Positions 1 to 64,000 of a DNA stretch of 64,000 nt are shown here, in pieces. The stretch is from NCBI RefSeq assembly GCF_000315625.1, contig NW_005434614.1, positions 269,219-333,218 on the forward strand, read 5' to 3'. The notes under the pieces were generated by a model. It was not told the DNA's origin, did not search any database, and saw only the letters and a list, made by a program, of their open reading frames with translations. The translations under genes and the position numbers were made by a program. Each line of letters starts with the position of its first letter. Position 1 is the stretch's first letter. This stretch comes from Guillardia theta CCMP2712 (Eukaryota; Protista; Cryptophyta).

Positions 1-50
1 ATGGGATGGGATGGGATGGGATGGGATGGGATGGGATGGGATGGGATGGG
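1..50. repeat. (ATGGG)10 microsatellite, possibly truncated by the window edge
   Basis: Ten perfect ATGGG copies read directly. Confidence 0.95.
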
Positions 51-367
51 AGAGCAGGGGTCATTCTCCTGTACACGTGTGGATCAATGCAGTTACTTGA
101 CGGGAGGAGGAGAGATGACGTAGATGGAGCGAGGATGGGACGAAGGTGGTTGCATGTACAATAGTCTTGAGCAGGAGTGAAGATTTTATCAAGAAAGGAT
201 TTTGGACATTGAAGCTGAGGACCAGATTCATTTCTAGATCTACAGGAAGAACCTGATAATTAGCTCAGGGATATGTGAAATAGTATTACAAACGAAGTTC
301 TGCATAGCGGACTAAAATGGCAGAGTCCCATAGCTATTGCCTTAATCTCACCTCTTATCCCTTCAGG

Positions 368-3300
368 ATGTCGAGGACAGCGAGAGACTATCGCAAACCA
401 GCGGACTCGTCTCGGTCAGCCTCAAAACTTTTCGATGGGTTTCAATCTCCATCTTGGGACCCTGCTGTCTCTTCGCTTGATGTTTCCGGCGAGCACTCAG
501 GGTCTTCCAGCAAGATGTACGTCTCTGTGCTTGGTCTTTTCTCCTCCCGATCGACCTTTCACCTCAGGCTTGCGTTGCTGTACGAGGAGCGGGAGGAGAA
601 GCGGCGGCTGCTGCACTTGATGAGGTCAGCAGGAAGTGAAGGCGGTAGCCTGCAAAGATCCGACTCGTCTCGCACCCAACGACATCCCTTGTGGTCCAAG
701 ACCCCCCGGTCGAGCGCTCTCGAAGATCCTCCCTCGACCCCGCAAGACTCAGTGGTAGCCTACGAATTTTGACGCAGTCGTGCTGATGGATCTGTCCACA
801 GAGGAATGGCGACGCTGAGGGCGGAGGCTTCGGCTTCCCCAATCGAATCCTCTCTCTCTTTTCCACCTCCAAGAATTCGGACAGCATCAACCGCCAAGAC
901 CCATCGACCGGTATGATGACCTTGATGTTTCCCTCTGTACCGTGAAGGCTGTATCTAGGTACCAACATGGAGGACCTGGGCAAGAAGTACTTCAAGTTCA
1001 GGAACAAGAGTGACCATGCCGACGACGAGCTTGAAGCAGCTTTGAGCCAAGTAGAAGTGCTTCAGCAGGTGGACGCGCTGATCTCGAATGATTTTTTGGT
1101 CGCTCATCTTTGAAGCAGGTCCAGGCGAAACTTGAGAAAGCGCTAGAAGAGGAGCGACGCCAGTCGTTGAGGAAAGACTATCAAATCAACGACCTGAAAC
1201 GTGAGCCTTGCTCGGCAAGCCCCTCACCGCTGACAAGCTTCCCTCTAGGTGAGAGGAAGCTGCTAGTGGACAAATGCGTCAGCCTGGGATCAGGAGCAGC
1301 AGACTCTCGCTCTGGCGACAGTCTTCTGACGCCTGCGAAGACCAACGTGAATGATCCTGGCATGTTGCACTCGCAGCAAGTCCAACGAGATAACCAAAAC
1401 AAATCAATAGCCGACAATTTTGAATTGAGAAGACCGAATAAGGATCAGCTTGATCTTGAGGCAGCGTTGAAGCATATTCAGGACTTAGAAGCAGCTCTGA
1501 GTCAAGAAAGGAAGGAGAAGGATCATGCCATTGAGAGACAGATTCAACTTCAGAAGATTGTCTCGCAAAATGTCTCCCTGATCAAAGAAGATACAATCAA
1601 GGCTAAACAAGGAGCAAGAGAGCAAAGCAATGCCAGCCCCAAACAAACCTCAACTCCCAGCTTTTCACTACATTCCGCCCTTACCCAAGAGAAATATTTA
1701 CATGAAGAGCTAGGGAAAGCTAAAGAAGAAATGAAAAAACTCAATGAGGAGTTGCAGAAAAAAGAACTAATGGTTTCTGAGCAACGCAAGGAAATTGAGC
1801 GATTGAAGGCCGACATGAAAAATCTCGATACTGATTCCAAGAATTCAATGGAAAAAACTTTGCTGTATCATACAGAAGAATTGAAAAAACTTCAAGACGA
1901 AACGACAAACAGCAAGAGGCAAAGAAATGAAGAAAACGAGCGACATCAACAAGAGGTGAAGGCTCTACAAGCGCAGCTGGAGGCGGCAAGGAAGGAGGCA
2001 GGCCAGGCAGAGAAGAGCAAGGATGAGAAGACAGCCGAGCTGGAGAAGGCTGTAGCGGCGGCACAATCGAGTGCGAAGGAGGCGGAAGCGACGAAGAACG
2101 CGATTGCGCTGGATCTTGAGGAGGCGATGACAGCGCTCAAGTCTCTACACCTGGCGATCTGCCGTCAGGGACCAGCTCCGGCAGTGGGAGGGATCGGAGT
2201 AGCGCTGGGGACGGAGACGATGAAGCTGCAAGGGAAGTCAAGGAAGGTGGTGAAGATCAACCAGATGGCGACGACGGGACCCGCAGCTCAGAGCGGGGCG
2301 GTGAAGGTAGGAGACGTGATCCTGGAGCTAGACGGGCGAGACGTGACATCGCTGGACGTGAAGTCGGTGAAGGAGCTGACCAAGGGAGTGACGGGATCGC
2401 CGCTGCGGCTCAAGGTGCTTCGAGGAGGGGCAGCGCACGACGTGGTGATCCGGAGGTCAGACCTGGTGTCTGGGTCACTGCCAGCAAGCAGCGATGCTGG
2501 GAGCTCAGTCGGGGGCTCGAGCGGGGCTATGCCTCAAGGGGGAGCAGGGAGAGAGCCAAGCGCGTCAGAGAGGGGCAAGGAGGGATGCGAGGCGGCGGCG
2601 GTGCTGTACGAGGAGCTGGAGAAGCTCCGCGCGGGAGTAGAAGCGTCGGCGAAGGAGCTGAGCGACGCGCGGGAGGAGCTGAGCAAGGCTCGGGAGCAGG
2701 GAGCAGCAGGAGAAGGGAAAGCAGCGAGCCTGGAGCGGGAGGCAGAGGCAGCGAAGGCAGAGCTGGAGAAGGCAGCAGGGAGGGCGCGGAGCCTTGAGGA
2801 GGAGGTGAAGGCTCTACAAGCGCAGCTGGAGGCGGCAAGGAAGGAGGCAGGCCAGGCAGAGAAGAGCAAGGATGAGAAGACAGCCGAGCTGGAGAAGGCT
2901 GTAGCGGCGGCACAATCGAGTGCGAAGGAGGCGGAAGCGACGAAGAACGCGATTGCGCTGGATCTTGAGGAGGCGATGACAGCGCTCAAGTCTCTACACC
3001 TGGCGATCTGCCGTCAGGGACCAGCTCCGGCAGTGGGAGGGATCGGAGTAGCGCTGGGGACGGAGACGATGAAGCTGCAAGGGAAGTCAAGGAAGGTGGT
3101 GAAGATCAACCAGATGGCGACGACGGGACCCGCAGCTCAGAGCGGGGCGGTGAAGGTAGGAGACGTGATCCTGGAGCTAGACGGGCGAGACGTGACATCG
3201 CTGGACGTGAAGTCGGTGAAGGAGCTGACCAAGGGAGTGACGGGATCGCCGCTGCGGCTCAAGGTGCTTCGAGGAGGGGCAGCGCACGACGTGGTGATCC

Positions 3301-6300
3301 GGAGGTCAGACCTGGTGTCTGGGTCACTGCCAGCAAGCAGCGACGCTGGGAGCTCAGTCGGGGGCTCGAGCGGGGCTATGCCTCAAGGGGGAGCAGGGAG
3401 AGAGCCAAGCGCGTCAGAGAGGGGCAAGGAGGGATGCGAGGCGGCGGCGGTGCTGTACGAGGAGCTGGAGAAGCTCCGCGCGGGAGTAGAAGCGTCGGCG
3501 AAGGAGCTGAGCGACGCGCGGGAGGAGCTGAGCAAGGCTCGGGAGCAGGGAGCAGCAGGAGAAGGGAAAGCAGCGAGCCTGGAGCGGGAGGCAGAGGCAG
3601 CGAAGGCAGAGCTGGAGAAGGCAGCAGGGAGGGCGCGGAGCCTTGAGGAGGAGGTGAAGGCTCTACAAGCGCAGCTGGAGGCGGCAAGGAAGGAGGCAGG
3701 CCAGGCAGAGAAGAGCAAGGATGAGAAGACAGCCGAGCTGGAGAAGGCTGTAGCGGCGGCACAATCGAGTGCGAAGGAGGCGGAAGCGACGAAGAACGCG
3801 ATTGCGCTGGATCTTGAGGAGGCGATGACAGCGCTCAAGTCTCTACACCTGGCGATCTGCCGTCAGGGACCAGCTCCGGCAGTGGGAGGGATCGGAGTAG
3901 CGCTGGGGACGGAGACGATGAAGCTGCAAGGGAAGTCAAGGAAGGTGGTGAAGATCAACCAGATGGCGACGACGGGACCCGCAGCTCAGAGCGGGGCGGT
4001 GAAGGTAGGAGACGTGATCCTGGAGCTAGACGGGCGAGACGTGACATCGCTGGACGTGAAGTCGGTGAAGGAGCTGACCAAGGGAGTGACGGGATCGCCG
4101 CTGCGGCTCAAGGTGCTTCGAGGAGGGGCAGCGCACGACGTGGTGATCCGGAGGTCAGACCTGGTGTCTGGGTCACTGCCAGCAAGCAGCGATGCTGGGA
4201 GCTCAGTCGGGGGCTCGAGCGGGGCTATGCCTCAAGGGGGAGCAGGGAGAGAGCCAAGCGCGTCAGAGAGGGGCAAGGAGGGATGCGAGGCGGCGGCGGT
4301 GCTGTACGAGGAGCTGGAGAAGCTCCGCGCGGGAGTAGAAGCGTCGGCGAAGGAGCTGAGCGACGCGCGGGAGGAGCTGAGCAAGGCTCGGGAGCAGGGA
4401 GCAGCAGGAGAAGGGAAAGCAGCGAGCCTGGAGCGGGAGGCAGAGGCAGCGAAGGCAGAGCTGGAGAAGGCAGCAGGGAGGGCGCGGAGCCTTGAGGAGG
4501 AGGTGAAGGCTCTACAAGCGCAGCTGGAGGCGGCAAGGAAGGAGGCAGGCCAGGCAGAGAAGAGCAAGGATGAGAAGACAGCCGAGCTGGAGAAGGCTGT
4601 AGCGGCGGCACAATTGAGTGCGAAGGAGGCGGAAGCGACGAAGAACGCGATTGCGCTGGATCTTGAGGAGGCGATGACAGCGCTCAAGTCTCTACACCTG
4701 GCGATCTGCCGTCAGGGACCAGCTCCGGCAGTGGGAGGGATCGGAGTAGCGCTGGGGACGGAGACGATGAAGCTGCAAGGGAAGTCAAGGAAGGTGGTGA
4801 AGATCAACCAGATGGCGACGACGGGACCCGCAGCTCAGAGCGGGGCGGTGAAGGTAGGAGACGTGATCCTGGAGCTAGACGGGCGAGACGTGACATCGCT
4901 GGACGTGAAGTCGGTGAAGGAGCTGACCAAGGGAGTGACGGGATCGCCGCTGCGGCTCAAGGTGCTTCGAGGAGGGGCAGCGCACGACGTGGTGATCCGG
5001 AGGTCAGACCTGGTGTCTGGGTCACTGCCAGCAAGCAGCGACGCTGGGAGCTCAGTCGGGGGCTCGAGCGGGGCTATGCCTCAAGGGGGAGCAGGGAGAG
5101 AGCCAAGCGCGTCAGAGAGGGGCAAGGAGGGATGCGAGGCGGCGGCGGTGCTGTACGAGGAGCTGGAGAAGCTCCGCGCGGGAGTAGAAGCGTCGGCGAA
5201 GGAGCTGAGCGACGCGCGGGAGGAGCTGAGCAAGGCTCGGGAGCAGGGAGCAGCAGGAGAAGGGAAAGCAGCGAGCCTGGAGCGGGAGGCAGAGGCAGCG
5301 AAGGCAGAGCTGGAGAAGGCAGCAGGGAGGGCGCGGAGCCTTGAGGAGGAGGTGAAGGCTCTACAAGCGCAGCTGGAGGCGGCAAGGAAGGAGGCAGGCC
5401 AGGCAGAGAAGAGCAAGGATGAGAAGACAGCCGAGCTGGAGAAGGCTGTTGTTCGTGTACAGAAAGAAATGAGCTCTTGCTTTTCGATGTCTATCTCTCA
5501 GCTTAAGTCTTCTTTCCAGTCGATCGTCTCATCCTTGTTCTCGAAGGCACTCATGTTGGAACAGGAAGTAGATCTGATTGCCAGGCAGTACCATGAGGAG
5601 AGAAGCTGCTTTTCGACAGGACAGAAGAATTTGGAAGATGCGAATGCAAGATGTGAAGAGTTGACAGCGAGGTGTGAGAGACTGGAGGACTTGCTGCGGG
5701 TTTCCGATGCAGCGAAGCGAGAGCTTGAGGCTCAGGTCAATGCCAAGGAGGAGAAAGTGGAGGCGTTGGCTAAGGAGATAGAGAATGCCAAGTCGTTGGC
5801 CAAGAAACTTGCATCCTCGCACAAAGAGGGCAACCAAGCAGTTCGGCAACTGGAAAGTGACAAGGCGGGGGCTGAAGAGAAGTTGAACAAGCTCCAAGCA
5901 GAGTACGAGGAGTTACAGAAAGAAGCGAGTTCAAGGCAGGCAGGATTGGAGGCCGAGGTTGAGAGTCTTGGAGGGAAGCTGTCGAGGCTTGAGGCGCACT
6001 GCGAGGAGACGGAGCAGCAGCTTCGCGAGTCTCATGACAAGTTTTCGCGGGTCTCTCTTGACCTGGGCGAAACCATGAAAGCGCTGACTAGTCTGCACGC
6101 GACGATCGCCGAGGCGGAGGAGAGAGCTCTGGGAGGCATCGGAGTTGCGATCTCTCAAGGTCAAGAGGAGGAGCCGGTCAAGATCTGTCAAATTGCTCCT
6201 GGGAGTCCAGCGGCAGAGAGCGAGCGGGTGAAAGCAGGAGATGTCATTCTCAGCTTGGACGGGATCCAAGTCGCTCAGCTCGGGGTCCGCAGGATTCGGC

Positions 6301-7145
6301 AGATGATCAAGGGCCCAGTCGGTTCACCGCTCACGATCAAGTGCAGGGCTGGGGACCGTGACGAGGAGTACCAAGTGACTTTACAGCGTTATATCCCCAC
6401 CGGCGACACTTCAGGCCAGCAGGCGGTGGAGCTGATGAGCAAGTCTGGGTGCGAGACGGTCAAGAAGCTAGTCAAGGAGATGGAGGCTCTGCGTGAGCTC
6501 GCCTTGCAGGATGACACAGCTGCTGGTGCGAGGCACGGGCTGCTCGCGTTGACGGCTGAGCAGGAGAGTCTGAAGCACAAGATCCAACTCTGCCTGCAGT
6601 TGTTGGAGGGCACGAAGACTTGGCTGCACGCGTCGCACCCCAAGGACAGTGAGATAGCGCGACGAGCTGCCTTGGAGAACAGCGAGCTTCTCCGCATCCT
6701 CCAGGACGTCAGCTCAGAAGCAGCTGAGGGCGACGAGGCGAGGTCGGTCGTGTCGGACACCAGCTTGACCTCTGCCGCTACCAACACCTCAGCTGGCCGC
6801 ATGTGCGGTGTTGGTATGCGAGTGACGAACTCGACGCCCCATCGCGTCGTCTCCTTCCTGCCCCACGGGCCCGTCGGTCGCTCTGGCCAGGTGAAGGTTG
6901 GAGACTTCCTGGTCGCCATCGATGGCGAGTCTATAGTGAACAAGAGCATCAAAGAAGTTCGGAGGATGATGACGGGAGTCGAGGGCTCCGAAGTTGAGAT
7001 CAAGTTCGCGTCTACTAAGAATGGTGAGCAGTCGACATACTCGGTCACAATAGTACGCGAACAGCCGGTTGCTACCGGTAAGTGAGGAGGTAAGAGAGTG
7101 CGGGAGCACTCTGCGGAGTCGAGCTTGACAGGCTACTTGAAGTAA
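368..7145 (+). CDS. Large coiled-coil protein with six PDZ domains (multi-exon; main exon inside ORF 1110..7085)
   Basis: The PDZ signature GGIGVAL...GPAAQSGAVKVGDVILELDG...GSPLRLKVLR occurs four times. Two divergent PDZs follow (GGIGVAI...GSPAAESERVKAGDVILSLDG; CGVGMRV...GQVKVGDFLVAIDG), separated by E/K/A heptad-rich segments. Probable ATG at 368, with short introns (e.g. 517-567, 1201-1248). A last intron from GTAAGT at 7077 to 7131 gives the C-terminus ...ATGYLK* at 7145. Confidence 0.85.
1953..5449 (+). repeat. Coding tandem repeat, 849-bp (283-aa) unit x ~4.1, each unit coiled-coil plus PDZ
   Basis: GAGGTGAAGGCTCTACAAGCG starts at 1953, 2802, 3651, 4500 and 5349. Only two variable positions were noticed. 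Confidence 0.97.
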
Positions 7146-7147
7146 AT

Positions 7148-7230
7148 TGTTGATAAACTACATGCAGAGAAAGCTGTTGATAAACTACATGCAGAGAAAG
7201 CTGTTGATAAAACTACATGCAGAGAAAGCT
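7148..7230. repeat. 27-bp tandem repeat x3 (TGTTGATAAACTACATGCAGAGAAAGC) between two convergent stop codons
   Basis: Read directly. The third copy has one extra A. Confidence 0.95.
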
Positions 7231-8046
7231 TCAAGCTACTGAGCTCTCCTCCTCCTCCACGCCATCCGCCTCGCTGCTGATCCGCACCAGACCTTCAGTC
7301 TGCATCAACGTGAACTGACTGGACGAGGAGGACCAGAGGTCAAGCCACTCCTCCTGCCCCTCCTCTCTCTGCGTCTCCTTCTCCGTCGCGTTCTGCACCT
7401 CCTTGACGCCTCTGATTCCCATCATCGAGATCCTTGCCGGCTTCCACGGGCCCCAGCGGCTCTGCAGGTGAGAGTTGAGCTTGTGCGTGCACCTGTTGCT
7501 GCACCGTCCGTCCTCGTCCAGAAGAGCCTCGACCCAGCTGATGTCAACCCCACGAGGAGACTTCCCGCCTGTCCCTTCAGCCATCGGCGCGTGAGGCGAA
7601 GAGACCTTGCTCACGTCTTGCAGCACTGCAGTTCTCAGCTTGTCCATGTCCTCACTCCTCACGGCCCTGCTGGAGTTTTCCTCCACCTGCTCCTTGTGGA
7701 TCAAGCTGGACAACGTGGAAGCCCCAGAGATCTTTGGTAGGAGCGAGCCTCCAGGGCCTCGGGCGGACGAATTCAGAGCAGCCTCTATGTTGGAAGCTGC
7801 GTCATTCAGTCCAGCGCTGCTCCATCCCCACTTCCCCCGCCTCTGCTCCACCCACGGTGACTTGCATCGCTCCTTCCAATAAAGGAAATCCCCACTGATG
7901 GCCGGAGGCTCCGGCATGTCCGACTTTCGTCGATCAGCTTCAGGCGTCAAGCCATCACGAGCAGCCGCGGCAGCTGACTCGGGACCCTCGTTGGAGTCCA
8001 ACGACCTCGACCAGATCCCCGTCTTCGTCCATAGCGCCCAATCCAC
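7231..8046 (-). CDS. Low-complexity terminal exon, probably the 3' part of the TZF gene upstream on the minus strand
   Basis: 271-codon ORF that does not begin with ATG. Spliceable exons at about 8180-8290 and 8335-8502 link toward the zinc-finger exons, but the last junction was not resolved. Confidence 0.5.
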   Translation of the reverse strand: MDWALWTKTGIWSRSLDSNEGPESAAAAARDGLTPEADRRKSDMPEPPAISGDFLYWKERCKSPWVEQRRGKWGWSSAGLNDAASNIEAALNSSARGPGGSLLPKISGASTLSSLIHKEQVEENSSRAVRSEDMDKLRTAVLQDVSKVSSPHAPMAEGTGGKSPRGVDISWVEALLDEDGRCSNRCTHKLNSHLQSRWGPWKPARISMMGIRGVKEVQNATEKETQREEGQEEWLDLWSSSSSQFTLMQTEGLVRISSEADGVEEEESSVA

Positions 8047-8549
8047 CTGCTGAGCTCCCTCGACCTGCTGCTTGTAAGTTGCGAGCTTTCGGGATCACGT
8101 GACGGGCTCACCTCAGGCGCGGGGTGGTTAGCAGGGAGTGCGAGGGAGTCGGAGGAGTGGAGAAGGTCCTGGCGTTACCAAGCGCGTCAACTTCTGCCAC
8201 CTCAATCGCCTCCAGGAGACCTCCGAGTGCGACAATGCGTGAACCGTTGAAGTCGACGAGGAGCAGCTGAAGGCGGTGGAGTCAACCTGCAAGCGCAAGT
8301 TCATCCCTGCCAACCGTCGCGTTCCTCGTCTACCGTGCCCGATGATCCTGGGCTGCCGCACTCGACGAGCTTGTCATGAACTTCTTCTTCAGGGAAATGG
8401 CAGAGAATATACTCCACCACCCTCGGATCGAAGGAGAGAAATTGATCCATAGCCTTCCGCTGCATTGCTCGCATCTTCCGCCGGGAACATTTCAGAGTTG
8501 ACCTGTCAGCCTCTTTCAGTGCTGTGAAGTTTCACAAGCAGGTCCCTAC

Positions 8550-9764
8550 CCATCTATAACTTCTCCCGTGGGTTTTCTCAGTTGATCTTCAGAGTGCCTG
8601 CCCTTCACTTCAGCATCAAACAAAACCAATAAATTTCCCTACGCGAAGAAGCAGATCATGCGGTTACATGCCTTCCCTTTGCTGCAAAGGGTTGTTCGAT
8701 ACCTGCAAGATGGTGAGACAAGGCAGCCTGACAGCTTCGAGGGGACGCAACCTCTGGGGATGCAAGCCTCGCTCCCACACGCCATGAGCAAACAGGCATT
8801 TCTCTCCTCTGGAGCATCTCATGTTCTTCTCGTACTCTGCGCAAGGATTGGCAGAATGAGTTGCCGGGTTTCTCCTGACAGGAAGGGATATTCAGTGAAG
8901 ACCTTCAAAAGTGAGCGACTTCCTGACCTCTTGGCGATTTCTCCTTCGTGAGTGTATCGGCATTGCGTCCAATCATGAGGTGATGGATCCGGACACATCC
9001 GCAGTTTGAAGACATACATGACTTCGACATCTTCCATCTTCTCTTTGCTAAAGATCGAGTTGGCTGCAAACCTGATCTGAGAAACAACCTCGGGGTCCAA
9101 AGAATCGAACAATCGGGAATTCTTTACTTCTGTGTTCACTTGCGAACTCAGAGGTTCCATGTCATCATCAGGAATGGGCTGCAACTCGCAGTTTTCGTAA
9201 TCTATCTCTTCAAAGATGCTTTGGAGCGCACATTGTTCCAAGCATTCCTCAAACTTCTCGGTAACCCTCGAAGAATTTTCCCCCGATGATTGAAGCTGGT
9301 TTGTTTTCGCACTGGATGGTGAACGCCATGTTGTCTTGGGTGGCGTTACCCAGGAATGCGGAAGGAGGACACTCAACTGTCCCGGATCTAACATGGAGCC
9401 GAACATTGTATCAACTTTGATCTCCAGTCAAAAACGAGGCCAAACTGCTGATGAGTTGTTGAAGCAACAAAGCGCCTACCAATTATCCTTTATAATCTGT
9501 GCGTGTTGAATTACAATGTCCTGAGCACGACCCAACTCCTGGCAGGAAACCATCTTTCTGATCATCATCTCGGAGAAGAGGCTTGGGATCACAAGCCTCC
9601 CTGAATCCAAAAGTCAGTGGTGGATTGCGGTACTTAAACGAACCGTGACAGCCCTGAGGAAAGCTATGTTGCAAACTTAACTCGATCTTGTCTACTTCGA
9701 TATAGTCTTCCTTCACTGTTTCAATCAACCGCCGACCAAGTGTGTTGCTCATACTCATTTGCAC
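8550..9764 (-). CDS. RR-TZF-type tandem CCCH zinc-finger RNA-binding protein
   Basis: Removing introns 8875-8927, 8703-8751 and 8598-8642 gives MYVFKLRMCPDPSPHDWTQCRYTHEGEIAKRRNPATHSANPCAEYEKNMRCSRGEKCLFAHGVWERGLHPQRYRTTLCSKGKACNRMICFFAHSEDQLR. This is CHCH plus C-x8-C-x5-C-x3-H-x16-C-x5-C-x4-C-x3-H. The 5' end is uncertain. Confidence 0.9.
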
Positions 9765-10793
9765 ATTCTGTCTGCCCTCTATTCCAACGACGGTTCTAAG
9801 TTATCCACTAAAGAGACCATGCAAGACCCTCGTCTCCCAGATCTCGTCTTGACTTGCTCTTTACAATCGATGTTAGCAATTCCTTCCCGATCCGATGTAA
9901 CATGTTCTAGTTTTACAGCACATTCTTGAATCGTTTTTCGGTCTCTTCTCTTGTCCTGAATGGTTTCCTTGTGCTTTTGCAGTGTTTCGCTCCTAATCTT
10001 GTCTTTTCCTTACATCTTGTTGTTTTCGCTTGGTAAAGCTATTCTGCTCTCGCTATGTTCTCTACAGAACGTGATCTTCTCTGCCCCCCTACATCTCTGC
10101 TCTTGTACCCCCTTTCGCTCCCTTCCATTCCATTGGCTGCTTGTTTCGCCATGATTTAGATTCAGTTTCATTCATAGCTCCTGCGCTACTACCCCTACGG
10201 ACAGACCCTTCCAACCCACCCCTATTTCCAACTCTCGACTACCCTGACCACTTCCACCCCTCGTTTCTAGGGTCCTTACTAGTGGATTTGACTACCCTCT
10301 ACTACCTACAACACTACCGGTACCTACAACTTTACCCCCACCCCACCCTCCATCTGTTTCTTTCTTTTCCTTTTTTTGCCCCACCTGTTGCTCTCGGACA
10401 TTTTATAACCAGTGGCTCACGTTCGCAACCCTCAATTCCATCAAGTACCCCACCCCCTTCTTTCCTGCCTTTTGGCACTCTCTAGACCCCCTTCACAAAC
10501 CATCCTTGACCACCCACCCCTCCTGAAAACTTAAAATATCAAAATGACCCTTTATATCATTAAAATTATTTAAAAAGTCCAAATAGTACAAATAGATTCT
10601 ACCAGTCACTGATTCAAAATGTACAAAAATCAAATCATAAAATTGTAATTTGTAGATCAGAATGGACCCATAGCTAAAAAGAGCGGCTATAAAACATAGT
10701 TTACCGTACAGTGCTATATTGTACTGTACTACTGTACATCCTCCAGTACTGTCCTATGTACAAGTGAGATCGCGGCGAACAACCTTTGAGTAG

Positions 10794-10848
10794 TTTTAGT
10801 CTTTCTTAAAAAGTAATTTTAGTCTTTCTTAAAAGTCTTTCTTAAAAA
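10794..10848. repeat. Short imperfect repeat of AGTCTTTCTTAAAA x3 at the edge of an AT-rich island
   Basis: Read directly. Confidence 0.7.
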
Positions 10849-11234
10849 GGATCCGATGATCCGATGAGGCGGGCCTGTTCTTCGAGTTCAGTGACGCGAC
10901 CGGGACCGGGAGACTGACGGCCCGGCCCGTCACTGAGAGTCATAAAAATCGCCCAACCGGAAACTTCCGAAACAGTCCAGTTCCTATGACCTCCCTAGGA
11001 GCCCCCTAGACCGTACTAGGACCTGAAAAGGACAGTACGGAGGCAATTTTAGGACTACCCTACCCCCACTATGACCAGACATTGGACCCCCTTTCGGGGA
11101 GGCATATCCTCAAATTGTACCCTACCCGTGGTTCCTGGTTTCAACCACCCGTGTGTCATGCCTATGCTGACTTGATGCGTGTGGTAGGGGTCGGAGGGAG
11201 ATGGGAAGAGGGGGAGGGAGAGAGGGGCATGCAA

Positions 11235-11236
<2 letters not shown>

Positions 11237-11265
<29 letters not shown>

Positions 11266-11338
11266 TGTATGTACATGTACGATCTATGTATGTAATGTAT
11301 GTATGCATGTATGTATGCGTGCATGTGGGATCTATGTA
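11237..11338. repeat. (TATG)n microsatellite, degenerate at its 3' end
   Basis: Read directly. Confidence 0.9.
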
Positions 11339-11739
11339 GAGAACGTGTGGAAGATGGATGGGTGGTAATGGACGGGGGACGAAAGGGAGGGGATGGAAGT
11401 GAAAGAAAGGAGCGGAAAGGAGGGATCTGTGGTGAAGGAAGTAAAGCATGAAAGCACCATGTTTGTTTATCAGACAGATCTTTTATTATTGTCTCTGATC
11501 TTTTGGTATTGAAATCGTTTTTTTGTTGTCTATGATTCTTTGGTATTGAAATCGTTTTTTGTTATTGAAATCGTTTTTTTGTTGTCGCTGACCTGGTTCA
11601 TGCAGATGCATATCGTCTGCTGGTTTCAACTTGAGGAACATCTGAGTGCATTACGATGCCACACTGATATGGAAGCCGAGAAGATTCTCTCTGATAGAAC
11701 AGATGAATTTTTGTTTGCTCGAGTCTCCTCCAAGGTACC

Positions 11740-14700
11740 ATGATACGACGGAAATCAAGAGGTGTGCGCTGGTGGATAGCCGCGCTTGTGTGGAGATGTC
11801 TAGGCTTGCAGCTATCCCTTGTGTTCACAGCACAGGTTTCAGCTTCACTCGTGCAGGTCCCACACCCTTCCAAGTGCCTGCCTGCTGCGTTCAACCTCTC
11901 GCGCTGGCCGAAATCCTCTCAGAGACGAAGTCTGACGTACCCCAACGGTTCTGCCGTCAGCGTCAGCCTGCCCTTCGAGTCATGGTCGTCAGCCCGAGTC
12001 TTGGCGCAGATCGCCTTCATCCTCCTGGACGAGGTCATGGACTACCGCACAGTCGTGTGGGATGGCGCTGGTCTCAACTCTGCTCAACCTGTGAACTATG
12101 CAGCCGGTTGCAAGGACCCTGACAGCACAACCTGCACTGTCTCCAACATCCAAGATCCCTTCCTTCACATCACCCTTGAGACCTGGTCGTTCGGAATTCG
12201 TCGAGTCTTCACCTTGCCACGGGACGTGCAGCCTACGCTGATCTCTGTGCTTGACTACAGCACGATCGACTCGTTGTTCATCTGGAACAGCGTCCTGCAG
12301 GCTGGAAAGCAAGATGGAATTGATTTGAACTACTACCAGCTCTACGACGCGAAATACTTTGTGCAGAGCAAATACTTTGACTCCTGGCAGCAACTGCTCA
12401 GTCTCATTCCGCCAGGAACAATCGAGACATGCAGCGAGCTGGATGCAGGAACTTACGCCAACACAAGAGAAGTGGAGACATACGTCAACGTCACTGGCAA
12501 CAACGACACTGCCTGTTTGGACGACAAAGTTTGGTTTTCTCCAGCCTGCCTCATGCTAAATGACACATCGCTGTGCATCCCATTGGTAGCGCAGTACAGC
12601 GTCTACTTGTACATGCAGTTGACCTACTGGCTGGACTTTCCTGTAGCCATGGTGAAGATGAGGGATGGGAAGCAGAAGTTTGATGATGCGTATTACAAGG
12701 TCGTCAAGTCAGGCAAGTTCTTGTTCGGTTGGTATCAGCCCGATGACAATCTGCTGGGGATCAAGGACGACTTCCCTGTCTCCCTCATGCTTCCTCCCTA
12801 CAATGCTCTGGAACAGCTGCACGGAGTGTATAAGACTGGCAACGAGTTCATCAAGCCGAGGAACTACGTGTGGAGGAAGCTGCCATCTGTTGACCCTCAC
12901 GTGACTTTCTTGGCGACCAGCTTGAACCTGTACGATGAGGACATGAACTCGCTAATGGCTGAGAGCGGCAAGATGAAGAATGTCACTTCCGACGTCTACC
13001 TCTCCTCCTGGCACGTGGCCTGCAACTGGGTCAAACAATCGCCTGCGGTGTGGGAGCAGTGGATCCCAGCCATCTGTGCGCCAGGACAGACAGCAGACCC
13101 CACGCTGTCGAACTGTGTGGCTTGTCCAGCTGGGTTCTACTGCGAAGGAGGCATCCAGCTAGCACAAGCCTGTCCCAAGGGCGCTTTCTGCCCTGCTAAC
13201 TCCTCTGCTCCTCAGACTTGCCCGAGCGGTTTGCAGACGACGAGAGACAAGATGACTAAGGAGAGTGATTGTAGCGACTGCACAGGCGACAACTACCTCA
13301 TCAACGGCAAGTGTATGTCGCTGTCAGTCTTGGTGATATCAATCTTCCTTCCTCTTGCTGTCTTTCTACTGTCGTCAGCCAAAATCATGAGGGTGCTTCA
13401 AGAATATTATCTCCCACAGGACGAGAAGCTGTTGATGTCAACGATGGAAGAATTGAGGAGCCAGTTGCTGATCAACAAGAAGTACGGCTTCTACCTCAGC
13501 AACGAGAGCGTCGAGATTTGGGTGGACAAGCAATCTATCACTTGCATTCAGTCGGATGCGATGGAGGCGGCATGCCGGCTGGCTCTCTTTCAAGAGGATT
13601 TCGATCTTTTCTTCTTTGACAACTTTTGCGCCACCTTGTGTCAGGTCGAGCGATACAACTCACAAGAGGAGGAGGGAGAGATCTCCCTGCAGCAGGAGAA
13701 GCTGCGGGAATGGCTCATGTCCATGGCTCTTGTGCTCCTTGACAGAAACAGTCCGGATCAGAGGATACAAACCGAGGATAGAGGAGGCCCAGGATCGACC
13801 GCGGCAGGAGCCTTGTACTTCGCGCAGGATGTGACGGAGACTGCCACGGTGGCGTCAGTCTCGGACGAAGAGCCCGGGGCCCGTCGGTTCCGATTCTTCC
13901 TGGACAAGTTCATCAGGGCCAAGGTCTGGATGGAGGACCAGGAGTTGTTCGAGAGGCTGAGAGAAGCTTGCCGGGAAAACGTGGAGGCGATGAGAGCTGA
14001 CTGCGAAGCGAGGTTCTCTCAGCTCATCAACTCTCCCAGCGGCTCTCGCCTCGAGCAGTTGAGCTGGGACAAGGAGGACAAGCAGATTTTCTCTTCTCCC
14101 AACCCCAGCAGCGAGAGAGGAAGGACCCTTTCCTCTTCGTCGATGGAGTTGAACATGTGGGACAAGTACTCCAGTGGTTTCATGGAAGGAGGAAACAAGA
14201 AGACTCTCCATCTGCTGCGACAGGATTCTTACCAGGTGTCACCGGCCTTCCTCGTCCTCCTCATTTCTCTCCCGCCCAAATCTTCGCCTTGCTCTCGTCC
14301 TCTCCCCTCGCTTTCTCTTCCTGTGGTATTGATCATCTTGTCTAGGTCAGAGCCATCGAGGTGGACGAAGCGAGCAGGATGGAGTCGAGGATCTCCTTCA
14401 ACAAGCTGGCAGAGAGCGGCGAAGTCTCGTGTGTGAGGGAGGACGTATTCATTTCACAGCTCCAGCAGCTCGCCAGCAGGTTAAACTCTGCCTTCCACAA
14501 GGCCATCCTCGACATCATTCTCAAGCACTGCCGCACTCAGATCAGCTCTGGGGTCACTTCCTCTGCTCTCCTGCAGCGCAGGTCCTCTCAGATCTTCTCT
14601 TGCCAGATGCTCCACCGGCAGGGAGAGATTGCCGCCGTCTTCCCCAGCTGCAAGACTGTGAAAAGTATGACAGAGAAGCTCAAAGACTTCGGTCCTCCTC

Positions 14701-15152
14701 ACCCAGCAGCAGTCTGGCCCTTGACCGCCAACGTGCTCGACCCCGTAAGGATGTGCATCATCTGCCAAGACGCAGCAGACATGCTGGAAGTGGTCTCGTG
14801 GCTGGAGGAACACCAGCGGCAGCACTCGGACCTCAAGATCTGTGAGATCGTCAACGGGTTCGGCAAGGAGGAGGGAGGCGCTCGATGGCGCGGGCTGAAG
14901 GTGCTGGTGCTGTTCGAGGACAGGGGAGGGGGGGGAGGGGGAGGGGGGGAAGGGGGAGGAGGAGGAGGAGTAGGATGCCCAGGTCGAGGAGGGGGAGGAG
15001 GGGGGGGAGGAGGCCGCATCATCGGGGAGGTTCAGCTGCAGGATAAAGAGCTCTTCGCTCTCAACTCGAGGATGTGCCGACTTGCGACGATGATTCGGTC
15101 GCCGACTATGGAGGAATACTTGAAGACCCTTGAAGCCGTCGAAGAGCAGTAG
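11740..15152 (+). CDS. Single-pass receptor-like protein (~1100 aa): signal peptide, periplasmic-binding-protein-like domain, GCC2_GCC3-like Cys-rich repeats, TM helix, cytoplasmic RelA/SpoT-synthetase-like nucleotidyltransferase domain
   Basis: Exon 11740-14235, phase-0 intron 14236-14345 and exon 14346-15152 join in frame. The N-terminus is hydrophobic. ESWSSARVLAQIAFILLDEVMDY and WHVACNWVKQSPAVWEQW resemble the ends of ProX/OpuAC-type binding domains. Cys-rich stretch CPAGFYCEGG..CPKGAFCP. TM LSVLVISIFLPLAVFLL. Synthetase-like motifs KTVKSMTEKL / VLDPVRMCII / WRGLKV / IGEVQL. Confidence 0.8.
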
Positions 15153-15267
15153 CCGGGTCATGTCTGTTTGTAAATAATGAGAGGAAGAGAATCTGGTGTT
15201 AGTTTTTAAGTTTCAGGGTTCTTTTGTTGGTGAAGATTGCTATGACTCTTTTGCTCCTAGTTATAAC

Positions 15268-15353
15268 ATGATCATCGCATCATGATGATCATGATGATCA
15301 TCATGTCATGATGATCATCATGAACTTAACTTTCATCATCATCATCGTCATGT

Positions 15354-15388
<35 letters not shown>

Positions 15389-15528
15389 TTGATGATGTTG
15401 ATGATGATGTTGATGTTGATGATGTTGANNNNNNNNNNNNNNNNNNNNNNNNNNNNNNNNNNNNNNNNNNNNNNNNNNNNNNNNNNNNNNNNNNNNNNNN
15501 NNNNNNNNNNNNNNNNNNNNNNNNNNNN

Positions 15529-15619
<91 letters not shown>

Positions 15620-15667
15620 TTGTTGTTGATGATCATGATGATGATGATGATGATCATGTTGATCATC
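15268..15667. repeat. (GAT/ATC)n microsatellite spanning the 100-N gap 15429-15528
   Basis: Read directly. Confidence 0.95.
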
Positions 15668-15894
15668 GAGTCAAGGTCTTTGTCTTTATCCGGGATCAGC
15701 ATTTGGTACCGGGGCGGACTTGGCACCTTCACCTAGGCGGGATGGCAGGAGAAGCAGGCGGTCGAGACGGAGGGAGAGAATAGAGAGGGAGAGAGGAGGA
15801 GAGGAGGAGAGGAGGAGAGAGGAAGGGAGGACAAGGATGAGCCAGATGAGACTAGACAAAGAAGATGGAGGAGGAGATGGGATGTGAATTGAGC

Positions 15895-17651
15895 AGGAAG
15901 TCTTTGAAGGTCTGGAGATGAATCTCTACATCGAAGAGATCAAGGACGGAAATGAAACGCGAGTGAGTCTCACAGCCTTGATTGTTTTTGATCCTCTCTT
16001 GATGATCATGTAGACTCTTGCTCTCTCCGCAAAGACTCTCAAGACAGGAGGCGAATCCCCGCAAGCTCGTGATCTCGTTTGCCACTCCCTCGCTCGACCT
16101 CAAGTCTCGGGGCAGGGGGAGGACATGCTGCCGTGCTGATGGGGTCGAGCCTCTACATCATCGGGGGAGCGAATCGCAAGTGAGTTGTGCCTCCCCATAT
16201 TGCTGCATGATGTTTCGCGTCGTAGCCAGGAATACTCGACGAGGATAGCAAAGTTTGACCTCCGCCAAGGGAAATGGAAAGTATTGCAGGGAGGGTGACA
16301 GGCGTGTTGACATGTGGAGGACAAGCAGGGAGGACGTGGAGGCTACAGGAGGCAGCCCTCCTCCTCGTGCTGGACATACTGCAGTCGTCTGGTAGGAGCG
16401 AGCAGGAAGCCGCATCCTGCTGAAATGCCTGTCAAGGTCGCAGCGCAACGCTGTTGTGCATGGCGGGATGTACATGCCAACCCAAGAGTTCTACAACGAC
16501 ACGTGGGTCCTCAAGGAGGAGGACGGCAGCCTGTGCTGGCTAGAACCGGTTTATCGCTCATCTTTACTCGACCTCATTTCTCATGCTGCTGAGCAGCGGC
16601 AGGAGGGACTGACGCCCTCAGCTCGCAACTCGCACACGGCAACACTAGTTGAGGGGGAGGAAGGAGCCGAGAAGATGGTGGTGATAGGAGGAGGAAGCTC
16701 CAGTGGTCTGCTGCTGAGTGTGAGACAACATTTGTTGATGGAGAGAGCTGATCCCCGTCCCTAACCTCGGCAGGTTGAGATAGCAGACCTTCAGGATCTC
16801 CCTGACAAGGTTTCGCTTGCTTGCAACGAATGTCGTGCTGAACATGCTTGAAGATCACCTGGAGTAAGTGCGAGGAGGAGTCCTTGTCTCGGATCTCGCC
16901 GCGAGAGATGCACACCTGCTCGCTCTACAAGGATTTCTTGATCATCTTCGGAGGGAGGGTCGACGGGGTATCACTCATCTCCCTTCCTTGCCTCTGGCAT
17001 GTTGAAAGGTGTGAAGGAAGAGGTAGTGTCGTCGGAAGCGATCTTGATAGACAAGACGTCGTTGAAGGCACTTGTGATGACAGCGCAATCCGTCACCTCA
17101 CTTATGAACCAGGTAGTCAAGGTTGAGAGCACGAGCTTCAAACGTTGCGGACATGCCATGGCTAAGGTTTTCCGTCTCTTCTCAGGACGCCATGCTGACC
17201 TTGCGAAGCTGAGAGACTCCCGGCTCATCCTGGTGGGAGGACTCGATCTCACGGCACCGGAAATCTGCGCTCAGAGCGTCGTGATCGATCTCGGTGAAGG
17301 ATGCGATGCTGCCTCGTGTCTTGCTCTGCGCGATGTTTTCATACACCGGAGAATGTCTGCTACTTGTCTGACTGTTGAATGAGAAGAGCTCCAAGACCCT
17401 CCACCTTCTACGCAAGAAACTTTCTCTCTTCGATGCGACGTGCCCGAGCAGGCAAGCTCCTCCCCCTCCTCCGTCTTTTGCCGCTGACAAGCCGCTGGCA
17501 GGAGGACGGCGAGACGCTGGCAAGGTTCGCTCACAGTGCTACAACCGTGACGACGGGAGGAGAGGGAGAGGTTCTTGTGTTCGGAGGCGTCAACTTCTCG
17601 TCCGACCTCAACGACGTGGTCGCCATCACGAGCTCTGTCGCAAAGGAGTAG
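15895..17651 (+). CDS. Kelch-repeat beta-propeller protein (multi-exon; start uncertain)
   Basis: Kelch motifs across exons: GGHAAVLMGSSLYIIGG, PPPRAGHTAVV..VVHGG..FYNDTWVL, PSARNSHTATL..MVVIGG, SPREMHTCSL..LIIFGG, RCGHAM..LILVGG, ARFAHSAT..VLVFGG..LNDV. Confidence 0.85.
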
Positions 17652-17787
17652 GCAAGCAGTGATGGCAGGAGGTTTCATTACACGATCACGTCAAAACTGC
17701 TATCGCTGTACACTACAGTTAACAAGAGAGGCGACCAGACGTCTAGCCCGGGTCGTCCTCCCGCCTTAGCCTTGCTTCATCATCGAC
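17514..17787 (+). repeat. Left arm of a ~274-bp inverted duplication (partner 19621-19895); runs into an N gap
   Basis: Its reverse complement matches 19621-19895 except for one 1-bp indel. The ORF-track peptides at 17575(+) and 19583(-) are near-identical. Confidence 0.95.
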
Positions 17788-18141
17788 NNNNNNNNNNNNN
17801 NNNNNNNNNNNNNNNNNNNNNNNNNNNNNNNNNNNNNNNNNNNNNNNNNNNNNNNNNNNNNNNNNNNNNNNNNNNNNNNNNNNNNNNNNNNNNNNNNNNN
17901 NNNNNNNNNNNNNNNNNNNNNNNNNNNNNNNNNNNNNNNNNNNNNNNNNNNNNNNNNNNNNNNNNNNNNNNNNNNNNNNNNNNNNNNNNNNNNNNNNNNN
18001 NNNNNNNNNNNNNNNNNNNNNNNNNNNNNNNNNNNNNNNNNNNNNNNNNNNNNNNNNNNNNNNNNNNNNNNNNNNNNNNNNNNNNNNNNNNNNNNNNNNN
18101 NNNNNNNNNNNNNNNNNNNNNNNNNNNNNNNNNNNNNNNNN
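17788..18141. other. Assembly gap (354 N); other gaps at 15429-15528, 26287-26386, 35132-35357 and 37154-37253
   Basis: N runs. Confidence 1.
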
Positions 18142-19081
18142 TAGATGATCGGCCAAAGATTAAAGTCATCACCGATTAGTCACAGACACAGCCATCAAGG
18201 AGTCATCATCAGGTTCCCTCAGGACAAGTCGGGCAAGCCCTGTCTTACCTCATCTGATCTATGTAGAACTCTTCGAGAGGAGTGAAATTCGGGAGTTGAG
18301 GAGGAGTCGTGGTGGTGGTGGACGACGACGAGGAGAACGAAGAGGAGGAGGAGGAGGAGGAGGAGGAGGGTACGTGTACTTCACAGAGTGTGTGGAGGGT
18401 GCGAGTTCAAAAGGCGGACAAGGGGGAGGCGGTGCAGATGGCCAAAGGGGGAAAAGAGAAGCGTTGATGGATGAGAAGGGGTGGTTCAATGGGTTGCAAG
18501 GAGGGGTGGGGGGTGGCTAGAAGAGCAACGGTTCGAAACGATGCGAAATCAACCTGAAATCGAACATAGGTCTTTTAGTAATGATGACAGATTTAGCTGG
18601 CCAAAATAGAACCAAAGGATATAAAGTTGCAGCTCTTCGAGACGTTGATAGAATCCCTCTACTGCAAATCACGTCCCTCTACTTCAAAATCACGTACCCA
18701 GTACCCCTCCAATGCCCCTTGTTTGCCCCTCTCTCGCCATCCCGACGGTTTTACTACTGACAATCGCAGTTATGAAATGACGTGGTTTTACATCTTTTCC
18801 CGTGACGACGGATAACTGTATCCGTGATTGAAGTAAAACAGCATCGCTTGCCCAAAGGAGCCAGCTAACAAGGGTGGCGTCTCGTGCGGATCAGCAAGTA
18901 CGGGGTCCTTCTAGTCACAAAACATCGTCAAATATGGGGTAGGGTCATACAGTGCAGGGGTATGTAAGGGTAGTTGATTGCCCCGCTTGCCATATCTCCT
19001 CCCTTCGTCCCCCCAACGCGATTTAAATCCCCCACTCTCTGTCACTCCCCCACTAAACTGCCTCCTCCTCTCCCACGCGCC

Positions 19082-19642
19082 ATGAGTCCTCAACCGATGA
19101 ACATGACTCCCTCTGCCGATCATAGCGAGCTCTCTCTTCCTGACAACTCCCCTTCCCATCACGCCATCGCCCTCCAGTTCTCCTCCCTCAAGCTCCTCTC
19201 CGCTCAGCCTCACATCCCCTATGATGCCTCCTCCAGCGACCAGGACTCCCCTATGTCCGACGTCTCTGAGGACGAGGACGCGAGCTCCTGCCCTGTGCAG
19301 CCACGCAAGCCCATCCCCTCCGCTCATCGGGGACGTCGCGTCCACCGTCGACTCCTCAGGACCAGGTCGTCCGGGACCCTCAGCCCCAAGCGGACCATCG
19401 CCAAGCCTCGCTTCTACTCCTCCCGGCCTGCGGGGAGGATAGGCGTCTCCTCCTCGGAGTCCTCCTCGGAGTCAGAGACCTCGCAGTCCGACTCGGACGA
19501 GGAGGAGCGGATGAAGGAGGCGGCAGGGGCCTTCGCGGGAGCAGGCTTCATGCCGTTGGGGATGATGTCGCTCATGTGCAAGTCAGGGAGCAAGCGGCAC
19601 TTTGAGGTCGCCAAGCGAGTGTCGATGATGAAGCAAGGCTAA
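19082..19642 (+). CDS. Ser/acidic-rich, likely disordered protein of unknown function (~186 aa, intronless)
   Basis: ATG at 19082 within ORF 18974..19642, GC3-rich codons, no domain recognised. Confidence 0.6.
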   Translation: MSPQPMNMTPSADHSELSLPDNSPSHHAIALQFSSLKLLSAQPHIPYDASSSDQDSPMSDVSEDEDASSCPVQPRKPIPSAHRGRRVHRRLLRTRSSGTLSPKRTIAKPRFYSSRPAGRIGVSSSESSSESETSQSDSDEEERMKEAAGAFAGAGFMPLGMMSLMCKSGSKRHFEVAKRVSMMKQG

Positions 19643-19895
19643 GGACGGGAGGACGACCCGGGCTAGACGTCTGGTCGCCTCTCTTGTTAACTGTAGTGTA
19701 CAGCGATAGCAGTTTTGACGTGATCGTGTAATGAAACCTCCTGCCATCACTGCTTGCCTACTCCTTTGCGACAGAGCTCGTGATGGCGACCACGTCGTTG
19801 AGGTCGGACGAGAAGTTGACGCCTCCGAACACAAGAACCTCTCCCTCTCCTCCCGTCGTCACGGTTGTAGCACTGTGAGCGAACCTTGCCAGCGT
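19621..19895 (-). repeat. Right arm of the inverted duplication; contains an orphan copy of the Kelch gene's last ~45 codons
   Basis: Reverse complement of 17514-17787. Homology stops abruptly at ~19895, inside Kelch coding sequence. Confidence 0.93.
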
Positions 19896-20090
19896 TTTGA
19901 CGGAGCACATGTCAAAGTTGTTTGGTGGACTTGTGGTTTGACAAAATTATGCAGAGATGAGTTGACCTTGTGGCAAGACAGGCTTAGCTGAGTACCGAGT
20001 TTGATGCACGAGGAACAAGGGTTGAGGGGCACATGGGAGATAGACAGCAGGCTAAGATCTGAAATGCAAGCATCTGCCTGTAAGAGACAA

Positions 20091-20180
20091 CTAGCTCCAG
20101 ACTAGCTCCTGGACTAGCTCCTGGACCAGCTCCTGGACCAGCTCCTGGACCAGCTACTGGACTAGCTCCTGGACTAGCTC
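20091..20180. repeat. 12-bp minisatellite C(T/C)AGCTCCTGGA x ~7.5
   Basis: Read directly. Confidence 0.92.
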
Positions 20181-20239
20181 GGCAGCCGCCGGCTCTGCCG
20201 ACTGCCGCGGACTCGACCGCAAATTCTGGTCAACCGGCT

Positions 20240-28184
<7,945 letters not shown>

Positions 28185-28619
28185 GGTGGGGAGGAGGCGG
28201 CTAGAGTTGTTGCTGGTGATGGAGCAGTAAAGGAGGTGGTTGTTGGTACCAAACACAAGGAGTGGGAAGTGAAGAAGGGGGCAGGGTGAGGGAGAGGAGG
28301 GAGGGAGGGCGAGAGGGAGGGGAGGGAGGGCGGGCGGGAGGAAGAGAGGAGAGGGAGAGAGGAGATGGAGAGAGGAGAGGGAGAGAGAAGAGGGAGGGAG
28401 GAGAGGGAGGGAGGGAGGGAGGGAGGAAAGTCGTTGGTGGTGGTTGAACTTGCAAAGCGGATATAGGAGAGAGATTGGAAATTGTGACAAGTGAATAAAA
28501 GAATAGAATACGATTTCTTGTCTAATATCGTTAGAGCTATCTTACAGGGATATTCTATGAATCATATTCGTCTCCTCTCCTCCTCCTCCTCTACTTCCAT
28601 GGGTCTTCCTCCGACTCCT

Positions 28620-29861
28620 TCAAATCAACTCTGGCACCAGCGGGATGGAAGGGCACACGTCACCAGTGGAGGAGGAGCAGGAGGAGCCGAAGCTCATGCT
28701 CGTCTCCCCCTCATCCTCCTCCACCTGCTCGATGTACCTGTGAAGGAGCGACTTGTCACTTCGCTTCCTCCGGATTTTTTCGAGGCAGCTGAGCAGCGAG
28801 ACCTCGTGCTGCTGCTGCTGCCGCTGCTGCAGCCAGGGATGCTTTAGAACGCTTCTCAACGAGAGCCGTTCCTCGGGAGCCTGACGCAGCATCGCTCCCA
28901 CCAGGTCCTTCTCCTCCTCACTCCAGCAGGCAGGGAGCGCAAGCTTTGCTGCTGCTATGTTGCTGTAGAGCTCCTCGATGCTGTCGCCCTGGAAGGGGAG
29001 CTCCTCCTCTAGCAGGACGTACAGCGTCACTGCTGCCGCCCACAGATCGCTCAGCACCATTGAGAACGGCAGGCCGCGAGCAGCCTCAGGCAGCTGGAAC
29101 TCAGGCGTTCCCACCACCACCTGTGTCATGTCGGAGGTGAACTGGTCGATCCTCTCAGCGGAACCGAAGTCGACGAGCTTGACAAGGCCGTCGGAGTTGA
29201 GGAGGAGGTTGGAGGGCTTGATATCTCGGTGCACCACCCCCTTGCTGTGACAGGCGCTGATCCCGCTCATGAGCTGAGCGAAGATCTCTCTGCACATGGA
29301 GGAGGGGAGGCCATGGCGGGGAGCAAGGAGTCCAGCATCCTCTCGCTCCCTCCGGTGCTCAGCATGTGCCTCCAGCAGGTTCTGGATGCTGAAAAGATTG
29401 GCGAGCTCGAACACCAGGTACACCTGCTGCCCGTCCTCGAGCCCTATCACGTCCAGCAACTGGATCACGTTCTGGTGCCTGACCGACCTGACGCATCGGA
29501 TCTCCTTCCTCAGCTTCTTCTCCCCGTCCTTGATCTTTCTGATCGACCTCCTGCTCATGATCTTCACCGCTACTCGCATTCCGAAGTCCTCGCTCCCCTC
29601 CTTGACTACCAACCCCTCCTTCACCTTCCCGAAGGACCCCTCCCCGAGCTCGTCTCCCAGCACGTAGTCACCGACTCTCCTCAGAGAGCTTCTGCGAGAC
29701 GGGGAGATGGAGAGATCTGCGATACACTCCATGTCTACTCGAGCCTGATCTGTTCTTGACATTGCTGCTTCAATCACGTCCATCATGATGTTCTTCTGTC
29801 TCTGGTCACTCCCCGATGCCTTCACTTGTTCATCGCATGATGATTTGCCCTCGTCTCCCAC
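28620..29861 (-). CDS. STK11: Ser/Thr protein kinase, LKB1/STK11-like
   Basis: VGDYVLGDELGEGSFGKVKE, VAVKIM..IRKIKDGEKKLRKEI, HRDIKPSNLLL, DFG, GTPEFQLPEAARG and PFQGDSIEELYSNI parallel LKB1 family motifs. First in-frame ATG at 29786. The kinase domain is intronless. Kinase identity is certain; orthology is inferred. Confidence 0.8.
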   Translation of the reverse strand: MGDEGKSSCDEQVKASGSDQRQKNIMMDVIEAAMSRTDQARVDMECIADLSISPSRRSSLRRVGDYVLGDELGEGSFGKVKEGLVVKEGSEDFGMRVAVKIMSRRSIRKIKDGEKKLRKEIRCVRSVRHQNVIQLLDVIGLEDGQQVYLVFELANLFSIQNLLEAHAEHRREREDAGLLAPRHGLPSSMCREIFAQLMSGISACHSKGVVHRDIKPSNLLLNSDGLVKLVDFGSAERIDQFTSDMTQVVVGTPEFQLPEAARGLPFSMVLSDLWAAAVTLYVLLEEELPFQGDSIEELYSNIAAAKLALPACWSEEEKDLVGAMLRQAPEERLSLRSVLKHPWLQQRQQQQHEVSLLSCLEKIRRKRSDKSLLHRYIEQVEEDEGETSMSFGSSCSSSTGDVCPSIPLVPELI

Positions 29862-30669
29862 AATGCTTCATATACCTGCCGGCAACACATCACATGCGCA
29901 TTCGGAGCAATCACATTAGGAATGTCATGCTGTTCGTTTTGCCTGTGCCTTTTCATTCCAAATCATCTCTTGGACTCAAACTTATGGCAGGCAAGCTCTC
30001 CTTTCTCATCTTGTACATCTTCTGAACGCTCTTCTCCCTCGCTCTATCTCTCTCTTCGCTCCTCTGCCCTCCCTCGCATTTTCGTACGATGTTGAGTCCC
30101 CTGGCAGGGGAAGATGGAAAGGTTCTGGTTCTTCTACCCGGTCCCTTTCCAGACATTGAAGTGGGTAGGGGGTACCTTTTGGGGACTGAGCGCTGTAAAT
30201 GATGGGGTATAAATCACAGATATCAGGGGGTGGGGGTAGGCAGCGGGGGAACAAGGTAGACGACCGGGGTAGTGAACAGGGAGGGGGTGGGGTGGTGGCG
30301 TGCAAACGTGTTCATAGGAACAAGGGAACAGGGGCGTACTTTCAAAGGACATAGAAGGGGTGGGGTGGTGTGATCCTGGGGAATAAGGGGGGTATAATTG
30401 TGGTATCTGGGTAGGGTGGGGTGGTATGTGGGGTAGTGAAGGGGAAGGGGAATGGGGCATGTGGGGGAGATTTGTAAAAACGTGGTTGAGCAAAGTTTGA
30501 TAAAATATTATAAAATGAGTTTAACTAATATTTAGTACGATATATATATGGCCTTCTATAAATAGCCGATATAAAAGTACATAACGTACATTTTTATTTG
30601 TACCTATTCACCGAATAATATTTGTATTGATGCCGTACAACAACTTAGTACCAGCAGTTCCTTTCACTT

Positions 30670-31900
30670 TTATATTTCACATGGGTCGCTCGGTAATCTC
30701 CCGAGTGACAGGTTCTCTTCCCCGAGTCTGCTGGCGGGCCTGACCAGTCGCTCAGTCTCGGGGCTACCGGATTCCCCCGGATCGGAGCGGCGGAGAGGCT
30801 GCTCGGCCTCGTTCACCACACTGAGAACAGACTGAGAAGTTGATCTAGGCTGAAAGTTTGGTCTTGATTCCCAAGAGCGATCGACGCAGCTGAGGAACCG
30901 CCGAGGCTGAGAACGGTCTTGGTCGCCGAGCCGCATTGAACTGACTGGCTGACTGCCTATCGGGCTCATCGGCCTCACTGCCCATGGTGATTCAGAGAGA
31001 GGAACAAGTTCGGAGCAGTCGGGAACCTCTGGAACAGTCCATGCCCGAACTCGTTCCATCTGCTTGTCGAAGAAACAGCCTGCAGCTCCTCTTGCTGTTC
31101 CTGATGCCAACCGGGTCAGCAAGTCACTTCCCCACCTGCTTTGTTGCACCTGCTGCTCATAGAACATTGATTCGGCCTTTGCTCGCGACCTACCCCATGG
31201 GGTCAGCGATCGTTTGATGGCAGGAGGAAGCAGAGGAGTGTACTTGGGGCTGAGCAAGCTCAACGCTGCTTTCTGCTTGCCTCGGAGCATCAGCCTCCGC
31301 ATCTGTTCAAGTCAAGTGGACATGTTTGCGAGACATCAGTGTTGCTCACCTTGATCTCATTGATTGGGAGAAAGAGGCCAATAGAGTGCATAGCGTCCAA
31401 TGTTGTCTTGTTGTCTTTCTCTTTCATCCTGGAGACAACTGTAAGAAGCAGCCAGTGCCGCTGCATCATGCAACCTCAAATCCTTGAGCATCATCTTAAT
31501 CTCCAGCAGTTCATCAACCGCCTACCAAAGAATGATCGGATCAGCAAAACTGTTCATGGTCGGGTTTCTTCGCAAACATCACCGAGCCGATTCCAAGAAC
31601 TTTATCTTGATCGATCTTATCTCCTTGAATCATTCGGTGATTGATGTCTTTCTCTCTCCTCTCCGCAAGATACTTTTCTGACATTTGCATTCGTACCTAG
31701 CATCCAATGTCTCATGTGGCCGTTTCAGCAGGACTGGTGATATCGTACAGTGAGCTTGCCTATGTAACTCTGCGAATTCCTGGCCTTGATCCTGTTTCGG
31801 ACCATCAAAGATATCAGCGGAATTTCGATTTCACCTACCTCAGCGATCTCTGTCTACGATCGTTCCTTATCAACGTCTCTTGCAACTGTCCTTCAAGGCT
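30670..31900 (-). CDS. Multi-exon protein of unknown function
   Basis: 210-codon terminal exon (30670..31302). Upstream exons are joined by short GT-AG introns (VVSRMKEKDNK...INEIK|MRRLML). 5' end unresolved. Confidence 0.55.
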
Positions 31901-32053
31901 CAGCAGGATGAGGGGAGACGAGCATGGCAGAGATAGCACTCACATCGAGCTGTGTCTGTGAGATCACCGGGATCACGCGGGATCCCAAGCTCCCTTGTGA
32001 CTTGAGTGCAGCCTTGCTCATGTCTCAACTGAGTTGCTGCATCAGCAGAGCCA

Positions 32054-32138
32054 TGAAAGTTGTCTCATCACGAGAGCTGACCTCAACATCTCATTGAAAG
32101 TTGTCTCATCACGAGAGCTGACCTCAACTTCTCATTGA
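32054..32138. repeat. 41-bp direct tandem duplication
   Basis: TGAAAGTTGTCTCATCACGAGAGCTGACCTCAAC(A/T)TCTCAT x2. Confidence 0.9.
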
Positions 32139-32428
32139 TGTCCTCCAACCTTCATAATGATCCTTCTCACCCTGCCATTTCGCCCTTTCAGTGACGTCCG
32201 TTGAACTTGTCCCTCATCCCCACTCTTGCCCATTCACCCCCTTGACTTTTCTTGTCAAGAGTTTTTTTTCAGCAATGTCAGAGGCTCGGTGGGGGTGGGG
32301 TGGTGAAGATCCATCAGTCTGGATTAATGTGGGGTACTTGAAAGAGAAAAAGAGGGGTTATTGGGGAAGGGGCCTTCTGAGAGTAGGGGTGATGTTAAAA
32401 CTGTTTTAGGTGTCAGTCGGGGAGTGAC

Positions 32429-35400
32429 GATGGCCAGGGGGAACAAAAGAAAAGAGGAGGAGGAGGAGAAGGAGGAGGAGGAGGAGGAGGAGACACTTGG
32501 AGGTCCTTCAGAGTTCAAGGAGGAAGAGAGGTCCAGAAGAAGAGGTGGAAGGAGCAAGATGAGCAATGCTCGGGAGATGAATGAAGAGGGAGACGTTTTC
32601 TCCATGTCTCGGGCCGTCGCGCAAGAACTGTTCTACGCGGTCCGTGAGGTTTGCGGCTTCTCAGTTGAGATCCTCAAAGATTTCGTGAAGAGCGTGAGAG
32701 AAACCCGAAGAGATCTGCTCGTCAACGGCGACAAGGATGACAGATCTCTGCCTGGCATGAGGGTGGGAAGGGAGAAAGACTGGACGCTTAAGAAGACCTT
32801 CTTTGCGTTCTTGGTTGTGCAGATATTGACTTTTTCTCTCTTCGCTGTATTTGCCTGCAAAGAAGCAAACAGAAAGGACATGCTGATCCACCAAATCCGC
32901 AGGGAGGCTGCTGAGCTGGAGAGAAAGCGCAGCTTTGAGGCTGGGCTAAAGAAAGCGTCGGAGCTGGTTGGGGTTCCGAGGGTTGCAGCGGCCCCAGTCA
33001 TCAATCTGCATGAGATCAAGTTCGTTCAGGCGCCAAGTGCTGGACCGTCTCCGAACATGCTCGAGCAGCAAGAGGTGAAAAAGAAGATCTCACAACAAGA
33101 AGCAGGAAGCGTGCTGAACGATAGCATGTGGAACAATAGCTACAGGGAGGTGGCGCAGGATAAGGTTGCTCCTCGATCCGCGACGCTTCCTTCAAATTCA
33201 AACTCAGCCTTGACTCCACGTTCATCGCAACCATCATCACAATCATCATCACAATCGTCACAAGCATCCACCAGCAGTCAAGAACCGCAACCGTATCCGG
33301 ATACACAGCAGGCTGTCAGCTATTCCAGCCCCCAGCAGGCTGTCAGCTATTCCAGCCCCCAACAGGCTGTCAGCTATTCCAGCCCCCAGCAGGCTGTCAG
33401 CTACTCGAACCAAGGGAGCAGCTACACGGGTCAACAGCCAGCAGTCAGTCAGACTACTTTGCCGGAGTTCAGTCAGTTCCGAGGTCAAGTGAAGTTCCGG
33501 CTGGTGGTGCTGACGTGCAACCGCCCGGTCGCTCTCCTCCGCCTACTTACCTCCCTCCTCAACGCTCATTACGACGGCATCCAGGCTGACCTCCACGTCC
33601 ACCAGGACCGGCCTCCCTCCTCCCCTCCCGACGCTCAGACAACGGCGATCGTCGAGTCCTTCACGTGGCCGCACGGGGTCAAGACTCTCCACCAGTGGTC
33701 GACGCACGTCGGCATCCTCGGCAACTGGATCCACTCATGGCAGCCTAACGCGCAGGACGAGAATAAGATCGCAATCTTCCTCGAAGACGATCTCGAGGCT
33801 TCTCCTCACTTCGCCCGCTGGTTTCTCGCCGCTCACCTTCGCTTCCTCTCCGACCCTGCCGTCTCCTGCTTCTCCGCCATGCGCGCGCAGCTCCGGGCCT
33901 CGGATCCTCGGGGGGAAGGCAACCTAGAGAGCACGATGAAGGAAGGGACGACAGTGTTCAAGTACAAGCTGATGGGCACGTGGAGCTTCTCCCCGAAGGC
34001 GAAGGCCTGGAGGGAGTTCCGCGCATGGTTCGAGAGAATGCAGGAGAAGAAGGGCTTCGTCCCGCTGGTGGAGGGCATCATGCCGAGCATGTGGTACCAG
34101 CAGTTCCAGCAGGAGGGAAGAGAGAGCTCGATGTGGGAGATGTGGTTCATCCGATTCATGGAGGAGAGGAAGGAGTTCTGTGTGTACCCCTGGCTGGCTG
34201 GCAGCAAGACGCTCATGGCGAACTGGAGGGAGAAAGGGCTGCACTACCAGGGGGAGGTGGGGAGAGACCATGAACTTCTGCTGGACTGGGACGCGAAGCT
34301 CATCTTCTGGCCCAACATCATCCCTGTCCTCGACTGGGACGGGCAGGAGATAAAAAGCATCATGGATGCGCAACCGCCTCCTCCTCCTCCTCGTTCTCAC
34401 GCTATCTCCTCCCTCTCCTTCCCTGCCCTCCCTCGCCTCCCCGTCGTGACAACCGTGACCTTGCGTCCTCCTCCAGACGTGCTGACGCAGCTGAACTGTG
34501 TGATCGCCAAGGAGGACCTGCTGCTTCGCTCCATGCTTGAGCAGACGATCCGCACGATGCCCTCTGACCTTCTCCTCCTCTTCGTCATCAGCCGCGCCAG
34601 CATGCCTGCCATGCTCTCGTGGATTTGCAACACGGAGAGGATCGAGGGAGTGCACGAGCGAACCCTCGTCCTCGTCCTCAACTCGGAAATGTTCCCCATG
34701 CTTCAGACCAAGAGCCTCCGCATCAAGGTCGTCGCCTACGAGCAGAATGACGTTTCTCCTCACCGCCTCCTACGAGGCTCCCCAGGGCACTCGAGACTGC
34801 AGGCCCTGCGGCTGCGGGCGCTGATAACGGTCCTGACCCTCCATGACAAGGTTCTCTTCACCGAGCCGGACATGGTGTGGATGGAGGCGGTTCCTTCCTC
34901 GCCCTCCCCTGCTCCCTCCGCCATCATCTCCTCCTTCTCTCTCAGAACCGACGCTGACTTGCAGCTCCTTGAGGACGACGAGACCTTCTCGGACCTCGTG
35001 CTCGTCAAGAGCTCCCCGCAAGTCGTCTGCTTCTTCCGCGGCCTCCTGCAGAACATCAGGGAACAGGCCTCCTCCTCCTCCTCCTCCTCCTCCTCCTCCT
35101 CCTCCTCCTCCTCCTCCTCCTCCTCCTCCTCNNNNNNNNNNNNNNNNNNNNNNNNNNNNNNNNNNNNNNNNNNNNNNNNNNNNNNNNNNNNNNNNNNNNN
35201 NNNNNNNNNNNNNNNNNNNNNNNNNNNNNNNNNNNNNNNNNNNNNNNNNNNNNNNNNNNNNNNNNNNNNNNNNNNNNNNNNNNNNNNNNNNNNNNNNNNN
35301 NNNNNNNNNNNNNNNNNNNNNNNNNNNNNNNNNNNNNNNNNNNNNNNNNNNNNNNNNGCATGAAACTTTCATCGCCGGCGCCTTGATCACCAACACGAAG

Positions 35401-35730
35401 CTGACGAGGTTGAGCCAAGACTTGGATGCTACAACTACTGACATCTCTCATCCCCTCTCCTCTCCTGTTGTCTCCTCCTCCCTCTCCTCCTCTTCTTCCC
35501 CCCATCCCCTCTCTCCCTCTCCCCCCCACTCTCTGTCATTCTCTTCCCTCGCACTTTCTCCTTCCTCTCTCAGCGTCAAGGACTGCTGCGAAGCATGCTC
35601 CCGCCTCAAGGACTGCAAGGCGTTCGTGTGGATCGTGACTTCGAGCGAGTGCTGGACCAAGTCAAACATCCGAGAAATGAGCAAGAGGAGGCTTGTTTTC
35701 TCTGCCATCCGCTCAGACCCCGCGTCGTGA
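32429..35730 (+). CDS. Type II membrane glycosyltransferase with two GT-A domains (GT2-like plus Nucleotid_trans/GT77-like) and a C-terminal PAN/apple-like domain; interrupted by an N gap
   Basis: TM FFAFLVVQILTFSLFAVFAC, then an S/Q-rich stem. Domain 1: LVVLTCNRPVALLRLLTSL..FTWPHG..WIHSWQP..FLEDDLEASP. Domain 2: MLSWICNT..VHERTLV..LRLRAL..VLFTEPDMVW. C-terminus: DCCEACSRLKDCKAFVW...CWTKS. The ATG could be 32429 or a downstream Met. Confidence 0.8.
33306..33406 (+). repeat. 27-bp coding repeat (QQAVSYSSP) x ~3.7 in the stem region
   Basis: Read directly. Confidence 0.92.
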
Positions 35731-36223
35731 CGTCTTGAATGTAAAGATAGAGAGTTGTCTACATGAATGATAGTGGAAACATGAGATGTCTTGTAAAGAT
35801 AGTCGCTAAGAGAGTTCTTGTGCCGATAGTCGCTACATCAGATGTCTTATAACAATGGAGCATTATCCTTCACCAGGATGGTGAAGGATAAAAAGAGGAG
35901 GCAGAATTGCAAGGAGGAGAGACGGAAATATGAAAGATAGGACAAGATAAGGGAAGAGAGGAGAGGAGAGGAGAGGCGAAGAGAGGTGAGGAGAGGAGAA
36001 GACGAACAATCATGATATGTTTGCTTTTGCTTGTTCGGTCGAATCAGAGGAGAGGGAGATTTACTAGCAGGTGGAGTAGAACCTGAGGGTCCAGGAAGGA
36101 AGCAGAAAAGGCGCAGAATGACGGGAAACAAGCAAACCAGAGCAAAAGGTGAGAGAAAGAGGGGAAGAAAAGAGAGTAGAAGGGGAGAAGAGCTGGTGCT
36201 CGCAGGAAAGACAGTGACGAATA

Positions 36224-37040
36224 TCAGCTGGTACTCGCAGGAAAGAAGCGAGCAGCAGGAATGGGAGCTCCGGCAATGAAGTCAAGAGTCGCTCGGACAG
36301 CTGCCTGCCGGCCCGACGGACGTCAGAGGAAATCATCATCATCTCCTCTTCCTCCTCCTCCTCCTTCTCCTCCTTCTCCTGCTCCTCCCTTCCCTTTAGC
36401 AACCTCTCCTCCCCTTCATCCCTTCTCTGCAATCCCCCTCCTCTCCTCTCTCGCTTCCCTTCCCCCTCCCGCCTGTCCTCTCCCCTTCCCCTCTACCTTC
36501 TCCCTTCCTCCCCCTCTCCTCTCATCCACTTCCGCCCCCTCACCGGATGCTGAGTGATGTAATTGTGAGGGGCCGTCAGCACCAGGTGAGCATGCGCGCT
36601 GTGCCGCAACCTCGTTTCCTCTACCGTGATCACGCCGTCGTTGGGGCCCTGTAGGAGCGGATTGATCGCCCCGCAGTCTCCCGCTATGATGAGCGTCCTG
36701 CAGTAGCTCGGGAGGTTGCCGAACGACCAGTCGCCCCTCCCTTCCTCCACCGCCTGCAGCTCCCGGCCGGCCTTGTGTCCCAGGAGGCTGTCGGAGAGGG
36801 AGGAGGCAGCCTGGTTGATCGCCAAGTCCCACACGCTCTTCACGTCCTCCTTGGGTCTCAGGAGCCGTGCGAGGGAGGAGCCTTGGTTGGGAGGAGCGAT
36901 CATGACGCAGCGCAGCTCCTTGCTCGCTAGCAGCAGCGAGTCTTCGAGTCTCCTCCAGCCCTCGCATCGCATCGCCGCTCTGATCAGGATGGCGCCGAAG
37001 GAATGCGAGACGAGCGCAAAACTTCTTCCAGCTTGCTGCG
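36224..37040 (-). CDS. Alpha/beta-fold hydrolase (lipase/esterase-like); 5' part lost at the gap
   Basis: Nucleophile elbow ALVSHSFGAILIR, then VMIAPPNQGS, IIAG, PNDGVITVEET and PHNYITQHP. Splices to AAVRATLDFI...STS* (stop 36224). Ser-Asp-His triad candidates are present. Confidence 0.85.
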
Positions 37041-37253
37041 CAGAGGCAGGAGGATTCAGGAAGAAGCAGGGGAGGAGGGAGGGGGGAGGAGGGAGGGAGG
37101 GAGGGAGGGAGGGAGGGAGGGAGGGAGGGAGGGAGGGAGGGAGGGAGGAAGGTNNNNNNNNNNNNNNNNNNNNNNNNNNNNNNNNNNNNNNNNNNNNNNN
37201 NNNNNNNNNNNNNNNNNNNNNNNNNNNNNNNNNNNNNNNNNNNNNNNNNNNNN

Positions 37254-38353
37254 TGATGCAGCTGTCGTTGTGGGATGCAGCGTCGTAGATGCACAACTCA
37301 CTCGATCGTTTCGCTGTTTCACTCTCATGTTCGTTTTCACATGAAAGTTGCAAGAAAGACCTTGTGAGGCCCTTGAGATGTTGAGAGTAAGAGAGCTTGA
37401 AGCATATCATGCTACATGGTTCATCATTGCTTTCAACGTTGCCTTGATGAGATTCATGGGAATCTTTTTGAGAGCATGAAAGAAATCTTGAAATGCTTCT
37501 TCTTGTGCGGTATGTGACAAACGCTTGTCTGAAGCCATGCAACTTTTAATCCTCCAACAAATCCCTCCAAACTTAGCCATTACCGCGTTCAACGCGCGTC
37601 TTAAAAAACCCCAGGTTGTAACTTCAACGATGTCATCTGAATATTCGCTTCTCTCATATTCTCTCTCACATCTCTTGTCTCACATCTCTTTCTCTCACAT
37701 CAGAACCGGAAGGTCTCGTATCCGCGTCATGTACTCTTCGCATTCTTGCTCGCTTGTCTTGACATCAGGACAAGACACGATGAGCTTGTCTTCGCTGCGG
37801 GGGATCGTGTCTTGCAGAACAACTTCGTCAACAAGGGTTTTCTTCTGTCGCGGGGAGGCTACACAATCTGAGCTCCTCCTCCTGTTTGATTTCACCTGCT
37901 GCAGAGAATGACATTCATGGCAAGTCGTTGTCACGCCGTGCCCAGACGCCTTAGGGTTGAATATTTCGTGCAGGCAGTAACCGACGATAGCACACGTTCC
38001 GTGATTGCAGCACTTATTTGGGCCCATGTTTGATTTCCTCTGTTTGTCCATGCAGATGAGGACTGAGGCAACGTTCAGACAATGAAGGGAGGCAATGTTT
38101 CAGCGTCTTGTCGGAGGGCCTTTCCTTCGAATGATGTGCTCTTTGCTTCTGAGTTTCGCTCCCTTCTCCTTGTACTCCTCAGTAGAACACGCTCTTCCTC
38201 TTGTTCTGTACAGCAAGCTCTCGTATCGTCTTCGTCTTCCACTTGTTCTTCTTCCTCTTCTTCTTCCTCCTCTTCTTCTCTTTCTCCACTCCGTTCGGTT
38301 GCCTTTGGATTTCCTCGCCCCCACGGGTTTGCCTCCAGATCTAGCTCCTGCAT
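37254..38353 (-). CDS. Multi-exon coding region of unknown function (separate gene or N-terminus of the hydrolase)
   Basis: Chain of minus-strand ORFs (38075..38353, 37695..38051, 37254..37542) separated by intron-sized intervals. No motif recognised. Confidence 0.4.
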
Positions 38354-39589
38354 ATCTTGAGATCCTTAGTTTCAAAGTTCTCGAGTTAATTTCAACTATT
38401 TCGATCAATTTTGGGAAGCTTGAATTCGACCTCAGTTTGGATAAAAACACGAAAAAATGTGATTTCGATTTAATTTCTCAGCCTAGTCTCATTTGTATCT
38501 ATCGCTGAGCGGGGTTGCATCAAGTACCGGTGCGAACAAGCCTTCTTCGAGGGGTACTCATTAGGGTCATCAAGGATAATTTGAGGCGGACTCGGGAGAC
38601 TAGGTTCAGAAATCAAGTCAGCGAAATGTAGTCCTAATTGAAGCATCGCTGCCTTACTTCATGGTCACGAGGCCTCCGGCATGGACTCAGTCAAGGCTGA
38701 CAGGCTCGGATGACTCCAGTTAAGACCTCGAGGCGTTCGGGACATGACGAGGATGCGCCGGGGGCCGCCGGCCCTGAGCCGCGCCCGTACTATCATCTCA
38801 AAGTTAACTAACATCAGTAGTAAGATAGTGATGCACTTTGAGTAAAACTATACACGGCGTTAGTATGATTAAAGAGTGTGAGTGACGCGGGGGCAGGACT
38901 GGCTGACTCACCCGGCCGGGGCCGGGGGGCCGCACGGAGGCTCCGGGAGGCTACGTGTCACAAGAAAGCTGTCACACGGCATCATGGGGGAAACTTCATC
39001 CGATGGCATCGGTCTTTTACTCAAAGTAGTAAGGCGGCGGCTGGGCCGAAACGTTGAACGGCCCGGGCCCGGGCCGGCGCGCGGTCCGCGGCGAGGAGCG
39101 GCGCACCGTAGTATGCCTGGACTCCGGGATCTGACACGGACCACCGTCGCTACACGCGGCCCCGGCTGAAATTTGAATTTAAAATCATGGTATGACTAAA
39201 TAAAGTTCGTGACTGAGGCGTGTCGAATTACTCCACCCCCCTGCATCACCACCAAACTACCGGTCCTTATCACATGGCAAGTCACATCTGTCATTCAGTT
39301 CAAATGAAAACTTTTGTCACCAGGGTAGGGTCCTCTGTCTACCCCTCCAAAGCAGGTGTGAAACACCCGTGTGACATCATGGGTGACCCTACCGTGGTTG
39401 GGGCCATTTGAAGTCAAAAGATGTTGCGCCTGACGGCAGGAAATGCACAGCACGGACGGTGAGGGAGGATGGAGAGGAAGGGAGAGGAGAGAGGATACGG
39501 CAAGACAGGACGGAGAGAAGAAAGTCTGAGATCACCTGCCGGACGGCTCTGTGGGACAGCTCACTGACTGCAAGGAGGTATGAGGGCCA

Positions 39590-42500
39590 TGGCGGACTGG
39601 AGCGTGGAGCAAGACCGAATCGCTGTGCTAGAGCGTTCGATAGAGGAGCTCGAGGGGAGCGGCAGCGTCCAGTCACAAGACAGGCTGCAGCTCCTGGAAA
39701 CGAGGCTCAATCGTATGGACTCAAGCTCCACCATGGTTGTTTCGACCACCCCCCCTATGTTCCAGGTCGATGGGGAAAGGCCTTCTTGGATGAGTCTGTG
39801 GCCAGCACCAGTGACAAGAACAGGCGGCAGTCAGAGGTCACCGGCTAAGATCTGCCGCCTGCCTCGAGTGGAAGACTGCAACCCTGCCGTCGAGAGCTCT
39901 CCCAGCACAGAGCCCGGCTACTCAGCTCAGGCTTCGACCAAACCTCAACCGGCTGCCGAAAGCCCATCTCGCGTCTTGATGTCGAGGGCAGAGAAGAGGA
40001 TGGAGAGCCCGGCCAGATCAATGGCAAACTTGTCGCCAGAGTCACCCCAACCTCCCTCGGGCTTTGCTCAAGAGAAAGGGACTTCGAAGATCCTCCGTCA
40101 GGTTACAGGGAAGGTCCCGCCAGCTCAGTCTCTCCATTCAACATCTTCGGAGGTTCGACCGGCTGAGTTGAGCATTCTGGAGCAGGTGGAGATGGAGGTC
40201 AGTGATTGACTCCTGTTGCATTCTGGGCTGATTTGCTCTCTCAGTCAGTATCGAATGGAGACAGGTTCAGGAACGCAAATTTCCATCAGATGTAATTGCT
40301 CAAGTTATACCTTTTATTCACTCACACTCTACATAGCCGAGAAAAGTTCGAGCAAGTCTATCCTTTGAACGGGAATGTGAGTGCGGCAGATATAGCTGCT
40401 GGTGATTGAGAAGCATCGACTAGTCTACTTGTCTAACCTTTGTCATGCAATACCTGGAAGATGAAGAGCTTTTGATGCAAACTATCGATTTCTCGACCCC
40501 ATACAGAGAGCATATAGATCAGGCAAGGATTGTCTGCTACAAGATGTATGATTGACGTGTCTTGTTGAAGGAAAACTTCACCTTCACAGACTCAACCCAC
40601 CATGAGTTTGTTCAGGGGAGCGATTTCATCTACCAAGGTCTAGTGTGCCCCTTGCTATTCCACGTGCTTACCGACGGCCATCCATGACAGGTGCGGTCTA
40701 CTCGATGCCGAAGAACGACTACAGCCCGCAGCGGAAGGAGGAAGAGCGTGAAGGGTGAACTGCTACGAACTGTTCCTCTCCCTCCTCACTCTGCTCCAGC
40801 CATGTCCACACGAACGTCTCCCACGGAAATTTCTCCTGGTCGAAGCTGGAGGTTGATCAGGAATGTGTTGGTCGTTGGTGGTGACGCACGAGACAGAAGA
40901 GCGGACTGCCGGATACATTCTCAACGTTGAGAGAAGAAGATCGACGCAGTTCGACTCCCTTTGTCATGGTGAGATGCTTTGATAAAACTCCTTCACACCT
41001 GCCCGGACCTCTACTCCCCTTCAGCTCGACCCGACTCTTGTAACTTGTTCCTTGGCAGACCCTCGAACAGGACTATGACAATTTCATTCCAGAATCCGAG
41101 AGAGATCTGGTTTGACGTCGTTGAAAGTGTGCGGGCAATCTTGTGACTTTTTCATGTCAGAGGATCCTCAAGAAGAAGATTTCTTTCATGATCGCCAACG
41201 CCCTCGGAATTGAGTCAGACAGGTTGCAACTGATCTGCAACGTGTAAAGAATGATCGCACTGGCTAGAGTTGAGATCGTCGAGTTTGTTTCCGGCTCAGT
41301 GGAAGTCAAAGGAGTTCTTTACCACGGTACTTGAATGTTGTTTCCTCGAGACGTTGACTGTTGCGACTGCCAGCTGTCAGCGATGTCAAGGGTGAAGAGG
41401 CCCAGCTGCAGCTCGAGAGGCTGAGGTCGCTGGTGACAGCAGCCGTTTGACTAGTTTGACACGAGCTGACGACTGTGACTAGATCGATCTGAGGTCGACG
41501 ACCCTCTCGTCGCATCTCAACGCAGGTGACTCCTCGCGTTCAGCCTTGACTTGTTGTCACTCTCATCGCAGTCTCCATCTCCTTCACCAGCAGTACCCCC
41601 TACTATCCCTTCAGGGTGAACCCCTCGTGCCTCCTCCTGCACACTTGTGACCTTGTGACAGGACAACGTGCCCTCCGAACCATACGCGAGGCCTCAGGGT
41701 TGAAACTTGCTTCTACTTCCATCATCCTTCTATCCCTTTCCTTCCCTCTCAACTTGAATGCCCTTCCCTCTCCCTCCTCCTCCCCCTCTCCCTCCCCACC
41801 TCCTCCTCCATCTCCCCCTGCCATTCCCTCTCCCTCACCACTCTCTCGCTATCTCGCAGATCCTCCTCCACGCTCTCCGGTCGGCCCTCCTGGAGTCAAA
41901 GAGTCGCAGAGGCCGCAGGGCCTGCTGGAAGTCTTCATCCTCCGAGCCTCTGCCCTCCCCACCCAAGAATGGACCAAGGCTGTCTGCGTCGTTGAGCTCG
42001 AGTCCAGCTCGAGGGCCCAGGGGTTTGACAAGTGGAGGAGCGGCAAGCTGGGAGACAACCGTCGGTCTGAAATTCTCTCCTCCCTCGACGCCTTCATCAG
42101 TCAGCGGTACCAGAGGCTCCACGGGACCAACGACGGGTATCGCCTTCTGCACCTCATACTCCCTCCTCTTCCTCTCCTCTCCACAGCCCTCCCTCGCCCT
42201 CCAATCTTCCTCCCCCTTCCCCCCCAACACATCTCTCCTCTCTCCTCTCTCCCCTCTCCTCTCTCCCCTCTCCTCTCTCCTCTCTCCTCTCTCCTCTCTC
42301 CTCTCTCCCGCTCTGCCTCCTCATCCTGTCTCAGTGAAGCACTCCTGTCCTCGCTCCTCCCCTTGCTATGCTCACAAGAGCCCAGGGAGCCTCCTGCATG
42401 GATGGCGGGCCGGCACGACGACTCGGACTTTCACTGGCAGGACGTGGCAGGTCACCAGACGTTCCGCACCTGCGTGAGAGGAGGAGACGCGAGCCCCAAG

Positions 42501-45500
42501 TGGAGCAGCGCGTGCAGGTTTGCCGTGCTGGGCAAGCGAACCGACCGGCTCCGCCTGCAGGTCCTGCACCTCGGGTCAGCTGGATCCGAGCTGGTAGGGA
42601 TGGTGACGATCGAGGCTCGAGAGTGGAGGGAGGAAGGAGGGGGGAAGGAGAAGCAGGAGGAGGCAGAGACAGCACCTGAAGTTCTCACGTTCCACGATGG
42701 TCTGAAGAGGAACGAGCGGGTCGTTTGCAAGGCATATCCCCTCCGGAGCATCACAGGCGAGAGGATTGAGGATGGGAGCGGAAAGGAGAGCATCCTCTAC
42801 GTGGGGCTGAGGTGGACGGAGGAGGTGAGCAAGCAGCTGGTCCCTTGCGAGGGGACGCTGCAGGAGCTGGTTAAGGGGGAAGGGAAGGAGGCGATGGCGT
42901 GGAGGATGAGGTTCTACCAGCTCGATCCCTTCACGCAGGTCCTGTGGAGGAGGGACGGAGAGCAGAGCGAGCAGCTCAAGATCCGAAATGCTGAGATCAA
43001 GAGCGGCGGCAGGAGGGACGACAAGCTTCTCTTCGAGATCTGCACGCGGGTGAGCCCGATCTCCTTCCTCTCTGCTCCTCCCTCTCTCCCCCTTCCTCTC
43101 TCCTCCTTCCCTGCTCTTCTCCAGCTGAACCTGGCCCCGCCTCTAGAGCTCGTCCGTCAAGCTCGGGGCCGAGACGGAGGAGGACAGAACTCGGTGGGTT
43201 GAGAGTCTGCGAGCGAGCTCGGGGCTGCCGTACAGGAGCCGCGGGCTGAGGAACTTCATGCTCGCCCTTGCTCTCCTCGTCCTTCTCCTCGCCGGGGGCG
43301 GCGTCGGGATCGGGATCGTCGCATGGAAGAACGCGCATCGGCCTCAGGTCCCTTCCTACATGCGATGGGAGAGCTGTAAAGGCGGCGACTGCGAGGCCTG
43401 CGCTTGTTTCCAGCGCTGCTTGTTCGGCAGCACCCTCGGCCTTCAGGCGTCTCTTGGTACCGCTCCCCACAACTGCTCCTCCTCCTGCTCCTGCTCGCTG
43501 CGAGCGCCGTACAGCGGGTGCGGCAACGGAGTGCTGCAGGCAAGGAGCACGGTGAGGTGGTTCGGGGAGGACGTCTTCTTCACGGAGGAGTGCGATGACG
43601 GGAACGTGGTGAGCGGAGACGGATGCAGCAGCAGCTGCAAGATCGAGAGCTTCATGAAGACGGAGGCGTACGGGTTGCGGGTGGCAGGAGCATCGGCAGC
43701 AGCCAAGTCTCTGTGCGGCCGCAACAACCACACGCTGAGTGTGTGCGAGGAAGCGTGCTTGAGGTCCAGCAGCTGCGGGTGCATGTGGTTCGGAGACGGC
43801 TACTGCCACCTCTACGCTGCCTGCAATACATCCCGCATCCCCGCACTCTCTGACATCGAGGGAACTTGGGTGGGTTGATGTTGACTTCCTCCTCCTCTTC
43901 GTTCTCTTCCTCCTCCTCCTGCTCTCTCCCACTGCCTTCTCTACACTCTCTCAACGTGCTTCTTCCCTCCTCCTCTCTCGTACGCTGCCCTGACGTCTTC
44001 GCAATCACCAGGACGAGGTCGAGTTTCAGTGTGGCCTCAACAACTTCGTGGTGGACCAGCAGCGCGTGGAGATCAGGAGCGAGGTCGCGCTGTTCGGCTA
44101 CAGCTCCCTCTCCTCCGACCAGCTCCAGACTTTCAAGCAGAGTTTCAGTCAGTACTGCTCAGCTCCTTGTAGGATCACCGTCCTCTCAGTCACTGCCGGC
44201 GCCACCACTGTCGTGCGCCGGGAGCAGCAGGCGCGTCAGGCGACCTCGGACAAGCTCGTTGTCGTGGCCTTCAAGTTCACGGCCTCTGCCTCCTCCTCCT
44301 CCTCTCTGGTGACCTCTCTGACCTCCTACCTCAACCTCGGAGACAGTGGCTTGCTTGGCTCCCTCAAGCAGCTCGGCCTCTCGAGCCTCACCGGCGTCAC
44401 GGTCAGACCAGCTGGACTCCCCCAGCTCTTTCCCAGCCCGGCGCCTCCCAACTCGACGGGGACTCTCTACAAGAAGGAGCCGTATCACTGCACCACCCAC
44501 AACCTGGTGGGCAACTGTTGGGCTTTTCCACCTCCCCTGAGCTGCTGGAGCAGGTGGGGGAGAATCAATATGACAACACGAGCCTCTGCTGCGGCAACCG
44601 ATCTGAGGTGAGGCCCTGTTCCCTTCACTGCCTCCCTCCTGCTCTTGCCCTCCCTGCCCCCTAGAACCACTTCCTCTTTTTTCCTTCCGATCCTCCATTT
44701 CCCTCCTGCACCCATCCATTCCCTCAAGCTTCCTCAATTGTACCTCCTCCTCCTCCTCTCCTCCTCCTTCTCCTCCTCTTCTTGTCCTCCTCTCCTCCTC
44801 GTCCTCTTCCTGTCCTCCTCTCTTCCTCTCTCCCTCCTCCTCTTCCTGTCCTCCTCTCCTCCTCCTCCTTCCCTCCCCCTCCTTGATTCTCCTCAGGTTT
44901 GTCAGCCCGTTGGTCGATGCTACGTCTCCCTCGAAAGAAACTTTGAGTGCGTTCCCAACGCCCTTCCCTATCAGCCAACAGTAAGTAGCTCCGCTCCCTC
45001 TTCTCCTTCCCTCCTCCTTCCATCCCTTGCACTCGCTCCTCCCCCCTCTCTCCCCTCCCTCCCTTCCTCCCCCTTTCCTTTATTCCCCCCCCTCTCCTGG
45101 TGTTGATCTCCTCCTCTCAGGAGTTGTCCCTGGTGCCGTGGGATCAGCGCGTCAAAGTCTACTGGAAGGCTCCGGCTGACACAGGAGGCTTACCGATCCT
45201 CGAGTACAAGATTGACAAGGCAAGACACCCTCGGCCCCATCCCTCCTCCCCTCTCCCCTCCCCTCCTCTCCTCTCCTCTCCCCTCCCCTCCCCTCCTCTC
45301 CTCTCCTCTCCTCTCCTCTCCTCTCCTCTCCATCCTTCTTTCGCTCCTTCACTTCCTGACCTCCCGCTCCTCCTCACTCCTGCGCAGGCTCCTTTCATCG
45401 AGGGCAACTCGCAGTGGGATGGTCAGCCTTTCTTCTCTCCCGGCGCCTCCACCTCAGTCTGCGTCACTCGGCTGACCAACTTCATCCCCTGGTACTTCAG

Positions 45501-48500
45501 AGTCTCAGCGAGGAACAAGCTCGGCTACGGCTCCTTCTCCTCCCTCACCCGAGACAGCATGCCTTGGGTCGCTGCCTCCGATCCTCCCACCTCCCTCATC
45601 GCTCATGCCGGCAACCGCCAAGTCTGGCTCTCCTGGACGGCTCCTGCCTTCGATGGCGGGCGACCCATCGCGAGCTACGCGGTGGAGATCGCGCACGACC
45701 TGGACTCTTCGCTCCTCTGCGGGGACCCTCACGGCTGCTCCAGCACTTCCGTGCCCTGGGGCAGGAAAGATCCTCGTCCTGTCGCTGCTTCTTTCACATG
45801 GCAGCAGGTCCCCTCGGAGGGTCTTGCCTATGGTTCGGTCCCCCCCGACAGAACTTACCCCATCTCCTCCTCCTCTCCGCAGCAGGACTCCCTCCTGGTC
45901 AAGACGCGAGCGGAGGACGTGCCGAACTGCCATCTCCCTCCTCCTCCTGTCGTCCTGACGACCTTCCTAGTCAAGACTGATGCTCAGGGGAACCCACTGA
46001 TGAACAACTACAAGTATCACTTCCGGATTAGAGCATACAACAACTTCCAGCTATCTCTTCCCAGCACCAACCTCTCCCTCTTCCCCGTCGGCCGCGTCCC
46101 CTACCAGGTCCAGGGCTTCAACGCCTCCTGCTACGAGTCGCGGGAGTGGACCAGCTGCACCGTCGGGTACTCAGGGGACACGCGCATCCCCATCACCTGG
46201 AACCCTCCCGCCGACGACGGAGGGATGGACGTGACAGGCTACCACGTCGAGTACTCGCTCGATGCAGGCGCGACATGGACGGAGCACGTGGCGCAGTCGA
46301 AGCAGGATGCAAGGACGACCTCGTACATGCTACCCTGCATGCTGAACGACAAACCCTACCTCCTCCGCGTCAGAGCCATCAACCTGTATGGGGAAGGAGA
46401 CCCGTCGGTCATCGGGCCCGTCACTCCCCGCTGGTGTCCCCACATGCAGGCCTGCGGGGTGTGTCTCGAGCCCAACTACGAGCTTTGGGGAGGCTGCTCG
46501 CTCCCTGCCTGCTCGTCAGCGAGGTCTGGATTGAACACCCGCTTCATCAACTGCACTGGAGGAGGATGCAGGTAAGAGACCACAGGGAGAGGAGGGAGAG
46601 GCAGGCGGAGGGGGACGGGAAGGCAGGGAGGGAGAGGGAGGAGGCGGGAGGTCCAGCAGCTGACTGGCATGTTCTACTCAGGGTGGAGGTGCTCCATGCA
46701 GGCGTGTGGGGAGGCGTGTCTGGTTTCTTCACCAACAGCAGCGGGGACGTTGCCTGTCACTCCCTCGGGCTCAGGCCGAGGCCTCAAGTTTGTGGGGGCC
46801 CCACCTGTGGGTCTGTCCAGCTCAGCTCCAGCTTCACTCACAAGAAGATCTGGCTGACGAACCTGTCCTGCTCTGGCTCCGAGGCCTCCCTCCTCGATTG
46901 CCCTTCCAACGTCACCATGGGCAACGTCACCGTCAGCGAGGTCGGAGATGAAAAGTTCGCGCTCTCCACGCAGGAGGGAAGCAGCTTCGAGGTATGCTGC
47001 TGGGACACCTCCGAGCTCTTCTCTACCATCAGCGTCCTTGACAGGCAGGGGGAGGAGCAGCAGCCAGACTTCTGCTGCCAAGTCGTGGGCTCCGACTGCC
47101 TCCCCGCAGGACGATGCTACTTCTCGAGCGAGCAGGGAGGGGCGTGCGTGTATGCTCGAGGGCCCTATCCTCCTCCCCTCGTGCAGGCGCTGCCCTGTGA
47201 CAACGTCAATCTCTTGTGCGACGAGAAGGCGAACGTGGCCTGGGTGGCCCCTGAGGACACGGGAGGCTCTCCGATCACGGACTACATCATCTACGCCGCC
47301 TCTCCCCTCCCCAATGGCACCTACGAGGTTAAGGTAGCCCGCACAGGCTCCCTCAGCACCAACTACACGGTCGTGCCCGGCCTCGTCAACTTCGTCCCCT
47401 GGTTCTTCAAGGTCAGCGCCATCAGCAGGCTGGGCTACTTCGCTGGTTACGGACGGCAGAAGGTCCCGGTCCTCTCCGCTCCCTCCCCTGCCTTCGTCCC
47501 CTTCGTCCAGGAGCCTCTCCAGCCCGTCAACGGCAGAGCTCAGGCCGGGAACCGGCAGGTCTGGCTGGCCTGGGACCCTCCCTTGTGGAACGGGGGGCGA
47601 GCGATCTCAGGGTACACGCTGGAGATCCTAACGGCTGACGGGACATGGACAGACAAGATCCCCGGGCTCACTAACGGTGCTCCTCCTGACGGTCAGTATC
47701 CCATCGCGGCACAGACGAGGTCGGTGGCCGCTCTCAGCTCTACCCAACGACGCCTCCTCCTCTCTCAGACTTCAAACCTGGACCCTCTCTCCTCCACCTT
47801 CCACGTCACCAAAGATGCCTCGGGGGCTGAGCTCGCCAACGCTGCGAGCTACTCCTTCCGCCTGCTCGCGTACAGCACGTTCAACTCTTCCCTCCCCAGC
47901 GCCGTCATCATCGTCGACCCTGTTGGCACCGTCGCCTCCTCCCCTCTCAACTTCACTGCTGGTGCTGTAACTGGGTGGCAAGTTGGTAGGGGATCTGACT
48001 GCTTCTTCAGATTGTTACGAGGACGCGGGCAGGGGAGCTGCGAGCACGTGCACTACAGGGAGAGCGGAGGACACGAGGGTCACCATGCGGTGGTCGGAGT
48101 CCTCATACAACGGAGACATCAGCATTCTGAGTGAGAGATGGGAGGCAAGACATGTCTTGACGACACTCACTCTCTCTGCTTCAAGATTACACGCTCGAGT
48201 ACTCCACAGACGGAGGGACGACATGGACAGGAGCAGTGCAGTTAGCTGTCACGAGGTATGTACAGGCTTCTCCATCGTCTTGTCTTATCGTCTCGTCGCC
48301 TCGCAGCTCCGGGAGCTACACGTATGTCTACGAGGGCCTTACAAACGACCAGGCGTACATGTTCCGAGTCAGAGCTGTCAACTTCTACGGCTTCAGCGCC
48401 CCAGCTGTGATCGGTCCGGTGAGGATGGGGCGAGAGCTCGCGGGTCAAGCTTGACGTCCTCGTCCAGCTGACCCCCAAGTACTGCCCCAACCTGGTGGAG

Positions 48501-49150
48501 TGCGGGGTGTGTGTGCTGGCAGCGTACAGCGTGTGGTATGGATCTGTTGCTGCATGGCTTGCGTGACGTACGGCAGGGGAGGCTGCACCATGCCTTCCTG
48601 CATCCTGCAGGACACGGAAGTGAGCGACACGCGCATGGTGTCATGCGCTGAAGGCCACGGCTGCTTGTCTTGCTCAGCTGGCCGGCAGCTGGAGTCGCTG
48701 ACAGGGTCGCAGGCTTGAGATTCTTCACGACTCTAAGTGGGGCACCATCACCGGCGCCACCTCGCAAGGGACTGGCCTCGTAGCCTGCAATGCCCTGGGC
48801 TTGAGGGGGCGACCCAGCACTTGCTACGCTCCAGATGGAGTATGCGGGGCCATCACCACCCCCGCCACGTTCCCACCTGACGATGGCGTCATCGTGGTGG
48901 TACGGGGACCAGCTGGACTTGCTCTTCGTGACTCACTTGCGTCTAGTGGCTTGGGTCCGTCAGCTGCGTGGGGACCGAGGCGAAGGTACATGACTGCAGT
49001 GCTCGCACGTTGCCTGGGTATGAGCTGGTCGCGTCTACTCGCCGCATGTGACCGTCTTGTGGCAGGGGGTCGAAATGGACGGATGCTTTCTACAAGCTTC
49101 ACTCAGACCAGCAAGACAAGGGGATCTGCTGTTGGCCTCCTCTACCTTAG
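39590..49150 (+). CDS. Giant type II membrane protein: N-terminal C2 and PH domains, TM helix, DUF4215 Cys-rich repeat, SEA-like module, ~6 FN3 and 2 SRCR domains
   Basis: Phase-0 intron 43050-43146 joins PH strands (EGTLQEL..WRMRFYQL..FEICTR) to helix AETEEDRTRWVESL, which runs in frame into TM LALALLVLLLAGGGVGIGIVAW. Then CGNGVLQ..EECDDGNVVSGDGCSSSC, FN3 motifs (WKAPADTGGLPILEY, YFRVSARN) and SRCR motifs (RVEVLHAGVWG..VACHSLG..IWLTNLSCSGSEASLLDC; EILHDSKWG..VACNALG..WLGSVSCVGTE..HDC..DKGICC). Stop TAG at 49148-49150. Continuity across 40200-41870 is plausible but was not fully traced. Confidence 0.78.
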
Positions 49151-49322
49151 AACCAAGACAAGGGGATCTGCTGTTGGCCTCCTCTACCTTAGAACCAAGA
49201 CAAGGGGATCTGCTGTTGGCCTCCTCTACCTTAGAACCAAGACCAGGGGATCTGCTGTTGGCCTCCCCTACCTTGGAACCAAGACCAGGGGATCTGCTGT
49301 TGGCCTCCTCTACCTTAGAACC
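49113..49322 (+). repeat. 42-bp tandem repeat x5 that overlaps the upstream gene's last codons and stop
   Basis: AAGACAAGGGGATCTGCTGTTGGCCTCCTCTACCTTAGAACC starts at 49113, 49155, 49197, 49239 and 49281. Confidence 0.96.
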
Positions 49323-49569
49323 TCCCCGTCAGCCTTCCTGCCTGCAGCTCGAACAAGGAGGAAACATCCTGGGAGGATAGGTTTTGGGATTGAACGAGCA
49401 AATGACAGCATCAGACAACCTCATTGACTTCTTTTATTCATCATCATCAACTAGCATGTCTATAACATGTCTGTCATCCCTCAATGATTCATTCGCCAAT
49501 CACTGCCGCCCGACAACATCCCCCTTACTGGCGTTGGGCTTAAGCGACGATCCCATATGAGAGTTTCTC

Positions 49570-50543
49570 TCATGAAGACCACCATGTCTGGTTTGTTTCC
49601 ACTCCCCGTGCTGATGATCGTGCGTAACAGACCCCGACCCTCCGCCCTCTTGCTCGCCTCCGGCTGACCCTCAGGAAATGCTTCTGTGCGTGCGACCGTA
49701 CTTGCGCTGGCGTCCGCGTCCCCAGCGCCTCTGCGATCTGCTTAGCCACGCCCGGCCCAAGCCCTACATGCACCAGCCCGTCTACCCGCACGGGCCTGTT
49801 CTCTTGCACGCCGTGCTGCTCGAGGAGCTCCAGGAAGACCTCGTGCTCCCGCACACTCCAGAAGCCTCCTGAGCCTGTCGGCCTGCGTTGGCTCTCCTGC
49901 CCATCTGTGTCCGAGCTCGGGTCGGTGAGGTCGTGGGGAGAGGGCGGCTGCTCGTCGGCAAGGGCATGTGCGGCGTCGGGGCAGGAGCTCGGACAAGCGT
50001 GGAGGCCGAGGAGCTCGGACAAGCGTGGAGGCCGAGGAGCTCGGACAAGCGTGGAGGCCGAGGAGCTCGTGGAGGCCGAGGAGCTCGGACAAGCGTGGAG
50101 GCCGAAGAGCTCGGACAAGCGTGGAGGCCGAGGAGCTCGGACAAGCGTGGAGGCCGAGGAGCTCGTGGAGGCCGAGGAGCTCGCAGCAAGGCAGTCCTGC
50201 TTGACGTCGTTACACAGAGGTCCTCAATTGAACGAGGCAGGCTCGGTTTAATCTGAGGCAGGCTCTTGCAAATGGTGACCGTCATGGCGCGCGTCGTGCT
50301 GATCTTGGCGGCGCTCGTTCGTCCCTCCCCAGCCCTCCCTCAGCTGGCAGTGAGCTTTGCGCCCCCACCTGGACTCTCGTTCCTTCTCTCTCCGTCCTCT
50401 CTGTGCCGAGCACGGAGGTGTCAGCCGTCACAGCTGCACTCGTTCCGCACCAGGTTGCGAGCAGGTCAGCGCAAAGTCGTCCAGTAGAGGTCTTGATGAG
50501 AAGAGGAGGGTGGAGTTGGCTCCTCTGATAGTCTTTGATTTCT

Positions 50544-50579
<36 letters not shown>

Positions 50580-50695
50580 CGGTGATGACACAGAGCTAAG
50601 AGATTCTGATGACGACATCTCCGCATGTACGCATTAGCTGATGGCACTGTGGGATGGGTTGACTTGATGGTTGGTAGATGGTGGAAACGCGACAT
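49570..50695 (-). CDS. SHAQKYF-class single-repeat Myb transcription factor
   Basis: WSVREHEVFLELLEQHG...GLGPGVAKQIAEALGTRTPAQVRSHAQKHF. Upstream exons are inferred through short introns to a candidate ATG at 50695. Confidence 0.85.
49985..50183. repeat. Higher-order minisatellite (26,26,26,18 bp) x2
   Basis: L=GAGCTCGGACAAGCGTGGAGGCCGAG and S=GAGCTCGTGGAGGCCGAG, in the order LLLS LLLS. Confidence 0.95.
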
Positions 50696-52035
50696 CTTCA
50701 GGAAGAACGGTTGTCGTCTTCTCCTACGTCTCTCACTGATCACACTTGTCTGCTCTTAGGGGGTCCTGGGCAAAGTTGGCCTGGAGAAGGTAAAGTATGA
50801 GAGAAGTAGAGGGTGAATAACTCGTTGCGACCCAAGAGCGAGGGCCTGCCGCTGCCGCTGGTCTCATCCCGTCCCAGGTTGCCAGCGAGCAGACGCCCTG
50901 CCGCATGCGATCATTTGTGACTTGTCGTGTTAGGGACGGGAGGGACTCCATCCTCGAGCAGGAGAGAGGGATACTCGGGATCTTCGGGTTGTCAGCTGCA
51001 ACAGTTGGTTTCCGATGCAAATGACGTCTGAGCGCAGAGAGGAGAGCGTGCTGAAGCAAGGGCTGGTGGGAGTAGCGTTGCTCTTCATCCTCTACCTCGT
51101 CATGTGAGCCGACGATCTGCGTCTTGTTGCCCTCCGCTGGTGTAGAAGTGAATGTTTGGCAGAGGACGAATGTATATCTCGTCTCCGATGAATCGTTATC
51201 AAGTGGTTGAAAGTGAAACTCCTGCTCCTTCTCTCCTCCTGCTCCTGACCATGTCCAGGATACGAGGATGCGTACATCTGCTACGGAATCCCTTCCCCCG
51301 ACGATCCCACGGGGTCAGTGACTGCAGCGAAAGCCTCGTGACTCTTACTCGCAGGTGCCGGGACAGGAGGGATGTTGGACCAGTGAGAGTGATGGAGAGG
51401 AGGTGAGGGAGCGAGCAAGACTAGGATGTAGGTGAGAGGAGCATGTAGAGGCTGCTTCAGTCCAATGCTCTCTCTCTTTCGCTCTTGCACGTAATGATTT
51501 GTGATGTAAAAGTAGCAAGACGTTGCCCATCTGCAGTGAGGTAGGAAACATGAAGCACAAATCACACGCGAGTCTTCTTTGACCATCTTCCCTCATCCCT
51601 CATCTACATCTCCTATCAAGCTTCTTCTTCTCTCGCTTCTTTCTCCTCTCTCTCTCGCTTCCGCTTGTCTTGTTGGTTTTTATTCATCCTAGTAGTCCCG
51701 CCCCCTCCTCCCCTCCCCCCTCGCTCCTCCTCCTCCGCGCCCCCCCCGCTTCCCCTGCTCGCTCCCTCTCGCTGCTGCTACTGGGCTCCTGTAACCCCGT
51801 CGATCAGCAAGTTCACCTGCTCCTCCTACCGTTGCCTTGTGTTGCTGCTGCTGCTGCTGCTGCTGCTGCAGAGTGTCGCTCCTGGCCCTGGTCGTGTCCT
51901 GGTCCACTTGCCACCCTCGGATCTCTCCTCTCATCGAACTGCCTCGCCTGATCTCAACGTGTGACATCTTGTCCATCTGCGCTCTTTTCTCTCCTTCTCT
52001 CGTTCGACAACTGCCCCTCCTCCCTGCTCTCCTGC

Positions 52036-52821
52036 ATGGAGTCCGAATTTCGACTTCCTGGGGAGGCAGATGGGAGGAGGGAGGTGGAGGATGCTGAGGA
52101 GAGCTGGACACGAGGAGACGATCTTGTGTCGAATGATGAAGAGATTAGAGACGAGGTAGCGAAGGAGGACGAGGAAGAGAAGGACGTCCTGCTGGTGAAG
52201 GGAACGTCTCGGTCCAAGGAACCAAGAAGCAACTCTGCGACAAGAAACTTGTTCAATGTCATAGGGAAACGAAGGAGGTGTTGGGCTCTTGTTGTTGTTG
52301 TTGTTGTTGTCGTCGTCGTCGTCGTCGTCGTTGCTGTCACGTACAACAACGTGATACGTGTCAAGAGCTGTGACACCGGTCGCTTCCTCGCATGCTCGAG
52401 CTCGTGGGAACTGACCATGTCGACTGCAGGATACTTCTGGGGTTATGCGATCAACGCAACCTCGTTCCTCAAGCGATGCGTCGCCTGTCCTGACGGCATG
52501 TGAGCATCCGCTACATCCTTCGCCTCTCTCCTCTCTCCTCTCTCCTCTCTCCTCTCTCCTCTCTCCTCTCTCCTCCCTTTTCCCTCCTCTCCCGACATCA
52601 TTGCAGGACCTCCAAGTCGCTCTCGGTCGGACTAGAGAGCTGCTTCTGTGCCTCTGGCTTCTTCAACAACTCTCCCGCGTCTCCGACCTGCCTCGCGTGC
52701 GATCACGGACTCTGGGCTCCTGCCACAGCCAACGAGGGGAGGAGGAGCTGCCAGCCGTACAGCAGCTTCTGGAGGCTGGGGAAGATCGGAACCTCATGCA
52801 ACGCGACCTGCCGGCAAGCTT

Positions 52822-52889
<68 letters not shown>

Positions 52890-53249
52890 CCCTGCTCCTT
52901 CCCTTGCTGTCGTTTTACTCTCACAAGAGTGCGCAGAGAGTCGGGGATGCTCTTCGACGACAACGGGCTGCGGCTATGGGAGGCGCCGCTGGGAGGTCGT
53001 CTGACCTTGCAACTGTTGGCCTACCAGCTGGGGATCTCCTGCACAGATCTGCTGCTGACCTCAGGGTATGACTTGCCGTCTCATGCCTGACTGACAGCCG
53101 CCGGTCTCAGGAGCGCAGGGCCGTACGCGTGCTCGCACGCTGACTGCAAGGGGCTGCAGGGGAAGTGTTTCTTTCCTCGCCCTCCCCTTCAAGGAGACGA
53201 GCTGTGGATCACCCCCAACATCACACGGCGAGTGTGCTCTTGCTACTAG
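52036..53249 (+). CDS. Type II membrane protein with a poly-Val TM and a Cys-rich (GCC2_GCC3/EGF-like) ectodomain
   Basis: MESEFR...KRRRCWAL(V)14AV, then CVACPDGM|TSKSLSVGLESCFCASGFF..CLACDHG. Spliced end ...TRRVCSCY*. Confidence 0.7.
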
Positions 53250-53292
53250 TGCACACCTTCCTTTACGCCAAGGCAACACAACACTCCTGCTC

Positions 53293-56200
53293 CTACTCCT
53301 CCTCCTCCTCCTCAATTCCGCGGTCCTCCTCTCCGCCCAGCTTCCACATCCACGTACTGCAAACAATCGTTACGCCTTCGTCGTTCACTTTTCTAACAAG
53401 AACCTGAACTTGCTGACGCGGCTTCTGAGGAACGGCTCCTGGTTTCTGCTGTGGAAGGAGTGAGGGGAGAAGGAGAGGAGACGGCGATCGGGTACCTGAG
53501 CGGCAGGATGCGACAAGATCTCTCGTGGTACGTTCTGGTTGCTTTCCTACGAGGGCCGTGAGCAACAACGACGGGGGGGGAGGAGGGGGAGGTCGCCTGA
53601 AGCTTCTCCTTGAGGTCGTAGTAGATGTGCGTGTCTTCCGGGGTCAGGATCGTCGTCGCCACTCCCGATTTGCCTGCAGGGACACGATGAGGAGGTGGAG
53701 GAAAATGAGGAGACGGGGAGGAGGAGGAGGAGGAGGAGACAGGGAGGAAGAGAAAGTGGAGGAGATAGAGGAGGAGGAGGAGGAGGAGGAGGAGGAAAAA
53801 GAGGAGACAGGGAGAAGGAGGAGGAGGAGACAGGGAGGAGGAGATAGAGGAGGAGGAGCTCACCTGCTCGTCCTGTCCTTCCGATGCGATGCGTGTAGTC
53901 CTCGATGTTCTTGGGACAGTCGAAATTCACCACATGCTCCACCCCTGAGATGTCGATGCCGCGTCCAGCAACGTCCGTACAGACCATGATGTCGTAGTGG
54001 CCGCTCTTGAACGAGTCCAGCGCCTCCTCGCGTCCCTCCTGCGACTTGCCACCGTGCAGCAGAGTCACTCGATGGCCCCTGGAGCTCAGCTCCTTGTGAA
54101 GCACATCGCAGTTCTTGCGCGCGTTCACAAACACCATAATGGGAGGCTTTCCTCGCGCGAGGAGGTCGAGGAGGCGAGCGTTCTTCTGGTTCTCCGAGCA
54201 GAAGATGAAGTGCTGCTCGACTGTAGAAGCCGTCTGACCGGCTTCTCCTACCGTCACAAACGCCGGCCTCCTCAGGTACTTCCTCGTGATGCGCTCAATG
54301 GCGGGCGGCATGGTAGCAGAGAACATGAACGTCTGCCTGTACCTGAACTCTTGGTTTCCTTCCTCCGCAGCGTCGTCCTCGGGCTTGAGGTTGGAGCTTG
54401 GCATGGCGTCGAGGATCGCCTGCACCTGGGGCTCGAAGCCCATGTCGATCATGCGATCGGCCTCATCAAGCACGACATAGTTGCACTGGTTGAGCACTAC
54501 CAGGCGTCTCTCCAAGCAGTCGATGAGACGTCCAGGAGTAGCGACGAGGATCTCTACTCCCTGCCTGACGGTGAAGCCCTGCTCCTCGATACTCTTGACG
54601 CCTCCTCCGCCCACCAGCGGGAAGCAGCGGATGTTCATGAACTTGCAGAACGTGATGGCCTCGTCGTAGATCTGGTTCGCCAGCTCGCGGGTGGGAGCGA
54701 GGATGAGCGCGAGAGGCCCTTCAGGCGCCGTGTCTTGAGTGATGGGCGGCTGCTTGGAGATGTAGACGAGCATGGGAAGCACGAAGGCGGCAGTCTTACC
54801 GGAGCCTGTCTGAGCGATGCCGACCACGTCCCTGTTGAGGAGGCCGAGAGGGATGCACTGCATTTGGATGGGAGAAGGAATCTTGTACTTCTTCTCCTTG
54901 ATCGCCTCGAGGATCTCAGGCGGTAGTCCACTCTCCTCCCAGTTGCGGATGGGGTTGCAAGGTTTACCTCCTCGAGTTGCGATCTGAAAGTCTTCGCGGA
55001 AGATTCTCCAGTCTCTCTCCGTCATGTCCGTTAGCTTCTTGTCCATCCAATGCTTTCCTGGCAGCGCCATGTTCCTGTCCAGGCTCGCCTTGGCACGAGA
55101 CGCGTACGCTTCCTTCATCTTCATCTTCATCTCCTCTTGATGCTTTCTGTACTCCTCTGCTTGCTCAGCATCGACATCTTCCTCTGCGATCTTGGCTCGC
55201 ACCGCCTGGGAGCAACTTCAATCTTCGCATGTTGCAGACCCGCTCCAACTACCTCGAGGTTCTCAACGTATGTCGAATTCTTCTTTTGCTCACGCATGTC
55301 AATACCAGCGCGCAAACCGCGTCTAGGCAAGTGAGAGGCTAAAAGACAACAAACAAGCATGTACCCGAACAAAAGCTGCGCCTCGTGCTTCTTGTTGTAG
55401 AGAGGGTTCACGTCAGCTGAAGTGTCTTCCGTTGCCTCCCAGTCGAAGGCGAAACTACGAACGTCAAGTTCAGCGGAGCATACAACCAATTTCAACACTC
55501 ACCGGAATTTGTCCGTCACCTTCACGACCTTCTTCTTGACCTTTGCTCCTCCTGATGAGAATTATCAAGGTTGCTTGCCACAATCAGAACCACTGCATGA
55601 ATCACCTAGATATCTCTTCTGAACTTGTTCAAGCTCCTTCTGCGAGATCAGAGTTTCTGCATTCTATTGACAGAAATCATCAAGCATCCACATAGATAGA
55701 TCCAAACTTGTACCTCGGCGTCTTTATCATCTTTGTTTTCTGCCTTTGCCTTCTCCCGCTCCCGCTCCCTCTCCCTCTCTCTCTCTCTGCGGTGAAGGTG
55801 AGGACAGCATCTCATCTCCTCACTTGAACCTTTCTCTGCCGTCTCTGTCTCTGTCACGGCGCAGCTGCTCCATCATCTTCTGCCTTTGAAGCATGGCTTC
55901 TTCAGCCTGGATCGCCCAGTGGTTGGTTGAAGGATGATGCACGAGAAGCAAACACCTTCTTCTTATGCTCTTCTCTCTCTTGTTCAAGTCTGAGTTAAAC
56001 CGTGAGCACTCAAGATGTTGGATGCTTGTCCTTGACCTTTCCAATGCTAATTTCTGCCGCTGCTCTTTCGTCAAGAACACAGGTTTTGCAGAGTCCTGAG
56101 GGGTGGTGAGAGGGAGGAGAGCCATAGGGTTGTGAAACCTCTTTGCTCTTCTTCAGCTCTTGCAGCTTCTCCTCGATCGAAACTGGCTCTGCTTTCTTCT

Positions 56201-56772
56201 TGTTTTGCGAGGTGAGCTAGCATAGGAAAGTGTCAGCTCCAATGGTTGCGCTTCTAAATCATTACATCATACTCTCCCGCCAAGAGGGGGTTTTGTGCTT
56301 TTGGCGCGATTTGAACGCTGTTGTTGTGACGCCCATCATCAAGTCAAACATCTTTCAAACTTGTTCTGACCTCGGTTTTGAATCATCGTTCTTCTTGTTT
56401 TCATCCTGCACAAGGTTTAAAAGAGGTCGACAGGTCGAAGGGCGAGCTATACCTTCCTGGCAGCGCTCTGATTTGCTCGTTCGCGATCACTGAGAGTGGA
56501 AGAGTGAGTCACAATCATCGCATGAATAACACACACACCGTTCGCGATCTCTGTCTCTGTCCCTATTGCGATCGCTGCAACTCATGGTAAACCATAATAT
56601 CGCTGCGGTCAAGATGAGTACCGGTCCCTGAAAGCGTTCAAGTCAGACTATACAGAATCTCAAATTCCTCATCTACCTGTCCCTGTCCCTGTCCCTGTCC
56701 CTGTCTCGATCCCTGGAAGAATTAGTCTCAGCTTCTCTTCTCCTCCTTCCCGAATACACATGAGTACCTGTT

Positions 56773-56847
<75 letters not shown>

Positions 56848-57297
56848 CATCAGGCAGTCAGAAGCTTGGCAGAATTTTAATCGCAACATCACGCCCTACT
56901 GCAACTTCTTCTCTTCCTTCCTGACTTCTCTCACTTGGTAATGTATCAGATATTCCAATACTTCCAATACATGGCTTTGTCAGGCCCATCCCTTCATTCT
57001 ATCTCTCGCTCTCGCTCTCTCATCTTGCTCCCTTTCTACTTCTTGCGCATCTATCATAAATGTTTCTCTCTTTCTCTCCGATCCCATCCCTCGCCAGTGC
57101 CGTTATGCCCCTTGAACCAGTCTACCCGTCTTTGCACGCTCTTGGTTTGGTCTGGCACTGTTTTATCACGGTCTGCTGCTCCTCAAGCATGTTCACTTCT
57201 CTTCTTCTTCTCTTCTGCTTCTCTTCGGATCTCCTGCCATCTTCGTCTCCCATCGCCGTCACCATCCTCACCTCTCCCGCGATCGGCTTCTGCCCAT
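53293..57297 (-). CDS. PRP28: DEAD-box RNA helicase PRP28/DDX23 (U5 snRNP 100 kDa)
   Basis: Family-specific [22 protein letters not shown] and [12 protein letters not shown]. Helicase motifs [21 protein letters not shown] and [11 protein letters not shown]-terminal MGRSRSRER and (AGGGAC)n RD repeats at ~56680-56850. The exact 3' end is uncertain (53293-53400). Confidence 0.96.
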
Positions 57298-58262
57298 GGT
57301 CCTCGATTCCACGCGCTATCTGAGCAAGATGTCCATAGGGTAGGTAGTATTTCAGAGGGGGTGGGGTAGACAGATCATAAATATGGCTAGGTATGACCCC
57401 TACTTCAATATCGAGTTGGGGGGTGTATATATAGCTGTGATCACGAGCGGGGTAGGGAGGATGTGTATTGACTAAGTGTCGGGTGGGGTAATCAAAATGG
57501 GGGTATTGTTTGGATCAGAGTCAAGGACATTGGGGGGTGGGGGGTACTCAGGATCTGTAACGAGAATAACGTCGGATGAAACGACCGCGCCGAATCATGG
57601 GCCGGAGATTGGACGCCGTCACTGAGTCCGACCGGAGTGCCGCAGTGCCCGGGGCCGGGCGTGACTCTCACCTCAGGCCACCGTCCGGTGCCGCGGCGGG
57701 CCCGGCCCGGGTCCCCGCCGGGCGCCGAGATCGGACGGAGTCGCCCAACCGTTTCAAGGCTGAACAGTCACGGTGTGCAGTTGGGGTTGAGACAGGCCGG
57801 GCTGACCGGGTGCCAGGACTCGTCCGAGTCAGTGGCTCGGACCGTCGGACTCTCACAGAGTCACCCGGTGACCGGCAAGTTGACACAATTACCGTTCGGA
57901 CTCGGTGATCAATAGGCCGCCCGCTGTCACGGGGGCCGCCTGCAGTGTCCGTCACGGTGGCGGCTTGATAGTACTGTACTGAGTCTATCCGGGCCGCCAG
58001 ATCCGTGGCATCCTGTGAGTACCCCCCACCCCGGGCCCCGGTCGGTATCATGGATCTGAGGGGGGCTCAGCAGTGAGGTCGGACTCCGACCGTACAGGCT
58101 CCCTTGGTCTTGACCGTTGAGATTTTTCACTTATCTTTGAAACGGCTAGTCAAAGCAGGATGGTGACATGCAGCAGCTGCGGGGGCAGCACTGCGAGGGG
58201 AAGCGATACGAGCAAGTCAGAGGCTGATGAGCTTGAGATGATTGAGGAGAGAGCCTGAGGCG

Positions 58263-60166
58263 ATGGCTCACTCTGCGCTGCGACGCCTTGTGGCTGTGTG
58301 GTTGCTGCTTGAGGTAGGAGGAGGATCGGACACTATCCGATGTAACTGGAAACCTTCTTTCAGTGATACAGGAGTGGTGAGAAGTGACGAGGTCGGGGCT
58401 GTAGAGTTTGACTCCGCAACAGGCATCAAATTTGACAACCATGTTCGGCAACTACAATTACAGTGATGCCTTGCCGGTGAAGCTCGATTTCTTCTTTCTC
58501 TTCTCCTTTCATCTCATATGTCTTGTCTCTTCTCACTCACTCAGTGTCATCTCTATTCTCTTCTCTTCTATCCTTTCTTCTGCTCTGCTCTGCTGCTCTT
58601 CTCCTCTCTTCTCTTCTCTTCTCTTCTCTTCTCTTCTCTTCTCTTCTCTTCTCTTCTCTTCTCTTCTCTTCTCTTCTCTTCTCTTCTCTTCTCTTCTCTT
58701 CTGACTTCTCACCTCTCTGTTCATCATCTCTCTTCTCACACTCACTTCGACAATGTGCAGGACTGCATTCAGGCGTGCGTGAGCTCACTGACCTCAGAGA
58801 CTTCTCCTGGTCTGTACACGTTCTGATCAGCTGAGAGGGTTGACGTGTCTGCTAGCCCTGGTCAAAGACGAGTTCATGAAATGCTGTACGAGGATGCGGC
58901 AGCAGATCAGCATGGACGACGAGGTTTCGGCAACGTATGAGTGCTGCGTGCAGTACCGGACGTGGAATGGGATGGGCGAGTCGACCATGGTGGGTGCCGA
59001 GGAAGCAAACTTGTGGTATCGTGACTTCTCTTGTCTTTTCTCAGACTTGCTGCATGGAAACTAACAGGCTCTTCCGATCCTGGTATGACAGCTCTAACGT
59101 GGAAGCAAGGACGTGCGAGGTGGCGTGCAAGACTTGGCCTAACTATGGGGTGGGGGTCAAGTGCTCGTGCTTGAACTATGTCGGAGGATGCAACGCCGAT
59201 GGGCCGAAGGACTGTGTTCCCTCCGGCACGTGGAAGTATGCGCAAGGATACGAGGCGATCGACATGTTCCAACAGTGCTCGGCGGAGGTGTGCAGGTTTC
59301 GTCTGCTGGAAGACAAGGTTCGCAACTCGATGTTCTCGTGGATGGTTGGGATACTCCGCGCTGGCGTCTTCACCAACTCGACGCTGAGGGAGGAGATAGC
59401 GCAGGCACTCCGAGGGCTGGACTCTGACCTCGCGTCCGTCTTCTCCTTCCCCCTCACCAGAACCACCGATGAGCTCCTGCTGGCTGTGTACGCTTCTGCC
59501 TCAGCTGCTCTCCTCCTCCCCGAGACTGTCTTCAGGCTGGATGGACACGTGCAGGCCTGTCGTCGTCCTGACGACATCTGCCTTTCCACCTGGTGCCACG
59601 AGTGCTCCCAGTGGCGCGACGGATCGTTTTCGTGCCCTCCTCAGCCCTGCGATCGTCCTCCCCGACTGGTGGAGGTGGGAGGCGTCGTCTTTGACGCTGG
59701 GACGGGGCTGAGAGCAGACGCCAAGATCCGAGACGTGATGGTGACGAAGCTGGACATGCTTGTGTTCGCTCTGAAGCTGGTTGGATATCAAGTGGACTCC
59801 ATAGAGGAGATGAAGATGCGGGAAGAAGCTCGGAATGCTTGGCAGCGATCCCTTCCTCCCTTCCTTCCCAAGAGCGCCTCCCCTGCCATCCCCGCCTTCT
59901 CTCCTCGAGAAAGCTCCCTGCCCATCGCTTCCTCCCTCGATCACTTCGAGGATCGTCAGTCTCTCCGCTACAAACTCTCGCAGGGCTTCGCAGGTGACGC
60001 GCCAGGAGGTCGGGGAGCAGACCCGGGAGGACCGCAGGTGAGGAGGAGGAGGCCGCTGTGTCGGGCTGGGAGCCTGCACCGACCGGAGGAAGAAGACTAC
60101 AAGCGCGAGGACTGGAAGATGGAGCTTGACATGTGGTCGGGAAGCGCTCTCGTTGCTGACGGGTGA
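58263..60166 (+). CDS. Predicted secreted Cys-rich protein of unknown function (multi-exon)
   Basis: Signal-peptide-like MAHSALRRLVAVWLLL, short Cys-rich exons, then a long terminal exon within ORF 58937..60166. Confidence 0.6.
58606..58702. repeat. (CTCTT)n intronic microsatellite
   Basis: Read directly. Confidence 0.95.
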
Positions 60167-60637
60167 GGAGGAGGGAGAGACTTTTAGTTGGCCACTGCCA
60201 TCATATCAGTCTCAAACTCACGCTGATCACGACAACACCTGTACAATCACAAGCAATGTCTCATTCTCTCAGAAGAAGTCGGTTCATCGCTTGTTGTCAA
60301 TCTTGTTTTCATGTTCCATGTTCAGCCTCCCCCCTTCTCTCTCTCCTTCCTACTGATGCTCTCTCTCTCTCTTCTTCCTACTGACGCGCATTCTTTTGAT
60401 CTCCAGCGTTCTCCCTTGGGTAAGAGAATTCAAATCTGCTCGCATCAAGTTCGAGGAGGAGATGGATTCATTCAGGTCAAAGTTCGAAAGCCTATAAAAG
60501 ACCACAGACCAAAATACAAGATCGCTGGCTACAAACAATCCACGAAATCTCCCCTCCTCCTCCTCCTCCTCAGCGGCGGCGGCGGCGGCGGCGGCGCAGC
60601 GTTTTCCATTGAGCGGCCTTCTGATTTCAATCAAGTC

Positions 60638-61929
60638 TCAGTTTTCCTTGAGCTCGAGCATGTAGAGATCATTCATCCTGCAACAACCGTTATTTCTCCC
60701 CACCACATCCCTTCCCTCCTCCCCCTGCCAGCCTCCTGACTCGCTCAAATGTTCTCTGCTGAACTTCCTTTCCCTTCTTATTCCTTCTCCCCTCTACATC
60801 TCCTTCCGCCTTCTCCTCCCCCCCTCCGTGAGCTTCCAAGCTCACCTGGTCGGGTTCTCGTCATCTCCACTGAGACCTCCGAATAGGATCGCTTTCCCCT
60901 CGCTCGCTGACCGAAAGACAATGAGGGTCGAGAGGACAAGGGAAGGAATCAGATGAAGGGGAGAGAAGCAGGAAAACGAGTGGAGTAGCGAGGAGGGCGG
61001 CACCTGCTGCCATGGCAGTCCAGCCTCTCGGAGGAGGCGCTTCGCTCCCCTCCTCGGGGGTGGGGACGACAAGTGTCTTGGATGTCGTGTGGATCAGCAC
61101 GAGGTCGTTGGCGAAGGCTCCTGCTCCCTCATGCCCCCGGTCCTGATGCTCAAGTCACTTCCTGCTTGTTCGCTGCTGGGGTCAGACTCACCGAAGGGTC
61201 CACCTCACCCCCGAAGACGCACGCAAACTGCCCGAGGCAGCAGTCCCCGCACACGCTCCTGCCCCTCAGATCTGGCACGCTGATCTCAGTCCAGGCTCTG
61301 CTTGACAAGTCGAAGGCGTGTGCGTCGTTCATCTCCTTCCCTGAGAATCCGGCGACAACAAAGAGCTCCCGTCCTGCATGCAGCAACGAGGCTCCTCCTC
61401 TTCCGAGGATCTTGTCGGATGACGGCATCTGCTCCCAGGTCTTCTGCTCCGTGTCGAACCTGTGCAGGTCGCTCAACCTTCCCGACGTCCCGCATCCTCC
61501 GAAGACGTAGAGATCCTTTCCGACGGCAACCATCCTGTGGAAGCTGCGGCAAGCGGGAGGGCTCCCGCCCTTCGCCTCCACGAGGCTCCAGCGGTTGACG
61601 GCGACATCGAACTCGTACATGTCAGCGAGAGGAGCCTCGCTCATTCCAATCCCCTGCCTTCCCCCGAAGATGTAGATCTTGCTGCCTACCGCCGCTTGCG
61701 CGTGCGCGACCCGGGGAGGAGGAACGTCTCCCTCTGCAGCCATCGCCTGCCACTTGAGGGGAGAAGCGGAGAGGTCCAGCTTGAAGACGGTCGAGTCGAT
61801 AGGAGTGCGAGCCACGTGCTCTCCTCCAAAGACGTAAGCGACGTTGTTGATGCAGCTGATTCCATGGGAGCTTCGCTGTACAGGAGGGTCGATGGCTTCG
61901 AGCTTCTTCCAGGTGTAAGATGGCAGCAT
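60638..61929 (-). CDS. Kelch-repeat protein, nitrile-specifier-protein/At3g07720-like
   Basis: RSSHGI..YVFGGEHVARTPID, PPPRVAH..IYIFGGR, RSFH..LYVFGGC..RLSDL, GRGG..VVAGFSGKEMND, RSV..FGGEVDPS|DRGHEGAG, PPPRGW..LFGGLSG..R|MNDLY. ATG at 61929, three introns, stop at 60638. Confidence 0.88.
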
Positions 61930-63086
61930 GATGGCACTAGCGTGGAGCTTCGCGGAGAGTGATGGAATGACTGCGATATGTAAGTGAGCGGAGAAATGAT
62001 GGAGAGAGAGAGAGCGAAAAAATGGTGAGGAAAGACAAGAGAAGCAGATTGAGCAGACGACTCCAGGAACGACAACAAATGTGGAGAGACATGAGAGGGG
62101 GAAGACGATAGAGGATAGAGGGGGGAAGTGCTGGTGCTGGTGCTGGAGGAGAGAGAAGTGCCAGGGGGTTTGAATGAAGGGGGACATGAGATGAGGTTGG
62201 ACGGGACAAGAAGAAAGCAGTATGGTCAGGAGGGGAAGAAAAAAGTGGCAGTGTGGTGTGATGGAGGAGGACGCGGGGGCGGGATCAGAATGAATGAACG
62301 GAAGGAGAGGCGGATGGGATGAAAGGAGAAGATACGAGGGAAGACGATGAGAGAGAAGGAGTGGTGGAGAAAATGAAGGGAGAGGAACGGAGAGCAGGAG
62401 ATGCAAGGAAACGAGGGAGGAGAGGAAGCAGGGGAGAGGGGTGGGATGAGAAGAGGAGGAAGGGATCAGTAGAGGGGTGGGTAGGGGCTGATGATGGGTG
62501 GAAGAGGTAGAGGGAGGGGCTGATCGTGGGTCTAGGAGGGAGAGGGGCGGAGATTTCGCCTGCTGTCAAGAGGACGCGGAGGCGTGGCCATGGGGGCATA
62601 AGTTCTAGGGCAGCGGAAACACCTGGACAGATATAAAGTAGTATCGCAGGACCAGGAGGATTCGGCATTGACCCGATTTTGAGCCCGCCTCAGGGCGCGG
62701 CACTGGGAGGTCAGGTCCGACGGCGACTGACTCAGTGAGTCCGGCGCGCCGGGCGAGCCTACTACTAGGCTAGTCGGGCCCGGCCGGGGACCCGTGAGTC
62801 GGCGGCGGTCAGTCTCGGCCCCGGGGACCCGGAGGCCGCTAACGCCGGTGAACCTGCCCCAGTGCCTCTTCCGACGAGCCTCTCCCTCCCTAGCCGACGG
62901 CCGCCGCGGCGCGCCGGGCGTCACAGTGGCCCGGACTGACCGTACTCCCGGGCCGGGCCGGTGATCGGCCGACACCTTGAACTGAATCTCAATTTGCCGG
63001 ACACCATCCTGGTTTTTTTCATTCCACATCAACGGCCATGCGACCTCCCTTCAATGGCAGGTAGGCGATGGTGGAGATGACAGCGA

Positions 63087-63144
63087 TGATGGAGGTGATG
63101 GAGGTGATGGAGGTGATGGAGGTGATGGAGGTGATGGAGGTGAG
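63087..63144. repeat. (GATGGAGGT)n 9-bp repeat x ~6
   Basis: Read directly. Confidence 0.9.
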
Positions 63145-63404
63145 GATGAAGAGCATGAGGGCACACGGAAATATATGAAGACAAAATCGAGCTCTGTGTT
63201 CATATCAGGTTGAGATTATGCCTTAGTCAGCCTGAGAGCAGAAAAGAAGCTGTGTAGGATATATCAAACCATCTTTCAAGCACCATATCTGATTCATGCT
63301 GGCTGGCTAACATTCATTGTCAAAGAAACTCCTTCAACTTTGACAACGGCTCGAGTTACGAAGGTCTGATCAAGGAAAGATGTTCTGTTACTCATTACGC
63401 TGCA

Positions 63405-64000
63405 GGAGAATGGCGAAATTTTCTTCCTGATGGCTATGGTACATACATCTGGCCCAATGGATCGAAGTGAGCTCCTTTTGTAACAAGAAATTGTTCTAAT
63501 GCTGATGACTTGAAGGTATGTCGGATTCTTTGAAGCTGGTTGTTTTCATGGAGATGGCAAGCTTTATGATAGGAATGTATGATAGTCACTGTGGCTTTTC
63601 CAAGCACGCCTTGTTTCTCATTTTTGAGGACCGCACAGGGAACATGTTACATGGGGAAGTTTGAACGAGATGTGCTGCAGGGAAACGGGAATGTCGAGCA
63701 CTACTCAGGTTCTGCTCTCAATGTTTTTCTGGAGCAACAAGTTTTCTGTAAATATGTGATTCCATCCTGCTCATCGACTCAGGAAATAAGTTTCAAGGAA
63801 ATTTCCTCAACTCTAGAGCAAATGGATCTGGAAAATACAGCTTTCGCAAGACAGTGGTGAGTTTGAGAGGAGAGTGGTGTGGTTTTCGATTTGTCTTTCT
63901 TCCCTTGCCAATTCGTTGTCACGATGACTCAGGTGGAGGGCGTGTGGGAGAATGGTCACTTCTCGACAGCAAGACACGACTCAGAGGGTAGTCATTGAAT
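63405..64000 (+). CDS. MORN-repeat protein (multi-exon; 5' exons may start near 63038; may continue past the window)
   Basis: Spliced: DGYGTYIWPNGSK|YVGFFEAGCFHGDGKLY..|YMGKFERDVLQGNG..|GNKFQGNFLNSRANGSGKY..|VEGVWENG. Confidence 0.82.

Follow-up and report, generated by a model that had tools for sequence, protein, structure and literature searches.

Gene structure and membrane topology

The window, the whole stretch of 64,000 nucleotides of the Guillardia theta CCMP2712 genome analysed here, contains the open reading frames 11740-14436 and 14361-15152, both present in a mechanical ORF scan. The exons 11740-14235 and 14346-15152 join in frame and encode 832 + 268 = 1100 residues (Table 1). 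Both exons belong to one gene and one transcript. One contig of 226 nt skips exactly the 110 nt of the intron with GT..AG ends; it has low depth, and its source, run X2, can only be presumed to contain RNA. The product corresponds to the public gene model GUITHDRAFT_112591 (P0001), in which the last 1078 residues are identical, and the transcript product of Hanusia phi (P0002) runs uninterrupted across the junction. A preliminary description of this DNA had proposed the in-frame join and a protein of about 1100 residues, and the contig, the gene model and the Hanusia product bear this out. In the DNA run X3 the intron sequence is retained and read straight through, and raw RNA-seq data of one run gave 5 reads in the 6% that was sampled.

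The reading that the locus is an annotation artefact, in which two separate genes (for a secreted or membrane-anchored binding protein and for a soluble RelA/SpoT-homologue (RSH)-like protein) are joined on paper only, was rejected as extremely improbable: the two separate ORFs of the scan and the many short stand-alone database relatives of the C-terminal domain speak for it, but these relatives, found on contigs 1-3 kb long, are likely to be fragments, the spliced contig and the unbroken Hanusia product contradict it, and three G. theta paralogues as well as receptors with ANF and CHASE ectodomains share the unbroken layout.

Table 1. Features of the gene (window positions; aa, residues of the 1100-residue product).
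Feature	Position	Strand	Basis or remark
Start codon and predicted signal peptide, aa 1-35, MIRRKSRGVRWWIAALVWRCLGLQLSLVFTAQVSA	11740..11844	+	Sequence and paralogue N-termini; start uncertain
Ectodomain, aa 37-446, predicted OpuAC/ProX-class type II quaternary-amine-type solute-binding fold	11848..13077	+	Predicted structure
Cys-rich stalk, aa 447-525, ephrin-receptor-like/TNFR-Cys type	13078..13314	+	Cys count, matches of relatives, UniRef name
Single transmembrane helix, aa 526-546, MSLSVLVISIFLPLAVFLLSS	13315..13377	+	Sole hydropathy peak; K/R after it
Conserved cytoplasmic juxtamembrane module, aa 547-832 (~285 aa)	13378..14235	+	Conservation in relatives
Intron, 110 nt, GT..AG	14236..14345	+	Spliced contig, public gene model, Hanusia transcript
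Exon 2: predicted RSH (small-alarmone-synthetase-like) domain, aa 833-1100, and stop	14346..15152	+	AF2 model, Foldseek, sequence bridge
KTVKSMTEKL, K935-x3-S939-x3-K943	14652..14681	+	Aligned to the ATP-phosphate-binding K-x3-S-x3-K of RSH
VLDPVRMCII, D964 (aligned to the catalytic Mg-binding Asp) and R967	14733..14762	+	HMM alignments
Degenerate acceptor-side region, EIVNGF and RWRGLKVLV	14844..14909	+	Family conservation
RWRGLKVLV	14883-14909	+	Family G-Y-R-D-L-x-L
Poly-Gly low-complexity insert in a domain loop, aa 1025-1056	14922..15017	+	Low pLDDT
IGEVQLQD (E1060, Q1062, aligned with E-x-Q of RSH) and MCRLATMIR	15021..15098	+	IGEVQLQD at 15021-15044

The public model starts at ATG 11703, with a 40-nt intron removed, and the preliminary description started at ATG 11740; no reads deciding between these two starts were found. 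The start at ATG 11740 gives a classic signal peptide, which, judged by eye, resembles those of the paralogues. The N-termini of the paralogues or homologues P0004, P0005, P0007 and P0010 are signal-peptide-like from the first residue. The transmembrane helix is the only hydropathy peak of the protein (Kyte-Doolittle 2.6), and eight N-x-S/T sequons are present, seven of them on its ectodomain side. Ten Cys residues are found within aa 446-525. The hydropathy, the sequons and the Cys residues agree with the layout that had been described, i.e. a signal peptide, an ectodomain, a Cys-rich stalk and one transmembrane helix. With the cytosolic domain in the same polypeptide, this is the layout of a type I single-pass receptor. 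The product is probably a type I single-pass plasma-membrane receptor.

The ectodomain and the stalk

Searches of Pfam and NCBIfam with the exon 1 product gave no match at E<=1, and the gathering score of Pfam OpuAC (PF04069) was not reached. The AlphaFold model of the ectodomain showed a bilobed type II binding-protein fold, the closest to which is the OpuAC/ProX class. A type II periplasmic-binding fold had been expected for this region, and the predicted structure fits this expectation and narrows it to that class. Differences at the hinge, together with inserts, keep the TM-scores modest (0.35-0.57). In homologues, Pfam OpuAC gave sub-threshold matches (P0010, E 0.0087; P0008, E 0.21), and a profile of the ectodomain matched the PDB sequences 4xz6 and 7yle at E 1-2, amid chance matches to phytochromes. 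Quaternary-amine binding is defined by an aromatic cage around the trimethylammonium or dimethylsulfonium head group. In the alignment of the ectodomains, Trp, Tyr and Phe occur at conserved positions.

The proteins that the ectodomain resembles are TmoX (4xz6), DmpX (7yle), ChoX (2reg), OpuAC (3l6g), ProX (1r9l) and EgtU (7txk). With these, the ectodomain shares about 10-14% identity; it is about 120 residues longer, has conserved cysteines of the disulfide type, and is predicted to be tethered to a transmembrane helix as a receptor instead of serving an ABC transporter. In homologues, the OpuAC-like ectodomain is also fused to protein kinases; some ectodomain homologues have a weak cyclase match, and one has a weak TIR match. 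For the stalk, Ephrin_rec_like scored weakly in paralogues and reached significance in two related receptors, P0010 and P0092, and the UniRef name is 'TNFR-Cys domain-containing'.

The C-terminal domain

The AF2 model of the C-terminal domain had a pLDDT of 84.6 and a pTM of 0.81. When it was compared with the PDB by Foldseek, all of the top 50 matches were RSH synthetase domains (best E 1.8e-6). The VIA scores were 12.2 for SAS2, 11.8 for RelP, 11.1 for SAS1, 10.5 each for CapRel and Rel, 9.3 for SpoT and 9.2 for Tas1, and an Atlas RelA_SpoT cluster gave a TM-score of 0.73. The predicted structure thus shows the RSH-type nucleotidyltransferase fold of the synthetase domain.

Direct sequence comparison gave a marginal link. 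Neither Pfam nor NCBIfam matched the exon 2 product at E<=1, so that the gathering score of RelA_SpoT (PF04607) was not reached, and Pfam RelA_SpoT matched none of 100 members of the domain family at E<=0.01. The profile of the domain family matched RSH sequences in the PDB at E 0.42 and 0.93. A bridge is given by a distant subfamily of G. theta (A5): the domain family (A4) and A5 were aligned by hhalign with a probability of 99.5 (E 3.6e-22), the A5 member L002:1990-5046:- passes Pfam RelA_SpoT (35.4 bits against a cut-off of 27), and A5 matches Tas1 (E 0.001) and SAS2 (E 0.008) in the PDB. Since the direct link is marginal, the homology to RSH rests on the predicted structure and on this transitive bridge. 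By these two lines of evidence, the C-terminal domain has the fold and the core motifs of RSH pyrophosphokinases. The RelA/SpoT synthetase fold that had been expected for this domain was therefore found in the fold comparison, and the sequence bridge adds to it.

Conserved core and replaced residues

The four motifs KTVKSMTEKL, VLDPVRMCII, RWRGLKVLV and IGEVQLQD, which the preliminary description had quoted, all lie where it placed them. The first was aligned to the K-x3-S-x3-K motif of RSH by HMM alignments to RelQ (2be3) and SAS2 (6fgk). In the family, K935 is conserved at 100% and K943 at 98%, and position 939, which is Ser in this protein, is Arg in 97%. D964 and R967, both 100% conserved among about 245 family sequences, align with the D-x-x-G-x-R of RelQ and SAS2 at its Asp; Tas1 has this D-x-x-R spacing too. 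E1060 and Q1062 are conserved at 99%. The catalytic Asp and the Glu of E-x-Q, which we take to be the equivalents of RelSeq D264 and E323 (numbering of Hogg et al. 2004), and the K-x3-S-x3-K motif are thus present in the alignments to RelQ and SAS2. The invariant core of the family, K935, K943, D964, R967, N1002, E1060 and Q1062, is kept in this protein, and the retention of the catalytic Asp and of E-x-Q had been recognized correctly.

The acceptor side is different. This protein has EIVNGF in place of the family R-V-K-N-K-F, and R-W-R-G in place of G-Y-R-D. R999 (conserved at 87% in the family), K1001 (95%), K1003 (75%), G1012 (86%), Y1013 (84%) and D1015 (89%) are all replaced, identically in Hanusia P0002 and in P0185; N1002 (100%) and R1014 are kept. 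The replacements are R999E, K1001V, K1003G, G1012R, Y1013W, D1015G and K1072N, and K1080 and K1082 are also replaced. Toward the C-terminus, the family M-H-K-L-Y-K-x-K-R is MCRLATMIR in this protein, and its His, Tyr and two Lys are replaced in this orthologue group. The protein has none of the acceptor-side motifs [RK]-x-K-D-[YF], G-Y-x-S-x-H and distal H-x-x-Y-K. P0185 has a shorter version of the poly-Gly insert, whereas Hanusia P0002 and the other family members lack it.

The changes named in the preliminary description were Y->W, H->K and loss of the distal H-x-x-Y. The first and the last of these changes stand, and more residues are replaced than was claimed. The H->K change is no peculiarity of this protein because the position is variable across the whole family. 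The earlier caution, that the domain may have a different acceptor or be a pseudoenzyme, was right and was even understated, since eight further residues are replaced. With its core kept and about ten other conserved residues replaced, the protein is either a pseudoenzyme or an enzyme whose acceptor has changed.

The family and its distribution

The C-terminal domain is carried by at least 732 cluster representatives (E<=1e-3), and this genome has about 15 or more close loci of the family. The ectodomains found ahead of the cytoplasmic cassette in family members are ANF_receptor, CHASE, Phosphonate-bd and Peripla_BP_6. The juxtamembrane module is kept in paralogues and in the CHASE receptor P0025 (BLASTP E 1e-15); it had no match in Pfam or in an Atlas feature search. 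As judged from these sequences, cryptophyte proteins reuse the cytoplasmic cassette as an output module.

The named family members come only from cryptophytes (Guillardia, Hanusia and Geminigera), and 20 clusters that were looked up are from those cryptophytes or are metagenome or MMETSP records. The Atlas taxon labels Ciliophora and Bacillariophyta rest on 2-4 members and are unreliable. The domain is abundant in marine metagenomes. No stand-alone alarmone hydrolase able to reset a cytosolic signal was found in the G. theta genome, which has only two canonical HD_4-containing RSH genes; this speaks against the explanation proposed below.

Proposed mechanism and alternative interpretations

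The explanation that we consider probable is that the protein is a receptor with an OpuAC/ProX-class sensor and an RSH-like output, which either uses a different acceptor or is a weakly active, inactive or regulatory partner of intact paralogues. The two lobes of the ectodomain would close on a small extracellular solute, for which quaternary amines or sulfonium compounds (betaine, choline, DMSP or TMAO, for example) are possible candidates. The stalk and the transmembrane helix, probably within a dimer, would relay the change to the RSH-like domain in the cytosol. For the family as a whole, the predicted reaction of this domain is pyrophosphate transfer from ATP to the 3'-OH of a nucleotide or an RNA end, which would give an output of the second-messenger type. 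In this protein and its Hanusia orthologue, the putative ATP/Mg core is kept while about ten basic or aromatic residues on the presumed acceptor side are replaced. This pattern is conserved across genera. The protein most likely either uses a different acceptor or partners catalytically intact paralogues, such as GUITHDRAFT_133234 and GUITHDRAFT_112545, in a regulatory role or with little or no activity of its own.

It is possible, though doubtful, that the protein is a pseudoenzyme receptor, in which the RSH-like domain is dead and acts as a module for nucleotide binding, dimerisation or scaffolding, for example in a HER3-like pairing with active paralogues. The ten or so replaced family-conserved residues, the distal His, Tyr and two Lys included, and the poly-Gly insert inside the domain are what a dead domain would show, and the loss of many family-conserved residues fits inactivity as well as a new specificity. 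All seven of the most conserved core positions, however, are intact, and among these are the Asp and Glu that align with the catalytic residues of RSH. The substituted residues, too, are conserved among Guillardia, Hanusia and an environmental relative, which points to selection for a new state and not to decay. This interpretation overlaps with the second branch of the favoured one.

An immune or cell-death receptor appears improbable. The RSH-like domain would then be a toxic effector like Tas1, CapRel and FaRel2, triggered by a pathogen or danger ligand, and would either use up ATP by turning it into (p)ppApp or pyrophosphorylate tRNA, in place of making a physiological second messenger. 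The T6SS toxin Tas1 is the best PDB sequence match of the bridging subfamily and shares the D-x-x-R spacing, and the fold comparisons also matched CapRel, Tas1 and FaRel2. The family has expanded and is variable, and the TIR match in one ectodomain homologue, a weak one, would also suit an immune role. RelA/SpoT-like domains are known bacterial toxin modules (PMC3482391), and fungal NLRs are listed with RelA/SpoT-like domains among their N-terminal effectors (bioRxiv 10.1101/2022.03.16.484565). The attached sensors, on the other hand, are of the nutrient or hormone type (OpuAC-like, ANF receptor, phosphonate-binding and CHASE), as in receptor cyclases and kinases, and the housekeeping SAS enzymes outscore the toxins in the fold comparison.

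Comparison with known systems and significance

RelA/SpoT-type enzymes are known from bacteria and plastids, where they are soluble and serve the stress response, and have lately been recognised as bacterial toxins as well. The closest known enzymes are RelQ/SAS1 and RelP/SAS2 (PDB 5ded, 2be3, 6fgk, 6ewz) and the synthetase domain of Rel, RelA and SpoT, which are soluble, bacterial or plastid, and regulated by ribosomes, alarmones or transcription. The domain described here, in contrast, is the cytosolic end of a predicted eukaryotic single-pass receptor. It has additional helices at its N-terminus and an Asp-Arg loop that is shorter by two residues; Pfam RelA_SpoT misses it, and in this protein the acceptor-side residues are replaced. 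Its toxic RSH relatives, the (p)ppApp synthetase Tas1 (6ox6) and the tRNA pyrophosphokinases CapRel (7ztb) and FaRel2 (8pu4), are secreted effectors, toxin-antitoxin proteins or defence proteins of bacteria and phages, without a membrane-receptor context.

In its overall plan, a periplasmic-binding-type sensor, one transmembrane helix and a cytosolic nucleotide-handling output, the protein is like receptor guanylyl cyclases and Venus-flytrap receptor kinases; sister proteins of the family use the ANF_receptor ectodomain, and homologues of the ectodomain carry kinase domains. The output, however, is RSH-like, with a fold of the Pol-beta-type nucleotidyltransferases, and is neither a class III cyclase nor a kinase. 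The likeness is therefore an analogy, and the output domains are not homologous. The preliminary description knew of no characterised example, and this agrees with the literature searches, in which no description of this sensor-output architecture was found.

By these comparisons, eukaryotic receptors that cross the membrane once, and whose extracellular sensors are of at least four kinds, are predicted to use a RelA/SpoT fold as their cytosolic output. Should the intact members prove active, they would form a new route from receptor to nucleotide signalling beside the receptor cyclases and kinases, and alarmone-like chemistry would have a place in the eukaryotic cytosol. Compounds of the betaine, choline, DMSP and TMAO type are central to marine osmoregulation and to the exchange between algae and bacteria, and the modelled OpuAC/ProX-like sensor suggests them as candidate ligands. 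More speculatively, and in our estimation somewhat unlikely as a whole, the cryptophytes and the marine eukaryotes behind the metagenomic matches would have an unrecognised class of receptors that couple solute binding to a cytosolic RelA/SpoT-type pyrophosphokinase, with a 3'-pyrophosphorylated nucleotide as a eukaryotic second messenger. This messenger may be (p)ppGpp, (p)ppApp or a new nucleotide, and the OpuAC-like members, this gene included, may report osmolytes or exchange compounds such as betaine, choline or DMSP. The gene itself is a derived member; set beside intact paralogues, it could reveal how specificity for the acceptor, or regulation by pseudoenzymes, evolves.

Gene structure and topology

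The window comes from the nuclear genome of the cryptophyte Guillardia theta CCMP2712, and the top protein match of the receptor gene is GUITHDRAFT_112591 (P0001; 1099 aa, 99% identity). Both open reading frames named in the preliminary description were present, and the intron proposed there starts with GT, ends with AG and joins 832 and 268 codons in frame. The public model P0001 has the same junction and, over its last 1078 residues, agrees exactly with the translation of the joined exons. The transcript-derived Hanusia phi orthologue (P0002) reads continuously across the junction (RQDSYEVRAIEVDEAS). A low-depth contig of 226 nt from run X2, the RNA status of which is a guess, lacks exactly the 110 nt of the intron with its GT..AG ends; the DNA run X3 retained the intron as read-through. 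Since the public model, the Hanusia orthologue and the X2 contig are three independent lines of evidence, the exon join was confirmed. Of the two candidate models for the 5' end, neither favoured by the reads, only the start proposed in the preliminary description yields the full signal-peptide h-region, giving a predicted classic signal peptide as in paralogues and homologues.

The protein contains one strong hydrophobic helix (aa 526-546), followed by K/R. Ten Cys are located within aa 446-525, and seven of the eight N-glycosylation sequons lie N-terminal to the helix. The layout anticipated earlier, with one transmembrane segment and a Cys-rich stalk, was thus found. These features predict a type I receptor with ~490 aa outside and ~555 aa inside.

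Coordinates of the features (window positions unless a locus is named)
Feature	Position	Strand	Remark
Open reading frames	11740-14436; 14361-15152	+	
Intron	14236-14345	+	110 nt
5' region, two models	11703-11810	+	public: ATG 11703, 40-nt GT..AG intron removed; preliminary: ATG 11740
Juxtamembrane module	13378-14235	+	aa 547-832
Poly-Gly loop	14922-15017	+	G-rich microsatellite
PDZ protein	1110-7085	+	1991-aa open frame
Upstream repeat	11055-11450		(TACATACA)n-like
Microsatellite and gap	15300-15740		AT-rich (ATG/ATC-type); run of N
1000-aa open frame	32361-35363	+	
A5 loci, G. theta genome	L004:1957-5235	-	outside window
	L002:1990-5046	-	outside window
	L005:5094-8378	+	outside window
	L003:2575-5499	-	outside window
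Canonical long RSH genes	G000:C47:131263-132737		HD_4 + RelA_SpoT
	G000:C24:131220-132315		HD_4 + RelA_SpoT

A predicted RSH synthetase fold in the C-terminal domain

An exhaustive search of 1.84 billion representatives with a domain profile of four cryptophyte sequences gave a family of at least 732 proteins at E<=1e-3, of which 261 reached E<=1e-10. Pfam RelA_SpoT matched none of the 100 family members scanned. The AlphaFold2 model of exon 2 (49-sequence alignment; pLDDT 84.6, pTM 0.81) showed low confidence in the poly-Gly loop only. A Foldseek comparison with the PDB returned RSH synthetase domains for each of its top 50 hits, RelQ (2be3) being the first (E 1.8e-6), followed by SAS1, RelP, RelSeq, Rel, RelA, CapRel and FaRel2. 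The domain also matched (TM 0.73) an ESM Atlas cluster in which every member is Pfam RelA_SpoT, and a protein-language-model search placed RelA_SpoT clusters among its neighbours.

When the receptor family was aligned directly by HMM with SAS2 and RelQ, the matches were marginal (E 0.42 and 0.93) but brought K-x3-[SR]-x3-K, the catalytic Asp, G-Y-R and E-I-Q into register. The G. theta genome contains ~15 close loci and ~20 weaker matches. The latter constitute A5, a more distant and membrane-associated subfamily of open frames of ~1000 aa, in which the domain occurs twice with several hydrophobic segments between the copies. One A5 copy scores 35.4 bits with Pfam RelA_SpoT, above the gathering threshold of 27 (E 1.5e-8), and A5 aligns with the receptor family by hhalign (probability 99.5, E 3.6e-22). 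Together with PDB matches of A5 to Tas1 and SAS2, this sequence bridge supports probable homology of the receptor-family domain to RSH synthetases. The RelA/SpoT-like assignment of the preliminary description is therefore supported, by predicted fold and by the A5 bridge.

Conserved and replaced residues

Among ~130-245 family sequences, K935, K943, D964, R967, N1002, E1060 and Q1062 are 98-100% conserved, and all are kept in the window protein. By alignment they include the lysines that bind phosphate, the Asp that binds Mg and the catalytic Glu of RSH enzymes, with residue roles as in the RelSeq and SAS structural literature. In the alignment, most of the replacements fall on the acceptor-nucleotide side of these enzymes.

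Residues replaced in the window protein
Position	Family	Window protein
939	R (97%)	S (canonical RSH residue)
947	Y	F
999	R (87%)	E
1001	K (95%)	V
1003	K (75%)	G
1012	G (86%)	R
1013	Y (84%)	W
1015	D (89%)	G
1072	K	N
1075-1083	M-H-K-L-Y-K-x-K-R	M-C-R-L-A-T-M-I-R

Among the motif changes noted earlier, Y->W (1013) and the lost distal H/Y stood; H->K is not particular to this protein, since the position varies family-wide. Two other proteins carry identical replacements, the Hanusia orthologue (66% identity over the RSH-like domain; 71% in the exon-1 search) and an environmental relative (P0185, 94% identity); among these three proteins, only the poly-Gly insert differs. This loop, 32 aa in the window protein, is shorter in the environmental relative and absent in Hanusia, and read-based contigs break there. 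Retention of the replaced state across genera argues for changed function rather than decay. The window protein is a derived member that may have either a new acceptor or a regulatory pseudoenzyme role, both compatible with the conserved replacements.

The ectodomain and the cytoplasmic cassette

No Pfam or NCBIfam model matched the ectodomain. When its AlphaFold2 model (aa 37-446, ten homologues; pLDDT 77.9, pTM 0.79) was compared with the PDB by Foldseek, the top 50 hits were without exception OpuAC/ProX-class substrate-binding proteins (best E 3e-6), including TmoX-TMAO, DmpX-DMSP, ChoX-choline, OpuAC, OpuBC, ProX, EgtU-ergothioneine and YehZ. Sub-threshold sequence hints point in the same direction (Pfam OpuAC E 0.0087 in the homologue P0010; PDB 4xz6 and 7yle, E 1-2). 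The "ProX/OpuAC-like" reading is therefore supported at the fold level.

In three cryptophyte/metagenome proteins (P0005, P0006, P0009), a homologous OpuAC-like ectodomain and Cys-rich stalk precede Ser/Thr/Tyr-type protein kinase domains, so this ectodomain serves conventional receptor architectures too. Weak C-terminal matches were to TIR (P0005) and guanylate cyclase (P0006, P0009). In other family members, the RSH-like domain follows ANF_receptor ectodomains (GUITHDRAFT_110646, GUITHDRAFT_122367, a Geminigera protein, P0092, and P0168 with an ephrin-receptor-like stalk), a CHASE domain (GUITHDRAFT_162182) and a phosphonate-binding domain (P0023). The juxtamembrane module of ~285 aa, which had no match in Pfam or the Atlas, is conserved in the CHASE receptor (BLASTP E 1e-15). 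That sensors are exchanged while the cytoplasmic module stays constant provides the strongest contextual argument for the RSH-like domain as a signalling output.

On the predicted models, the window gene combines an OpuAC/ProX-like sensor with an output of RSH fold, both of known kinds, in a eukaryotic single-pass receptor. The earlier observation and architectural interpretation were confirmed; ligand, signalling and chemistry are what we infer. A full-text literature search found neither a described receptor-linked RSH-like domain nor RelA/SpoT work on Guillardia, in line with the earlier remark that no characterised example was known. Public names of the family proteins cite TNFR-Cys, ANF or CHASE parts only.

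Nature of the output

An immune or cell-death-type output is a live rival, because the closest sequence match of A5 is the ATP-depleting toxin Tas1 (PDB matches: Tas1 E 0.001, SAS2 E 0.008), toxin modules of the RelA/SpoT-like type are known (PMC3482391), and such domains are listed as effector domains of fungal NLRs (bioRxiv 10.1101/2022.03.16.484565). The two-copy layout of A5 recalls XopAD-type effectors with two domains, which PMC3482391 mentions. Against a simple "cytosolic ppGpp" reading stand both the toxin links and the G. theta genome, in which we found only two canonical long RSH genes, presumably plastid-type enzymes, and no stand-alone HD_4 hydrolase.

Elsewhere in the window, the PDZ protein upstream of the receptor gene has at least five PDZ domains (Pfam PDZ_6 E 7.6e-54), and the 1000-aa open frame weakly matches Nucleotid_trans (nucleotide-diphospho-sugar transferase; E 8.4e-5) close to its C-terminus. 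The AT-rich microsatellite and assembly gap lie just downstream of the receptor gene.
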